A stretch of DNA of 63,269 nt, filler included, from Pelomyxa schiedti (Eukaryota > Protista > Evosea), in NCBI GenBank assembly GCA_020536535.1. It is 7 parts of 7 records of this genome, joined end to end, with 100 filler letters (N's around TTAATTAATTAA, not from the genome) between each part and the next. Parts side by side here need not be neighbours in the genome. Positions count along the whole stretch, not along the records: positions 1 to 24,136 come from JAHLWZ010001055.1; 6 more parts are not named here. One strand, written 5' to 3'. The position numbers and the translations under genes are program-made. The notes beneath the pieces are model-generated. The model saw only the letters and a program-made list of their open reading frames with translations, searched no databases and was not told where the DNA came from. Positions 1-63,269 of this stretch are shown in pieces. How positions within the stretch are numbered: the stretch's first letter is position 1; the number at the start of each line of letters is the position of its first letter.

Positions 1-1410
1 ACTTTTGGATTTGTGTTCAGGGTATTGGCAGATCCCAATCGCTGAACAGGATAGAGAGAAGACAGCATTCAAGGTGAGAAGTGGTCTGTATGAGTTTAAT
101 GTCTTACCTTTTGGACTATCAGATGCACCCAGTACCTTTCAAAGGATAATGGACTTGACCATGGGTGGCCTTCTTTGGGAGGAATGTCTGGTCTATCCTG
201 GTATTTGGAAAGACACTGGAGTGTGTGATTCTGCGAACACACAGGCAAACTGTGTGCAAGGCACACTCGCAAGACTCGAGACTGGACACTCAGAGGCTGA
301 GCCATCACTTACCAAGTTCGGAAATCAAGTTCACAGAAAGATCATCAAGATACCCAAGACCTTTCCCTTGACTTTGGAATCCTTGATAAACGCACACCGA
401 GTCACCTCATTTCATGTGTTGGAGAGATTAAAGGCGGCACACCTTTGCATCAGACTCTCCAAGTGTCAATTTGCAAGACGCAAATTGCCTTCTGTACCTT
501 GGGTTTGAAATATCAGATGAAGGCATACGAATAAGTCCAGCACAACTGAGGGCAGTGAAACAATTTCCAATGCACAATGTGCGGGACGAACCACAGGTTG
601 AGGCATTTGATACTCTGAAGCACGCACTCATGGAGGCACCAATATTGGGGTACCCAGAGGGGAGTTTACCTTTCTGCATTGAATCAGATGCATCGGGCAT
701 TGGTCTGGGTGCAGTGTTATTCCAGCTAATAGGGAAAAGGAGGGTTACTATAGCCTACTGGAGCCAGGCACTAACAAAGGCAGAGAGGAACTATGATACC
801 AGAGAGCGGGAGTGTCTTGCAGCAGTGGAAGCCTTGAAGCACTGGTGGAGCTATATCCAAGGAGCTGTAGGCATCACGTTATACACAGATCACATTGCAC
901 TTAAGTACCTTCTGGAGGCAAAAAACCTATCTGGAAGGTTGGCTCGATGGAGTCTTACACTATTACAGTACAATCCACTTATCCAACACAAACCTGGGAA
1001 GCTCGTGGTGGTGCCACACACACTGTCTCATTATCCAACATCGACTTGCCTGCTAATCAAGAATGAGCCGATGCACAGTAATATGCTAAGAGCACAATCT
1101 CTGGATGTGCAGTCTCAGTGCTCGTGCTCGCAGAGAGTTTGCTTGTGTATTCTACTGAATCACGCACTGGATTCACAGCTTGAGAGAGGCCTCAACTATG
1201 TTAGAGTCACACTGGAAAAAGAAAGGTTACAACAGCAGCAGGACAGAAAGTATTGAGGGAAAGCTCAATTGATGTTGGACAAGCTGTTTGGGTGTATGCA
1301 TCACAATCACTAAGGAAGTAGACAAAGAAGCACGCAAATTTGTTGCTAAGTGGCATGGGCCTTTTAGGGTTATTGAGAAGATAGATGAGAACTTGTACCA
1401 ATTAGAAAAC
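1..1410 (+). mobile_element. pol: Degenerate Ty3/gypsy LTR-retrotransposon pol fragment (RT, RNase H, C-terminal SH3-like integrase tail)
   Basis: RT motifs DLCSGYWQI and GLYEFNVLPFGLSDAPSTFQRIMD. RNase H motifs APILGYP, SDASGIGLGAVL, AERNYDTRERECLA and TDH. Tail KEARKFVAKWHGPFRVIEKIDENLYQL readable at ~1325-1410. YLDD deleted, frameshifts, integrase core missing. Confidence 0.93.
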
Positions 1411-1442
1411 GAGAGAGGATTCCCACTAACACTATTTACCGG

Positions 1443-1575
1443 AAACTGAGGATACCGACTTGGGTTTAAAGTTCCGACTTGGGTTAAAAATTCCGACGCG
1501 GTTTTTTTTTTCCGACTCGGGTTGTAGTTTTGTGACTCGGGTTTTTGTTTTGTGTCTCGGTTTTTAAGGGGCTAC
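1443..1575. repeat. Array of ~6 imperfect 18-19-bp units (tccgactYgggtt...), possibly a subterminal repeat block of a DNA transposon end
   Basis: Repeats of ccgacttgggtt / ccgactcgggtt / tgactcgggtt are visible. On the minus strand the block is preceded by TAGAGTAGCCCC. Confidence 0.6.
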
Positions 1576-1701
1576 TCTAATAATAAATAACTTTGAAGTA
1601 TTATGAGTTCACCCGTTAATGAAGGTCAGGAGGACGAGAACCTCTTGAGGGGGGATTCTGCACATCCATCCAGAAAAAGAAAGTGATTACATTCTGAGCA
1701 T

Positions 1702-2721
1702 TCATTCTGTGCTCCAACGGAGGAGAACTTGGAAATGGCCATCGGGCCCCTTCGCAGTGATTGTGAAAAGAGTTGACCTCATCCAGTTGAGTGTCACTTT
1801 CATTGCGAACGTAAATCCATCTGACACGGTTCCTGACCAGAAACGTGCTTTCTTAGACCCATCCTTGCAGCTGTTGAACAGTTCAGCTGTCCAGGAGCAG
1901 CCTGGTGGTGCAATAACACTCACAGTCCCTTTATATTTCACTGTGAGCCATGGCAGTACATGTGGTTCCAAGTATGTTGCTTGGCCTTCCCCATGGGACA
2001 CCCAAACGTCCAAGTGAATGTCACAAACCTCTGTTTATATTTGGAGAGAAGGCAAAATGTCAGCTGAGTTGTTCCCACATAATCTTGGAGTAACACACGG
2101 TTTGATGTCCCTCGAGCTGTTACAAGCATATTCGCCCCAACATCCTCTGCGCAAAGTGCCCAGGCATCGGCTGACAGGCGGCTCCTCAATTCTGTTGTTT
2201 GTTTGGTTATAACAGGTTCACTGAACCACACACTACAGACCATCCACCCAGAATTTCAAGAACTTTTGTTGAATCTCTTCAATGCCACGCTCTCCCAGTA
2301 AACTCATTATCCTTTCGTCATGTGGAGTTTCCGCTTCCAGTGTGGCCTGTTGTTGAAAAATGAGGGGTCACAACTCACCCAAAGAGAAGTAAGTGCTACA
2401 CACATCTGTCACAGGAGTGCCTGACGCCAATGAGGTGGGATTTAGTGGTACTGAACGCGAAGAAGTAGTGGATGCCATGGTTGTTTGTTTGCTGTGCTTT
2501 TTTTTTCAAACAAAAAGCATTTTATAGGCAAACAATTTTCATTCGTAGAATGCAAAACCAACACTTCCTCTCTTGCTTTTGGGGAATGCCAAAGTCCAGC
2601 TAATATTAGGGCTGTTTTGTACTTTTGGGTCCCCAACACAACCCCAAGTTTCGCTGAAGTAACACAGAACTTTTCGGTTTGGGTCTGGCGAAGTGGGACT
2701 CAGTGGGCTCATCAGTACCAT
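1702..2721 (-). CDS. Spliced gene of unknown function, paralogous to the C-terminal part of the gene at 8286-9442
   Basis: VSHGEGQATYLEPHVLP...VTLNWMRSTLFTITAKGPDGHFQVLLRWSTE aligns by eye with VHDGKGIASFKDLHVLP...ITLNWLRQTDFTIKLRGLDGPVNVKLHWTT. PDPNRKV aligns with PEPNRAV. Start position uncertain. Confidence 0.6.
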
Positions 2722-2864
2722 TTTTTGAAAATCATGCCCTTTTTGCTGCGGTTGCCTTAGCTTTCTCAGCTTTTTCCTATGTCCTTGGAAACCTTCATTC
2801 ATGTTGTCCAGTCTTGGGAGATTCAGTGTGCAGTATTAAGGGAAGAAAGGCAAACTTGATGTTT

Positions 2865-4170
2865 TCACCCACGTGGTACTTCTCCTCAATGTGCAGTTTG
2901 CGGCTGGAGTCCCATGTCTACTTCCCATCGCTCTTCCATCTCTCTCCCACCACAGCCTCAACTTCAGGCTTTGTTTTTGCTTGGCTTCCCTCGGTGTCTG
3001 GCTTTGTGCTTGTGTGTCGGGTGTTATTTGTTGGTGGGGCCTCCTTCACGAGGTCCCTGCTGTTTCTTTGCCCCTTCTCCCCCCCTCCTAGGATTGGGGC
3101 TGTGTTCCCGCGGTGCTTGCAGAGTTGCCCAAGGTTTACAAGCTTGTGTGACACTTCCCCTTCCAAGGATTCCAATCTCGCAGCTCCATTTACTGGGATG
3201 TCTGTGATGCAGTATGGTCCCTTCCACTTATCTGCCAGTTTCCCTAGTTCCCGGTCCTTGTTTCCCCATTCTGAAGCACATACACAAGGTCACCCACTTG
3301 GTACTTCTCCTCCAGTTCCTCAATGTGCAGTTTGCGGCTGGAGTGCCATGTCTGCTTCGTCAACTCTGCTGTCCGTTGGGCCAATTTCCAAGCCTCGCAC
3401 ACCCTCCTTGTCAGTTTTTCCGCATGCCCGTGGGCCTCTCCAGCCCCGCCGTGGTCGAGCAACGCACCTGGCGTCCTGGCGTCCCGTCCATGTTCCAAGT
3501 AGAAGGGGGAGAACCCCGTCGTTCGACTGATCGCCGTTCGGTGTGCAAACGCCAGCATCGGTAGTAGGTCATCCCAATGTCCTTGTCATCATTTGCGTAG
3601 ATGCGGAGCATCTCCACGAGTATGCGGTTGTACCGCTCGGTCTTACCATCGGCCTGAGGGTGGTAAGGCGTTGTCATCCTCTGCTCGATCCCGAGCATTT
3701 TGCATTGCCCTGTCATGATCTTGCTGGTGAAGTGGGTGCCTCGATTGCTAATCATCACCCTCGGTATTCCTTTCCGGCACACCCAGCTGCGCACCAGAGC
3801 CCTAACAGCGCACTCTGCATCTGGGTGCCTGGTGGCCTTGAGCTCAACATCCCCAGTGAGGTGGTCGATCATTACGAGAATGTAAGAGTTCCCTCGCCTG
3901 GTGGCCCTAAGGGGCCCATAAAGCCCAGACTCATGGTGTCCCTGGGTTGGTTGGTGACTGGTAGTGGATATCCTAGTGCCGAGTCCTTCCTTGCAGGCGC
4001 TTTCACTGTTGTGGTTGTCAACATGATTTGTTGGCGTAGTTCTTTGGGCACCACCACAGCCTTCGTTGCCCTAGTCTTCAAGGGATCTGCCTGCATCCTG
4101 TGTAAGACGTCACTCTCAGTGACGAAATCGTGGCGATTGGGCCCGGTCCTCAGCCTCCAGAAGGAGCTGG
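2865..4170 (-). mobile_element. pol: Degenerate Ty3/gypsy integrase fragment with truncated chromodomain start, same family as 58780-60550
   Basis: VVPKELRQQIM, MIDHLTGDVEL, ISNRGTHF, TPYHPQADGKTERYN, TAISRTTGFSPF and EVEAVVGERWKSDG across several frameshifted minus ORFs. Confidence 0.92.
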
Positions 4171-4869
4171 TACAACAAGGGGAACCAATAGAAACAGGTG
4201 ATGTTGTACAGCTCGTGAGAGGAGTCATATTCTGCTCTGCTTGTGACCTGGGAGGCACACAAGCTGGGAGGAGCTTGTTGTGGGGGAAGTGGAAGACATG
4301 AAACGGGAGCTGATAGAGGGTGCATTCTGCACTGACTGAAGTTGACAACCACTGGGACTTGAAGGGCTTGCTAGGGAATCTGGAGATACCACTGGAGTCT
4401 CAACTTGTGGAGAAGACACCAGGGAAGAAGAAGGAGGCAACAATTGTGATGGAGGAGGAAGCAGTGCTTGCATTTGTGGATTCTGTTCCTGTGCAGCAAC
4501 CCACTCTCGAACCAACTGAGAAACATGTGCATAAAACGCATTCATGAACTCCCCACGGTTTGGGAGATTAACAGTCACTGTTGTGTAAGGCCCACCAAAC
4601 TGTTCTGAATAACCAGTTGTTTCCTTGTGTGGTGCCGAAAAAGATTCCTGACAGTTTTGCAAGACTCCTTGCCAGCAGAATGTACATCTTTTCTTTAGTT
4701 TTGATTTAAGTGAGGGCCTGGAAAGTCTTGAGGAAGGACAATGGCATTGACGGAACTTACCATTTTCTTCTCTGTCTTCACACCTTTTCTCTGCTTTCAT
4801 TCGTTCTGCTTCAATGCCCAACTTTCATCTCTGCTGCCTTCTCCCATACCTGCATAATAATAATTAGGA

Positions 4870-5080
4870 AGGGTAAGTCATTCAATCTACCTGAGTCCAT
4901 GGCACATGATTGTTTATAATGTTGTCACTGTCTTGCAGCAGTATATAAATTCATCCTTGGAATGAACTTAAATCAAAACTAAAGAGGCACAGGGAGAGCT
5001 ACCAAGACTTTTCAAAAAATAAGCAGCAACCCGGTTTGCTGAACAGTTTGCAGGCAAGGTGGGAACAACAGTCTCTCCAA
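4870..5080 (+). pseudogene. Possible decayed MULE-type transposase C-terminus (SWIM-like plus zinc-knuckle-like remnants)
   Basis: One frame with three stops reads HDCL*CCHCLAAVYK...RGTGRATK...VC*TVCRQGGNNS. Confidence 0.25.
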
Positions 5081-5698
5081 TAGGGACACTCAAAGCAACT
5101 TCGATGTCACAGTGTGAGTGGTTTTTTCTTCCATTTTCGATATAAGAGTTTCCTTAGAGATGTCCCACGAGACAGTCAAATGATCAAATGAGGTGAGTAA
5201 AAAATTACACACTTATTGTGGACCAAGTTGGCATATGCACCAAGCCGTCCATCATGCGTGGACTTAATGTGATCAACAGAAAGTGTTTTTTGCAGGATAA
5301 GAACAAATTACTTGAATGAGTTAGATGCAACAGTTTGTGCCTTTATAACATGTAGCTTTTCACTTTCTTCGGTGACGCGTTTTCTGCCACAATTTGTGCT
5401 GTACAGTGTTGTTTGCACTCGATTCACAGCCACAACATGCAAGTTTTGTCATTATTCGTTGTCGTGCTTCTGGGTCACCCTTTACTTGATTGGCCGCTGT
5501 CCGTCCCCATTAAGTTTTTTCAGGACACTGGGTTTCAGATCAGGCCTTTCATTGAATCCCAGCGAGTATCACGTATTACCTCCGAATGGGAACGAGAGTG
5601 TTTCCATTTTTCAAGGGGTGAGGTGTTGGGTGGAGAACACAAAGAGTGAGCACTGTCAATAAAAAGGGAAGATTTTATTTCAATTCCACGAAAACTAG

Positions 5699-8038
5699 TC
5701 ATGAGTTTTCGTGTAACAACACGTGTGGTCTGCTATAACTGATGACCTCCTGAAGAGTATGAATACCAATTACCGCGTTTGGGACTACCTGTGTATTGTA
5801 GGATACTTCAACCACAGTCGCCTTGTTCACACGTTTGGTGGTCCCACTGTTGAGATATATCTTCTGTGGCTGGAAGACCCTCGCCAGAGCACAATGGGTG
5901 TGACCTGTTGTGTTGTGTTTTTTATTTCGGAAGAAGTAAAAACCTCATACCAAGAACGACACAGGCTGTGTGAGGACCTTTCAACAGCTCTGCTGCATAC
6001 CTAAATTTCTCCTTTTAGTGAATGTTATAGAGAAAAGGGTCACACTGATCAGCTGACTCTGATAAGAGCAGTGGTGAGAGCTTAGGTATTACACTGAGGA
6101 GTGTGTCGAAGTTTGTATGTTTATCTCTGTCCTCTTCGAGCAAAGTTTCATATTCGGTGGTACGGATTCCATCAAGCCGAAGTTTTGGCAAAAGTGCGCC
6201 CATCTGTCAAACTCAGTGAGTAACGATGTGAGGACTGGGAGACAAACAAAATCTGAATAGCGTTCTACGACATTACCCTGAGGGTGTACACATTAGAGTG
6301 GCTGAAGAATGAAGATACATACAAAAGATTCTTCAATTGGTTCCTGGTTCGGTCTGGGTATCTTAAGGCGTAATTCCATGTCCAAGGGTTTTTTGTTGTT
6401 GGCCACGAACATCACAAGCCCAAGGAGCGCACTCCAGGCACAGCTGTCAAAGTTGAGGTTCAGGACCTTGCTGAATTGAGTGATAAACATAGGAGGACTA
6501 GGGATACACGAGCGGGTCTGTGACCCCCCAGAATTTCCTGAGCAAAGCCTGCCTCAAAGGAGTATGCTATTGTATTAGCAAGTTTCTCCCGTGGAGGCTT
6601 GCTTGTTCCTTCCTGGCGCACTGCAATATCGGCGGTTGTGCGTACTTTCGTTACAAAGAACCCAAAAGGGAAAACTCCAAAGGGCCCATCTGGAGTGACC
6701 TTCATATCGAAAATATCTTTGGCATGCCCATGCTCCACAATAACAGTACCGTTTGGGGACGTGTATTGTCCCTGTTATGTATGAGCTTTCTTTACAAAGG
6801 AAGACTACATCTTTGTATTCCACTCTTCCTGGACCAAAGAACTCGTCAATGTCTTCTCTGGTGACTGTCATGTCGTGATTCCCGGTAACATAGAAAAATT
6901 TCACTCCACGCACCTGAGAAGAAAAAAAGGATTAAGAGCAAATCTATTCGTTGAATCGTACAGCGAGCGTTTCTACAGTGTCTTTAAACAGTGCCGAGGC
7001 AGCCTTCAAATTAAATACTTCAAGATGTTCAGCCAAGTATTCCAAATATGTCTTTGTTTCTGCACTAATGCGCTCCTGGGTGCTCCAAACCCTGGGGTCA
7101 AATTCCTGTATATCGGACAAGGAACTGAAGAGAATATCCATTGGCTGCAAGACACGTTAATCAAGGTCACAAACCGCCCAAGCTGACCTGTGCCCACAAG
7201 TCGAAGATATCGCCAGCCATTACAACTTGCAGTTGAGAAGGAAGTGAGGCTGGGGGGGTCCCTCCTGTCTTACGGTTGAACCAAGAGAAGAGCCCCTGTC
7301 TAAGAACCTCAATAGTACGCACTGGGCTTTGAATTCCCATCTTGGCTGGGGCAAATGGCGGAAAGCAACCAAGGTGTAGATCACTGAAGACCAGCATGTG
7401 TGTTACTGCCTGATGACTGTGTGATACTCCCACAGTGTTAATCTCTGAACAAGTTGTTGCTGGAGTGCTCAGAATTTGGTTTGGAGGAGTTCCAATAGAT
7501 GGAGGTATATCCATCACTGCCTGAAGGAACTTGGCATACAATTCAGAACGCGGCTTCCATGTGGTAGTTTCCAGATTGGCGGTATACAGTGCCCCAAGAG
7601 GGTGCTTCCCTTTGAGATTACTGCTTTTAAGTACCAGATCAGAATCAGTGTGGGGTTTGAGGGGTTCGCCACCAGTGGAACGCCCAACTGGGTACACGAG
7701 GTTCTGTGAGGTGATGAACTCGATGTAGTCCAGGACCTTTCCTTGGCGCCGATTGACCTGTGGAGAAGGATGAGAATGAAAAGGTGAGAATTTTTCATGT
7801 TGTTACCTCAGTAATGAAGTCAAAAGTGTCCAGCTTGAATGATTTTTCTGGACGGTCTACAGGAGAACCAGCTGATGCCACCACAATGGGGCCTTGCTTC
7901 AGCTGTTTGGTGAAGATTATTGTTGTGTTGAATTGGAAAAAACAACTTCACCTGCAAAAAGCCTACGAAGTCGCCTTCCAGGGCGTAAACCACTTCGGTC
8001 ACTGGTGAGTCCCACATGGCTGCTTGGTAGGTGGACAT
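5699..8038 (-). CDS. Multi-exon gene: N-terminal jacalin-like lectin domain fused to a calcineurin-like (LpxH-like) metallophosphoesterase
   Basis: Exons 8038-7952, 7902-7807 and 7757-7188 have GT-AG sites. Jacalin-like FITE|VNRRQGKVLDYIEFITSQNLVYPVGRSTGG. All five phosphoesterase motifs occur in order: FSDLHLG, GDIFD, GNHD, EHGH, GHTH (5894-5905), followed by YLNSGT. Confidence 0.85.
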
Positions 8039-8064
8039 TTACTTTTCTGGTCAGAAGCACAAGA

Positions 8065-8247
8065 CTTTTTCAATCTTAAGAAGGCCCTTCCCAGAAATTC
8101 TTACGTGGCTGATGTTTTGGGGCGGAAAACACTCCACGACCCGTTTCTCCCTTCACGGAATGGAATGGTCCTAGGTGGAGTGTTTTCCGCCCCAAAACAT
8201 CAGCCACGTAAGAATTTCTGGGAAGGGCCTTCTTAAGATTGAAAAAG
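8065..8247. repeat. Foldback palindrome with perfect 73-bp arms (8065-8137 and 8175-8247) and a 37-nt spacer
   Basis: ctttttcaatcttaagaagg...aaaacactccac is the exact reverse complement of gtggagtgtttt...ccttcttaagattgaaaaag. Confidence 0.97.
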
Positions 8248-8285
8248 CCGCCTGTGACAAAAGACAACAAACTGCCCTGTCCGTC

Positions 8286-9442
8286 ATGACGGAGCCAAAC
8301 CGACGATGTTGGGTGTCGGGGATAACTGAAGTGGCGTATGCTCTGGAAGGTGGACGTGTTGCTTTTCTGCAGGTCGCTTGTCTCCTATTACAAAACTAAG
8401 TCGAAAAACCAGTTGAAACAAGGAGACACAGTTGTTTCCGCTGCTGGATCACTGAAAGGTCCAGAAGAGCGCAGTCTCAAGATAAAGGAAATTGTTCCTC
8501 CAGTTTACATTCATAGCGTACGGAAAAGGTTTTCATTTTAAAACTCTAACCTTTTTGGACAGGTTTCAGGCCGTGCACACACTGTGCTCGATAGCATAGT
8601 ATTCCATCTAAGCTCTGGAGAGCCCATCACAGTTGGGGACTCGACTGGTGGAGACGAATTCAATCATCATCCAGAACCGAATAGAGCCGTCTTCAATATC
8701 AATCTGAAAACTGTTTTCTGGGACACTTACGGCAAGAGGCCATTTGTCAAGCTCTCTCGAAGCAAACCAATCATATGGGGTGCTTGTGGTGAGGTTAAAC
8801 CTCAGTCTAGAAGCTGTGTTTCGGTGTGTTGCCACAGCATGTAGAGTGTTTTATTTAATATTAGCCAGGACTCTCTAGCAGATATGAGTATGAGTGTGCC
8901 ACCAGATACAGGGATGGCTGTAATCAGTGGGTCCCGTGGTGATAGAGATATACAGAAGAGGTTGCTGGAAATCTGGGTGGAAGGTACTTTTTTTTTTGCT
9001 TGTACCTAGAGTCTGAACAAACAAAGAGATGAAGAACCGGCTTACAGATCATATGTGTTTTGCAGAGGAAATAGGGTTGAACTGTCTGATTTCTCTGTCA
9101 AACCCTGCTTCGACGGCACCACTGATCCAAGGCAGTAAAGATCTCGGCATAACTGTTCATGATGGAAAAGGAATAGCCTCATTCAAGGATCTACACGTTC
9201 TGCCGATCCAACCGATATTACGCCTCACTGCTACTGTAACTGGCCCTCAAGCAAAACGATGTACAGTAACCATCCATCGGGATGATGGCGCGCGTTTTCG
9301 ACCTTCTTTGGTGGGTGATGTTGGCGAAGGCTCCCTATTCCTAGCCCTGATAACACTCAATTGGCTGCGGCAAACCGATTTCACCATCAAATTACGTGGG
9401 CTTGACGGACCTGTCAACGTGAAGCTACATTGGACCACGTGA
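8286..9442 (+). CDS. Multi-exon gene: N-terminal jacalin-like domain plus uncharacterised C-terminal domain
   Basis: Exons 8286-8372, 8413-8517 and 8563 onward. YIHS|VSGRAHTVLDSIVFHLSSGEPITVGDSTGGDEF matches the jacalin pattern. Intron positions match those of the gene at 5699-8038. Confidence 0.75.
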
Positions 9443-10049
9443 ATTCGCTCATGCTCCTTAATAATAATCTTCAAAAATTAATTCGTTAGCGTCTCGTTAT
9501 TTTACCCAACATAGTACTGAAAGAAGAAAGTGAAACAGGGAACAGTAAATTGACTTGATATTGGGCGCTACCGGACAATTTCACACACATAAGTCCGAGT
9601 GATGGGTCGTGTTTGTGTGTGGATGTTTAAGAGCCGTAGGATCTGGACTCTGAGTCATCACTTACCAAGTTCGGAAATCAAGCTGATGATACTCGCGCCG
9701 ACATGCTCTACGTCATCTTGACACTGTTTCTCTTCGTTCATCGACGAATCGACATCATCGGCGATTATCTTCGCATCGGCACATTGCCATCGCACAACAC
9801 TGCTTCTCTTGGCGTGCTACGTTCGAGTACTTCAACATCCACACGGTGACATCGCATTCTGTTGCTTCGACGCAACGACGTTCTCATGGCTGTACACTCG
9901 CGTTATTACCGCTCTTTCAGCAACATCGTTTTCCTGTTGTTTTCTTGCTCAGTCTGTTCACACCAACGGGAGATCTCAAGCGTTCTCTGTGACACTCTAT
10001 GCCGATTTTTCCCTTCTAAGGCATAATAAAACCTGAAACCACATTATTT

Positions 10050-10776
10050 TATTTTATTATGGCGTTCTTGCATAGTGGTTTTGGAGGTATCCTGGCAAAA
10101 GGAGAGTGGATCTGGAGAGGCTCTAGTGAGCACACGTACGAAATCATCTCGTTGGGAACGTGATGAGTCTATGGGATCCAGAAGGACCCTGTTTGCTTCT
10201 TCCTCGCGTTCCTGTGCCAGCAGGTCGTTGAGAATGAAGTCAAGGAGTTATGTTGCTTTTTCAGCAATCCCGGGGTCCTTGTAGCAGGACCCGCAGGCCT
10301 CTGTCATTAGGTTGAAATTCCCAACGATGTTCCTGAGTGTGCTGGTTTTGGACGTTGGTGATGAAAACCAGGAGGTTATTGATCCAATTCGGTGACTTGA
10401 AGAGCCCCACAACAAGCCTAATTAGTTCCCCAACACCATGGGCTGCAAGAATGGAATTGTAGTTGATGAGGAGAACCGGAACGGCTGCGCTGCACGCTCA
10501 TGGAGGCCAACCATGTTGGCGACGTCGACGAGGGGACCTGCACTGTCATCAAACCCAGGAGAGTCCACGACAAAGAGCGAGCTGTTTGGTATTGCAATCG
10601 ATGACGTGTTCCTCGTCTGTGATAGCTTCCTGTGACCGACCGTCAGCCTCTCGTCCTGTTCCTGCTCAACAACGTCGAGCACGGTAGTGGAGGTAGTTCT
10701 GCCGTTTACTGTGGTGACATGTTCCTTCCGAACGATCTTGTGTCCAGCAAGAAAGTGTGCAGTGAGAGTCTTCCCT
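10050..10776 (-). pseudogene. P-loop GTPase-like pseudogene lacking its N-terminus
   Basis: GKTLTAHFLAG (end of G1), GHRKLSQT (G2-like), VVDSPGFDDS (G3), then AVPVLLINY and LLVFITN after a frameshift. Two frameshifts and one in-frame stop. Confidence 0.7.
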
Positions 10777-12488
10777 TTGGTAGTTGCGCAGCCCGCGTTA
10801 AGGAATACGAGGCCAAAGTGCTCTTCCTGCTGGAGTCTGCCATCAAAAAAGTTGGCCAAGGAGATGTCACCCAAAAACCAGGAAATACTCTGTCCAACGA
10901 GCTCTGGGAACTGTTTGAGAAGCTCGTAAAAGCACCAGTGCATGAAGGAGGAGCCTTCACAGTAAAGAGCGGCATTGAGGGAGTTCAAGTGCGGGCCACA
11001 TCCCAAATTGGCCAGCGCACTGTGGCTAGCCTCAGCGAGACTGGATACCTGGCTTGTATGCAGGAGACCATTGCCAAGCTCCAGAGCCAATCCCGGGCTC
11101 CCACAACAACGGAGCTATATGCGCTGCACTACGGGTACACTATGATTGGCTCTGGCGTGGCTCTTCCTCGTTGTTTCAGGCCCCTTGGACTGCCAGGAAG
11201 GAGGCCCCGTGCACAGACCTATGTTGCTCTCACTGACCCCGGTTCTGACCACCTCAAAATAACTTGCCAGGTCCGTGTGCACTTAATGTATTCTGTATCA
11301 GTAAGGATGCATGTTGCTGATGAGGCCCCATGCTTGGTCTTCATTGGCAGGCCTCCTTTTGAGTGCTTGGGCTTGGGCTACAGGCGAGGTTTTAGTGAGC
11401 TTGCGGAACATTATTCGACCATTTCTAAGGACCATTCCCACTCTGGAGATCAGAATTACTTCTTTGAAGCAGAACGCCTCAAGGTTTTTTTTCCCTTTCT
11501 TTTCTGCTTGAAGTTGTATCTGACTTCGAGAAAATAGGCTGTTCACAAAACAGGAGCAGCATGCACCGCAATGTTTATGGATGGCGTGGCTGAATGCAAA
11601 ATCGCAGTGGAGAATATGACTGAGAACCAGGCGATCAGATTCCTCAAGGCGCTGGGGGCTAACGTGGCTCGAAACGAGTCTACACAGGTTCTATCTGCGG
11701 CGTTCAACCTGTTCCAGCCCATTTACAGTGAATCGCAAGGCAGAAAACTCCAGGAACCCATGGATATTGCACGGCTAGGAATTAAAATAGCTGCTGAGGG
11801 TGGCTTTGACAAGGTCACGCGGGATGGCGCAAGGTCCGAGGTTCCCTCAATCCCGGTGTCAAAAACTCTGGACTTTGGTAAGATGCTAACTCTGGCCCAT
11901 GAGGCACACAGAGCCGGCCTCATAACTTACGTCTCTGCTGGTATGACCAAAGAGACCATTCATATTCCAGTCGAGGCCGGAATGGACGGCGTCGGAATTG
12001 GTGTGGACCTGCACTACATGGCGCCTGACAAATCCCTTGGTGCCCTCTGCCCCAGCAAAATCAAGGAGATTCTCGAGCACCGAAATAGGGCACAAGAGAT
12101 GCTTATGGGCCGTGCTGCCAGGCTCCTGGCCTATCTGGACTACAAGGTTTATGAGGGGACCAACACCAGCGCCGAGTACCAGCTCAGTGAGGCTCTCTTT
12201 AAGGCCATGCTTTGCAAAAACGAGACCAGTGTAGGAGAGCTCATTCAGCATGGCGCTCCCCTGACACCTCTCAATGCACCGCTGCCTCCGGCAGATGATG
12301 TGAACGTATATGACAAGTATGTGTCACACGCCCGCGAGCTTCTGGCTACGGAGCACCCAGCTGTTGAGGCTCTCTTACCAATCGGCTGGAGGGAGAAGCT
12401 GCGGGTCATGCTTGTTGACAGGGAACCAAAGACAAACGAAATAAGGTTCTTCTTGAACACACACAGGCTGATCAGAAGAAGCCACTGA
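10719..12488 (+). CDS. Spliced protein with a probable (beta/alpha)8 barrel and phosphate-binding end; 5' end uncertain, possibly a pseudogene
   Basis: Long protein-like exons (ALHYGYT..., AFNLFQPIY, GGFDKVTRDGA, HEAHRAGLITYVSAG, EAGMDGVGIG). Barrel assignment is inferred from the alternating pattern and the xGxDGvxiG motif. Confidence 0.6.
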
Positions 12489-12492
12489 GAAT

Positions 12493-13880
12493 GTGAGAGC
12501 CGCCGTTGAGAAGAAGTCCACTGCTGCACTTACTATTCGGTCTGCTCCTGCTGTTCTTCCCCCTCCATTTGCACCACCCACGTTCCACTCAGAGCTGAAG
12601 GAAAAAGCACTGAAGGTAATCGATTCCCTGGATACGTTGAAGAGATACGAAGAACACCGAATACAGAAGGCGGCAGCCAAAACCGCCAAGCTAGCAGCAG
12701 CCAGTTTTACCGCTACAGTAAGCAAGACCGAGAGTGCTGGTGCACCCATAACAACTGTGAGCTGCAGAATAAAATTGAGGAAGTGTGTCATCAACGACGG
12801 GATAGACTTCAGCAAAGTGCCTGATTTTCTGGGTGTGTTTGACGCCTCTGAGGCATACATTATTGGCGATGTGAAGTTCCCACCAGGTGTCACTGAGGAA
12901 CAGATAATAGCACAGGGAGCAATCATTATCAAACCAAAGCTCGCCACTGATGAGTTCGATCCAATTAGAACTGGCCTGTACACCGTTGACGAGCTCGGCA
13001 TGGTAGACGACAAAATCTATCAGTTCGTGCAGAAGAAGGACAAAACTCAGCTGGAGCTTCTGGCTCAGTATATCCACGATGGGCTAATTCTCGATGCTTT
13101 GAAAGAAGAGAACAAGGGGAGGTATATCGTGGGCGTGATGGGCGGCACAGCATGGCCCGCGGCTCAGAGGTATTCAAGGAGGTGGCTCGTGTCTCATACA
13201 AGCTTGCCAAGAGCGGGTTCACCATTGTCACTGGCGGTGGGCCTGGTGCCATGGAAAGCGCCAACTTTGGTGCTTGGATGTGTGATATTCTGGAGCCAGA
13301 GTTTGAGAAGGAGCTGGCTATCCTGACATCTGCTCCCGATTCTTACGTGGAAGGCGCTGACAGAATGAGGGAGAAGTTCATAACCAACACAGGGAAGATG
13401 TCACTGGGAGTTCCAACCTGGTTGGATGGACACGAACCGTGTCACAGATTCGCCTCCGAGCAAGCAAAGTTCGTGAGCAACGCTGTCAGGGAAGACATAC
13501 TTGTCACCATGTGCAACTGTGGAATCCTATTCACGGAGGGGAGTGCAGGAACTCGCACTGAAATCGCCCAGTTTGCAGTCCCCAACTGCTACGCCTCAGA
13601 GAAGGATGGTGATGTCTCCAAGCCAATCATCTTCTTCAAAACTGTGTTCCAGTCTCTTCTTACCGTAAGTGAAATGGAAGACTTGATTGGAAAGAGTAAA
13701 GGGTACAGCAAGAGGATGTACTGCGTGTCAGATGATGTTGACAGTGTAGTGGGTATAGTCCAGAGATACCGTGATGTTGTACTACAACAGCCTACTGCTG
13801 CTATTGGTACCCCGCAATTAGCACAGCCCATAGCTTTTACAACAAGCCACAGTACTGCCGAGCAGCAGGAAGAGAGAGCC
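12493..13880 (+). pseudogene. LOG-family (PpnN-like) nucleotide phosphoribohydrolase with a 1-nt frameshift at ~13147
   Basis: FDPIRTGLYTVDEL, IHDGLILDAL, VGVMGG[H]SMARGS, IVTGGGPGAMESAN, SLGVPTW.GHEP, NAVREDIL and EGSAGTRTEI (PGGxGTxxE-like). Adding one C to ggcggcacagc restores GGHSMARG. Confidence 0.85.
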
Positions 13881-14043
13881 AAAATGGAAGCAGCACGTGC
13901 TGCCATGCAAGAGTGGGTGACAAGGGATGGCATGGTTATTGGAGTGGGGCAGGCACAACAGTGAAGTACATTATCGATGAGCTGAAGAAGCTTGTGGATA
14001 CCGGGAAGGTGAGAAACATCACTTGTGTGCCAAGCTCGCTTGT
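13881..14043 (+). pseudogene. rpiA: N-terminal fragment of ribose-5-phosphate isomerase A, in frame with the LOG domain, frameshifted and truncated
   Basis: KMEAARAAMQEWVTRDGMVIGVG[x]GTTVKYIIDEL...NITCVPSS matches the RpiA N-terminus. 1-nt deletion at ~13949; DGAD motif absent. Confidence 0.8.
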
Positions 14044-14084
14044 GAAAACTTGCTTGATTGAATTCCAGTGGGTGGCCTTCTCTC

Positions 14085-14620
14085 AGTACCAATAGCCAAT
14101 CTGTTGCACCTGCCTCCTCTTCTACAAACCATTGCTCATCTTTGGTTTCTTTGCATTCTTCATCTAGGTTTTTTGTTTTGGTTGTTTTCTTTTCTTCCAC
14201 TCTTTTCTGACAACTCACTTTCTGCCTCTCAACAACTGTTTGTAAGTGGTTGATGTATGTTTGCACCTCGGGCAATTGTGGATCTGGGAAGCATCTTGGC
14301 AAGACCTTGGCATTCAACAAGCACTTCATGAAGATATGAGGATAACCTTCATCTTGAAAGTCTTGCCTGAAGTTACCAGGCAATGATTCACCCATTGTGA
14401 CATGGTGTCTAAAGGTCTTCAACCAATCTTGCTGCTATTACTACATCGGAGATACAGAAATTTTGATACCTCTTTGAGAACCACTGTTATTGCGGGGTCG
14501 CTTGTGCTCCAGATTAGGAACTGTCATATTGATGATATCAAAGCTGCCACTCACATCAGAATTAGTGGTGCTCTCAATGCTTTCCACAAAAGAAGAAGTA
14601 GTGGTGTTTACATCCTCAAT
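14085..14620 (-). CDS. Exons of an uncharacterised spliced gene, apparently truncated at its 3' side
   Basis: GT-AG bounded exons encode ...KRPRNNSGSQR|DWLKTFRHHVTMGESLPGNFRQDFQDEGYP...QLPE|VERQK...ATDWLLVL. Confidence 0.5.
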
Positions 14621-15030
14621 ATGTTAAGCTATTAATAACAAAGACAGATAACATCGCCGTCATTTGAAGGGGCCAGTGCAAGAGGATGAATGCGGAAAAA
14701 AGAAAGACCTCCAGAGATTGGAGGGACACAATAACGGAAAAGCGCTGCTGTGTCCTCCCTGGTTCTTGTTCTGTGGTCTGTGTTGGTGTTAGAAGAAAAA
14801 AGAAAGCAAGAAAGAAAACGGATTCAGGAAAAGCTACTGGTAAAAACCAAACAAAAATCAAGCTATGAAAATAATAATTGAGTGTTGAATAAAGTATTGT
14901 TGCGTTTGAGTTGTTTGGTCTTGTGAAGGAAAAGCTAAGTCGCTGGCGAGCGTCGTGTTTTATGTTTTTCGGTGCAGGAACTTGTGATCGGTTTCTCAGC
15001 ATTACTTTCTATCTCTTTGTGTTGCAATCA

Positions 15031-17987
15031 ATGCCCACGAAGACTGTGAAACTTCTCTTTCGCACAGTTGCATCTAAATATCGCATTCGAAGAAAGCTCT
15101 CTGCAGAGGGCACGGTATTACGCCGAAAGACAAACGGACAAAACTTCAACAAACAACTTAAACCAACAATGTGCCGCCGCTCCATCCGCTCATCTGTTTC
15201 TTCTGACGAATCGTCTTCCAGCTCGGGGGGTGACTTCCGCCAATTCCGTCAAACAATGGCGCACTTTCCTCCGGTCGGGGTTGTTGTTGTGGACCCAACC
15301 ACCGGGTACTCCTCCAGGCCTGGTGTATTCCCGCCCCAACATCCTCCTGCTTGGCTGGTACACAACAGGAAGGCGAGGTGGCAACCTGCCCTAGTACCGA
15401 CCATCGCTCCCCAGGTTACCCCAACTTCCCCCCAGGCTGTTCCCTTTCCTTTCTCTCCTTCCCATGCACTGCTGATTCCTTCTCTTCCTTATTTCCAATC
15501 GCAAATGCCCCTGGCACCGTACACAGTGCAGCCCAGTGCAATCCAAAACTACTCTCAAACACTCCCACCTCGGGTGAAGACACTAACTGGGAAAAGAAGA
15601 ACAAAGGGCTCTTTGGGCTTGAAAGAAATTAACAATGGCCCTGATGAAAACAAGGCTGAAGGATCAACCTCTGGGATGCCTCCCCCCAAAATGGGCAAGA
15701 CAAGCAATGGGGATTCACAATCCTCAAGAATTGGCTGTGTACATTCAGAGAGTGGTACGTCCCATACCTCACACCCAAAAACAGAGGCTACAGACGTGAC
15801 ACCTCGCAGGATTAAACCCCAGAATGAAAGTCCCCAAAGTAAAGGTCCAATGGCACCTCAATGCCAGAGTCTCCTCCCTCTAGGATCTGGATGTTCAACG
15901 ACACAACAGAGTTCAGAAAAGAGAAGAGCCAATCTGGACCGAAACAACTCAAAAAGAAGTAACGTGCCCCTGCAGTTTCCTCCTGGTTCCATTTCTCCCA
16001 CTTTTCACTCCCATCCTTTCTGTAAGAACCGTACACATGGCAGGAGCAGGAGCAGGAGCAGGGATAGGAGGAGGAGCAGGAGCAGGGATAGGAGGAGCAG
16101 GAGCAGGGATAGGAGGAGGAGCAGGAGCAGGAGCAGGGATAGGAGGAGGAGCAGGAGCAGGAGCATAAGGCACAACAGGGAAAAATCTGGGGGAAATATT
16201 CAGGTGCATGAACGACAAACAGGTAGAAGCTCGGGAGCACTGCAAAGTAATCACAAGCGGGAAAGCCGCAGTCCTTCAGGTGGGTGCAAAAGGGATCTCT
16301 TCTGTGAAACAAAAGGAGCCCCACATATAGCACCCAGTACCGTTGGTCACAGTGGTGCCGACACTCTCCAAACAGCCAACATGCGTGAGGAGAAAAGAGA
16401 CGTGGCTTCCTCGGTTTCTGTCTTGCAATCAGCAGCAGAAACAGCCCAAGGAACGGCAAAAAGCCAGGCTTTGACACAATTTGGGGCACCTTCACCCAAT
16501 CTTCCTCTTGGAAAAACCAGATGCCCATCTTCCTCCCCTGTTGTGCCGTCTGTGCCTGTAGTTACTCTTTCGACAGGAGTAGTTCCCTCAGAATACAATA
16601 AGTCACTGGTTCCAGTCACATCTTCTATCACGATGTCCCTTTGCTCCTCCAGCGATCTTTCTCAAGACCACAGTGGTGATAGTAACAATTCTGTTCGTGC
16701 CCTTCAACCAACTGCAGGACCCCCCAAAATATCTCCACCAGAAGAAATAGATGCGGAGCATCTAACAATGCCTCAGGAAGTAATACATTCTATAGAAGCA
16801 GCTTCTGAATTTAAAACCACACCCATTGCACATTGTGTGGATGCTGACCCTCTTCCACTAGTAACAAACCTTGGTGGGCATAGTAACGCAGGAGGTACAG
16901 AATCTACTCCAGATGGTACCATGCAACTCGTTGACGAGCAGGGCTGTGTCCTTAGCCAAGTGCGTTCTACCAGTCAGAACCAGGTTCCAGTATATACTTG
17001 CTCTCCCGGCAATTTTTCAAATCAAATGATTCACCTGATAAAAATGTTGACTGAGTTTCTCTATCCACAGGAGGTTTGTTTCCTTCCACCTAAATCAGAT
17101 ATGTTAACGTCTAACGGCAGGGCACGATTGTACAAAGGAAGGAGGAATTTCTGTCCCATCTTATTGCTTTTTTAGAGACAGCATCCTTATCGGCATGGAA
17201 GCAACAGGATTTCTCACATCAGTTTGTCTTGTATGTTGAGTGTCATCGAATAAACCCATTAATCCCCCATAGTTATCTTTCGTGTCAGCTACTAAAAGGG
17301 AGATACCTGACGGAGAGATATACATTGTTGTGTTGTGAGACAAATGCGATCTTGAAAGCACTTTCCGCCAAACCAATAAAAAAGAAAAAAGCTCCCCATA
17401 AGGCATCTGCATCATCCCCAGATCAGCAACGTCCCGTGATGGAAGGTCCAGGTTCCATTTCCAGTGATCTAGATCTTTCCGAGTCCATCCTCCCACCTCT
17501 GGAACCAAATGGAACCGAGGCAACACTTTTTCAGAGTGACATGCTGCCCCAAACTCCAACGGTTCAGCAGCCACAGGCTCATTCTGGCACTCAGCAACCC
17601 CTCATAGCTCTGCCCCCAGCACTGATGCCCCCTTCCCCACTCCCAGTGCCCTACATTTCACAAGCACAACATTTTCAGAACGACGTTCCACCAGGACTGC
17701 ATAATAAAAAGCAAAGACAAGCCGCAAGGAGAAAGTTGCACAGAAAGCAGGATAAACTCTGCATTTGGATGGGCATGCAACTGAAATACATGGAGGCTCT
17801 GGTTCTTCAAGCACCCCCAGGTATCCCTGTCCCACTGCCCAACTGTCATTTTCCACGATGCTGCTTTGTGGTGGATGATAAAATGCATATGAGTGTACTT
17901 TTACAGTGGACCATCTGCTGCATGGAAACCTTGGATTGTGACCCTCAAGTAGATACACCAGCACGTCAGAGCCCCCAGTGCTCATGA
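15031..17987 (+). CDS. Large low-complexity Ser/Pro-rich protein with an RS(D) dipeptide-repeat tract, at least two exons
   Basis: 754-aa ORF 14911-17175 plus 17229-17987. RSRSRSRDRRRS tandem repeat at ~16040-16165. Confidence 0.6.
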
Positions 17988-18781
17988 AACTCTTCCACAC
18001 TGTAATGTCCCCTGTGCTTTTATGAGGGAAAAACCTAGCTTTTACCCTGAACTGAAGGATTCTTTTTTCGTTTGCTTGTGTGAATAGGATGGGTACCTTG
18101 AGCTGATTGGATTCACCTTGAAAAGCGTGAGAAGGACAAATTTCTGAAGGGATGGCCTCTTGGCGGACAAGACTGAGTATGTTGAAATTTCTGTGGTGGA
18201 GTTTGGTAGGGTTTTCGCGTCTCCGTGATGTTCACTCAGAATTAGAACTGTAGTTTTTCTTTTGACTGCGTTTTACACTGTAAAGGCTTGTTAGCCAACA
18301 TTGTCAGACACTGCCAAAGCTAAGTTGATCGAAGCCTTGCACAAGTCATCTGCCGTGGGCGGGCTTCAACCATTTTCCATTGTGGGAAATACAATGCCAT
18401 TTCGTTCATAGCCAAGATTTCCAAAACTAGTGTCTCTTGCACAAACATCCTCATGTGTCGGAGCAAGCACTGCCGCACACACTCCTTCCTTGTCATTGAC
18501 AGGAGATTTTGCTCACTAAGATCTCACAACTCCACTCCTGGCTACGACATAGATGCCACTACGTTTTTACCGGTGTGGCGAGGTGACTCAGAACTACAGC
18601 GAAGTACGGATGGATTTCTGGGAAAACTACCTCGAATCTGTTGGGACCCTGAGGGAGATAGATTCGACACCTAGAACTTAGTCTAGTCTAGTGGTCACTA
18701 CCCAAACCAAATCTGCCTCGGGACAACAGGATATTTTTTTTCTACAAATTAGACGAAAAAATCCGTCCTGTGTAATCAGAG

Positions 18782-19957
18782 ATGTGCGACGACGGAACAA
18801 GGAAGGGAATAGCGTCGCCACCAGAGCACGTGGCGTGGGCACGCTACCAATTCGTTGCATTTTGCGTGGTGAGCGCCGCGCCTCGTTGCGCGGCGAAAAG
18901 CTTCCTCGCGGGGATTCCAAGCAACGTTCTGGTGGACGAAATAGGCAGGAGGTGGATCATGGGCGTGAACAGGCGGGCCGTCGTCGGGAGTTTGTACCGG
19001 AACGGTTCCGGCCAGGCTCGCGGTGGGTACTGGTTTGTGAGTGTGTCCCACACACTCGGAGTGGTTAGAATATCCTCCGAGTTGGGAGTGAAGCCGTTCG
19101 GCGATGTGATCATGGGATGGCTCGACAGGAACATGGTCGTTTCGGTGAAGGCCACCGGGAAGGAAAGATGTCCTTCCATCACGAGGTGGCCTTCGGGAAG
19201 TCTCAAGGCTTGCTTGAGGGAGCGTTACTCCGAGGGTTCTATAATTACAAAGTTTGTAAGAAGCTGCAGTTGGGCTGTGGTTTACACACCCGGGAGGACA
19301 GCGATGGAAATGTGGCCCATTCCGCTGTCATATTACCCTCTGGTTCTTGTTCCCCTGGGTTCCCAGGAAGAAGAGCTGATGTGGATGGATATCATTGATG
19401 GGGAACAGGGAGTTGTGTCTGTGAAGAAGGGTGAGCTTTACTTCCTTCGGTTCATTGATTTGGAAAAGACATACAAGCTCAGGGTTTTTTCCATTACACA
19501 GGAGTTCCAGCTGGACACCATATGTTGCGATGTCTACTTTTCCACCAAGCATGGAATCATTCTGTCACTTCAGTATCCTCCACCACACAAATCCCGGCAG
19601 CCTTCGTGGGCAGAGAGAGAATTCCAGATGGTTATCTTACATCCGAACCAAGTGGTAAGCAGAAGCTACTTCATGGCAAGCAAAGTGGATTCGTGGCACT
19701 TTGTTCCAGCAGAAGCATGTCCCAGCCGTGGTGAAACCCATGTATATTCAACAAATGACTTGGATCATGTATCACAGGTGTTCATGCATGACCCAGATTC
19801 TGTAACCAGAGTCTCTGATGGCCTGATAGCAATCCAGTGCCAAAAACACATTGACCTGCTTGATGCCCTGACTGGCCGTTGGTTGTGGCGCCAGGCTGCC
19901 CCTCTTGATACTCAGGACCTTCTCTATATGAATAACCTCAGGCTCTCCTCGTTCTAG
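18782..19957 (+). CDS. Intronless lineage-specific family protein (conserved N-terminal helical motif plus beta-rich domain)
   Basis: 391-aa ORF; N-terminal ARYQFVAF...PRCAAKS...VDEIGRRW shared with other ORFs in the window. Confidence 0.75.
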   Translation: MCDDGTRKGIASPPEHVAWARYQFVAFCVVSAAPRCAAKSFLAGIPSNVLVDEIGRRWIMGVNRRAVVGSLYRNGSGQARGGYWFVSVSHTLGVVRISSELGVKPFGDVIMGWLDRNMVVSVKATGKERCPSITRWPSGSLKACLRERYSEGSIITKFVRSCSWAVVYTPGRTAMEMWPIPLSYYPLVLVPLGSQEEELMWMDIIDGEQGVVSVKKGELYFLRFIDLEKTYKLRVFSITQEFQLDTICCDVYFSTKHGIILSLQYPPPHKSRQPSWAEREFQMVILHPNQVVSRSYFMASKVDSWHFVPAEACPSRGETHVYSTNDLDHVSQVFMHDPDSVTRVSDGLIAIQCQKHIDLLDALTGRWLWRQAAPLDTQDLLYMNNLRLSSF

Positions 19958-22900
19958 TCATGGATTCCAAAAAAAAAAAAAAAACGGTTTGCAGCTGCTG
20001 AACCGACATTCAAAGAATTTGTTCTTGCAGTGCATATCTTCATTCCAGAATTTGCTATCCTCCATTAAAAGAATAAAGCTCCATTTTAGATTGTGAGGTC
20101 AAAATAAGCCTTCCAAGAAGTGGGAACCACAGGGAACACCCCACGATAAAAGCCATGTTGGGTATAGACACACCATTACTGGCTTTCTCAGTGTCTTTTG
20201 AAAGTTGATAGAAAGCAATACCACAGGTACGCCCACTCACATTGAATAGAACCAATAGCGAATGTTGTCACTATACTCTAGCCCCCAGAGCGGAGAGGAG
20301 GAAAAGGTTGTCCACTCGGCACTTTACAAGGAGTTGACTGAAAGTATTGAACATACTCAACGCTCACAGCGATCTGGTGCCTGGGGTGCCCAATGAATGG
20401 TAATGGTGTTCAAAGAAGTTGTAAAACGTGTTTGGTTATCACTCAAAAGAGTCTTGTTGTCCACCTTCACAATAGTTCGTATCTTAGAGTGCAGAACTTT
20501 CCAGTTTGATGGGCTCTCATATTACTTTCGGCCGAAGTTGCAACGTTGCGCCATCTATTTTGCCTGCGGCATTTCCCAAACACTACAATCAGCTTAGCTG
20601 TGGCACTCCTACATAGTAACAAAAAAAGAGGAACGTGTAAATCTGGGAGTTCTTGTAAAGCTGTTCAAGTTGCTCAATTGGACAATCTTTTCTGATACAC
20701 GGGCAACCTTCCTCCACTCATTCAGGGAAACCTGAATGAATTGTCAAAGTTGAAGACAAACTTGGGCCGCCGTTTTGATATTCCTCAGCACCAGTTAGGA
20801 TGACAAGGTGTATGTCCCTCAGGAAGTGTAATGCACACTGCCCCATTTAATAGATAAAAGTGGTCCACATTGAATTATGGGTGTGACGGAAGGTGACAGA
20901 AACAGGAGACACGTAGTTTTTTTGGGTCTTTGAATTATGGCTTCAGAGCTAGGATGGTAATTATCGCCCTGAAGTGTGGTACCGACAAGAATACATCGCC
21001 TCCTATCGCACAATGGTATCCAGGTCGACAAGAATATAGCTTCAGAAAGTTAGCTTCGCAAGTTCTGCAGTATTCCCTTGTAGAGTTTGAAGTATGTGTC
21101 TCTCTCTTCTCTTTCTTTTGCACCTCAATCAACGCACCACATATTTTGCTCATAGCTTTCCGGGAGGCATATATTTCGACAAGGGACTCCGGGTGCCACA
21201 TGACATTTTGTCTTCTTCAAGCATGGGAGAGACAGAGACGGAGAGTACATTGTACAGGTCTTCTTTGGGCAACAAGTATCCAGACTCGTCCAGCTATCTT
21301 GACAAGATCCAGAACAAAGGCATGAGCTGAAAAGCATGAACTGTATACTAGAGAAGCCTTTACAGAAGGAACAGTCATTCCAGCACTCCAAAGTAGCAAT
21401 AGGTCTCCAAAACAAGAAAGAGATGCACTGATACCAGCCAGAGAGAGCTAGATTTGAAACAGGGAAACCAGAAAGTCCCACAGAGGAGAGTAGATCTGGC
21501 CATATTGACAAGGCGGCCTTGTTGTTATAACATGGTGGAATCGTGATTATGGCTGTGGAAACTGACATTGTGGAATTGTGTTATCAGCTGGCACTCAAGT
21601 GGATACTTTTGGCACTAAGCTGAGCATTTCCAGCACTAGCGGCATGCACTCTGCAATGAGATTAGCGCGGGCATAATGATATTCAGCACAGGGAATCCTG
21701 CACACCCAAATTCGGAGATCTGGGACCACGTCAAAATACAAGGCTATGTATTTTAACTTCAATTTAAAAATTACTTTATTGATTTAATTCTGTTTTTCTA
21801 TGGGAAGTGGCACCATTGTGTTCATGGAATTTCACTTTACAAAAAATAGGAATTGTATTGAGTGAGGGACACTCACCTGGAATTTAGTTTTGGCACGTGG
21901 GTGTTCTTAAACCTGAACTGGGCTTTATAGTCCTGAGAGGAGGTTGGCACATTGAAGCGGGGATGGGCATCATAAATTGCGGGTATGCCATGAGAAAGAC
22001 TCCCAAATACTTGTGACCATGAGGATCACTCCAGTAAGTCTGGAGCAAGGGCATGCATCCATGAAAGTGGTTTGTTTCTGCCTTACTTAAGTTGAAATTT
22101 TGTATGGCGGGAACGGCATCAACCATACCATAACTAAATGATGGCACTAGTGCTCCCTGCATTGTGCCATCACTGCCACTATACGAGGCTCCACCGTTTT
22201 AACTGGAATCAGTGTGGTCCCTCGAAGAATGCTTCCGTGCGTCTTACCCCTGTGGCTTCCTCATCACCTGGCACTGTCCATGACTTCAGTCGATGATTCC
22301 GTCCACCTCGTGATCATGTTCTCTCCAACAAAACAGTCCCCAGAGACACAGCGCCGTGTTGAAACACCGGCACAACAAAACGCACCAGCAAAATTACCCA
22401 GTCCACTCCCACTGCAGTTTTGAGAGCTGCATGAGGAGCACACATATGCCCTGCTTTGCTTCTTCTTCTCTGGCTCTTGGTTTCCAGGTTCTGTCTCCAA
22501 ATGCTGTGCAGCTTTACTTTGGATGTGCCAGTCAGAATCTATGCTGCCTTCTGGTCTGAAAGCTGCACCAGTGTGTGACATCCATCTGAAGTGTTGTTTG
22601 TTAGTTCTTCCATTGACCAGGAACACCTCACCACAGCATGTAGCATTCCACAATTGGTGAGCAGGGCATTGTGTAATGGAAAGTTTTCTCATAAAAATGG
22701 CAGACTGCCAGACCAAGAAGTTCTCTCAGAGCTTTCTCTGTTTTGAGGTTGTCCTTCTGTTGTTTATGATTACACAACCAAAGAGAGTCTCAGGCTGCAT
22801 TACATGTGTTCCAAGATTTGAGGAAGAGGAGCTAGATGTATACACAGCTGTTTCTTTCCTAAAGATATTGTATAAGGTAAAATATTTAGATGAAAAGCTG

Positions 22901-23149
22901 TACTTGGTGGTACTTGCATAGCAAATGAAGATGGCGGATTGGGCTAGCAAGTTCTGTAATGTGAAAAAACGAGTCCTTAGGCGACGCACATAACACAGTG
23001 CACCAGTAACGCACCAGAGTCTGAAGAAGAGTCAGCCAAAGTGGAAAAAAAGAAAAGAAAAAATAAGCCATGGGTTGGTTGCAGTGGTTTCTTCTTGCTT
23101 CATCATCTTTCAATATATCCTTCTGATCATACAAAAAGTGGGCCCAATC

Positions 23150-23950
23150 TTTTTTCATTCGTTCATTCGTTCATTCGTTCATTCAGTTCATACATCCAGA
23201 TGCAAACCAAGCAAAGATGCAATGCAACGCAACGCAATTGGGCGCCATGGTCAGTCATCATCAATGAATGCTGTCTTCTCTTCCAAAATCCAAAAAAAAA
23301 GAAATCAAAAGGAAAGCTTGCTTTTCAGCCATGGGAGATATCTATCTGTTTCAGTTTATCTTCTGTTCTGTTCCACAGTCTTCTTCTTCTTCCTCTTCAT
23401 CATCGTCGTCATCAGGATCGTCAACAGCTCAATTCTCCTCTTTCAATGATGCATGGTTCCCCACAGTCTTCTTCTTCTTCTTTTTCGTCATTGCCATCGC
23501 CGTCAGGCTCGTCACGTCATCAAATCATATCATCGCGCGAGTCATCAGTCAGAGGGGAAGAAAAAAAAAAAAAAAAAAACGTCAAGCCAAAAGGAAAGAT
23601 GTCAGTCGATTCAGAGATTCGATGCTTCTTCTTCTTCTTCCATCTCTGTTCTCTGTTCTCTGTCTCAAAGTCTTTGTCTTCTCAGCTCAGCTGACACACT
23701 GTCCCCTGCCTGAGAATTTCTGGGCTGGGCAGGGCAGGGCAGGGCAGGGCAGGGCTCCAAAAAACCAAAGCAAAAACCAAACGCCAGAGAGAGAGAGAGA
23801 GAGGAGCCAAGCAAGCACCAAAGAGAGAAAAACGCCAAAATGGATGTGATGGTTTGGCAAGAAGAGCAGCAGGGGTGTCACCAGGACATAGTGGATCCAA
23901 AAGAAGAAAACAATGATGATGATGATGATGATAGCTCTGATAAGCAAATC
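23150..23950. repeat. Simple-repeat-rich region: (ttcattcg)n, (gggca)n, (ag)n, (gat)n, (ctt)n, poly-A
   Basis: Directly visible tandem units. Confidence 0.85.
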
Positions 23951-24136
23951 ACTTGTTATCATCAGCAAATGGGGTAGTAGGTAGTCCATCAGGAATGTAT
24001 GTAAGTGATCATATATATGGTGGTGCTGTTGTTTTGTTAACATTTTGTTTGTTGATTTCTATTGAATAAGTGTGTGCAATGAAGGAGAGGAGAGCAAACC
24101 TCACTGACTGTGGCTGACCCACAAGCTGGATGAGAG

Positions 24137-24236
24137 NNNNNNNNNNNNNNNNNNNNNNNNNNNNNNNNNNNNNNNNNNNNTTAATTAATTAANNNNNNNN
24201 NNNNNNNNNNNNNNNNNNNNNNNNNNNNNNNNNNNN
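24137..24236. other. Artificial contig linker N44-TTAATTAATTAA-N44
   Basis: Palindromic 12-mer gives stops in all six frames; identical 100-nt structure occurs six times. Confidence 0.97.
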
Positions 24237-24470
24237 CCCCGAGACCCCTCCGCTCAGGGTCATCACCACCTCCCTGCAGCCGCCGCGCGCGACCACCCAC
24301 TCCCTGCCAAACTGCTCGACGAGCGACGGCGACGACGCGAGCAGCCTGGCCGGCGACTGTTGCCTCGTCGCCCTCGACGCGAGTGCGCCGCACGCGAACG
24401 CGACGAACTGGTCCGCGGCCGACGCGACGACTTCGATTAGGTATCGCGGGGGTGGTGGTGCCGATGGGGT
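24237..24470 (-). CDS. N-terminal fragment of a family paralog running into the contig end
   Basis: AADQFVAFACGALASRATRQQSPARLLASSPSLVEQFGREWV is nearly identical to the motif in 24582-25925. Confidence 0.7.
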
Positions 24471-24581
24471 AGGCTGAACTGCAGCAGTTTCCGGCGTGGT
24501 TTGGATCTGCATGCCGCGTGAATTACGATGTTTATGGGAAGCGTTCGTAGTTACTGCCGTTTGCGACGGAAAGTGTAGTGG

Positions 24582-25925
24582 GTGTATGTTTGGGATAGAG
24601 CTTGTCTGACTGGGCCGAGCCTTCACAATCAATACGTGTTCCTGGAATTTCCAGCGGTGTGGTCGCCCCCACGAGTAGCGCTCGACGTCGTGGTGTCAGC
24701 TGTTGACCAGTTCATCACGTTTGCATGTGGATCGCTTATTGCAAGGACGAGGGCGCAGTCGCCGGCCAGGCTCCTCGTTGCATCCCCCTCCATAATCGAG
24801 CAGTTTGGCAGGGAGTGGGTCGTGTGCTGCTGCAGGGAAGTGGTGTTCACAGTGAGTGGAGGGATAAAGGGCGGCACTGCGAGGGACCTGGACCACGAGG
24901 CACACGTGTGGATGCGGCTGTCACCGACCCTTGGTGTTGTCAGGTCTGGGGTCTTTGAGACGTTTGGGGAGTCAGACGGGGATAACAGGCTGGTTGGATT
25001 CATCGGTGAACCAGAAATACAACCAGGAGAATCGTCAGTGAGTGGCAAGGATCATCCAATTGGAACTGGCAAGGAAAGGATGGTGATGATGAGGAGAGTG
25101 GACGGCGGTGTTTTGGTTGACCTTGTGGATGGACGTGGCTCAGAGGTGAAGAACTTGTTCCCTGGTGATGGAACACTTGACCCAATAGTGGGGGGCTACA
25201 ATACACGTGTTTATTGCAACAGAAGGTGGATTGTGCTGATGAACTATAAGGAGATCAGGTTGTGGAATACAACTCACTCCGAAGCACTCTCACAGATAGA
25301 GCTGGATTGCCAATGCACCCTGGGAGTTACATTCTGCAAGAAAGATCCTGATGTGTTGCTTGTGGTACATACTGACTTCCTGAAAGGCTCTGTCCTGTGG
25401 CACATTGATTTAAAAGAGAGCTTCCAACAGAGTTCCATTGTGCTCAAGAAGGAGCCAGTGCCTCTCCCACTAGCTCTTAATCAAGCCACAATTGTGCTTG
25501 GTGGTGATCCCATCTGTGTGTTTTCACAGGGAGACACAAGCCAGTGCCAGCACATGCACAACACCAGCACCAATAGTACATTGGACATTCAAGGCAGTCT
25601 GCACGTAGTAGGTACCAACACCCTTGCACTGGGAAGATGTCTGAAGCTCTTCACCCGCACATCTACATCTGAGTTCCAGGTGTTCAACACCTCAGACATC
25701 AATACACCTCTCATTGTATTTCCTTTTGAGAGGCAAATCCCATGTTCCACAGCCACAGCAGATTCCGGCTCCATCACTACCGTCACGATGCTGTTGCCTT
25801 GTGGGATTGTGGTGTGGGAGTGCACAGTGCCTCCAAAATCAGCCACAATGACGGTGGCAGCGAGGTACATGATAACTGATGCTGAGACTGACACTCTTGT
25901 GGCTTTCATGACCTACCACAGGTAG
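24582..25925 (+). CDS. Intronless lineage-specific family protein (N-terminal motif plus beta-rich, propeller-like body)
   Basis: 447-aa ORF; clear paralog of 26257-27153, with looser similarity to 28747-30045 and 62323-63269. Confidence 0.8.
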   Translation: MYVWDRACLTGPSLHNQYVFLEFPAVWSPPRVALDVVVSAVDQFITFACGSLIARTRAQSPARLLVASPSIIEQFGREWVVCCCREVVFTVSGGIKGGTARDLDHEAHVWMRLSPTLGVVRSGVFETFGESDGDNRLVGFIGEPEIQPGESSVSGKDHPIGTGKERMVMMRRVDGGVLVDLVDGRGSEVKNLFPGDGTLDPIVGGYNTRVYCNRRWIVLMNYKEIRLWNTTHSEALSQIELDCQCTLGVTFCKKDPDVLLVVHTDFLKGSVLWHIDLKESFQQSSIVLKKEPVPLPLALNQATIVLGGDPICVFSQGDTSQCQHMHNTSTNSTLDIQGSLHVVGTNTLALGRCLKLFTRTSTSEFQVFNTSDINTPLIVFPFERQIPCSTATADSGSITTVTMLLPCGIVVWECTVPPKSATMTVAARYMITDAETDTLVAFMTYHR

Positions 25926-26256
25926 ACAACCCAGGGTTAAAACCGTCCTGTTTGTGGTATTCAATGAAAGAAAAACACTTTTTCCTAACCTCAACCATAA
26001 GAGACAGCAGCCATTCCCATCCGCCACTGAATACTTGGAATTCATGAGAGGCAGGGCTTATAAGCGACATCACTATCCCCACAAACTCCACCAAATCAAT
26101 CACAATAAATACTTTGTTCCCTCCTTAATCTCGCTACGAACGTGTTCGTCACTCCCTGTGTGGCAGGTTGTTCTCTGACTGTGTTGATTGTGTGGTGCCA
26201 TTGTTCGTTCTGGTAATGGAACCACCAGGCATCGAAAAAACTCGTGGTCTCTGCTA

Positions 26257-27153
26257 TTATTGGTTGTATTTGATATCAGCCAAGAGGGTGTCAGTCAATG
26301 CATCAGTGATGGCGTACCTGGTAACCACTGAGTCTGAGGTGGGTGTGGGACACTCCCACACAACAACTCCACAAGGCAGCCAGTTAATGGCCTTCATAAC
26401 GCAAGCCACTGAGACTGGCCTCTGAAGAGGTACAGCAATGCAGGGTGTGTCGAGGTCACTGGTGTGGAACACCTTGAATTCAGTTGGGTGGCGTGTGTCA
26501 GGTGTGACTGCAATGAGGCTTCTGCCCAGTAACCTCACATTACCTTGAATGGTTCGAGTCATGTTGGTGCTGGTGTTGTGGATGCGATAAATTTGAGTGG
26601 TATCTCCTCGTGAAATTACACAGATTGGATCACCTCCGAGCACAGACTTGATCCTATTTCTGGGCAATGAGATAGGCACAGGATCCTTCTTGAAAACAAT
26701 AACTCCCTTGTTGAAGCTCTCTTTCAAATCAACGTGCCTCAGGAAAGGATCCGGCATGTCGGCCATGAGCAACACATCAGGATCATGCTCACAGAGTGCC
26801 ACTTCGAGATAGGGTTTATGGCCCAGCTTTATCTTTTTACAGCTGTCCTCAGTGAGCAACGGGTTGCGTTCACACTCTTCAGAGTCATTGCACAACCTGA
26901 GGCTCCACAGGATCATCTCGGCCGAGTTCAGCAGAACTATCCACCTGCTGTTGGAATAAACGGAGGTGCTGAACCACCTTGGGTTGGTCGTCCCATCGCC
27001 AGGGAACAGGTTCCTCACCACCGATCCCCTTCCATCCACAATGTCAATCAGCACGCCATTGTTCCTCGTCCTCGTCATCAGCAGCCTTTCCTTGCCAATT
27101 TCCATGTGACTTCCCCTTTCCGGTTGTATCCTCCTCGCCGTGGCTGGTGGCCC
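26257..27153 (-). CDS. C-terminal part of a family paralog, 5' end lost at the contig edge
   Basis: GKERLLM...VDGRGSVVRNLFPGDGT, LGGDPICV and LPCGVVVWEC match 24582-25925. Confidence 0.8.
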   Translation of the reverse strand, partial: GPPATARRIQPERGSHMEIGKERLLMTRTRNNGVLIDIVDGRGSVVRNLFPGDGTTNPRWFSTSVYSNSRWIVLLNSAEMILWSLRLCNDSEECERNPLLTEDSCKKIKLGHKPYLEVALCEHDPDVLLMADMPDPFLRHVDLKESFNKGVIVFKKDPVPISLPRNRIKSVLGGDPICVISRGDTTQIYRIHNTSTNMTRTIQGNVRLLGRSLIAVTPDTRHPTEFKVFHTSDLDTPCIAVPLQRPVSVACVMKAINWLPCGVVVWECPTPTSDSVVTRYAITDALTDTLLADIKYNQ

Positions 27154-27253
27154 NNNNNNNNNNNNNNNNNNNNNNNNNNNNNNNNNNNNNNNNNNNNTTA
27201 ATTAATTAANNNNNNNNNNNNNNNNNNNNNNNNNNNNNNNNNNNNNNNNNNNN
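27154..27253. other. Artificial contig linker
   Basis: N44-TTAATTAATTAA-N44. Confidence 0.97.
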
Positions 27254-28435
27254 TGTCTCACAAATTTCGCTGCAAGCACATTCAAGTTCACTCTGAGATG
27301 GCTTCACTAGTCCACTCACAATCAGGTGCCTTAAGGTCATCTCCTCCTTGATGACCAATCTTGCCCAAGTTGGTCGATGGTATTGCCAGTTCTCAGAGAA
27401 TTGCTTGACCAGATACTTGCACCCCTCAATTTTATCTTCTGATGTCTTTGGGCTGTTCAAAAGACCTCTAAGTATTGCTTCACTGGGGAAGTAATCATGC
27501 ACTTCCACCATTGGCCAGCACCAGTCTATAGCATCAAGGCACCCACTATCTGCTGCTCGTAATTGTGCTTCACGTCTGTCATTCCTTGTCATAAACCCCC
27601 AGTAAACCTGTTCCCGCAGCAGCTTGGCCACCTCAACATGGCCGCCTTTGAGTGCTGCAAGAAATGGTCCCCAGAGATCCCACTTCTGGAACCCAAACCT
27701 TGGCACCATCCATTTCACAACATCCAAGTGACCTGCCCTGCACACGCAGCTCAGGAGAGTCGATTGCACATTGGAATTGTAGTCCCACCTCAGGCTATCC
27801 CTCACCTCATCATTCCATGCCCAACAACTTGCAGCAGTGCCTGCATGAAGTGATTGTCCTGGATTGAGCACCAATTGTTGAGCAGCAAGTAGGTTGTTGC
27901 TGGAGCACAGGCCCCAAAGCACAGCCATGCTCTCTTTTTTGATGTTCCTTGACTTCCTGTGCTCCAGTACCCACCTCAAACACCTGGCCGTGCCCAATCC
28001 ACCACCACCGCCACTGCAATCACGCTGCTGCACCCCAGCGATGGCTGCACACTCCACTGCAAAGTACGATGACCTGTACTTCACTTGCCATGTGGCCCAG
28101 AAGTCCTTTGCGCCCTCATCCACCGCTACCCTGTCATCTCTCGTTTCAAGCACAACCGCACAAGCCTTTGCAACCAACGGGAACAGAGCCTCAGCCACGG
28201 TCATGATTTTCACGCACCTTTTCATCGTAAACTTGTGTTGGTTGTCTCCCCTCGTCGTCGTTATCCACTTTGGAACCACAACATGCTCCCACACCACTCG
28301 TGACACGTCAATCACTCGTCGTTCCTCTCGTTGTCGGTCCTGTTGTGGGTGTTTGTTTGAGTGAGTCAAAGACAAATGGTGTTTATAAAGACATACGGCA
28401 AGACCACTGCTTGGACAAGATCTCAGGGTCGACAT
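27254..28435 (-). CDS. Degenerate ankyrin-repeat-like protein, 3' end truncated
   Basis: CRAGHLDVVKWMV, ALKGGHVEVAKLL, AADSGCLDAIDW. Confidence 0.7.
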
Positions 28436-28746
28436 GGCTGTGAGAGCTGTCTTTTTTTTTATTTATGAAATATAAAATGGCATCTTGACGTCTTGGTTTG
28501 ATTCCCCTGTGAGCATGCCACAAAACACCATTTCCCTGCGGGAGAGTTTTCATTCCCGACGATGGCGTTGCCTGTGGCCACAAAATTTTTTGATCACCAA
28601 AAATGTAGATAAAAAAAACAAAGGCAGCGTGACTACTTCCCTGCCTCCTAGCTTTTCCTATTTTCCATGGGAGATGTGGCGAAGTGTGATGGTTCCCCTG
28701 CCCCCGGCAGGATGTCGAGAAATGAAACTCTTTCGGAGAAGACAAC

Positions 28747-30045
28747 ATGGGGCAACAACTGTCGCCGTTGACAACAACAGACACCGCACCAACTCAAACA
28801 ACAACAACCACGACTACAACGACGTCAGCCAAGTCACAAGCGATGGCAGTGTGTTCGTGCAGCGCGGCGAGGTGCTCCCAAAACTGCTGCCCGTCGTTCC
28901 GATTGTGGGTGCAGTCAACGAGCCTCGTGAGGCAGTTTGCCCGCGACTGGGTTCTCACGCCCGAGAGGGACGCCGTGTTCACGCTGCCCACTGTGGCACG
29001 GTGGCATCTGTATCTGAGTGTGAGTGTGTCACCAACACTTGGTGTTGTTGGGTGGTCTGTGTTCAGGTTCGATGACTCTGTGGTGTTTGGGTGTGTGGCA
29101 ACAAACAGGGTGCTCATCGGCCACGATCACTACTCGCACGTGACTCCGGACCTGTGGGTGGTGGATGTGTCGGAAGTGGATGATGTTGGTGTGTGTGATT
29201 CTGCCACGCTGGCGAGGGTTGTGTGGATGGCTGGGCTTGACATCGGTGCGATGTATGATGCATGCGGCAACAGGAAGTGGATTGTGGTGCTGCTTCCAGG
29301 TAACAGAGTAATGAAAGTTTGGAAGGTTGGAGGTGACATGGAATCGAAGAGAAGATCAGTGATTCTTCCAGGAACGACTCTGTCTGGGTCACTGGGATCC
29401 CCTGCTGTGGACATGGAGTTCTCACCCTGGTGTGATGACTGTATCCTGATGTTTTCATCACTGTTGGGGAAAACATCAATCCGAGTTGTTGACTTGGCTG
29501 CCAGCTTCGCTGCTGACTCGTTGATTTTCCGTGACACACTGGTCAGCAGCTGCCCTTACACAAGGAAAACAAGGGGCAGTGTGGTGTGGATGCCTGATGG
29601 GTGCTTGCGTTCATTGCTTCATTGCGGCTACTCATTCTACCTTGTGAATGCTGGTGATCAGGCACAGCAAAATCACCAGCAGCAGAAGCATTTGTTCCAA
29701 GATGGGAGTTCTGTGTTGGCAATGGGAAAGCATCACCTGTTCGCACAATCTCAGGTTTTATCCAGGAGTCACTCCTTCCAGGAGTTCAAGGTGTATCACA
29801 CTGGGAACCTCACAGCACCAACACTTTGCGTTGGTCCTTGCGCATGGGCATCCCCATGCGGAATAAATCGATCAGGGCTCATTCTTTCAACCACTCATGA
29901 CTTGAAATCCTGCAAGACACCATGTGTTGTGTTCTCACTTCACGATGGCATCAGCACTTTTCACTTGGGTGATTTTGCTGTGCCTCATCAGTTCTTTTTT
30001 GGTGAAAAAAAAAGCAACTCTGAGAGGTTACCTCCAAAGAGATGA
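28747..30045 (+). CDS. Intronless lineage-specific family protein
   Basis: 432-aa ORF with N-terminal AKSQAMAV...RQFARDWV, LSVSVSPTLGVV and CGNRKWIV as in paralogs. Confidence 0.8.
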   Translation: MGQQLSPLTTTDTAPTQTTTTTTTTTSAKSQAMAVCSCSAARCSQNCCPSFRLWVQSTSLVRQFARDWVLTPERDAVFTLPTVARWHLYLSVSVSPTLGVVGWSVFRFDDSVVFGCVATNRVLIGHDHYSHVTPDLWVVDVSEVDDVGVCDSATLARVVWMAGLDIGAMYDACGNRKWIVVLLPGNRVMKVWKVGGDMESKRRSVILPGTTLSGSLGSPAVDMEFSPWCDDCILMFSSLLGKTSIRVVDLAASFAADSLIFRDTLVSSCPYTRKTRGSVVWMPDGCLRSLLHCGYSFYLVNAGDQAQQNHQQQKHLFQDGSSVLAMGKHHLFAQSQVLSRSHSFQEFKVYHTGNLTAPTLCVGPCAWASPCGINRSGLILSTTHDLKSCKTPCVVFSLHDGISTFHLGDFAVPHQFFFGEKKSNSERLPPKR

Positions 30046-30229
30046 GTGGATGAAATTTCTTGAGCCACCAGTGACACACTCATCGGCATCAGATACTGTT
30101 TCCCAGGTTGTTCCCCACACAATCCTTGATGATGGACACCCCTTTCCCTTGTGGAAACTTGAAGACAGCATCCTTGATGATGGCCGGCGTTGTGCTGTTT
30201 ACAAGAAAACAATCAAAAATCAATCTTAA

Positions 30230-31017
30230 TCAAAAAAGACCCTGTCTGGCCAACCACAAGCGTGTGTCTGTGGGGAGTGTACAGGGGAAGTGTGCCTGGC
30301 AGTAGAGTGCTATCTCCTTGGCTGTGAGACCCAGGGTGCGAATAGAGTACTCAATGTGGCTGGGTGATGCTGAGACCGCCCTCATGCAGTGCTGTCTCAC
30401 AGTCTCTGCTGTAATCCCTGGGAATCGCTGCAGGAGCATCTTCCACGTTGATAGTCTCATTTCAGTTATCTGTGTCTCGCGGGAGGGGAAGTCTATATGT
30501 GATGACGATTGTTTCTCAAACATCAGCAACACCTGTTTGTTGTGAGTGAACTTGTTGAAGGAGAGAGCATTGTTGAGTGTCAGTCAACCTCAGGCAGAGT
30601 GACAGCGAAGTTTCTGATGAACCAATCAGCACAGCTTGTCTTGGATCCTCTGATCAATTGGAACAGCAAACTGTTGTTGTTTGCCTTGAGCTGCTGTGCT
30701 GTAAGGTTGTATTTACCAATCAGCCACTTCGCAGTTTTAGATGAATGAACAGTGACGAATCTGGTTGTCAAGCTTTCTGCCACTTGCGGGGGTGTGAACC
30801 GGCCAACAGCCAGCTGTTGTGCAGAAGAAATATCAGCCCTTGGCAATGAACGAAGCACTGCCTCCCACATCGTTCTGACATCAGGAGAATCATGGAGGTG
30901 GAAGTTATTCAACAAGAGGACTGCTCCACGGAAGTTGTCCAATGACACACAATGAGCAACTGCAGTTGTGACATCGCTCTCATTGTTAGCTTCTGTGGGC
31001 TCGAGAATAAGTCCCAC
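30230..31017 (-). CDS. 3' exons of a helical-repeat (degenerate ankyrin-like) family protein
   Basis: KTAKWLIGKYNLT, KTSCADWFIRNF, STWKMLLQRFPGITAETVR; two ORFs joined by a short intron. Confidence 0.6.
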
Positions 31018-31331
31018 AGAGGAAGAAAACGAGTGAGAGTGAAGAGAATAAAGAGTGTTCTCTTGTTTGTTTGGTTGTTGTTGTTGTAAGGGGGTAAAAA
31101 GGGAGTGTGTAAAATCTCGCAGAGCGGTTGTGCGATTGGGTTAAAAGGCTGCGATGTTCAAATGGATTCTCGGACAAGTGTGCATGTGATCAAAACCGCC
31201 TGCCACGTTGTTGTTGCTGTATTTGTGCGCCCAGCTGCGCTGTGCGCTGATCATTACCTTCGCTGTCTCATTCTGGTAATAGTCCAGATTCGGCTCAGTC
31301 CTCAGTCTCTCCAATCATCCCGCTAAAGTGC

Positions 31332-31431
31332 NNNNNNNNNNNNNNNNNNNNNNNNNNNNNNNNNNNNNNNNNNNNTTAATTAATTAANNNNNNNNNNNNN
31401 NNNNNNNNNNNNNNNNNNNNNNNNNNNNNNN
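31332..31431. other. Artificial contig linker
   Basis: N44-TTAATTAATTAA-N44. Confidence 0.97.
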
Positions 31432-31574
31432 GGTTGGGGGGGGGGATACTTCAAGAGGGAATTTTTCGACTGCAACTTGCCTGAAAAAAGACCCGTTAAT
31501 ATGATACTTATTTACTTGAAGTCAGCACATACATTGAAGGGTCAAGAGAAAGCGATTTATCGTATCGTGACAAG

Positions 31575-34500
31575 TCAGACATCTTTGAAAGTGGTGTCAT
31601 CTCCATCACGTTCGCTGCTTCTTCGGGCAGGGCGGATCCACCACCGTTTCTCCCTCTCCTTGAAGGAAAAACAATCAGAAAAAGGAGTCAGTGGGTGGGG
31701 TGACCGAGAAAAAAAGAGTGAGTGTGCGGGACACACCACACAAAGAACATAATGAGGCCGGCAGCACATCCAGCAATAAGTGGAACACCAAGTCCGACAC
31801 CAAGGCCGAGAGCAAGTCCCAGCATCCCTTTCTTCCCACCACCATCACTGCTGCTGCTCTGCTGACTCAAAAGAGTGTCAGAACTGTCCCCATTGCTCCC
31901 GGAAATTCCTGATGCAGACATTACTGTTGATTGGGATGAGCTCGATAGTGATGGATGAGAAGAGGACTGTGAAAGGGAGGGGTTGTTGCAATCGAACTGC
32001 GACAACAGCTGGAAGTAAATTGTGGGATTCGGAAGCCTCCCAACAATTTTCGGTGTTGGGGAGGAATAAGGATCAATTGCAAGAATGCAGTTGCTCGGTT
32101 GTGTGCCTTCCAGATAAGAGGCACTCACGAATCTAATTGGTGGGAAAAGTCTGGTGTTAGAACATGACGCTGCTAGGTATATGTGGTGGAGGAACATACA
32201 ATAAATTGGAGGAGCAGTCCATCGCAAGCCCACCAATGTCAGTGTAGCCTGTCAACGAGATGAGTGTTGAATAACTGCCGGTGAAGTTCACTCGGAGAAT
32301 TTGTTTGTGTGTTCTGTCAACCATGAAAATGGTCTTGCAATCCTTGGAAAGTGCCGCCTCAGACAGATCCTTTGGGCTCACGGAGCCAGACAGCGACATC
32401 GTGAATCTCAGTATCCACCCCTGCCCTTTCGGCTCCTCCCAGTATACCGCGTTCTTCGTCTCAGATGGCGCGTAGCTGGCGATCATGAAGCTTTCCGTGC
32501 AGTGCAACGTGACACCAGCCAAGGCCACCTGTCCGGCAAGAGGCTTTTGAAGATTTTGGTTCTGCGTGCCAGCACATTGAGAATAGGTGAAATCAACCAG
32601 ACCTGACTGTCTGAAGCTCGTTGTTTGATTCAACCAGGCGTGGCCGTAATCTCCAAACTGAACGAATGTGGAATTTGGTTCTGGCCTCCACTTGCATGTC
32701 TTGGTGGTTGTGACGTTATTGTCTTCGAAAGACACAGTGATTGTATCGATTGTGGTGCTCCATGAGGAATCACACTGTGGCAAGGGCATTCCAACAAGGA
32801 AGGCGTCAGGTATGTCTAAATCCGAACTTGATTCAGACTGCGTCTTTGAAGTTGACTGTGATTGAGTTGAATGTGATTGAGACTGAGATATGGAAGTGGA
32901 CAGGGAATGAGACTGCGAGGAGTACTGGGAATGGGGATGTGATGACTGGGATTGAGACTGAAGGAGGGATGTGGAATGGGAGTGTGACTGAGATGACGAC
33001 TGAGACTGAGACTGAGACTGCAATGAGTACTGAGATTGAGAGTGTGATGAAGACAGGGATGAAAACGAGGATTCTCCAGCTGGAGAGCAGTCGTTCTGAT
33101 ACATGAGCTGTGAAAATAGTTCCTCTGTTGGAATCGTTCTAAGCACAGTTTTATTGTAATGTATTTCCAAAAGATAGTTCCTCCCAGAGTCATCACTGAC
33201 ACTTTGAAATCTGATGAGATGTTAGTGGGCAACATGAAACAATCTAGTGCACGCACGCACGCACGCACGCACGCACACACATTGTATCTGTGTCACAGTT
33301 AACAGCCAGGCCTCCAACTGAATTCCATGACTCCAATGAAAAGAACTCCTCCATTCCAAAGGGAGCTATAGCACTTTGATATATTTTTTTATGTACCGCA
33401 TCAGTCAGAAATATTGTGCTGCAATCATTGGACATGGCAGTGTCAGTGAATACATTGTCCGCCTCTCGCAGTGGAAATACAAAACCAGTACTTTCCCAAT
33501 CACCACTGCTTCCTCTTCTGAACCATGTCATTGAGATGCCGGTGTTGTTGATGGCCACCCACACCCCTTTTTCGCAGGGAACATTTACAAGCCCCATTGC
33601 TTGCCCCGACACGCCAGGTGCCACATTTTCAGCGGTGCCACACGAGTCAAAGTTCTCAGCCAACAGTGCGTAATCCGCGGAAGAAGTGTTGACATAGGCC
33701 CAGCCAACATCGGAATATTCAACCGTGATTTCATCTGAGGATGTTGTCTCCCATGTGCATGACTCGATGAGATCGGTGTAGTTGCGTGAAAGGTGGACCC
33801 CAATTGATGATCGAGGTTGTGACACATCTGACTGGCGATTGATGCCGTACAGAACGAAATCTGGGTACGAGCTGCACTCCATCCACAGCTGCACTAACAG
33901 TTCTTTCATAGGAATGGTAACAACCGACAGGGGATTAAATCTATATACCCAAAGGACATACTCTCCTGACCTTTTGGCACTCTGGTACCTAGGTTGAGAA
34001 ACTGTAAGGTTTAAAAGAACTTAAAGTTAAAGTACACACAGGACATCAGTATTGCAGTCCCAAGCGATTCCGCCAATCTCCTCTGTGTATGCCAAACCCA
34101 CAGCAATCTTCATCGTCTGATCTTCTACATCAACTGCCACAATCGCCCTATAAGTCAAATCGGTCATATAAATGGTGCGGCAGTCAGTAGTAATAGCGGC
34201 ATCAGCGAATTCCGGTCCATATCCATTCGTTGTGCAGTTAAAAAAAGAATCCCAGCCCCCCTCATAATCCGGCCTGTACCACATCAGTATATATGGATTC
34301 GATGTGTCAGTGAAAGCCACCCAGGTCTCATCAAAACAATGGGCGTAAACAACCACCCTGGCCACGGGCGATTCCAGACCCCCGGGGTAACTAGGGCACC
34401 CATAATCGTCGCACGTTGTCGTTTCACAGGCGTCCACCGGGTACAGCCGGCCCACAGCCACGTCCGTCCCATTATTGAGATTCAGGCTGGCCCACCCCAC

Positions 34501-35130
34501 GCCCATGTCCACGGTCGCCAAGTCCGTGCCAACCAGAGTGAATTCCGGGTCCGTGGCGTCGACGTCGGGGGCCCACGTGCAGTAGAAGCCCACATCGGCG
34601 TACAGCTCGGCCACGTCAACGGTCAGCAGCGAGATCTTGACGTCGCCTTCGTCGCCGGTGGCCCCCGCCGCCTGCAGCGCGAAGATCTGAACCTCGTCGC
34701 CCGAGAGCGGCCTGGACGACGACGACTGCGACGAGGACGACTCGGACGACGACGAGAGCGAGTGCGACGATGACGACTCGGACGAGGAGGACAAGGACGA
34801 CGAGAGGGATGACGACGCGGAGGACGAAGCGGAAGAAGACAGGGAGGAGGACGCGGAGGACGAGAGGGAGGACGACAAGGAGGAGGAGAGGGAGGAGGAC
34901 AGCGACGAGGAGAGAGAGGACGACAAGGACGACGAGATGGAGGAGGATAGGGACGAGGAGGAGGAAGAGTACGAGGACTCGGAACCGGCTGCGGCTACGG
35001 GAGCAGGGCCAAGGGAAATGACCCCGGAAAGGGACAAGGAAATAGCGACCAGGAGGGACACAGGGACCCAAAATTGTGACCCCCCGCGAGGGTTGTGGTG
35101 TTGTTGTTGCTGTTGTTGTTGTGGCCGCAT
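31575..35130 (-). CDS. Type I membrane protein: signal peptide, three homologous Cys-patterned beta-rich extracellular modules with Ser-rich linkers, C-terminal TM helix
   Basis: Signal-like FWVPVSLLVAISLSLSGVISLG. Repeated A.s.DC.TI..tD...I...GG(I/L)A.(D/N)C. TM segment GLALGLGVGLGVPLIAGCAAGLIMFFVW. Confidence 0.8.
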
Positions 35131-35376
35131 GTGCGTAGAGGTACTACGCAACGACGTCGTTGTGTTGCCCACGGTTTTTTTGTTTGTTCGTTTGTGTAAG
35201 GGAAAGTTTGAGGCCCATTGCGAAAGTTCGTGCCTCTTCGATGACGATCAATACGAATTGCTCGAATTGATGAGTGAATCAGATTTAGAGGAAACGGAGC
35301 AAGTAAGGAAATGATGTTGTGTAGGTTATGCACAAACTGTTGCGTAGAGAGGGATCGAAGATACTAGTGGTTTGAA

Positions 35377-36093
35377 TCATGACTTGGATGAGGGGGATGG
35401 GTCAATGTAGTTGTTGACAGAGTCAGGTGGTGGGTATGTTGGTGCAATGTAGCTTGGTGTTGTTGGTGGTGGGTACACAGGGGGCAGGTATGCTGTTGCA
35501 GAGTACCCTGTTGTGTAGTCAGTGGTGTAGGAGGGTGGGACCGCCGATGTGGAGGAAGCTATCCCGTAGTCGCCCGCGGTGTTGGTGGAAAGGGGTTCAT
35601 AGTGCAGTCCCCTTCGCTGCTTGCGCATGCGGGATGCAACGCAGCAAGCTAGAACGCAGCAGAAGCATATGAAAGCTGTTGGTACTAACACAGATACAAC
35701 CCAGAATGCTGCCGACCATGTGGCGCCTTGAACAGCATTAATACAAGATCAATCCCGGGCAAAAAAAAAAAAGGAATTTTGAGTTTATTGTATGTTTAAG
35801 TAAAAAAAAAAAGCGAGACTAAAGGAGAACGGGAAATGAGTTATGGGAGAATATAACATACAGCAATACCAGTCAGACTGACCGCAGCTGTAGACCGAGT
35901 GAGTCCATGAGTTGTAGTAGCAGTATCCGTTTATATCACAGCATGCAACTATGTTCTCGTCCGCATAAGGACAAAACTGGCACAAGGCACTGTCAGGGTC
36001 CAGACCAAAACACCCTGGAACGAAACTGAGGGCCCACAACAACACCGCCAACATTCCCATAATCCCGACAGCGCCCGCGCTCGTCGTCTTCAT
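35377..36093 (-). CDS. Small single-pass membrane protein with Cys-rich ectodomain and Pro/Tyr-rich tail (Shisa/WBP1-like architecture)
   Basis: Signal peptide; C-x2-C...CC...C...C...CC; TM ending in CCVLACC; tail with PPSY, LPPVY and TYPPP. Confidence 0.65.
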
Positions 36094-36426
36094 TTGCCAA
36101 TGCAAATCACTAACGGGGCTAGTAGTAGCAGTAGTTGGTTGTCCTGTCTTGTACAAGTGACTGTTTTTTTAATTATAAGTGTCGCTTCTCCGCTACACTC
36201 ACTCAACACCAAAGGAATTTATTTTCCGTTTGTTGTGATGATGTGTCTTCGGTGAAGGGAATCAGAAACGCGTTCCTTCAGTAATCCCAGAACGAATACA
36301 AAAGGGCTGTTGCACGTGTCATTTTTCTGGACCTGTTGGTTTCTCTACGTCTATGGTCTTCTAGAGGCGTATCCATTGACAGTCAAAGGGTCAAATCACA
36401 TCAAATCAATAACCTCGACAGAGTAG

Positions 36427-37528
36427 ATGGCCACAAGTACAGGGGTGAACTACGAGGAGATGGGAGCCCAGGCTGTTGAACAAGCCAGGGCCACTCTGTC
36501 ATTCCCATGGGTCCCGGTATTGGCCCATTTACAACTATTAGTTGTTAAGTGCTAGTGACAACTTTTGTCATTTAAAACTTTTTCATCCCGGGCAGGGGTT
36601 TGTGGTTGTTGTGTTTGATTAAAAAAAAAAAGCTTATCATTTATGATATAACAACTTCTAACCGTGATAAGATTGGTGAAGAACAAGGGGTGAAGATATT
36701 CCGGCATTCACTGCCTGGGAGCCCTATCAATTGCATGAGGGGTGTTGTCAAGTTTGAGCCCGGCGTCATTACCACAAAGGGAATGTTGGATTTGATGGCA
36801 GACTCCGCGGCCAGGCCAAACTATGACCCTATGTTTATATCCGGTGACACTGTTGAGGCCATTCGATCAGACGAAAACGGTGAGTGTTGCTGGCTCAGCT
36901 ATATTTCAATTATTACAACACACCTTGATTACTAATAGACGCCAATCAAACATACAGGGAACAAGCTGGGGATTGCCCACCTGCGTTTCAAATCAGGGAG
37001 CATGTTTGTTTCAAACCGGGATTTTGCTTGCCTCGTTTGTTCAGTCCATGACACTGCGGTTGTTTGTCAAAACAATCTCTGCTTATTGCTAACTGATTTG
37101 CCAGGCCCAATCTGGCGTCATTGTTGCCAAGTCCATCACACGACCAGATATTCCAGAAGAAACAGGATATGGTATTAATTCCCCTTATTGCAGCTGCCTA
37201 ATTTTCTATGCAGTCCGTGCGGAGCTCCTGTCAAGTGCTTTTCTTATTGCAACCACAGCCGGTTAGTTAAAACAAAAACCAAACAACCAAACGACAAAAC
37301 AATGTCCCATTGCAATGCAAGTCGTAACAACCTCCACTAATAACTCCCATCACTCTTCTCCGGAATGCTCAATCTTCTGCTACAGATGGAGGACTAGAAG
37401 TGAACTATGTTGTTCAGCTGGATCCCAAAGGCTGGGTTCCAACCGCTGTAGTGAATGCCGTCTCCAAAGACCAACCAATGGTCCTCGCTAAGCTCAAACA
37501 ATACATCCTAAAGCTCAAGAAGCACTGA
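36427..37528 (+). CDS. START-domain lipid-binding protein (multi-exon)
   Basis: GVKIFRH...CMRGVV, RPNYDPMF, VIVAKSI..PDIPEETGY|VRAE and VNYVVQLDPKGWVPTAVVN. Confidence 0.85.
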
Positions 37529-37837
37529 ACACCAAGCCTAAGCACCACCAACCAAACACAAGTTTTGTCACATTCTTCCCAGTCAATGAAAATCCGCTTG
37601 AAAAACCGAAAAAACCGGAATTCCGAAAAAAGACGCTGTGGGAACCCCACAACAACGCAAAAACAAATTTGATCGATGTCATTGGGTGGGGGGTTTTGGC
37701 TTTACGTACTTTGGGGCAGCATTGTGAGGTGTGGTACTTTTTAAACCAACAGAGAAATTGTTTACCAGGCACAAATAGAAAAGAGCGGACAGGAGAGAAC
37801 AAGCAAACAACAAAGCTAAAAAACCATAAACCTGAAA

Positions 37838-38226
37838 ATGAAGGCCGTTGTGGTTCTGGTAGCATTGGGATTGATGGCTGTATCTGCGCAACAGGTAGGT
37901 GACTTGTTTTATAGACACTTGTTCTTACTTCATCATCACAGTCGTGCATATACCGGACAACAGGAACTCAAGGTGAAACACTTGAATTCGACTTGTCTCC
38001 AATGACACTACTCAACGGGTATGTTCTTTTCCGAATCCAAAGGGTAATCGTTGATAATTCTTACCCATAAACCCCAGCAACAACTACATGTGGAAGGACA
38101 CAAGTGCGAATATCTTCTTTGCCAACATTTGCGGGAATGCCACAGCGGGCTGCTCCCCGGCCCAGGCAGTGTGCCAGCAATCTTCAAATTCGCACTTCTA
38201 TGGGTGTGGTGGACTCAGCTCTCAGC
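37838..38226 (+). CDS. Secreted or membrane protein with a mannose-6-phosphate-receptor-homology (MRH) domain, 3' end truncated
   Basis: Signal MKAVVVLVALGLMAVSAQ; SC...FDLSPM; FFANICG...C...AVCQQ...YGCG. Confidence 0.7.
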
Positions 38227-38326
38227 NNNNNNNNNNNNNNNNNNNNNNNNNNNNNNNNNNNNNNNNNNNNTTAATTAATTAANNNNNNNNNNNNNNNNNN
38301 NNNNNNNNNNNNNNNNNNNNNNNNNN
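38227..38326. other. Artificial contig linker
   Basis: N44-TTAATTAATTAA-N44. Confidence 0.97.
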
Positions 38327-41300
38327 GGAACCCTTTTCATCCTGAGAAATTGTTGGGGTTATGACATACAGCGATTCTCCTGTAACCCTGGAGGAAAAGG
38401 TATGCCTTTCCCGGGTGATCTTCCATCTCTGAGGTTTATTCAGAAATTCTATTGGAGCCAGGGATTGAGTTCAAAGTATCAAGTGTTCTCGATACAAGAT
38501 TGATAGTCATTGACCTGGAAATGATTGCATGTCCTTTGATACTCCAACCAATCCTTGAAGGCAACAAAATTGCGGTATTTGTTTAAAAATAACCAACTAC
38601 TTAGGATATGATGGCTTTGACTTTGGAAATCAGGGAACAACAAGGCCAAATTACTTGCAGTGGATAATCAACAAGTTGTCTCACTTTCCTCATATTTCCG
38701 CTCTTGTAATAGCAGCATGCAAAGTACTGACTGACCTCTGCCGATCACCTTCAAGTATGTTTCTCTGATCCTTTTTGATATTCATGTGAAATGCAAATAG
38801 ATAAGAAGACTATTTGCACTTCCAGAGGACATTTGATAGTTCTTAAAGCACTGGAAAAACAGACAGCCAAGTCAGTTGAGGCGTGTGTGTGTGCTTGCAC
38901 TCTCCTGCAGAGCCTTGCTGAAGATTCTGGTTCCTTACTCCCTTTTTTTCCTGCACTATCGCGTAAATCTCTCAACGTATCCATTTTAGTGAGTAGAAAC
39001 CAAATTTTATCCAATGGTGGTGTCAAATGTGTTTTGGATTCAATGAAATCTTTCATGACAGATGCTCAGCTTCAAGAAGTTTCTTTCGCTACCTTGGCAA
39101 CCCTGGCTGCCAATGATAGTTAGCACTGAAAGTATTCATTTCTTTATTTGACACTTTTATACACAAGAAAATATACTTGATATCTCAGCTGCCAAGTTAA
39201 TTTCTGAAGTGATTGCCAGCGGTGTTCCTGTTAATAAATTGGACCTAACTGGTAGGTTTCACTTTATTACTGTATCATTATAAATACCAAAGTGCAGGTC
39301 ATTCTTTTGGTGATCTAGGAACTCAAGTTATTACTCAAGCTCTGCATCTAAATACACAGATTTCTGATGTCAATTTATCGGGAACCAGGAACCTTAGTCT
39401 GGGTTCGTTGCCCGGTCTGTCACCAACCACTAAAGTAGGCGATTGTGGCGCTTCAGATATAGCAGAACTGCTAAAAGCCACTCCTTCTATCAGGAAGCTC
39501 AATCTTTCATGTGTGTAGTAAGTCAGTCGTGTTACATCGCCCCTGACATTTTATTGTTGTTAGGTAATGCCATTGGTGAGCAAGGGGCCTCAGCCCTGGC
39601 CAACTGTCTGAAGCAATCGACATCATTAATTGAACTAGACCTGTCATGTATGTACACCAAATTCCAAATTATTATTTCCTGCTCATTTTTTCGTATTTCA
39701 AGACAATACCCTATCTGATGCAGGAGCCCAGGCATTATCTCGAGGGCTAAAGTACAACACCACTTTGACGGCATTGAACTTATCTGGTTTACACCTCATA
39801 CACTCACTCTTTGTATGACCGTCAAAAAAGGGAACAATATTCACGATGCTGGTATCAAGGCAATTTCTCGTGCCATCAAATCAAACAAGACCGTCATGTA
39901 CCTGAAATTGTCTGGTAGCAAGCAGTTCTTCTGTCAATAATAATAACAATGTGCACCATCGAAAACACACTGATGAAAGTCAGATAATTTCATTGACTCA
40001 TCTGGCTTGACTCTAGCAAAGGCTTTACGACGAAACAAAACTATCACCCACATCTCTTTGGATGGTGTGGTATGAAATTTAATGCCCCAGGTTTCATTTC
40101 TTTTTTTTCCCTTGAATGTAGGTACTGGAATAGGGGTTTTGTGGTCAGATTCCATTGGTGAAACTCTGCAAGTTAACACATCAATACTCGAAATCAATTT
40201 GGCAAGTATGTATCTGTCAATGCAAGAAATTTTGTAAACAAGAGTTCAAGAAACCAAAATTTCGGATGCTGGTGTCCTACCAATTGCCCTTGCACTTAAG
40301 TCGTCAACATCACTTACTGCACTTAACCTCTCTGGTAAAAATAGCGTTGCCGTATTCTTGTTTAATCCACAGTGGGCTAAGACATCAAACAGAAAACCAA
40401 ATTTCCAGTACAGGTGCAATGGCGATTGCAGAAGCACTGCAAGTTAATTCTTCACTTAAAGAGTTGGATCTATCAAGTAGGCTAACACTCACTCCCTAAC
40501 TTCATTTTTCACACCCCAGCAGTGAATAAAGTGTCAGATCTCGGTGCTAATGCCTTTGCTAAGGCCCTGAGAAGAAATCGATCCCTCACCACAATAAATC
40601 TAAATCGTATGACTGTGTGCGGGACCAATGTTCGAGCACTCACACAAACAAAGAAACTCAAATCCCTGATAGCGGAGCTCAGTCAATTGCTGAAGCACTT
40701 AAAAACAATTCAACATTGACAAAAGTTAATCTCAATGGCATGCTTTTATCTCATACTGATTTCTGAAGTAAATGAACATTTGTCAGATAACCACTTCGGA
40801 GATCTTGGGAAATGTGCAATTGCTGCCGCACTTGCATTGAACACTTCCGTCACTTACCCTCCCTGTCATTTAGGAGGTATCTGCTTGGCCCTCTTTTCAG
40901 GGTTTCTGACATCACTCAATATAGAGCGGGGGAATTCTGGTGCTTCCATGGTGGCTGACATATTGAGAACTTCCAGTCTGAGTGAACTAGACTTGTCAAG
41001 TGCGTCATCCTTGCACTCCCGTTTCTTCCAGTTAACTTTTTGGTGAAGATAATGAATACAACGCTGATGACATGAAGCTGATATGCGACTCACTACGATC
41101 CAATTCTTGTCTTAAAAAGCTGGATCTACGAGGTTATTAAGTGTTGCTAAATACCTCCTGTTAATTGTGGAAAATGCACTTCCTAGGAAATTATTTGCAA
41201 GACAATGGAGCACGGTTAATTTATGAGTTGCTTCAAGAAAATTTCACCATTTCACACATCAATCTTGCGGGTACTGATTATACAAACAATTGTTTATCCT

Positions 41301-44043
41301 CACTCATAGAAACTTTAGGAAATGACATTTCACCTGGCTGTGCACAGTGGATCACCGAGTCCTGTCGAATGGTATCTATTCAAGTTGACCTTGAACGTAC
41401 GCAATTGTCCTCTTTTTTCGTATTAACCTTAAACTACAATTAGGAGCCAAATCTTTTGAAGGTAAAGCTTTATTTCTGAAAACTTGCATCCTCACTGCAA
41501 AGTATTATCCCAAGACCCGTCTGAGTGCAGACGAGTACCACCGGGGGCAAGCCCCCAATCATCAAGCCCATTTGAGTAGCTCTTCCCTCTCACTTGTGTT
41601 CTCATTATCAACTCCTCCTTTTTCTTAGAAACAATGTTGCAGCACGACTGCTTTGTGATGTTGCTCATCAAAATGATTTTTCCAAGTATTAATTGTATTG
41701 TAAATTCAAAAGCTAATTATGGCTCATGAAGCACCCCCCTTGGCCAATTAAGCATCCAGTCAGATTCAAACTCAAAGTGCATTTCACTTTTTACTTCAAT
41801 ATTTTCCCTTAACGGTAAGTACAAGGAAATCTACCTGTTCCCCAGACACACGGAAGAAAAACAGCGACTCATCTGTGAGGGATTTAAGCAGGTAGCCTTC
41901 TTTTGCACTTTGATCAGCTGAATGAGTAACCGTTTTGGGGTCAGGTTTTACCCTCCCCAGTGGCAGGCACCAACGCTTTTACAAGCTGTAGTACAGGCAG
42001 GTGTACCAAGAGCAGAAGAAGTCGTTGAAACTTGTGTGGCCTTTGCAGCAAAGGTACCAACGGAAGTTATTGACCAGGGTCTGTTCCTTACAACTGAAGA
42101 TGTGGCCACAATAGCACTGTATACCTACGACTTTGGTGAGTACTCTTTATAAAAGAAGATAATACTTCTTGTACCATCTAATGGAAAACAGGTCCCGAAA
42201 TGGAGTGTTACAATCCACAATACCTGCTTAACCTCAGTCTCACAGAGAAGACTGAGAAGACGCTTTCTAGTACCTGCGGACTGTTACAGCTCCTCCTTAC
42301 GTCTCTCAGAAAGCTTCCTCGTGTTGCAGAGTCTCTTCTTTACAGGGCAACAAAAGAGTCCGCCTCAGTGTTCAACGTTGGAGATGAGATCAGATGGGAT
42401 CCCTTCACATCTGTCCATAGAGATATCTGCACCCCGAAACGGTCTCTGGGTGACCCAACTAAAGGCTACTCTGGCACTCTGTTTATAATTCGAAATTGTT
42501 GGGGATACGACTTGGAGAAGTTCTCTTTCACACATGGTCTACAAGGCAATTCAAAGATTATGTATGACTGGACGTAATTTGACCTCCATCAGAGATTCTT
42601 GTGGAACCAGGAATAGAGTTTACCATTGAAAACGTTTTACAAACTAGTTTCACGGTGATTGAGCTAGCAACAAAAAAGAAATTCCCTTTAATCCTGGAAT
42701 CTATCACAACAGGTAACCATTTTTTTTAGCACTTCCTTCACCTATTCTCTCTAGCGCCAGGAATACCCTACAGCTTTGTAAACGAAATTGCAAAGCAAGA
42801 TGCTAAATCCTTGAGCTTTGTGATTAGGCAGCTCCAGCAGTTTCCTCATGTATCACTCCTCGTGGTACACTCTTGTACTGCTCTCGCCGAGATGACCAAA
42901 CAAGCTGAAAGATAGTCTTCATCCCCATAGTTTTCTCAACTTATGCACCCTCAGACCGAAGTTTCATCTGTTCATATGGAGGAGATTTGGCTGTGCTTCA
43001 AGCACTTCGGCAGCAACTCGATGTTTCACAGGAAGCATTAACAAGTGCATGCACTGTCCTAAAAGCTCTCTCTGAAGATTCAGGTTCTTTTTTTTTTTTT
43101 TTTTTTCTTGTCAATCATGCACACAGCCTCTCGCCGAAGAATTGTTCATGCTGGAAGCATTGAATGCTTGTTAGCAGCAATTAAATCCCAGGCATTGAAT
43201 ACAGACACTCAGCAACTCGTATTCAGTACACTATTTCTGATGTGTATGGAGAATGGTTCCCCTCAACTCATGAAATGAGTGCTAATCTGGAATTCCCAGG
43301 TGACCTTGATGGTGGTCCACTGGCTTCCGCCATTGAAAGTAGCTCAGTCACTGAAATCAGCTTTTACAGTTAGAGAATTTACAACTTTTAATGATTTATT
43401 TGTTGAATCAGGTACAGTACATGGCACTATCTCACAGGATGCCGCTTTCTCAATATCCGAAGCTCTGGAGAACTCCGTTTCCATACACAAGATTTCTTTT
43501 GCTGGTTTTGAAATACATTGAACTCATAACTGTTTTTAACCATTCCATAGATTCCCTTCAAATTGAGAAAGCGGGAATAGAACTGTTGGGACAAGTTATC
43601 AAGCGCAGTCCCACTATTACTGACCTGTGTTTCATAGGTGAATTTCATCAAGTTAATCCAACCTAATTCTGTCAAAGGATTCACCATTTTTGAGGAGATG
43701 GCACCGCATCTGCAACACAATCATACAATAAAAACAGTAAGACTCAAAAATGACCGTAAGCACCCCTTCAACGATTCATGGTACTCAAAAAAAACAGAAG
43801 CGGAAAGTAATTCATTTCCCTCTGCAACTGTAGTTTGTGAACTTCTCGAATCAACACAAATAGAAGAATTAGCTATTCAAGGTACACACCCAACACAAGA
43901 TACACTCAAATTAAAAAACACAAGGTCTCACGGCGCAGGGAGAATTCCAGTTTTCATTTTCCTATTCTTCAGCTTCAGCAGCCGCGGCCAGTAAAAGCAA
44001 AACTGGGGATACTAGATCAAATCGAATGCGGCTGATACATTAA
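38327..44043 (+). CDS. Multi-exon gene (or tandem pair) with repeated ADP-ribosyltransferase / ARM-like / RNI-type LRR modules, 5' end truncated
   Basis: ART tail GTLFILRNCWGYD...EILLEP at 38327-38576; full ART (IALYT, LYRA, FTSV, EILVEP) at ~41900-42712; ARM-like exons at 38635-39120 and 42755-43250; ~15 LRR exons (N.I.d.Ga..la.aL..N.sl..L.L) at 39166-41370 and a few more at 43280-43890. Confidence 0.8.
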
Positions 44044-44136
44044 CACAGATACACTCACAAAACAACCTTGGATCCCATCAACCACCCTTACCACTGCACT
44101 CCCATCCATGGGTATAAAATGGAAACGTAAATGGCT

Positions 44137-46444
44137 ACAATAAATGTGAAATTCTATTGTTGGGGGTGAGTATTACAACTACAACATCTACTGAAGGGCT
44201 GACACCTAGGAGTCTCCCTTATTGGAATGTCTTGTTGAGGATGTCCTTAATTTGGTGGTTTCTTTTACAGGCATAGAAGGTACGGGAATGAGCCCTTCAG
44301 CAAGATAGGATTGAGTGGATTGCAGGACTAGGAAAATGGTGGTTACGGGTCCATACTCAACTTTCTCTACAGAGAAAGTGGCTTCCGGTTCCAACAAAAT
44401 ATCTATACTGTTTGAGAAGGAAATAAACCTTATGTGTACAATACCATTACCATTGGATTGCGGTATTGAACTGGAGAACCGCGATATGTCATATCCCCAG
44501 CAATCATGGAGAATAAACAAAGTCCCGCTGCACTCACCGGTGGTGTGATTTGTGATGTTTGCCAAAGCATCCTCCGGCCTGGTGACAACCGATGTGAATG
44601 AGTGCCATGTTACACTATTTCCCTTGCAGTAGTAATGCTGGTCCACGTTGACAAGTGTCTTTGTGGCTCGGTAGAACATGACTTGAGTTCTTTGTGATGC
44701 AAACACGGGTGGAAGTTTCCGTATGCCTCTCAGTAACAGGAGAATAAACTTGAGCCATTTTTCGAGTTGTTGTGGTCTCCTGCAGAAGGATTTAGGTATG
44801 TTGTTAGAACTGGGAAAATAGTAGAATGGAGGGTCAAACCATCTTTGAACAAGGGCTTTGTTGAGGCAGTGACTAGGATTACCATGGTAATTTATAAAGC
44901 CAAAATCGAATATAAATACAGTGATTGCCATGGCTTCGTCAAACGAAAGTTTATTGTCTGGTGATTGGAGTGGGCTTTTAACCATAGTGCTACATACAGA
45001 AATAACCTGTTAACAGTGTTAAACGATAACAAATTTGAAAAGCAAGTACGGATTCGGCATCAGCAATCTCTGCCTCTGTCACTGCATCGAGAATGTTTGG
45101 GTTTTGTGCTGTATTCAGTAGTGCTTGGGGAATATCTCCAAGCCGCTGAATAAGGTTGGATTCGTCATTTCTGAATTCGTTCTTCCGAGAAATAGGGAAA
45201 TACGGAGGCAGTATCAGGTGTGTGGGTGTACACAAGTGTGACTTGTGTACGAAGTACACTACATCTGAGCAGATAGAATGTGCGAAAAGCCACCCGTCAG
45301 GAAGGCCAGGAGAAAACGCGCCACTGATAGAGGGGCTACTGGAGGACTCTCTCAATGAACCAGGCACAGAGGACGGTGACGGCAATCTTTTGCCGGCCGA
45401 TTTTGAGCTTCTGCGGGAAGAAGATGTCTCTCGTTGCGAATGGTCCCCAGGAACCACCAGCCTTCCATCCACATACTGTACGCGAGTGGTCCTCTTTGAC
45501 AGCACATTGACCTCAGTCCCGGTACCATGCAGAACCACAGTCGGGAAATCCTTCCTGGACTGGTTTATCCTCCACCCACAAGTAGTAATCACGTTCCCGT
45601 CGGGGCTGGTAGCCACCGCGGCGGCGTTCTCGGGGTCGGGCGCGCCGTCCCTCCAGAAGCACCTCAGGGTCCTCCCGTCGCTCCAGATGAAGGCCCCCAC
45701 GCCGTCCCTCCGGCCCCCGCGGCAGCTCCCCTGGAACAGCATGCCCGCGTCGGCGGCCGCCGCGCCGTAGACGAGCGTGCCGGCGCCGTCCATGCAGTTG
45801 GCGCGCCACTGGCCGACGTAGACGTCGCCCGAGTCGAAGCAGCAGACGCCGGAGCCCTCGCGGGCGCCGCGGCAGAAGTCGCCCTCGTAGGTCTCGCCGG
45901 TGGGGAGGCGGAGGGCGCCGCGGCCGTGCTCGTCGCCGGCGGCCCACTCGCCCTCGTAGACCGTGCCGTCGGGGAGGGTCTCGGCGCCCTTGCCGTCGCG
46001 CAGGCCGGCGAGGAAGCCGCCGACGTAGACGGCGCCGCTGGCGGCCTCGCGCAGGGTGCCGCGGCCGCAGACCTCGTCGGCCGCGAACTCGCCCTCGTAG
46101 ACGTCGCCCGAGGGGCAGAGGCGGAGGGTGCCGCGGCCGTGCTTCTTGCCCGCGCGCCACTCGCCCTCGTAGACGCTGCCGCTGGCCCACGAGAAGGTGC
46201 CGCGGCCGTCCATGCGGTCGTCGCGCCACTGGCCCTCGTACGTGTCGCCGTTCTTCCACGTGTACGTCCCCACGCCCTCCTTCACCGCCCCCTTGAACTC
46301 CCCGCTGTAGTCGCCGTCCGAGAACGACCGCGACTTGGCGTGCCGCGACGCCGGCACCCGGCGCCCCGCTTTGGCTCCCGTGGTCGTCCCCGCCGAGGCC
46401 GACGTACCGCCACTCGCGCCCCCAGTCCCACCTACGGCCGCCAT
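44137..46444 (-). CDS. MORN-repeat protein with C-terminal ADP-ribosyltransferase-like domain
   Basis: About 9 MORN repeats (YEGEW..G..HG.GT) followed by AITVF, FYRA, WHSFTSV, GTLFILHDCWGYD, DILLEP. 3' end approximate. Confidence 0.82.
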
Positions 46445-46936
46445 TTTCGTGGACTTGCGATTGCCTTCTGGTAATGCTGCACCCACAAGTTTATTACCGT
46501 GTTGTTCTTCCTTAGAAAAACAGAGCATCGATGGGGCAGTTCAGGGACCATCCATTGAATGCTTACCGATGAAATCCTTCCATTTGCGGCGAGAGCCTGG
46601 GTTTTCCTGGCGCTTGCTCACATCTAGAAGAATCTTCATCGGTTCTTTTGGGTTACCTTGGCACAAGCAAGCTCTTCCTGCTTTTTGGAAAACACTTTCA
46701 ATGTTGTCTTTCTGACCACACTTGGCAGAATAAAATAATCAACAGACCGGAACGCTGTACTTTTCGTTATCGTCGCTCAGGATCGGCGGTCTGGTGTTTT
46801 TTTTATTCAGCCACTTGTGGCTGTCAGGCTTGTGTAACGTACCCCAAATCACTCTCTCGATTATTCTCAGATCCATTATTTCATAGAGCTTTTCGTTGAA
46901 CGAATCGAAAAAACTTCGAGACCGAGAGGTTAGGAA

Positions 46937-48900
46937 TGAGTGCCTCGGAGAGTGAGGACAATGTAGTGGAGGAGGAGGAGCCCTGTAAGTGGTTGACGTA
47001 CCCCAGAGAGTTTCGTTACGAGATCGGTCGCCACTTTGCTGAAATGTAGCTTGGCCTCATCTTCTCCTCTGACATCCCTTTTTTGGCAGAGAACGACATG
47101 AACAATGGGTGCTTTTGCACCGAAGTGGACTGATTTTTCCTTGTGAGTGCGATTTTCTGATAGTTTTCCAAAAGACAGGCAAAATCTATGCTCAGTCGGA
47201 TAGCTTGTTGGATATAAAAAAATATTGGCAAGCAATAAGGTGCGTATTGCATATTTTTCACAATCACAACCCTTTTTCTCCCAGTCTAATGTTCTGCTGT
47301 CCAATAGGGGAGGTGTTGATCCTTCCAAACCGATGTGCTGTAAAATAAGAGCTATAGAACCAATATATACCCCTACATCACGGTATCACCGCAAGTTTGC
47401 ATGTAAGACTCCTTCCATCCCCTGCCTTTACTTATAAGCCGGTGTTGCAGGGCAGAATGCTTGGCACTCTCTTGTATGTGCAAAGGACCCGCGGTTGGGC
47501 CGTCAATCACCTCTGTCCAGCCTACCAGATGAATGTATCTCGCGGATTGCTGCGTTATCCAATCCGTTAATTAAGGAAGAAGCTGATTATGGCAAAGTTG
47601 GAATCAGTAGACACGGATATAATAGAGTTGCATTGGACATTGGAACGTACACGACGATGTTCGGACCAATAGGGGAGGAAGTTCCGTCAGTCATTCCCAC
47701 AAGAATAGCTAATTCACTCTGGAGCCCCTACGGTGTTGCAGGCAAGACACTACAGGCTGATCCAATTGCCATGATGAATGCCCTGACTCCTATCGATAAC
47801 GGCGTTCCTTCTGATTGGGACCTATATGAGAAGTTTGTTGCTCACCTACTTTACGAAGAGCTTCAAGTGCCACAAGCATGCAGCATTCTGCTTACATCAC
47901 CCCCTGATATCAGTGAGAAATACTTTTCGAAGCTTCCAGAGATATACTTTGAGAAGTTTGGGTACTCACCTTTATTAATCAATCACACTCATTCAGCACA
48001 GAATTCTTGATATCTATGTCAGTAAACAACAGTGGTTAGCAGCAGCTGCTGTGGGCCGTCCCACGTGCGTTGTAGTGGACTCTTCGTTTACCCGAACTAC
48101 TGTAACGGCTGGAGATTGTGAGTTAGTTCGATCTCATATCACATTCACCATTACAGGCGAGTTTTCCCGATGCTACGATTTTGCCCCTTTTGGAGGAGAC
48201 TCCGTGACTCGGTCCTTGGTTTCCATCTTGTGCAAATCTGGTGTTCTTATGGACTCAGCCTCGTGCTACAGCTGGGCCAATGACTTAAAGCACAGGGCAG
48301 CTTACGTAGATGATGGTAGTTATGCATCGTCATTAGGCTCAACAACTGATGTATTCAGGAAGACGCACACCAAGTTCAAGCTTTGCACTTCCTGATGGAA
48401 AACAAGTGATGCTAGGTGACGAACTCTCTCTGTGTACGGCGCACATGTTCGAGGGAAATAAACTTTCCGATCTAGTACAATCTGTCACACAACGGGTACT
48501 GTAATTGGGAAAGTTCACCTTACTGAAAACTGCCTTAAGTATACGTCTTCAGGGTATTCCAATACCTTAGAACCGGTTATAGGTTCAGTTACTCAACACT
48601 CCGTTTACTAAAAACTTACAGTTATGTGTGGTGGGAACTGTTTACTTCCGGGCTTCCAAGAGAAAATGGCGTGCAATTTTCCCAAGCACGAGATTATTTG
48701 TCCAACAAACTGTGATGTATGTCTGCCTCATTCCATTACCCGTAGAACAAGAAAATACCTAAAACCAATCGCATACCTCAATCAAATAAACATATCAAGA
48801 TTACGAAGTCCGGCTTCTTTTTTCCACTTACCCTTCAACCTAGACCCTCCCATGGCTCGGAGCCTCCATTCTAGGTGAACTATCCACATTCCAGTCTATG
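46937..48900 (+). CDS. Divergent actin-related protein with N-terminal extension (possible partial PH domain and F-box-like helical motif)
   Basis: Actin-fold motifs VALDIGT, PIDNG...DWD, ILLTSPP, VVVDSS, FGGDSVT, LPDGKQVMLGDE and CGGNCLLPGF; upstream PRLGRQSPLSSLPDECISRI. Ends approximate. Confidence 0.72.
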
Positions 48901-49208
48901 TGGGTTTATTCCCAGGTAACCACGCCCAACCCTATCCATCTCTTTCACCCAAAAAAAACCCGTAGGACTACTCTGAACGTGGCCCCGATGTCCTGCGTCG
49001 TGCGTGTGGGTGTTGAAGAGGGTCCATTTTTGGCTTCCGAATCGGTTCCGGATCGGCGACTTCCAGCAAATACTTATTTAATTTATCTTACACCTTCCCG
49101 TAAAAAACCCTCTACGAAAATCTACCACCAGCCGCCCTTTAAAAGAGCCAAGCGGACAAACTAAGCAAAACGAAACAAACAACAAAAACAAAGGACAAGG
49201 ACAAGGAA

Positions 49209-49885
49209 ATGGCCAAGACATCGTGGACAAAGGCTGAGGTGCTGGAAATGATCAAGGACCCAAAGAGGAGCACCTCCATACTGGTCACGCACGACGGCGA
49301 CAACTTGGGCCTCAGGCCGATGATGACCAGGATCAGGGACAATGGCGAGATGTACTTTGTGACCCACAAGATGTCCGCAAAGGCAAACCAAGTTCGAGCC
49401 AATCCAAACGCTTCGTTGGAGTTTGGTGGCTACCAGGTCAGTTTGTTTTTGTGCCCCCTTTGTTTTCCCCCATGGATTTTACTGACTGTGGGTAACAGAT
49501 GTCCACTGATCCTAACGAGGCCTGGATTATAATGAATGCCAAGATAACCATCTCTGAAGATCCTGCCAACAAACAAGCTGCGTGGCTACCGTTCCTTGGT
49601 TTGCTTCACTTATATATCTCAATCATTGTAAGTTACTGACATTATTGCAGCCCACATTTACGCTGGGGGACCAACAGACCCAATGATGGTTCTGCTGGAA
49701 GTGCACCCAACAGAGGTCTTTGTAGCACAACCAGGAAGGAAAACGGCCGTTTCTTGGTCTTGAAACTTTGTTTGATTTAATAGGAAGTTCTTTATGCTTC
49801 TTTCGTCGTGGCTCCCTCGAGTTTTTCCCCCTCACTGGTGATTTTTTGTGATGGTTATTCGAAAACACCCCACAAACAAGCTTAA
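49209..49885 (+). CDS. Pyridoxamine-5'-phosphate-oxidase-like FMN-binding split-barrel protein (general stress protein 26-like), spliced
   Basis: RPM, YFVTHKMSAKANQVRANPNA, ITISEDPANKQAAW, GGPTDPMMVLLEVHP. Confidence 0.75.
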
Positions 49886-49925
49886 AATCCTGAAAGCGAA
49901 ACACTATCGTTATACAATAGTGTAA

Positions 49926-50653
49926 ATGGGAATAGAGTGGAGTGGAACGTCGTGGATGTACCCCTGGTGGTCACCAAACCAAAGTTCCCAAGCACAAGGC
50001 AACATACAACACACGGAAACAACAGCAACAACAATCCATATCATTGACCACATGGACCCTGAGGCGAGTGACGACGGCAGAAGTGATGACGCAATGGAAT
50101 TCAGGAAACAGCTCATAAAGCAACTGTATTCAAAAATTCTGTGGGACAAGGACCCACTGTTTCACTTTTTCTATGAGCCGTTCCTGATAGTGCGTGTGAC
50201 GACAAAAGAAGCTTTGGAAGGTGTCAGGTCCCATTTGGACAGTAACAATATCAACTTTCTGGAGTATTCATACCCTTTCACTGACTTTAAAAGTATGGGC
50301 TTTGTAGTGACAGTAATAATTGTGCAGAGTGTAATTAACTGTAGAAACTAGAACCTGGGATTACTGTGTGCGATGAGCGCAATTCACCTCTGGTAGCTGA
50401 GCGTTCAGATATTTTCATGCCGTTGTTGCATGCTCACAGTGTTGCCGCCCTCAGTCTTTCAGATGAAGAACACTCACTGTACTTTGAACGATGCGTGCAC
50501 ACGGCATGCAACCCACGGGGAATATCACGTTCCAATGAAGGGTTACTTCTGTTGGAGGCATCTTCTCTGAAGTTGGATCCGAAATCTCTTACACCACAGC
50601 ACCAGAAATACTTAGAGCGCGTACTGCAAAGGTCTAAAGACCAAAAATTGTGA
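49926..50653 (+). CDS. Uncharacterised two-exon protein
   Basis: Two protein-like ORFs (141 and 95 aa) separated by a short GT-AG intron-like gap. Confidence 0.5.
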
Positions 50654-50781
50654 AGATGAAAATAAAAGCACTCCCACGTGTTAGTTACAGTCCAATATCG
50701 TAGGGAGGAAGCCAGTCTGGAGGTCCTATTGGTCTTGCAACCTGAATTTACCTTTTGTTAGATTTTTACCGGTTGAGTTAG

Positions 50782-51421
50782 TCACACCTTCACTCTTGCA
50801 CCGAGAGTGTCACCCTCAGAGTGAGCAGAGAATCCCTTCTCGAGAGAGCAACCAAGGTGTCCATAGAGTGATAAAAGGTCAGAACGAGTTTCTGTAACAG
50901 TCCCACAAATAGACGTGCTTCCCCAACGCAAATTCGCCTCGTATGCAGCACGCCTCATAATCCTTGATGATAATCCCTACAGGAAATCAAGCACAGAATG
51001 AGCTATATTAGAATTCCTTTGGAAGAAGAGAACTGAACGATGCATACAGGGTAAAATAACTTACGGATTTCCTCTTTTCAGGAACAACAGCTAGATTGTA
51101 AATAGAGCAAGAACCTCCCATGGTTTTCAGAACCTGGCATAGACCCACAATTGCCTCCGCGTGTGGTGCCGCGTCATGGGAGTCGACAGTCACGGGCTCG
51201 CGTGGTGGTGATGCGGACGTGGCAACGACCCACAAAATGGATTGTGGGTCGAAGAGCCCACACCAGTCCTCCAAGTTTTGCATTTCTTCAGCGTTTTCTT
51301 GGGCCTCGGGGAAACACTGAAACAACACCCTGAGGAGCGATTCGCTGCAGCTCTGTGCTTCTTCCCATCCCATAACCCGGATTTTGCACACATCCGGATG
51401 TGTAGTACTGGTACTGGCCAT
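50782..51421 (-). CDS. GNAT-family N-acetyltransferase (two exons)
   Basis: IVGLCQV...IYNLAVVPEKRK|GLSSRIMRRA (acetyl-CoA motif A) ...LYGHLG. Confidence 0.75.
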
Positions 51422-51719
51422 TTTCACACTACCGGAAGACAACCTTCGTTTTTTTTTTTTTTTTTTTTGGCACGGTGCCAGGAGTTGTAGAGATAAGCAG
51501 CAACACCCGCTGATGCATAGATGTGTATGGAGATGCTGTTTCGTTCAATGGCGACTGAGCAAGGATACAAGAAACTGCATGAAAGTAGGTGTTGTCAATC
51601 CCTGACAATCGTGAACCTGGAGACTACCTCAAGGACGTACGATTGCACACTTTGAGGGGGTTCTATGAAAGAGCAAACCAGACTGCTTGAACGATGTTGA
51701 TCCTTTTGTTTTGGGACAA

Positions 51720-54700
51720 ATGGACCAAGTCGGGGGCGCGGAATATGTCACGCCCCCAGAGCCACCCACCACCACCACAGAGCCCTCTTCCACGTATCTG
51801 GAGGGACCCTCGCCTCCTCAGCAACCTCCGTACCAGTACGCCCCAACTTCCAGCCCTCCGGCGGCCTCGCCTCCGCCTCCGCCGCCACCGCCCGAGGCCC
51901 TGCCTTACTGCGACTACCCCCCGTCCCCGTTGTCCGGGGCCAAGACGCTGCCCCTCGGCCCCCCCGCCTCCTATGCCGCTGCCACATCGAGCGGGACTCG
52001 GACTGGGACCGGGACAGCAGCAGCGCAGCGGGGGGTGGGCGGGGGCAGCGGGCGCAGCGTGTTCGTGGAATCGGGGCTGCTGTGCGGGCAGCCAGCCACT
52101 TTTGATTGGAACACCCCTTTCCAGGAGACAATGGAGTGCATCAGGCCCAATTTGAGAAGTGTGTTGTTATTATAGCTTCGTTTATTGGGTGCTGTTCGTA
52201 TTTATTTTAAGATTTTTTTTTTTTTTTTTTTTTTTTGTTGTTTGTACTGGAAGTTCCTCTATTGTGTTAAATGTGTAAGTTTTTATTTGTACGTTCACGC
52301 TTCTAAGAAATTCATTCAAAGTCGGATGATGACCTCACCTTTCTACCAAGCTTTGAAGATGTTGGTCATGTCATTGATGCCTGTGAGAAGTTGCATAATC
52401 TGTCAGATAACTTTGTTTGCATGGCAGAGCTTTATGGAAAAGTTTTCTTTCCTGGTCTATTTTTGTGTATAAACAAAAACAAAAAGGTGATCATTCAAGA
52501 AGCAAATATTCCCCCACATGAAAAATCAATTCCTCCAATTGGTATTGGTGGACAGGTCCGAAATTTTTCGGCAAGGTACCTACTAATATGGTTAGGCAGG
52601 TGGAGAGAAGTATATCTACAAAGGAATCTTGTTCAAGTTCGCAAATGATTGGCAGAGTAAGTTGAATAACACGCAATCAAGTTCTACTCAACTTTATAGA
52701 CATTTATGGCTCACATCACTTTGCCAAGAAGGCAGCAGGCCATGACTTACGTTCCTTGATTCATTGGAGGTAATTCACAATTCTCCAAGTGTGGAATCAC
52801 TCCCACTATGAATAGTGATTGCCCTGATGTAAATGTAGCTTTAATGGCCCTGGTACCACTCCCCAATGTCAAATTGTTTGTTGCAGGTTAAACTTAAGAA
52901 CCCACATAGATTGATTACCGAGGGTACCGATTGGTGGCACAATCACTGCTCCCCATAGGCACAAATTCCTTGGTACTGTAATTTTCTGTCAGGTTATTGC
53001 GAATTTCATGTCTCATGTTGAGACTCCCCAGGTTTATGGAAGCAAGGATGCTGGCATCACAGTCAAAAATTCTGATCCAAAAATGGATTTGATCATGCAA
53101 TCCGCTGGCACTAGGCTTAATCTGAAGTTACACTCTGTTAGTATGTACTCCATGACCCAGCCGTGCCATAACATTCTCTGCTTTCTAGAAAACAGTACAA
53201 TACAAATGGTTGGCCCAATTGATATTGAAGGTCATCTAGGACATGATGGTCGATACTATGTAAACCGATTTCTTTCTTGTTTTCACGTACTTATTTGTAC
53301 CCAGGTTCTGGATTTCGCTCGGACATTCCCTCCAACACTCCCACTAAAACGAACTGAATATCTGTATAAACTAATGAGGTTCCTTGTTCCAACTTTTGTA
53401 AATACTGAAATCCCCCTAGACCTGAATGGGCAATGAACTTCAGGTACCTCTAGGCATTGGCCAATGAGTTCTTCTAAAGGATTTTTAGTCAACCCCTTAA
53501 CTCTGACGTTATGTCCAAATTTCATGCTGGTTCAGAAGAAGAAAAAGAGACAGACTGTGCTAATATTGAACTAGCCTGTGAAGCATTGCTGGAACGCCGG
53601 ATTCCGCAATTTGCACACTGGCTGGAAGCGTATTACAAACAAATAACCCACATTGAACATAGAGTGATTCCTCTGATGCACCGAGAAGGGATTAACTGCA
53701 GGTGTGCCTTTTTTAAAATGTATCTTGCAAACAAATTGTTTTTACAGGTATCTTGGCGTAGTCTATACATCCATTCGAACCCCATATCTAAAAAAAATGC
53801 TACTGCGAGAAGCTATCTCGAGACTTGCTAGATGGCTTATCAATGACAAATTTCGTTCTCATAACGAATCACAACACAATTTTACTGTCGACACAGTATT
53901 CTCGTACCTCAAGGTTTCATCTAACATAGTTACTTCTAGATTTCTTCAGTTTGCGCTCATACCCTGAACATCATAATCAACAAAGCTGGAGACTATTCAT
54001 CCACTTTCTGGAATCGCTTTGTTCCAGATAACTTGTGTTCTTGGTTCCATTTCCCGGCCACCTTAACTGAGAAAAGCATAAAAGCAACGCTTGCCCCAGA
54101 GTCGTTGCGTGAGTTCGTGTACCGAATTCTTGAACTGACAGCGATCAAGCTCACTCACGGTGCTAATGATATGCTGACCCAGCACCCAGAGGACTTTCAG
54201 TTTGCAGTTGCTGACATCAAACGTATAGGTGCACGAACAAAGCACACCAACATAGTTCTTACTAGCAAAGGTAGTTATTATCCCAAACCCAGTTTTACTT
54301 GGATAATTTCTTCCAAAGGTTTGTCTCTCGGAATACAGGCTATAAAAGCAGGAAAGAGTGGAAATTCTAATATTGCTGTGCGCCTTATGCAAGAAGCACT
54401 CACATCATATCATGCCGCATTAGAGGTACACCCTGGTGCAGAAACTCTTCTGGTGGAGATGGGCTTCCTGATGTGTGGTTACATGGACAACATAGGGCTA
54501 AAATGGGCTGCTGACATTTACCGAGTGCACATAAGGTGATTCCGTCTTTTTCTTGTGAAAACCGTTCCATTCAGGCGGCAATAACACTAATCTACCCCCA
54601 ACAACAGGACCATGGTTCGCCTGTTCAACCGAAGCAGTGTGCTCCCTATGCTTACACTTACCGAAGCCGTCCTGAATGGAGGCGCCGGAGCGCATTTCGG

Positions 54701-55127
54701 GGCGCTGCTTCCCGCACTACTCAAGCTGCATCGGTCGGCCAATGGCGAGACTTTCGTGAGTGAGAATGCCAGGCTTCAGGTATATCATCTCCATATTCCG
54801 GCACTACCAGAACAACTACCACCCAAACAAATCAAATAACTAAGAGTTCTCCAAATAAAATCACTAACCTCCCCTTCCCACGTCATCTAGGGTCTGATTT
54901 TCACAATCGAACTGCTCAAGTGCCACGTTGCAATGCAGTGCACGACCAAAGTCACGCAGTGCAGCTTCCTGCCTCAGCTGTTTGTCAACTGTCCCCATTG
55001 CTGGAGCAACCCATCATACGGCGTGTGCGCCGTTTGCGCCATCACCTGCCACTCCACCCACGAGCCTGCAATCTCAAAGGCCACGTTGAGCCCCGCGTTT
55101 TGTGACTGTCAGTGCCACAGCTCCTGA
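51720..55127 (+). CDS. CLU-domain (clustered-mitochondria central domain) protein with Pro-rich N-terminus and C-terminal UBR-box-like zinc finger
   Basis: DWNTPFQ, GGEKY...GILFKFA, AKKAAGHDL, DYRGYRLVAQSLLPI, YGSKDAG, DIEGH.G.DGRYY|VLDFARTFPP; terminal C..C...C..CAITCH.TH...FCDC. Confidence 0.82.
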
Positions 55128-55669
55128 ATAACCAAAAGAAAAGTTCACAGTTCTCCTGTTATTAATTCTTTAAAACAAACTACAAACCTTACCCATTCTG
55201 GTCTGCTTGGCCTATAAGAAGGACACAACTTGGGAACTGAAGACTCACAGGAATCGAGACGAGAAAAATTGTTTTTGAGCTTGGACCACAAAACTGGGCG
55301 TCAAATCCTCTGTTTGGTGGTTTGATCAAAATAACGACAGAACCGAAGAATTGGTCCTGAGCAGCACCATAAGCTGCCAGGCCTGACCGACTCCTGTGTA
55401 ATTGAATTTTGGGACGGCCAATGTAGTTAACTACAGTTTTGTAGTTAACTACAACACCAAGTTGGTTTAGTGTGTTTTTCTGTGAGTAATCCCGTTGAAA
55501 AAGTGGGCATAGGAAGACCACCATTGGTACATCGAAACTTACTACGACTTATTCTTGGGAGAGCATTCATTGGTCTATAAACAAGTCGTGATTGGTTTTA
55601 GTCGACTTAGAAAATGAATTTCACAGAATTTGTAGTTAGGGGCCAACATACAAATACCTAAAGACCTAA

Positions 55670-55800
55670 CCTGTGACCTGTGACCTGTGACCTGTATCCT
55701 GTAACCTGTAACCTGTTACCTGTAACTTGTAACCTGTAACCTGTAACCTGTAACCTGTAACCTGTATCCTGTGACCTGTATCCTGCACCTAAAACCTGTA
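55670..55800. repeat. Heptamer tandem repeat (CCTGTGA/CCTGTAA)n
   Basis: Directly visible; related units recur at ~55930-55970 and ~56150-56190. Confidence 0.9.
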
Positions 55801-55869
55801 CCTAAAAGACCTGTAATACCTAGGTGCAATAATAGAGAAAGAAAGATGGAGAAGAGAGGGAGGCATGGC

Positions 55870-56211
55870 GATGGCAGAGGAAACAGAGCTTGTGAGAGTA
55901 ATGTTTAGACCTGTACCTAAAACCTGTTTCCTGTTACCTGTGTCCTGTGACCTGTGACTTGTGACCTGTATCTTTTTTTCCTGGGCGAGGNNNNNNNNNN
56001 NNNNNNNNNNNNNNNNNNNNNNNNNNNNNNNNNNNNNNNNNNNNNNNNNNNNNNNNNNNNNNNNNNNNNNNNNNNNNNNNNNNNNNNNNNGATGGCAGAG
56101 GAAACAGAGCTTGTGAGAGTAATGTTTAGACCTGTACCTAAAACCTGTTTCCTGTTACCTGTGTCCTGTGACCTGTGACTTGTGACCTGTATCTTTTTTT
56201 CCTGGGCGAGG
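55870..56211. other. 100-N scaffold gap (55991-56090) flanked by an exact ~121-bp duplication, an unmerged contig overlap
   Basis: 55870-55990 is identical to 56091-56211. Confidence 0.85.
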
Positions 56212-56288
56212 GGACATTTCGGTCCGTCGGATCTTGGCCCAACCGAGATTTTCTGAAAATAGTGGGTTATTTTTCCGCGAACAGAGCA

Positions 56289-57254
56289 ATGGCGACCCTG
56301 TTTAGGGCCACGTGCCGCGCGACCACTGACCAACTTGGGAGCGTGGTGGACTGGAGGTGGGCGGCGACTGAGGAGAGGGCGAGGTTTTTCGAAGAAGTGG
56401 TTGCGCAACAGACTTATGGTTTCCTGACACGGCCAACAACTCACGCGTGGGACGTGACAACAAAGAAAATCAAAGTCGGTGTCATTGGGGGTTTTCTTTG
56501 TGTTCTTTGAGGCTAAGGGTTATCTTCAAGCTAAGTTTAAATACCAAATTAGCACTTATTAACACATGCAGACCAGGTTTCAGTTCTTGGAGTTGCTGCT
56601 GTTGGAAAAACCACTCTGATTCAAATGCTTTGTAATGAACTCAAAAATGAGCTTGTCAGGGAAGAGAGGCGGGGGACTCCATATCACCCCACATTAGGCC
56701 TCAATGTCCACACTGTCCACTGGGGTGCCAGGTGTAACAACAACAATACAACCACCACAGTGCCTAATGACTCGGCCGTGTCTGCTTCTGCATCATCAAG
56801 CAAGACACCAGAAGCTGCAAATAGCAGGGCAACAGCATCGAAGATATACCTTCTGAACATTGACTTCTATGACTTGGGATTCCACTCTGCCGAGAAGTCC
56901 ACATTCCTGACGAAAGAGCACCTCAATTCCCCGGATGTGTGCATTTATGTTGTTAGCTCTGTGGATGCCAGCAGCTTTGCTTGGCTACTATCTGAACTGG
57001 AGAATTCCGCAACTTCCACCAGCAGGAGAGGGGGGAAAATGGTGGTCATAACAAAATGTGACCTCGTAATGCAGAGCCACATCACGCACTGTGAGATGAA
57101 CCAGTTGCTCAACAAGTACCCAAGTCTGCCTGTGATTGCTCTCTCCAGGGTAGACTCCACTAAGGGTGGCGACGTGGCAATCCCCTGGGAGAGGAACGAA
57201 AGCACCGTCACCCTCCTCAATGAAATCACCAACCAATCTTTCATGAGCAGCTGA
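56289..57254 (+). CDS. Divergent Ras-superfamily small GTPase (two exons)
   Basis: Splicing gives KKIKVVLGVAAVGKTT (G1), YHPTLG (G2), FYDLG (G3) and ITKCD (G4). Confidence 0.75.
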
Positions 57255-57406
57255 TTTTACCTTTGCAGACCTATTTGCTCTTTTGGGAAATAAAAAATTA
57301 CCAAGCCCGCTATGTTCAAGTAGAAACGGGAAGGGAAATTATTTTATTATTTTTCCTGATTACCTCCTACATAACAAAGCCCTTAACACAACAGTAGAGA
57401 ACTCCA

Positions 57407-58656
57407 CTACACTAGCCTCTCTATATGGAACCGAAAACTGGCCAACACATTATCAGTGTCAGCAAAGTAGCCATCAGGAGACCTCCATCCTTCACCCATG
57501 GTGCCAATCCATAGTTCCCCGGTCGAGTGGTACACTTCCACGAGAAGAGAATGAAGGTGGACTGGAGGGAGTGTTACATCACAGAAGGAGCCAAGTTTGT
57601 TGGTAAACTCCAGCTCCTGTTCCAGCTCAATCATCGTGGGGTTGTGTTCTGTGAAGGGAGCGTGAGGAGATATGAAGATCCGACGCAAAAAAGGGAGGGA
57701 AATGGACGAAGCTCGATGCCATAGGGATGGATTACCTTTCATGGTCAATTTGGCAATGCGGAGTGCAACATCTGATGGTAATCTGTGTACCATTGATTGC
57801 CGCTGTTTCAGACCACACAGAAAGTGTGTAGTTGGTACCTGCTGACCACTGAAAAATCGTGATATTAGTAAATGTGATACTATGCATGCTTTAAACTGTA
57901 ATTAATACCTGCGGAAAACAAGCTCGGGCATATTTGTTATGGTGCAGTACCCAACTTCCCGGGGATTAGTAGGAGCCCCAGGGTGGTTGTTTGCCTCCGT
58001 CTTCCTTGCTGATGGCCACTGCGCAAACATCATTGCTGTGACTTTCTTTGGAGGAACTGCAATCATGAACAGCAATTCCTACCCAGGATATTAGCCAAAG
58101 GGCTGGGGAAAAAAAAATCCACATAAACAAACAAATACAAAAAAAAACGCACGCGCTCATACGAGCAGGACTCTTCAACATAATTCCACCTGTAGCCTCC
58201 AAAGCACAGAGAATCATTGCTGTCATTTCCCAGTCCAACAACCAACTTGGATCCTTCTTTCATACCCACTCTGACAACAGTCGGGGTCACACTGCGGATT
58301 GTGGGGGAACCCATAATTTCGTTGCAGGTGGCGGCGGCAGCGTGCTCGTCTCCCTCTTGCTGCAGCAAAGTACAAAGTCCCTCGGCGCGAGCAGACGACG
58401 AGGCAACCGGGGTTCCCTTTTGGACCAGACTCCATTCCAAATTGTGGGACTTCTTCAGTTCAGAGAGCGCCGCCACCCACTGCGCCGCGCCGTTGGGCCA
58501 CTGCCGGAAATCCCACAATGGGGACACGAAACAACCAGCAAGTCCCACCGCCGGGCCCCACGTCGCACCCAACGATAGTGCCGCCTCCGCCTCAGCCCCT
58601 CGACGAGAGGTACCAGGACCTCCTCTGTTCCCTGTATTTCCCATAAACTTAACTGC
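57407..58656 (-). CDS. Uncharacterised spliced family protein, 5' end truncated
   Basis: Two protein-like ORFs; the last exon begins with FLCGLKQRQSMVHRLPSDVALRIAKL. Confidence 0.5.
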
Positions 58657-58756
58657 NNNNNNNNNNNNNNNNNNNNNNNNNNNNNNNNNNNNNNNNNNNN
58701 TTAATTAATTAANNNNNNNNNNNNNNNNNNNNNNNNNNNNNNNNNNNNNNNNNNNN
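58657..58756. other. Artificial contig linker
   Basis: N44-TTAATTAATTAA-N44. Confidence 0.97.
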
Positions 58757-58779
58757 GCTATATTCATGGAGTTGGATGT

Positions 58780-60550
58780 GTGGTGAAGTCAGACCATAAG
58801 GCACTCACCTGGATGCAAGAGCAGGAGTACCCATGCCCAAAGGTTGCACGGTGGCAGATGGTACTGGATGACTATGGGGCAGTTGTAGAGTTCAGGCCAG
58901 GGAAGGAGTCAGGGGATGCAGATGCACTCAGCAGGATCCCATCACATGCACTGATGGTAATAGCACTTGGGGACTCGCTCCACGGGTGGAAAGGGGCCCA
59001 GGACAAGGATGAGGACTGTCAGGCAATTGCCGAATGGGTGGGGAGTGGAAAGTCACTACCAGACCGATTATTGAAGAAGGTTCCCCCAAGGGAAAGTTCC
59101 ACCATAGAGCAAGGTGTGCTGTACTACCTGGAAACGGATCACAACAGAAGAAGGAGGGTGAAGGCTGATGTGGTACCAAAGGAATTGCAGCACCAGGTAA
59201 TGGAGGACAACCACGACAGCATATTCACAGGGCATCTATCAGCAGCCTACACATGGGACAGGGTGAGGGCACATTTCTGGTGGCCTAGGGCGAGGACAGA
59301 CGTGAATTACTGTGAGTCCTGCAGGCAGTGTGCTGTAGCAAAGACCCCTGCTCACAGGAGTTGCGCCGTGGGACACCCCTTACCAGTCCCATCGAGGCCG
59401 GGTGTGGTGATGAGTTTGGATTACGTAGGACCACTCAGGATGACCAAGTGTGGACATGCGTACATCTTGGTGATGATCGATCACTTCTCGGGGGATGTCG
59501 AGCTTAAGGTGACAAAGCATCCAGACGCAGAATCGGCAGTGAGGGTGGTGGTGAGGAACTGGGTGTGCCGCAGGGGGCCACTGAACAGGTGATCAGCGAC
59601 CGAGGCTCGCACTTCATCAACAAGGTGATGGAGGATGTGTGCAAGGCCCTGGGGATCAAACAGAAATACACAACCCCATACCACCCCCAAACAGATGGGA
59701 AGATAGAGCGATACAACAGGGTATTGGTGGAAATGCTCAGGATATATATACCAACTGGGATAAGAACAACTGGGATGAGCTCCTGCCCATGTTAGCGTTT
59801 GCTTACTGCACGGCCACAAGCAGGACAACAGGGTTTTCTCCATTCTTCCTGGAGCATGGGAGGGATGCCAGGAGCATTGGCTTGGCTACAGAACTGGGGG
59901 TTGACGGCTATACAGGAGATCATGCAGAGAGACTCACAAAGAGGGTGAGGGAGGCGTGGAAGACAGCACAGAGAACAGCAGAGCTGGCAAGGCAGGCATG
60001 GGACGTGACCAGAATGGAGCGCACTGACGCGACACAGGTGAAGTACAAGGTTGGTGATCTGGTGTACGTGCTGAGAAACGGCGGACACAAGGATAGGGAG
60101 CTGGGGAAACTAGGGGCCAAGTGGAAGGGGCCTTACCGCATTGTGGCCATCCCAGTGGAAGGGGCTGCAAGGCTCGAGGACCTGGAAGGAGGTGAGTCAC
60201 ACAAGCTTATAAACCTTGGCCAGCTATGCAAGTGCCATGAAAGATTGGCAGAGGAAGGAGGGGAGGTACACAGGAGAGAGACAGCCGATTTTGCCCCAAC
60301 AGGAGCAGGGGAAATGACAGTGGACGAGCCAATTGAGAATGCAGCGGCTGTCAACAATCAAGAGAGGGGGTCACACCCAGACAAAACAGGCAAGGAAAGG
60401 GGTAATAAACCCACTAGCCACAAGGCAACAGCAGAAGGTGATGCTGATAAGACAGAAGAGGAGACCACACCTGAACCACTCGAGATAGAGGCAGTGAGGG
60501 GAGAGAGGTGGAAGGAGGATGGGAGACAATACAATCAGGGGGGACTCTGA
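58780..60550 (+). mobile_element. pol: Ty3/gypsy (chromovirus-like) pol 3' half: RNase H tail, HHCC zinc finger, DDE integrase, SH3-like region, truncated chromodomain; frameshifted
   Basis: SDHKAL, GKESGDADALSR, H....GH...WW....C..C, SLDYVGP, ISDRGSHF, TPYHPQTDGKIERYN, KWKGPY, LEIEAVRGERW. Confidence 0.95.
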
Positions 60551-60959
60551 GGAAGATCTGTTAGGCCACAATAGATATGACGTCACCATCACCCAAGCCT
60601 TAGGACCCTTAGAATAAAGTAGTTTACGAAGAAAATAGAACCCCTTAAGTCCACTATCGCACGTTTTTAAGCTAGATAACAGTATACGAGAGAGTGCCTT
60701 TTCAAAAAGCGAAATTACCAAAATTCACAACAAAACTATTGATGAGTAGCAGCAACGAGTGCAGGTGCCTGGCACACTCAGCAAACTTCAACAAAAAACA
60801 AACTGGTTTGTACCCACTGACAACAACCAAATATGACCACGATGATGCACCGAACGAGCGGTGGGATTATGGGCGGAGGCGGCGGGGGGGTTGGGCTGAG
60901 GTTCACGGTGAGGATCGCGGCGGTCGACCACATACAGCCAGGCCGCGACGTCGAGGTTG

Positions 60960-61059
60960 NNNNNNNNNNNNNNNNNNNNNNNNNNNNNNNNNNNNNNNNN
61001 NNNTTAATTAATTAANNNNNNNNNNNNNNNNNNNNNNNNNNNNNNNNNNNNNNNNNNNN
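60960..61059. other. Artificial contig linker
   Basis: N44-TTAATTAATTAA-N44. Confidence 0.97.
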
Positions 61060-61182
<123 letters not shown>

Positions 61183-61355
61183 GCTTATTTTGTTTGGGGT
61201 GTGTGTGAAAAGGGGGAACACACGCAACGAACACACCAACGGCGACGGCGACGACAGCTGCAGGGGACGCAGACACGCCCAACACCCAATCCAATCCACT
61301 ACAAGTGGTATTACCACCAGACATTTGTAGCCAATGACGAGAACCAACTTACTTA

Positions 61356-62242
61356 GACCGGGGGGTGAGTCAAATGAGAAAAACAGAATTTTTTAGTGAG
61401 CAAGGCAGGGTGAAGCGGCCCGATTTTGCTGGGATTTGTTGATGTTTTGTGCCGCGGGGCGGTTGCCGCGGCGGCAGCGCGGCGTGTGTGTTCGTTGAAT
61501 CGGGTCTCGCCGCGGCTGTGCGGCCTTGAGAAGGATGTACGTCAGTGGTTGTCATGTCAGCAGCGGCAGGAAGGTTGACCACCTAAGTGTAAAAAAAAAA
61601 AAAAAAGCATACCAGTGTCCCAGCGCTGAAAGAACAGATGGAATTTACCTTGCCTGCTGGAATGATAGTTATCTACTGGGAAAAAGAAAACAAAGAAACA
61701 AGAAGCCACATACCAGTGGAAAAAGCCACGGAAATACATAAAAGGGGTGAGGCAATGCTGTAGGGCTAATACAAGTCGTAAAGGTGTAAAAAATTAATTT
61801 TAATTAAATTAATAATAAACAATTAAAAAATAAATTATTATTAAATAATTTATTAAATAATAAATGTCCAGAAATAAAACAATTAATAGTAGATGGCACG
61901 ACATGATGGAATAGACAACACAAGGCGGGTACCGCTTGTTCCTCTTCACCCCGGGGCGGCATGGTCTCCCCTCGTAGCAGTGATTTTTTTGATGATAGTG
62001 GAGATAAACAAAGAGGAAAGTCACTGCACAGTCTCCACAACCCCACACATGCCATTTATGTCAGTGCCGTGCAGCCGCGGCGAGACCCGATTCAACGAAC
62101 ACACACGCCGCGCTGTCACCGCAGCGCCACGGCAACCGCCCCGCAGCACAAAACATCAACAAATCTCAGCAAAATCGGGCTGCTTCACCCTTCCTTGCTC
62201 ACTAAAAAATTCTGTTTTTCTCATTTGACTCACCCCCTGGTG
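61356..62242. mobile_element. Non-autonomous TIR element (MITE) with ~170-bp inverted repeats, flanked by TA, Tc1/mariner-like
   Basis: 61356-61525 is the near reverse complement of 62066-62242 (accRgggggtgagtcaaatgag...). TA at 61354-61355 and 62243-62244. AT-rich non-coding core. Confidence 0.85.
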
Positions 62243-62322
62243 TAACTGTGGAGAGGAGCAAGATCTTTAGAAAGAACAAAGATTTTGTGTTTCCTGAGGG
62301 CCAAATTCCTTTGACCTAATAA

Positions 62323-63269
62323 TCACCACAAGAAGGAGGTTGATTCGATGGACCAATCATCAAAAGGGAACTCAAAGGTCACTGTGTTGATTCCTGATTC
62401 GGCATCTATCACTTGCAGTTGCCTCTCGTTTGCCATGAACAGGAATCCACCACCTGAAATGCAACTCTTTACCTCGTTGAAGCTCCTCAGAGGCTTCCTT
62501 GTTGCTGACGGTGAAGTATCACTGCAATCCCAGATTTCCAACACTTGTGTGCTCTTGTGGAAAATGCCAAAGAGTGATCCACTCACCTGCCGCAGACAAC
62601 AAGCCTCATTCCCAGAGTAAAGCTGGGTTGTATCTCCATTTGACTGAGCAGCATACACAACACTTGGTGTGATTCGTGGCAGATTCCGCCCGACGGCATT
62701 AAAAATGAACACGTTTTCACAGGCTCTGTTCTGCATTGCAAGAACATTCTGGAAGTTGTGCTTCATCTCTGGTTTCCATGCACAGTGGGTTGTGCTCACC
62801 ACTTGCAGGCTCCCTGTTGAATACATTTTTGCAATATCAAGCACCACAATCGTGATGCACCCCCTTTTTACTAACCCAATCATAAGCATCACCACCTGTG
62901 ACGGGAACACTTTACTGAACGTGAATGGTCTTCCGAAATACCAAAACTGAGGGAGCGGAATCACAACCTCCTCCCCCGGCCGGCACGTGCTCCCCTCACC
63001 ATCACATACACCACCACCACCACCCCTGAGGCTCCTCACAACCACCGAGTGGTAGGCGTCCCCGTGGTCTCTCCTCTGCAGGAACCACTCCCTGTTCACA
63101 AAGTACACGTCCAGGAATCTGAGCTCCGGGATCAAAGTCGTGCGCCCGTCCCTCTCCTCCCAGCTCCCGCTCCCGCTCCCGCTCCCGCTCCCGCTCCCGC
63201 TCCCGCTCCCGCTCCCGCTCCCGCTCCCGCTCCCGCTCCCGCTCCCGCTCCCGCTCCCGCTCCCGCTCC
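62323..63269 (-). CDS. Lineage-specific beta-rich family protein, 5' end outside the window, with an in-frame (Gly-Ser)n tract
   Basis: 270-aa ORF (VNREWF, LEIWDC, SGGGFLF, VIDAESG); the frame stays open through the (gggagc)n repeat to the window end. Confidence 0.75.
   Translation of the reverse strand, partial: SGSGSGSGSGSGSGSGSGSGSGSGSGSGSGSGSGSWEERDGRTTLIPELRFLDVYFVNREWFLQRRDHGDAYHSVVVRSLRGGGGGVCDGEGSTCRPGEEVVIPLPQFWYFGRPFTFSKVFPSQVVMLMIGLVKRGCITIVVLDIAKMYSTGSLQVVSTTHCAWKPEMKHNFQNVLAMQNRACENVFIFNAVGRNLPRITPSVVYAAQSNGDTTQLYSGNEACCLRQVSGSLFGIFHKSTQVLEIWDCSDTSPSATRKPLRSFNEVKSCISGGGFLFMANERQLQVIDAESGINTVTFEFPFDDWSIESTSFLW
63163..63269. repeat. (GCTCCC)n hexamer tandem repeat
   Basis: Directly visible. 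Confidence 0.98.

Follow-up and report, generated by a model that had tools for sequence, protein, structure and literature searches.

Is a jacalin-like lectin module really joined to a metallophosphoesterase in one gene of Pelomyxa schiedti, an anaerobic amoeba, and, if so, where did the catalytic part come from and what might the combination do? The question arises from a preliminary description of the window analysed here (the whole stretch of 63,269 nucleotides, filler included, along which all positions are counted), which proposed such a fusion at 5699-8038. The explanation that, taken jointly, we regard as rather probable implies a real two-module gene, a hydrolase of a bacterial-type family as its catalytic part and an N-terminal module suited for reuse.

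Gene structure and transcript support

The coding region occupies the minus strand from the ATG at 8038 to the stop codon ending at 5699. Its exon chain was set by exact matching to a database protein, NCBI "hypothetical protein Pelo_15872" (P0001, 617 aa), every residue of which is reproduced; the chain comprises 12 exons separated by 11 introns, all of GT..AG type and 37-49 nt each. Across the window, neither Rfam models nor a tRNA scan gave a match.

5699..8038, minus strand: complete coding sequence of Pelo_15872, 617 aa, exact-match exon chain reproducing P0001
8038-7952, 7902-7807, 7757-7188, 7144-6962, 6913-6809, 6771-6508, minus strand: exons 1-6
6466-6323, 6277-6248, 6203-6046, 6000-5951, 5904-5789, 5749-5699, minus strand: exons 7-12
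7188..7757, minus strand: exon 3, 190 codons in an unbroken frame covering the final third of the jacalin-like module, the linker and both motif I and motif II

Since exon 3 spans both modules as a single open frame, the jacalin-like part and the phosphoesterase belong to one polypeptide, and the proposed fusion within a single gene is borne out by a domain boundary that is crossed without a stop codon. This location of the boundary also bears on the reading of Pelo_15872 as an artefact, namely a bacterial contaminant or two genes merged by the gene predictor, which is hardly conceivable: the nearest relatives of the catalytic domain are bacterial, as a contaminant would require, but the reading is already contradicted by eleven spliceosomal-type introns, by paralogues spread over four different Pelomyxa contigs, by the uninterrupted frame of exon 3 and by an identity of only 18-26% to any bacterial protein of the family alignment. 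Pelo_15872 is thus a genuine intron-rich nuclear gene of P. schiedti, and its intron density and the Smart-seq2 data agree with the genome paper (PMC8887013).

At the RNA level, the junction of exons 2 and 3 is seen on a contig of a cDNA-type run, which continues via exon 3 into exon 9. It is the sole contig of this run over Pelo_15872 (6091-7759, depth 9), with intron 2 removed and six annotated introns retained; because of this retention the RNA support amounts to one splice junction, with none for introns 3-11. The check for a single transcript, suggested in the preliminary description, is therefore answered in part: the junction is present in RNA, but on the same contig six introns remain unspliced. 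One might suppose that splicing of the gene is poor or the gene is in decay, and that its main RNA keeps introns, coding for the jacalin-like module and motifs I and II only. The state of this contig and complete splicing of the neighbouring gene in the same run comply with such a view, which nevertheless seems improbable to us, given that the frame is kept through all 12 exons, that catalytic residues are invariant in four diverged paralogues and that these paralogues keep the intron positions. Besides, at a depth of only 9 the contig could be explained by carry-over of genomic DNA or by pre-mRNA in a single-cell library, and rare variants get lost from contigs.

Catalytic domain

Five motifs typical for metallophosphoesterases (DxH, GD, GNH(D/E), H, and GHxH) follow in this order in Pelo_15872 and do not vary among four Pelomyxa paralogues and ten bacterial relatives, so that the initial reading of all five as intact (DLH, GDIFD, GNHD, EHGH, and GHTH) held exactly as it was stated.

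5702..7406, minus strand: metallophosphoesterase domain, aa 179-617, AlphaFold2 core pLDDT 70-90, LpxH as best fold match
7368..7388, minus strand: motif I, FSDLHLG, aa 185-191, with the D-x-H metal ligands, invariant in alignments A2 and A5
7142..7214, minus strand: motif II, GDIFDLWAQP, aa 243-252, cut by intron 3 after ...WAQ
6869..6883, minus strand: motif III, GNHDM, aa 323-327 (alignments A2 and A5)
6724..6735, minus strand: motif IV, EHGH, aa 360-363 (alignments A2 and A5)
6646..6672, minus strand: family signature FPFGFFVTK, aligned with 11 bacterial proteins, which have LPxGYFI(S/T)R
5894..5951, minus strand: motif V, GHTH, aa 563-566, with the Gly codon split by intron 10 (phase 1)

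The position of intron 3 within motif II and both the position and the phase of intron 10 are common to all four paralogues. Between motifs IV and V about 199 aa are inserted as a cap, for which the confidence of AlphaFold2 is low. On the basis of the model and profiles, residues 179-617 are assigned to calcineurin-like metallophosphoesterases (PF00149/PF12850) with a predicted alpha/beta sandwich core. More than 200 metallophosphoesterase chains align with the AlphaFold2 model at Z of 8 or more, and in P0001 Pfam finds only Metallophos_2 (16 bits versus a cut-off of 27), while the PF00149 cut-off of 21.5 is exceeded by two paralogues, P0002 (22.5) and P0004 (22.2).

Among solved structures LpxH stands closest. 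VIA-align superposes about 190 residues with an rmsd of about 3.3 A and gives Z of 14.3-15.2, other metallophosphoesterases scoring three units lower; the best 25 Foldseek matches are all LpxH, the family profile finds 5k8k at 2.3e-6, and hhalign returns 95.9% versus E. coli LpxH. Identity in these structural alignments is just 10-16%, and BLASTP of single exons versus E. coli LpxH found the GDxFxxW word alone. Searches with smaller queries remained silent: PDB sequence searches with exon 3, exon 6 and the four-sequence profile gave nothing significant, a word-index protein search and a contig scan of genomes with exon 3 alone gave no match, and an Atlas feature search with the same exon gave no usable one. 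Anti-phage defence models did not match the catalytic domain.

N-terminal module, divergent neighbour and paralogues

7551..8038, minus strand: jacalin-like module, aa 1-130, exons 1-3, supported by Pfam, Atlas neighbours and occurrence in the neighbouring gene
7899-7662, minus strand: Pfam Jacalin match, aa 31-93
7407..7550, minus strand: Pro/Ser/Thr-rich linker, aa 131-178, delimited by alignment A3 and residue mapping

Judging by sequence, residues 1-130 are probably a divergent, trimmed jacalin-like module. The PF01419 profile scores 14.9 bits versus P0001 (18.2 for residues 1-135 alone), under the gathering score of 22, and 22.6 and 26.1 bits versus the N-domain of paralogue P0002, over this score; the two N-domains are 55% identical. 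Jacalin families account for 25 of the 30 nearest ESM-Atlas clusters (score 0.92, 196 of 256 features in common). Other approaches were less telling, with pLDDT of 31 for an AlphaFold2 model built from a two-sequence alignment only, rice SalT 5gvy as the best match of the N-domain profile among PDB sequences (E 0.98), no match in a word-index protein search with the N-domain alignment and none for Pfam on individual exons, as expected for short pieces. The profile match is also incomplete: it spans profile positions 41-108 of 136 in P0001 and 33-112 in P0002, missing the first 30-40 and the last 24-28 positions, and 14 residues of the module's last third are missing from P0002. In jacalin-related lectins the sugar-binding loops sit at both ends of the domain. 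The linker behind the module is predicted to be flexible; in P0002 it is longer and contains more Thr than in P0001.

A second gene with the same N-module lies head-to-head with Pelo_15872:

8286..9442, plus strand: divergent neighbouring gene, 327 aa, transcript start at 8263, spliced cDNA contig with a template-switch-oligo end
8065..8247, strand not assigned: perfect inverted repeat of 73 nt (8065-8137 and 8175-8247) with a 37-nt loop

For BLAST and MAFFT the neighbour protein was taken as the translation of cDNA-supported exons. BLASTP relates it to P0002 (8e-26) and P0001 (3e-17); its N-module is as in Pelo_15872, the introns falling at corresponding exon boundaries, and its C-terminus is unrelated and assigned to no family. 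The inverted repeat takes up most of the 247-nt spacer between the divergent genes; it is absent from the other loci compared, including three other Pelomyxa contigs, and its flanks display no relatedness before exon 1. Because the neighbour carries the module on a different C-terminus, we infer that the N-module is a reusable targeting or regulatory unit.

The catalytic domain has likewise been combined in several ways. Pelo_16518 (P0002) has the architecture of Pelo_15872, with 50% identity and 11 of 11 introns at identical positions and phases; Pelo_11712 (P0003) is the catalytic domain alone, having no N-module; and in a protein annotated as "caspase 8" (P0004) a Peptidase_C14 domain ahead of the catalytic domain replaces the jacalin-like module. 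P0003 and P0004 have at least four intron positions of the catalytic domain in common with Pelo_15872, and a fifth is probably hidden in the P0004 gene model. When the exon spanning the junction was compared with 1.84 billion representative proteins, the Pelo_15872 product and one paralogue alone were matched, and in the literature no paper joins jacalin and metallophosphoesterase in one protein; the early statement that no such fusion had been described thereby gains ground. The domain combination is unusual, a new architecture from known parts.

This mobility of modules would fit the view that the N-module has lost sugar binding and is instead a protein-interaction or regulatory part of a lineage-specific kit, the enzyme acting on something soluble, for instance a nucleotide or a signalling phosphoester. 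The unrelated C-terminus of the neighbour, catalytic domains standing alone or behind a caspase domain, and the weak, partial jacalin match with its 14-residue loss in the paralogue all fit this possibility, which we hold as conceivable though somewhat doubtful, since anti-phage defence models do not match the catalytic domain and the long cap points, by analogy with LpxH only, to a bulky or amphipathic substrate.

Bacterial relatives and origin of the catalytic domain

By tblastn and profile searches, relatives were found at 12 genome loci and 23 metagenome loci (E from 3e-12 to 7e-5), and all those found outside Pelomyxa in the genome and metagenome loci searched are bacterial. The proteins of the genome loci L004-L015 are 360-540 aa long and come from Thermodesulfobacteriota, Bacillota, Bacteroidota, Myxococcota, Acidobacteriota and others. 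In its sequence features the catalytic domain falls into this uncharacterised GNHDM/EHGH long-cap family of many bacterial phyla, and the resemblance of its EHGH...P.G.F.T region to bacterial members, noticed at the outset, reappeared as a common signature in the alignment with 11 bacterial proteins. L012, the one member tested, carries a Pfam Tat signal, and N-termini of several other members are Tat-similar or hydrophobic. No conserved gene partner was seen near bacterial members in the neighbourhoods examined. A TonB-dependent receptor adjoins L004, a glycosyltransferase lies near L008, and a 273-aa ORF is located upstream in L012 and L014 only.

In the tree, the four Pelomyxa copies form one clade with support of 100/100; branches are long throughout and the bacterial sister group is not settled. 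Bacterial relatives outside Pelomyxa and one clade of Pelomyxa copies with common introns would fit an old transfer with subsequent gain of introns, in line with the bacterial origin and later intron gain initially put forward as possible. In the simplest history, the domain would have been acquired once, long ago, from bacteria; introns would then have been gained, the gene duplicated and domains shuffled, the last step giving rise to jacalin-fused, caspase-fused and stand-alone forms.

Possible function

Most likely, the catalytic domain would bind two metal ions via residues of the DxH, GD, GNHD, EHGH and GHTH motifs and would hydrolyse a bond, either phosphodiester or pyrophosphate, in a substrate that the cap holds. 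Since metal ligands stay invariant across paralogues that are only 27-51% identical, an active hydrolase rather than a pseudo-enzyme is to be expected. The N-terminus of Pelo_15872 shows no recognisable signal peptide, so the protein is probably cytosolic, and the cytosol also houses two of the three endosymbionts of P. schiedti (PMC10579272).

This setting invites the assumption that the module is a working lectin by which the enzyme would be directed to prey or endosymbionts, its targets there being glycans or glycolipids such as precursors of lipid A or other sugar-phosphate-lipid conjugates. Jacalin family signals (Pfam and Atlas), the cytosolic bacterial symbionts of the host, a protein with no visible export signal, and the activity of LpxH, the closest solved relative, on a sugar-nucleotide lipid with a cap in the same place all accord with it. 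We nonetheless consider this assumption unlikely, as the unmatched profile ends are where jacalin-related lectins carry sugar-binding loops, LpxH-specific residues are missing (GNHD stands for GNRD and EHGH for HGD), and LpxH models give 13 bits or none versus cut-offs of 134-190. Broader still, and no less speculative than improbable, is the idea of a Pelomyxa toolkit for sensing or handling cytosolic prokaryotic endosymbionts or ingested bacteria, in which the bacterial long-cap phosphoesterase would serve as a shuffled effector, coupled in two genes with a lectin-like sensor and in one with a caspase-like protease, with the sensor also wired to another output in the neighbouring gene and with cutting of envelope-precursor or signalling phosphoesters as a possible action.

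Returning to the two-module hydrolase that we favour, the Pelo_15872 protein, if active, would be the first example of a jacalin-type module ahead of a binuclear metallophosphoesterase and a way into a widespread, uncharacterised bacterial phosphoesterase family, one that is, among known relatives, the closest to the antibiotic target LpxH yet differs at the residues defining LpxH. The gene is also a compact case of probable transfer from bacteria to an amoeba with later gain of introns, duplication and shuffling of domains, the host being one in which intracellular prokaryotes are permanent residents. Should the module bind no glycan, what is left is a lineage-specific multidomain hypothetical protein.

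Comparison with known systems

Three groups of known proteins are comparable with Pelo_15872. With jacalin-related lectins (PF01419, including ZG16-like proteins and plant chimeric jacalins) it shares a module that matches the middle of the Jacalin profile; in plant chimeric jacalins, too, the lectin precedes an unrelated domain. The partner here differs, being a metallophosphoesterase, and the match is partial and sub-threshold in P0001.

Bacterial metallophosphoesterases L004-L015 share with it, over the full length of the domain, SDxH, GDxxDxW..P, Y(V/L)(T/K)GNHDM, EHGH....F, (L/F)PxG(Y/F), GHTH and YxNxG, and also a cap similar in size. They differ in having neither a jacalin module nor introns, at the 18-26% identity given above.

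LpxH, the UDP-2,3-diacylglucosamine diphosphatase (structures from E. coli, K. pneumoniae, H. influenzae, and P. aeruginosa; e.g. 5k8k, 6ph9, and 8qjz), has in common with it the calcineurin-like core, motif II of the form GD(L/I)F(E/D)xW and an insertion between motifs IV and V, where LpxH has its substrate-binding cap. This insertion comprises about 199 aa in Pelo_15872 versus about 78 aa between the corresponding motifs in E. coli LpxH, and GNHD and EHGH occur in place of GNRD and HGD of the E. coli enzyme. The NCBIfam LpxH equivalogs (NF003743/TIGR01854, cut-offs 134 and 190) do not match P0001 and give 13 bits with P0002 and 20-36 bits with bacterial relatives. Scores so far under the cut-offs, together with GNHD and EHGH, rule out Pelo_15872 as an LpxH orthologue. 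What remains of the label "LpxH-like" is that LpxH stands nearest among solved proteins in both fold and profile; orthology does not remain.

Gene model and unity of the encoded protein

The region has a eukaryotic organization, in which short open frames on the minus strand are interrupted by 37-49 nt spacers that carry stops and have GT..AG ends, and the interval assigned in the preliminary description to a jacalin-like lectin fused to a metallophosphoesterase (5699-8038) is exactly the coding span of the database protein P0001 (617 aa).

Features of the locus and of a related contig
5699-8038, minus strand: Pelo_15872, coding span from the ATG at 8038 to the stop ending at 5699, exact-match exon chain
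7188-7757, minus strand: exon 3 of Pelo_15872, 190 codons, no stop
8286-9442, plus strand: divergent neighboring gene, 327 aa, fully spliced in cDNA
471-1253, plus strand: ORF with reverse-transcriptase RNase H domains (PF17917 at 3e-32), corresponding to an annotated 337-aa gene
L017:3189-6050 (another Pelomyxa contig): gene of P0004, annotated 'caspase 8', Peptidase_C14 plus the same phosphoesterase domain

The chain reproducing P0001 comprises 12 exons and 11 GT..AG introns, with an in-frame stop immediately 5′ of the ATG. This intron structure fits the genome-wide picture of P. schiedti (7.43 introns per gene; 98.4% of introns bounded by GT-AG), whose annotation drew on single-cell Smart-seq2 transcriptomes (PMC8887013). 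With exon 3 as the sole query, an exhaustive search of 1.84 billion representative proteins yielded two proteins only, both from Pelomyxa schiedti: P0001 (100% identical), deposited as “hypothetical protein Pelo_15872” and in this form already known, and P0002 (610 aa, 50% identical), named “Pelo_16518”; not even the bacterial relatives of the catalytic domain were among the returns. Full-length analyses were run on the public database protein records. No description of a jacalin-like plus metallophosphoesterase architecture was found in the literature or by the exon 3 search.

Exon 3 starts at residue 62, within the jacalin-like match (Pfam, aa 31-93), and continues via a linker to FSDLHLG (aa 185-191) and GDIFDLWAQ (aa 243-251). 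Since it covers the match, the linker, and motifs I and II, the domain boundary is not made by a predicted splice. P0002, encoded on a separate contig, has the same two-domain layout, and its 11 introns all correspond in position and phase. The proposed fusion in one gene is thus borne out, and, as far as can be judged from sequence, both modules belong to a single protein.

Public sequencing runs containing the stretch number four, three being genomic-DNA-like and one (X4) showing cDNA features, namely a template-switch-oligo tail at 8263 and a fully spliced contig of the neighboring gene. Over Pelo_15872, the X4 contig (6091-7759, depth only 9) carries 15 loose letters matching the end of exon 2, from which it follows that intron 2 was removed, and joins the jacalin part to motifs I-IV. 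The notion of a single transcript is to this extent supported, but six annotated introns are still present in the same contig, and the splicing of introns 3-11 is therefore predicted not from RNA but from the conserved frame, the order of the motifs, and comparison with the paralogues.

Divergent neighbor and genomic context

Transcription of the neighboring gene starts at 8263, as defined by the template-switch-oligo end in X4, and its four introns (40-45 nt) are confirmed by the spliced cDNA contig. It opens with the same jacalin-like module, with introns at matching exon boundaries (BLASTP against P0002, 8e-26), while the C-terminal 200 aa have neither a Pfam match nor a nameable relative. 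Most of the 247-nt head-to-head spacer is occupied by a perfect 73-nt inverted repeat with a 37-nt loop (8065-8247), at whose arms public-run contigs end. The repeat was not found in the other loci compared, three other Pelomyxa contigs included, and its flanks show no relatedness before the paralogous first exons are reached. The structure may represent a foldback insertion of recent date, or else a hairpin belonging to a shared promoter.

Downstream of Pelo_15872, the segment 4800-5450 looks like a repeated element: word depth in DNA runs is 4-15 times that over the gene, its contigs display many variants and short skips, and diverged copies occur in X4. The RNase H domains at 471-1253 indicate that part of a retroelement sits at this end of the contig. 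Within 10632-19954, neither several long ORFs (301, 305, 754, and 391 aa) nor the annotated 955-aa and 1088-aa genes have Pfam matches; the contig is rich in orphan genes.

The N-terminal module

The Jacalin profile PF01419 exceeds its gathering score on P0002 (22.6 bits for the whole protein; 26.1 bits, E 1.3e-5, for residues 1-130) and stays under it on P0001 (14.9 and 18.2 bits) in the same register, the two modules being 55% identical. In a protein-language-model search, 25 of the 30 nearest clusters were Jacalin families, including ZG16-like, plant, and bacterial ones. Profile search against PDB gave only an insignificant match, rice jacalin-related SalT (E 0.98), and the AlphaFold2 model (pLDDT 31) was useless. 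Because the match omits both profile ends and P0002 is 14 residues shorter in the last third, the module is probably a trimmed jacalin-like domain, with sugar binding only putative.

Bacterial relatives and domain shuffling

Pattern scans of bacterial genomes and metagenomes with the Pelomyxa alignment as query revealed relatives of the catalytic domain at 12 genome and 23 metagenome loci (22-34% identity over best segments), which supports its assignment to a bacterial-type family. The genome loci belong to Bacteroidales, Myxococcota, Bacillota, Amaricoccus, Thermodesulfobacteriota, Acidobacteriota, Sumerlaeota, Kiritimatiellia, and Aminicenantes. Their products (360-540 aa) have a cap, the insertion between motifs IV and V, similar in size to that of Pelomyxa and keep the signature SDxH, GDxxDxW..P, YVTGNHDM, EHGH....F, LPxGYFI(S/T)R, GHTH, YxNxG; generic Metallophos models alone exceed threshold on them. 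The nearest ESM-Atlas structure clusters are bacterial metallophosphoesterases too. Pfam recognizes a Tat signal in one tested member, and the N-termini of several others are Tat-like or hydrophobic; no conserved gene neighborhood was found among the loci compared. Extra domains of 140-150 aa without Pfam match occur N-terminally in the Bacteroidales member (L004:3521-3940), which adjoins a TonB-dependent receptor, and C-terminally in the Amaricoccus member (L007:5100-5572); Pelomyxa is therefore not alone in having accessory modules attached to this enzyme.

In the maximum-likelihood tree, the four Pelomyxa domains form a single clade (100/100) on a long branch for which the tree resolves no bacterial sister. 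Four intron positions within the domain are common to all four paralogues in the same phases, and a fifth to three of them; exactly there, the public model of P0004 has a Phe-rich in-frame insertion of 23 residues, which is probably a retained intron missed by the annotation. The history is most simply read as a single ancient acquisition from bacteria, after which introns were gained and, later, copies arose by duplication.

In this genome the catalytic domain occurs after the jacalin-like module (P0001, P0002), stand-alone (P0003, 418 aa), and after a Peptidase_C14 caspase domain (P0004, 752 aa; E 1.3e-28), and the jacalin-like module is borne by two types of C-terminus, the phosphoesterase and that of the neighboring gene. 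Together, the modules make up a small, lineage-specific kit whose parts are interchangeable. No link to the catalytic domain came from anti-phage defence models, an immune-type reading being therefore speculation.

Proposed working and comparison with LpxH

All five metallophosphoesterase motifs are present, as originally described, and invariant across four Pelomyxa proteins of only 27-51% identity. They supply an intact ligand set for a two-metal center within an LpxH-type core, which carries a large insertion at the place used by LpxH for binding of its lipid substrate. No hydrophobic signal sequence was seen by eye at the N-terminus. Pelo_15872 is most likely an active cytosolic phosphodiesterase or pyrophosphatase, whose cap would set substrate choice and whose N-terminal module would control placement or regulation. 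Two of the three endosymbionts of the amoeba lie free in the cytosol (PMC10579272), so that the protein may, hypothetically, act at the interface between host and symbionts. Taken together, the earlier interpretation is partly supported: architecture, LpxH-like fold, and bacterial-type family hold, while glycan targeting and substrate remain conjectural.

In the AlphaFold2 model built from a four-sequence alignment, the core is usable (pLDDT 70-90), whereas an insertion of about 180 residues is modelled poorly. The best 25 Foldseek matches in PDB are all LpxH (E down to 1e-7); VIA-align to LpxH yields Z 14.3-15.2 with rmsd about 3.3 Å over about 190 residues, the next families (polymerase B-subunits, MJ0936, SbcD/Mre11) following at Z 11-12. 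The 14-sequence family profile matches H. influenzae LpxH at 2.3e-6, and hhalign assigns the comparison with E. coli LpxH a probability of 95.9%. “LpxH-like” is thus a fair label for the resemblance, but membership in LpxH is rejected: motif III is GNHD instead of GNRD, motif IV is EHGH instead of HGD, the cap reaches about 199 aa versus roughly 78 aa in E. coli LpxH, and scores fall an order of magnitude short of the NCBIfam LpxH equivalog cut-offs.
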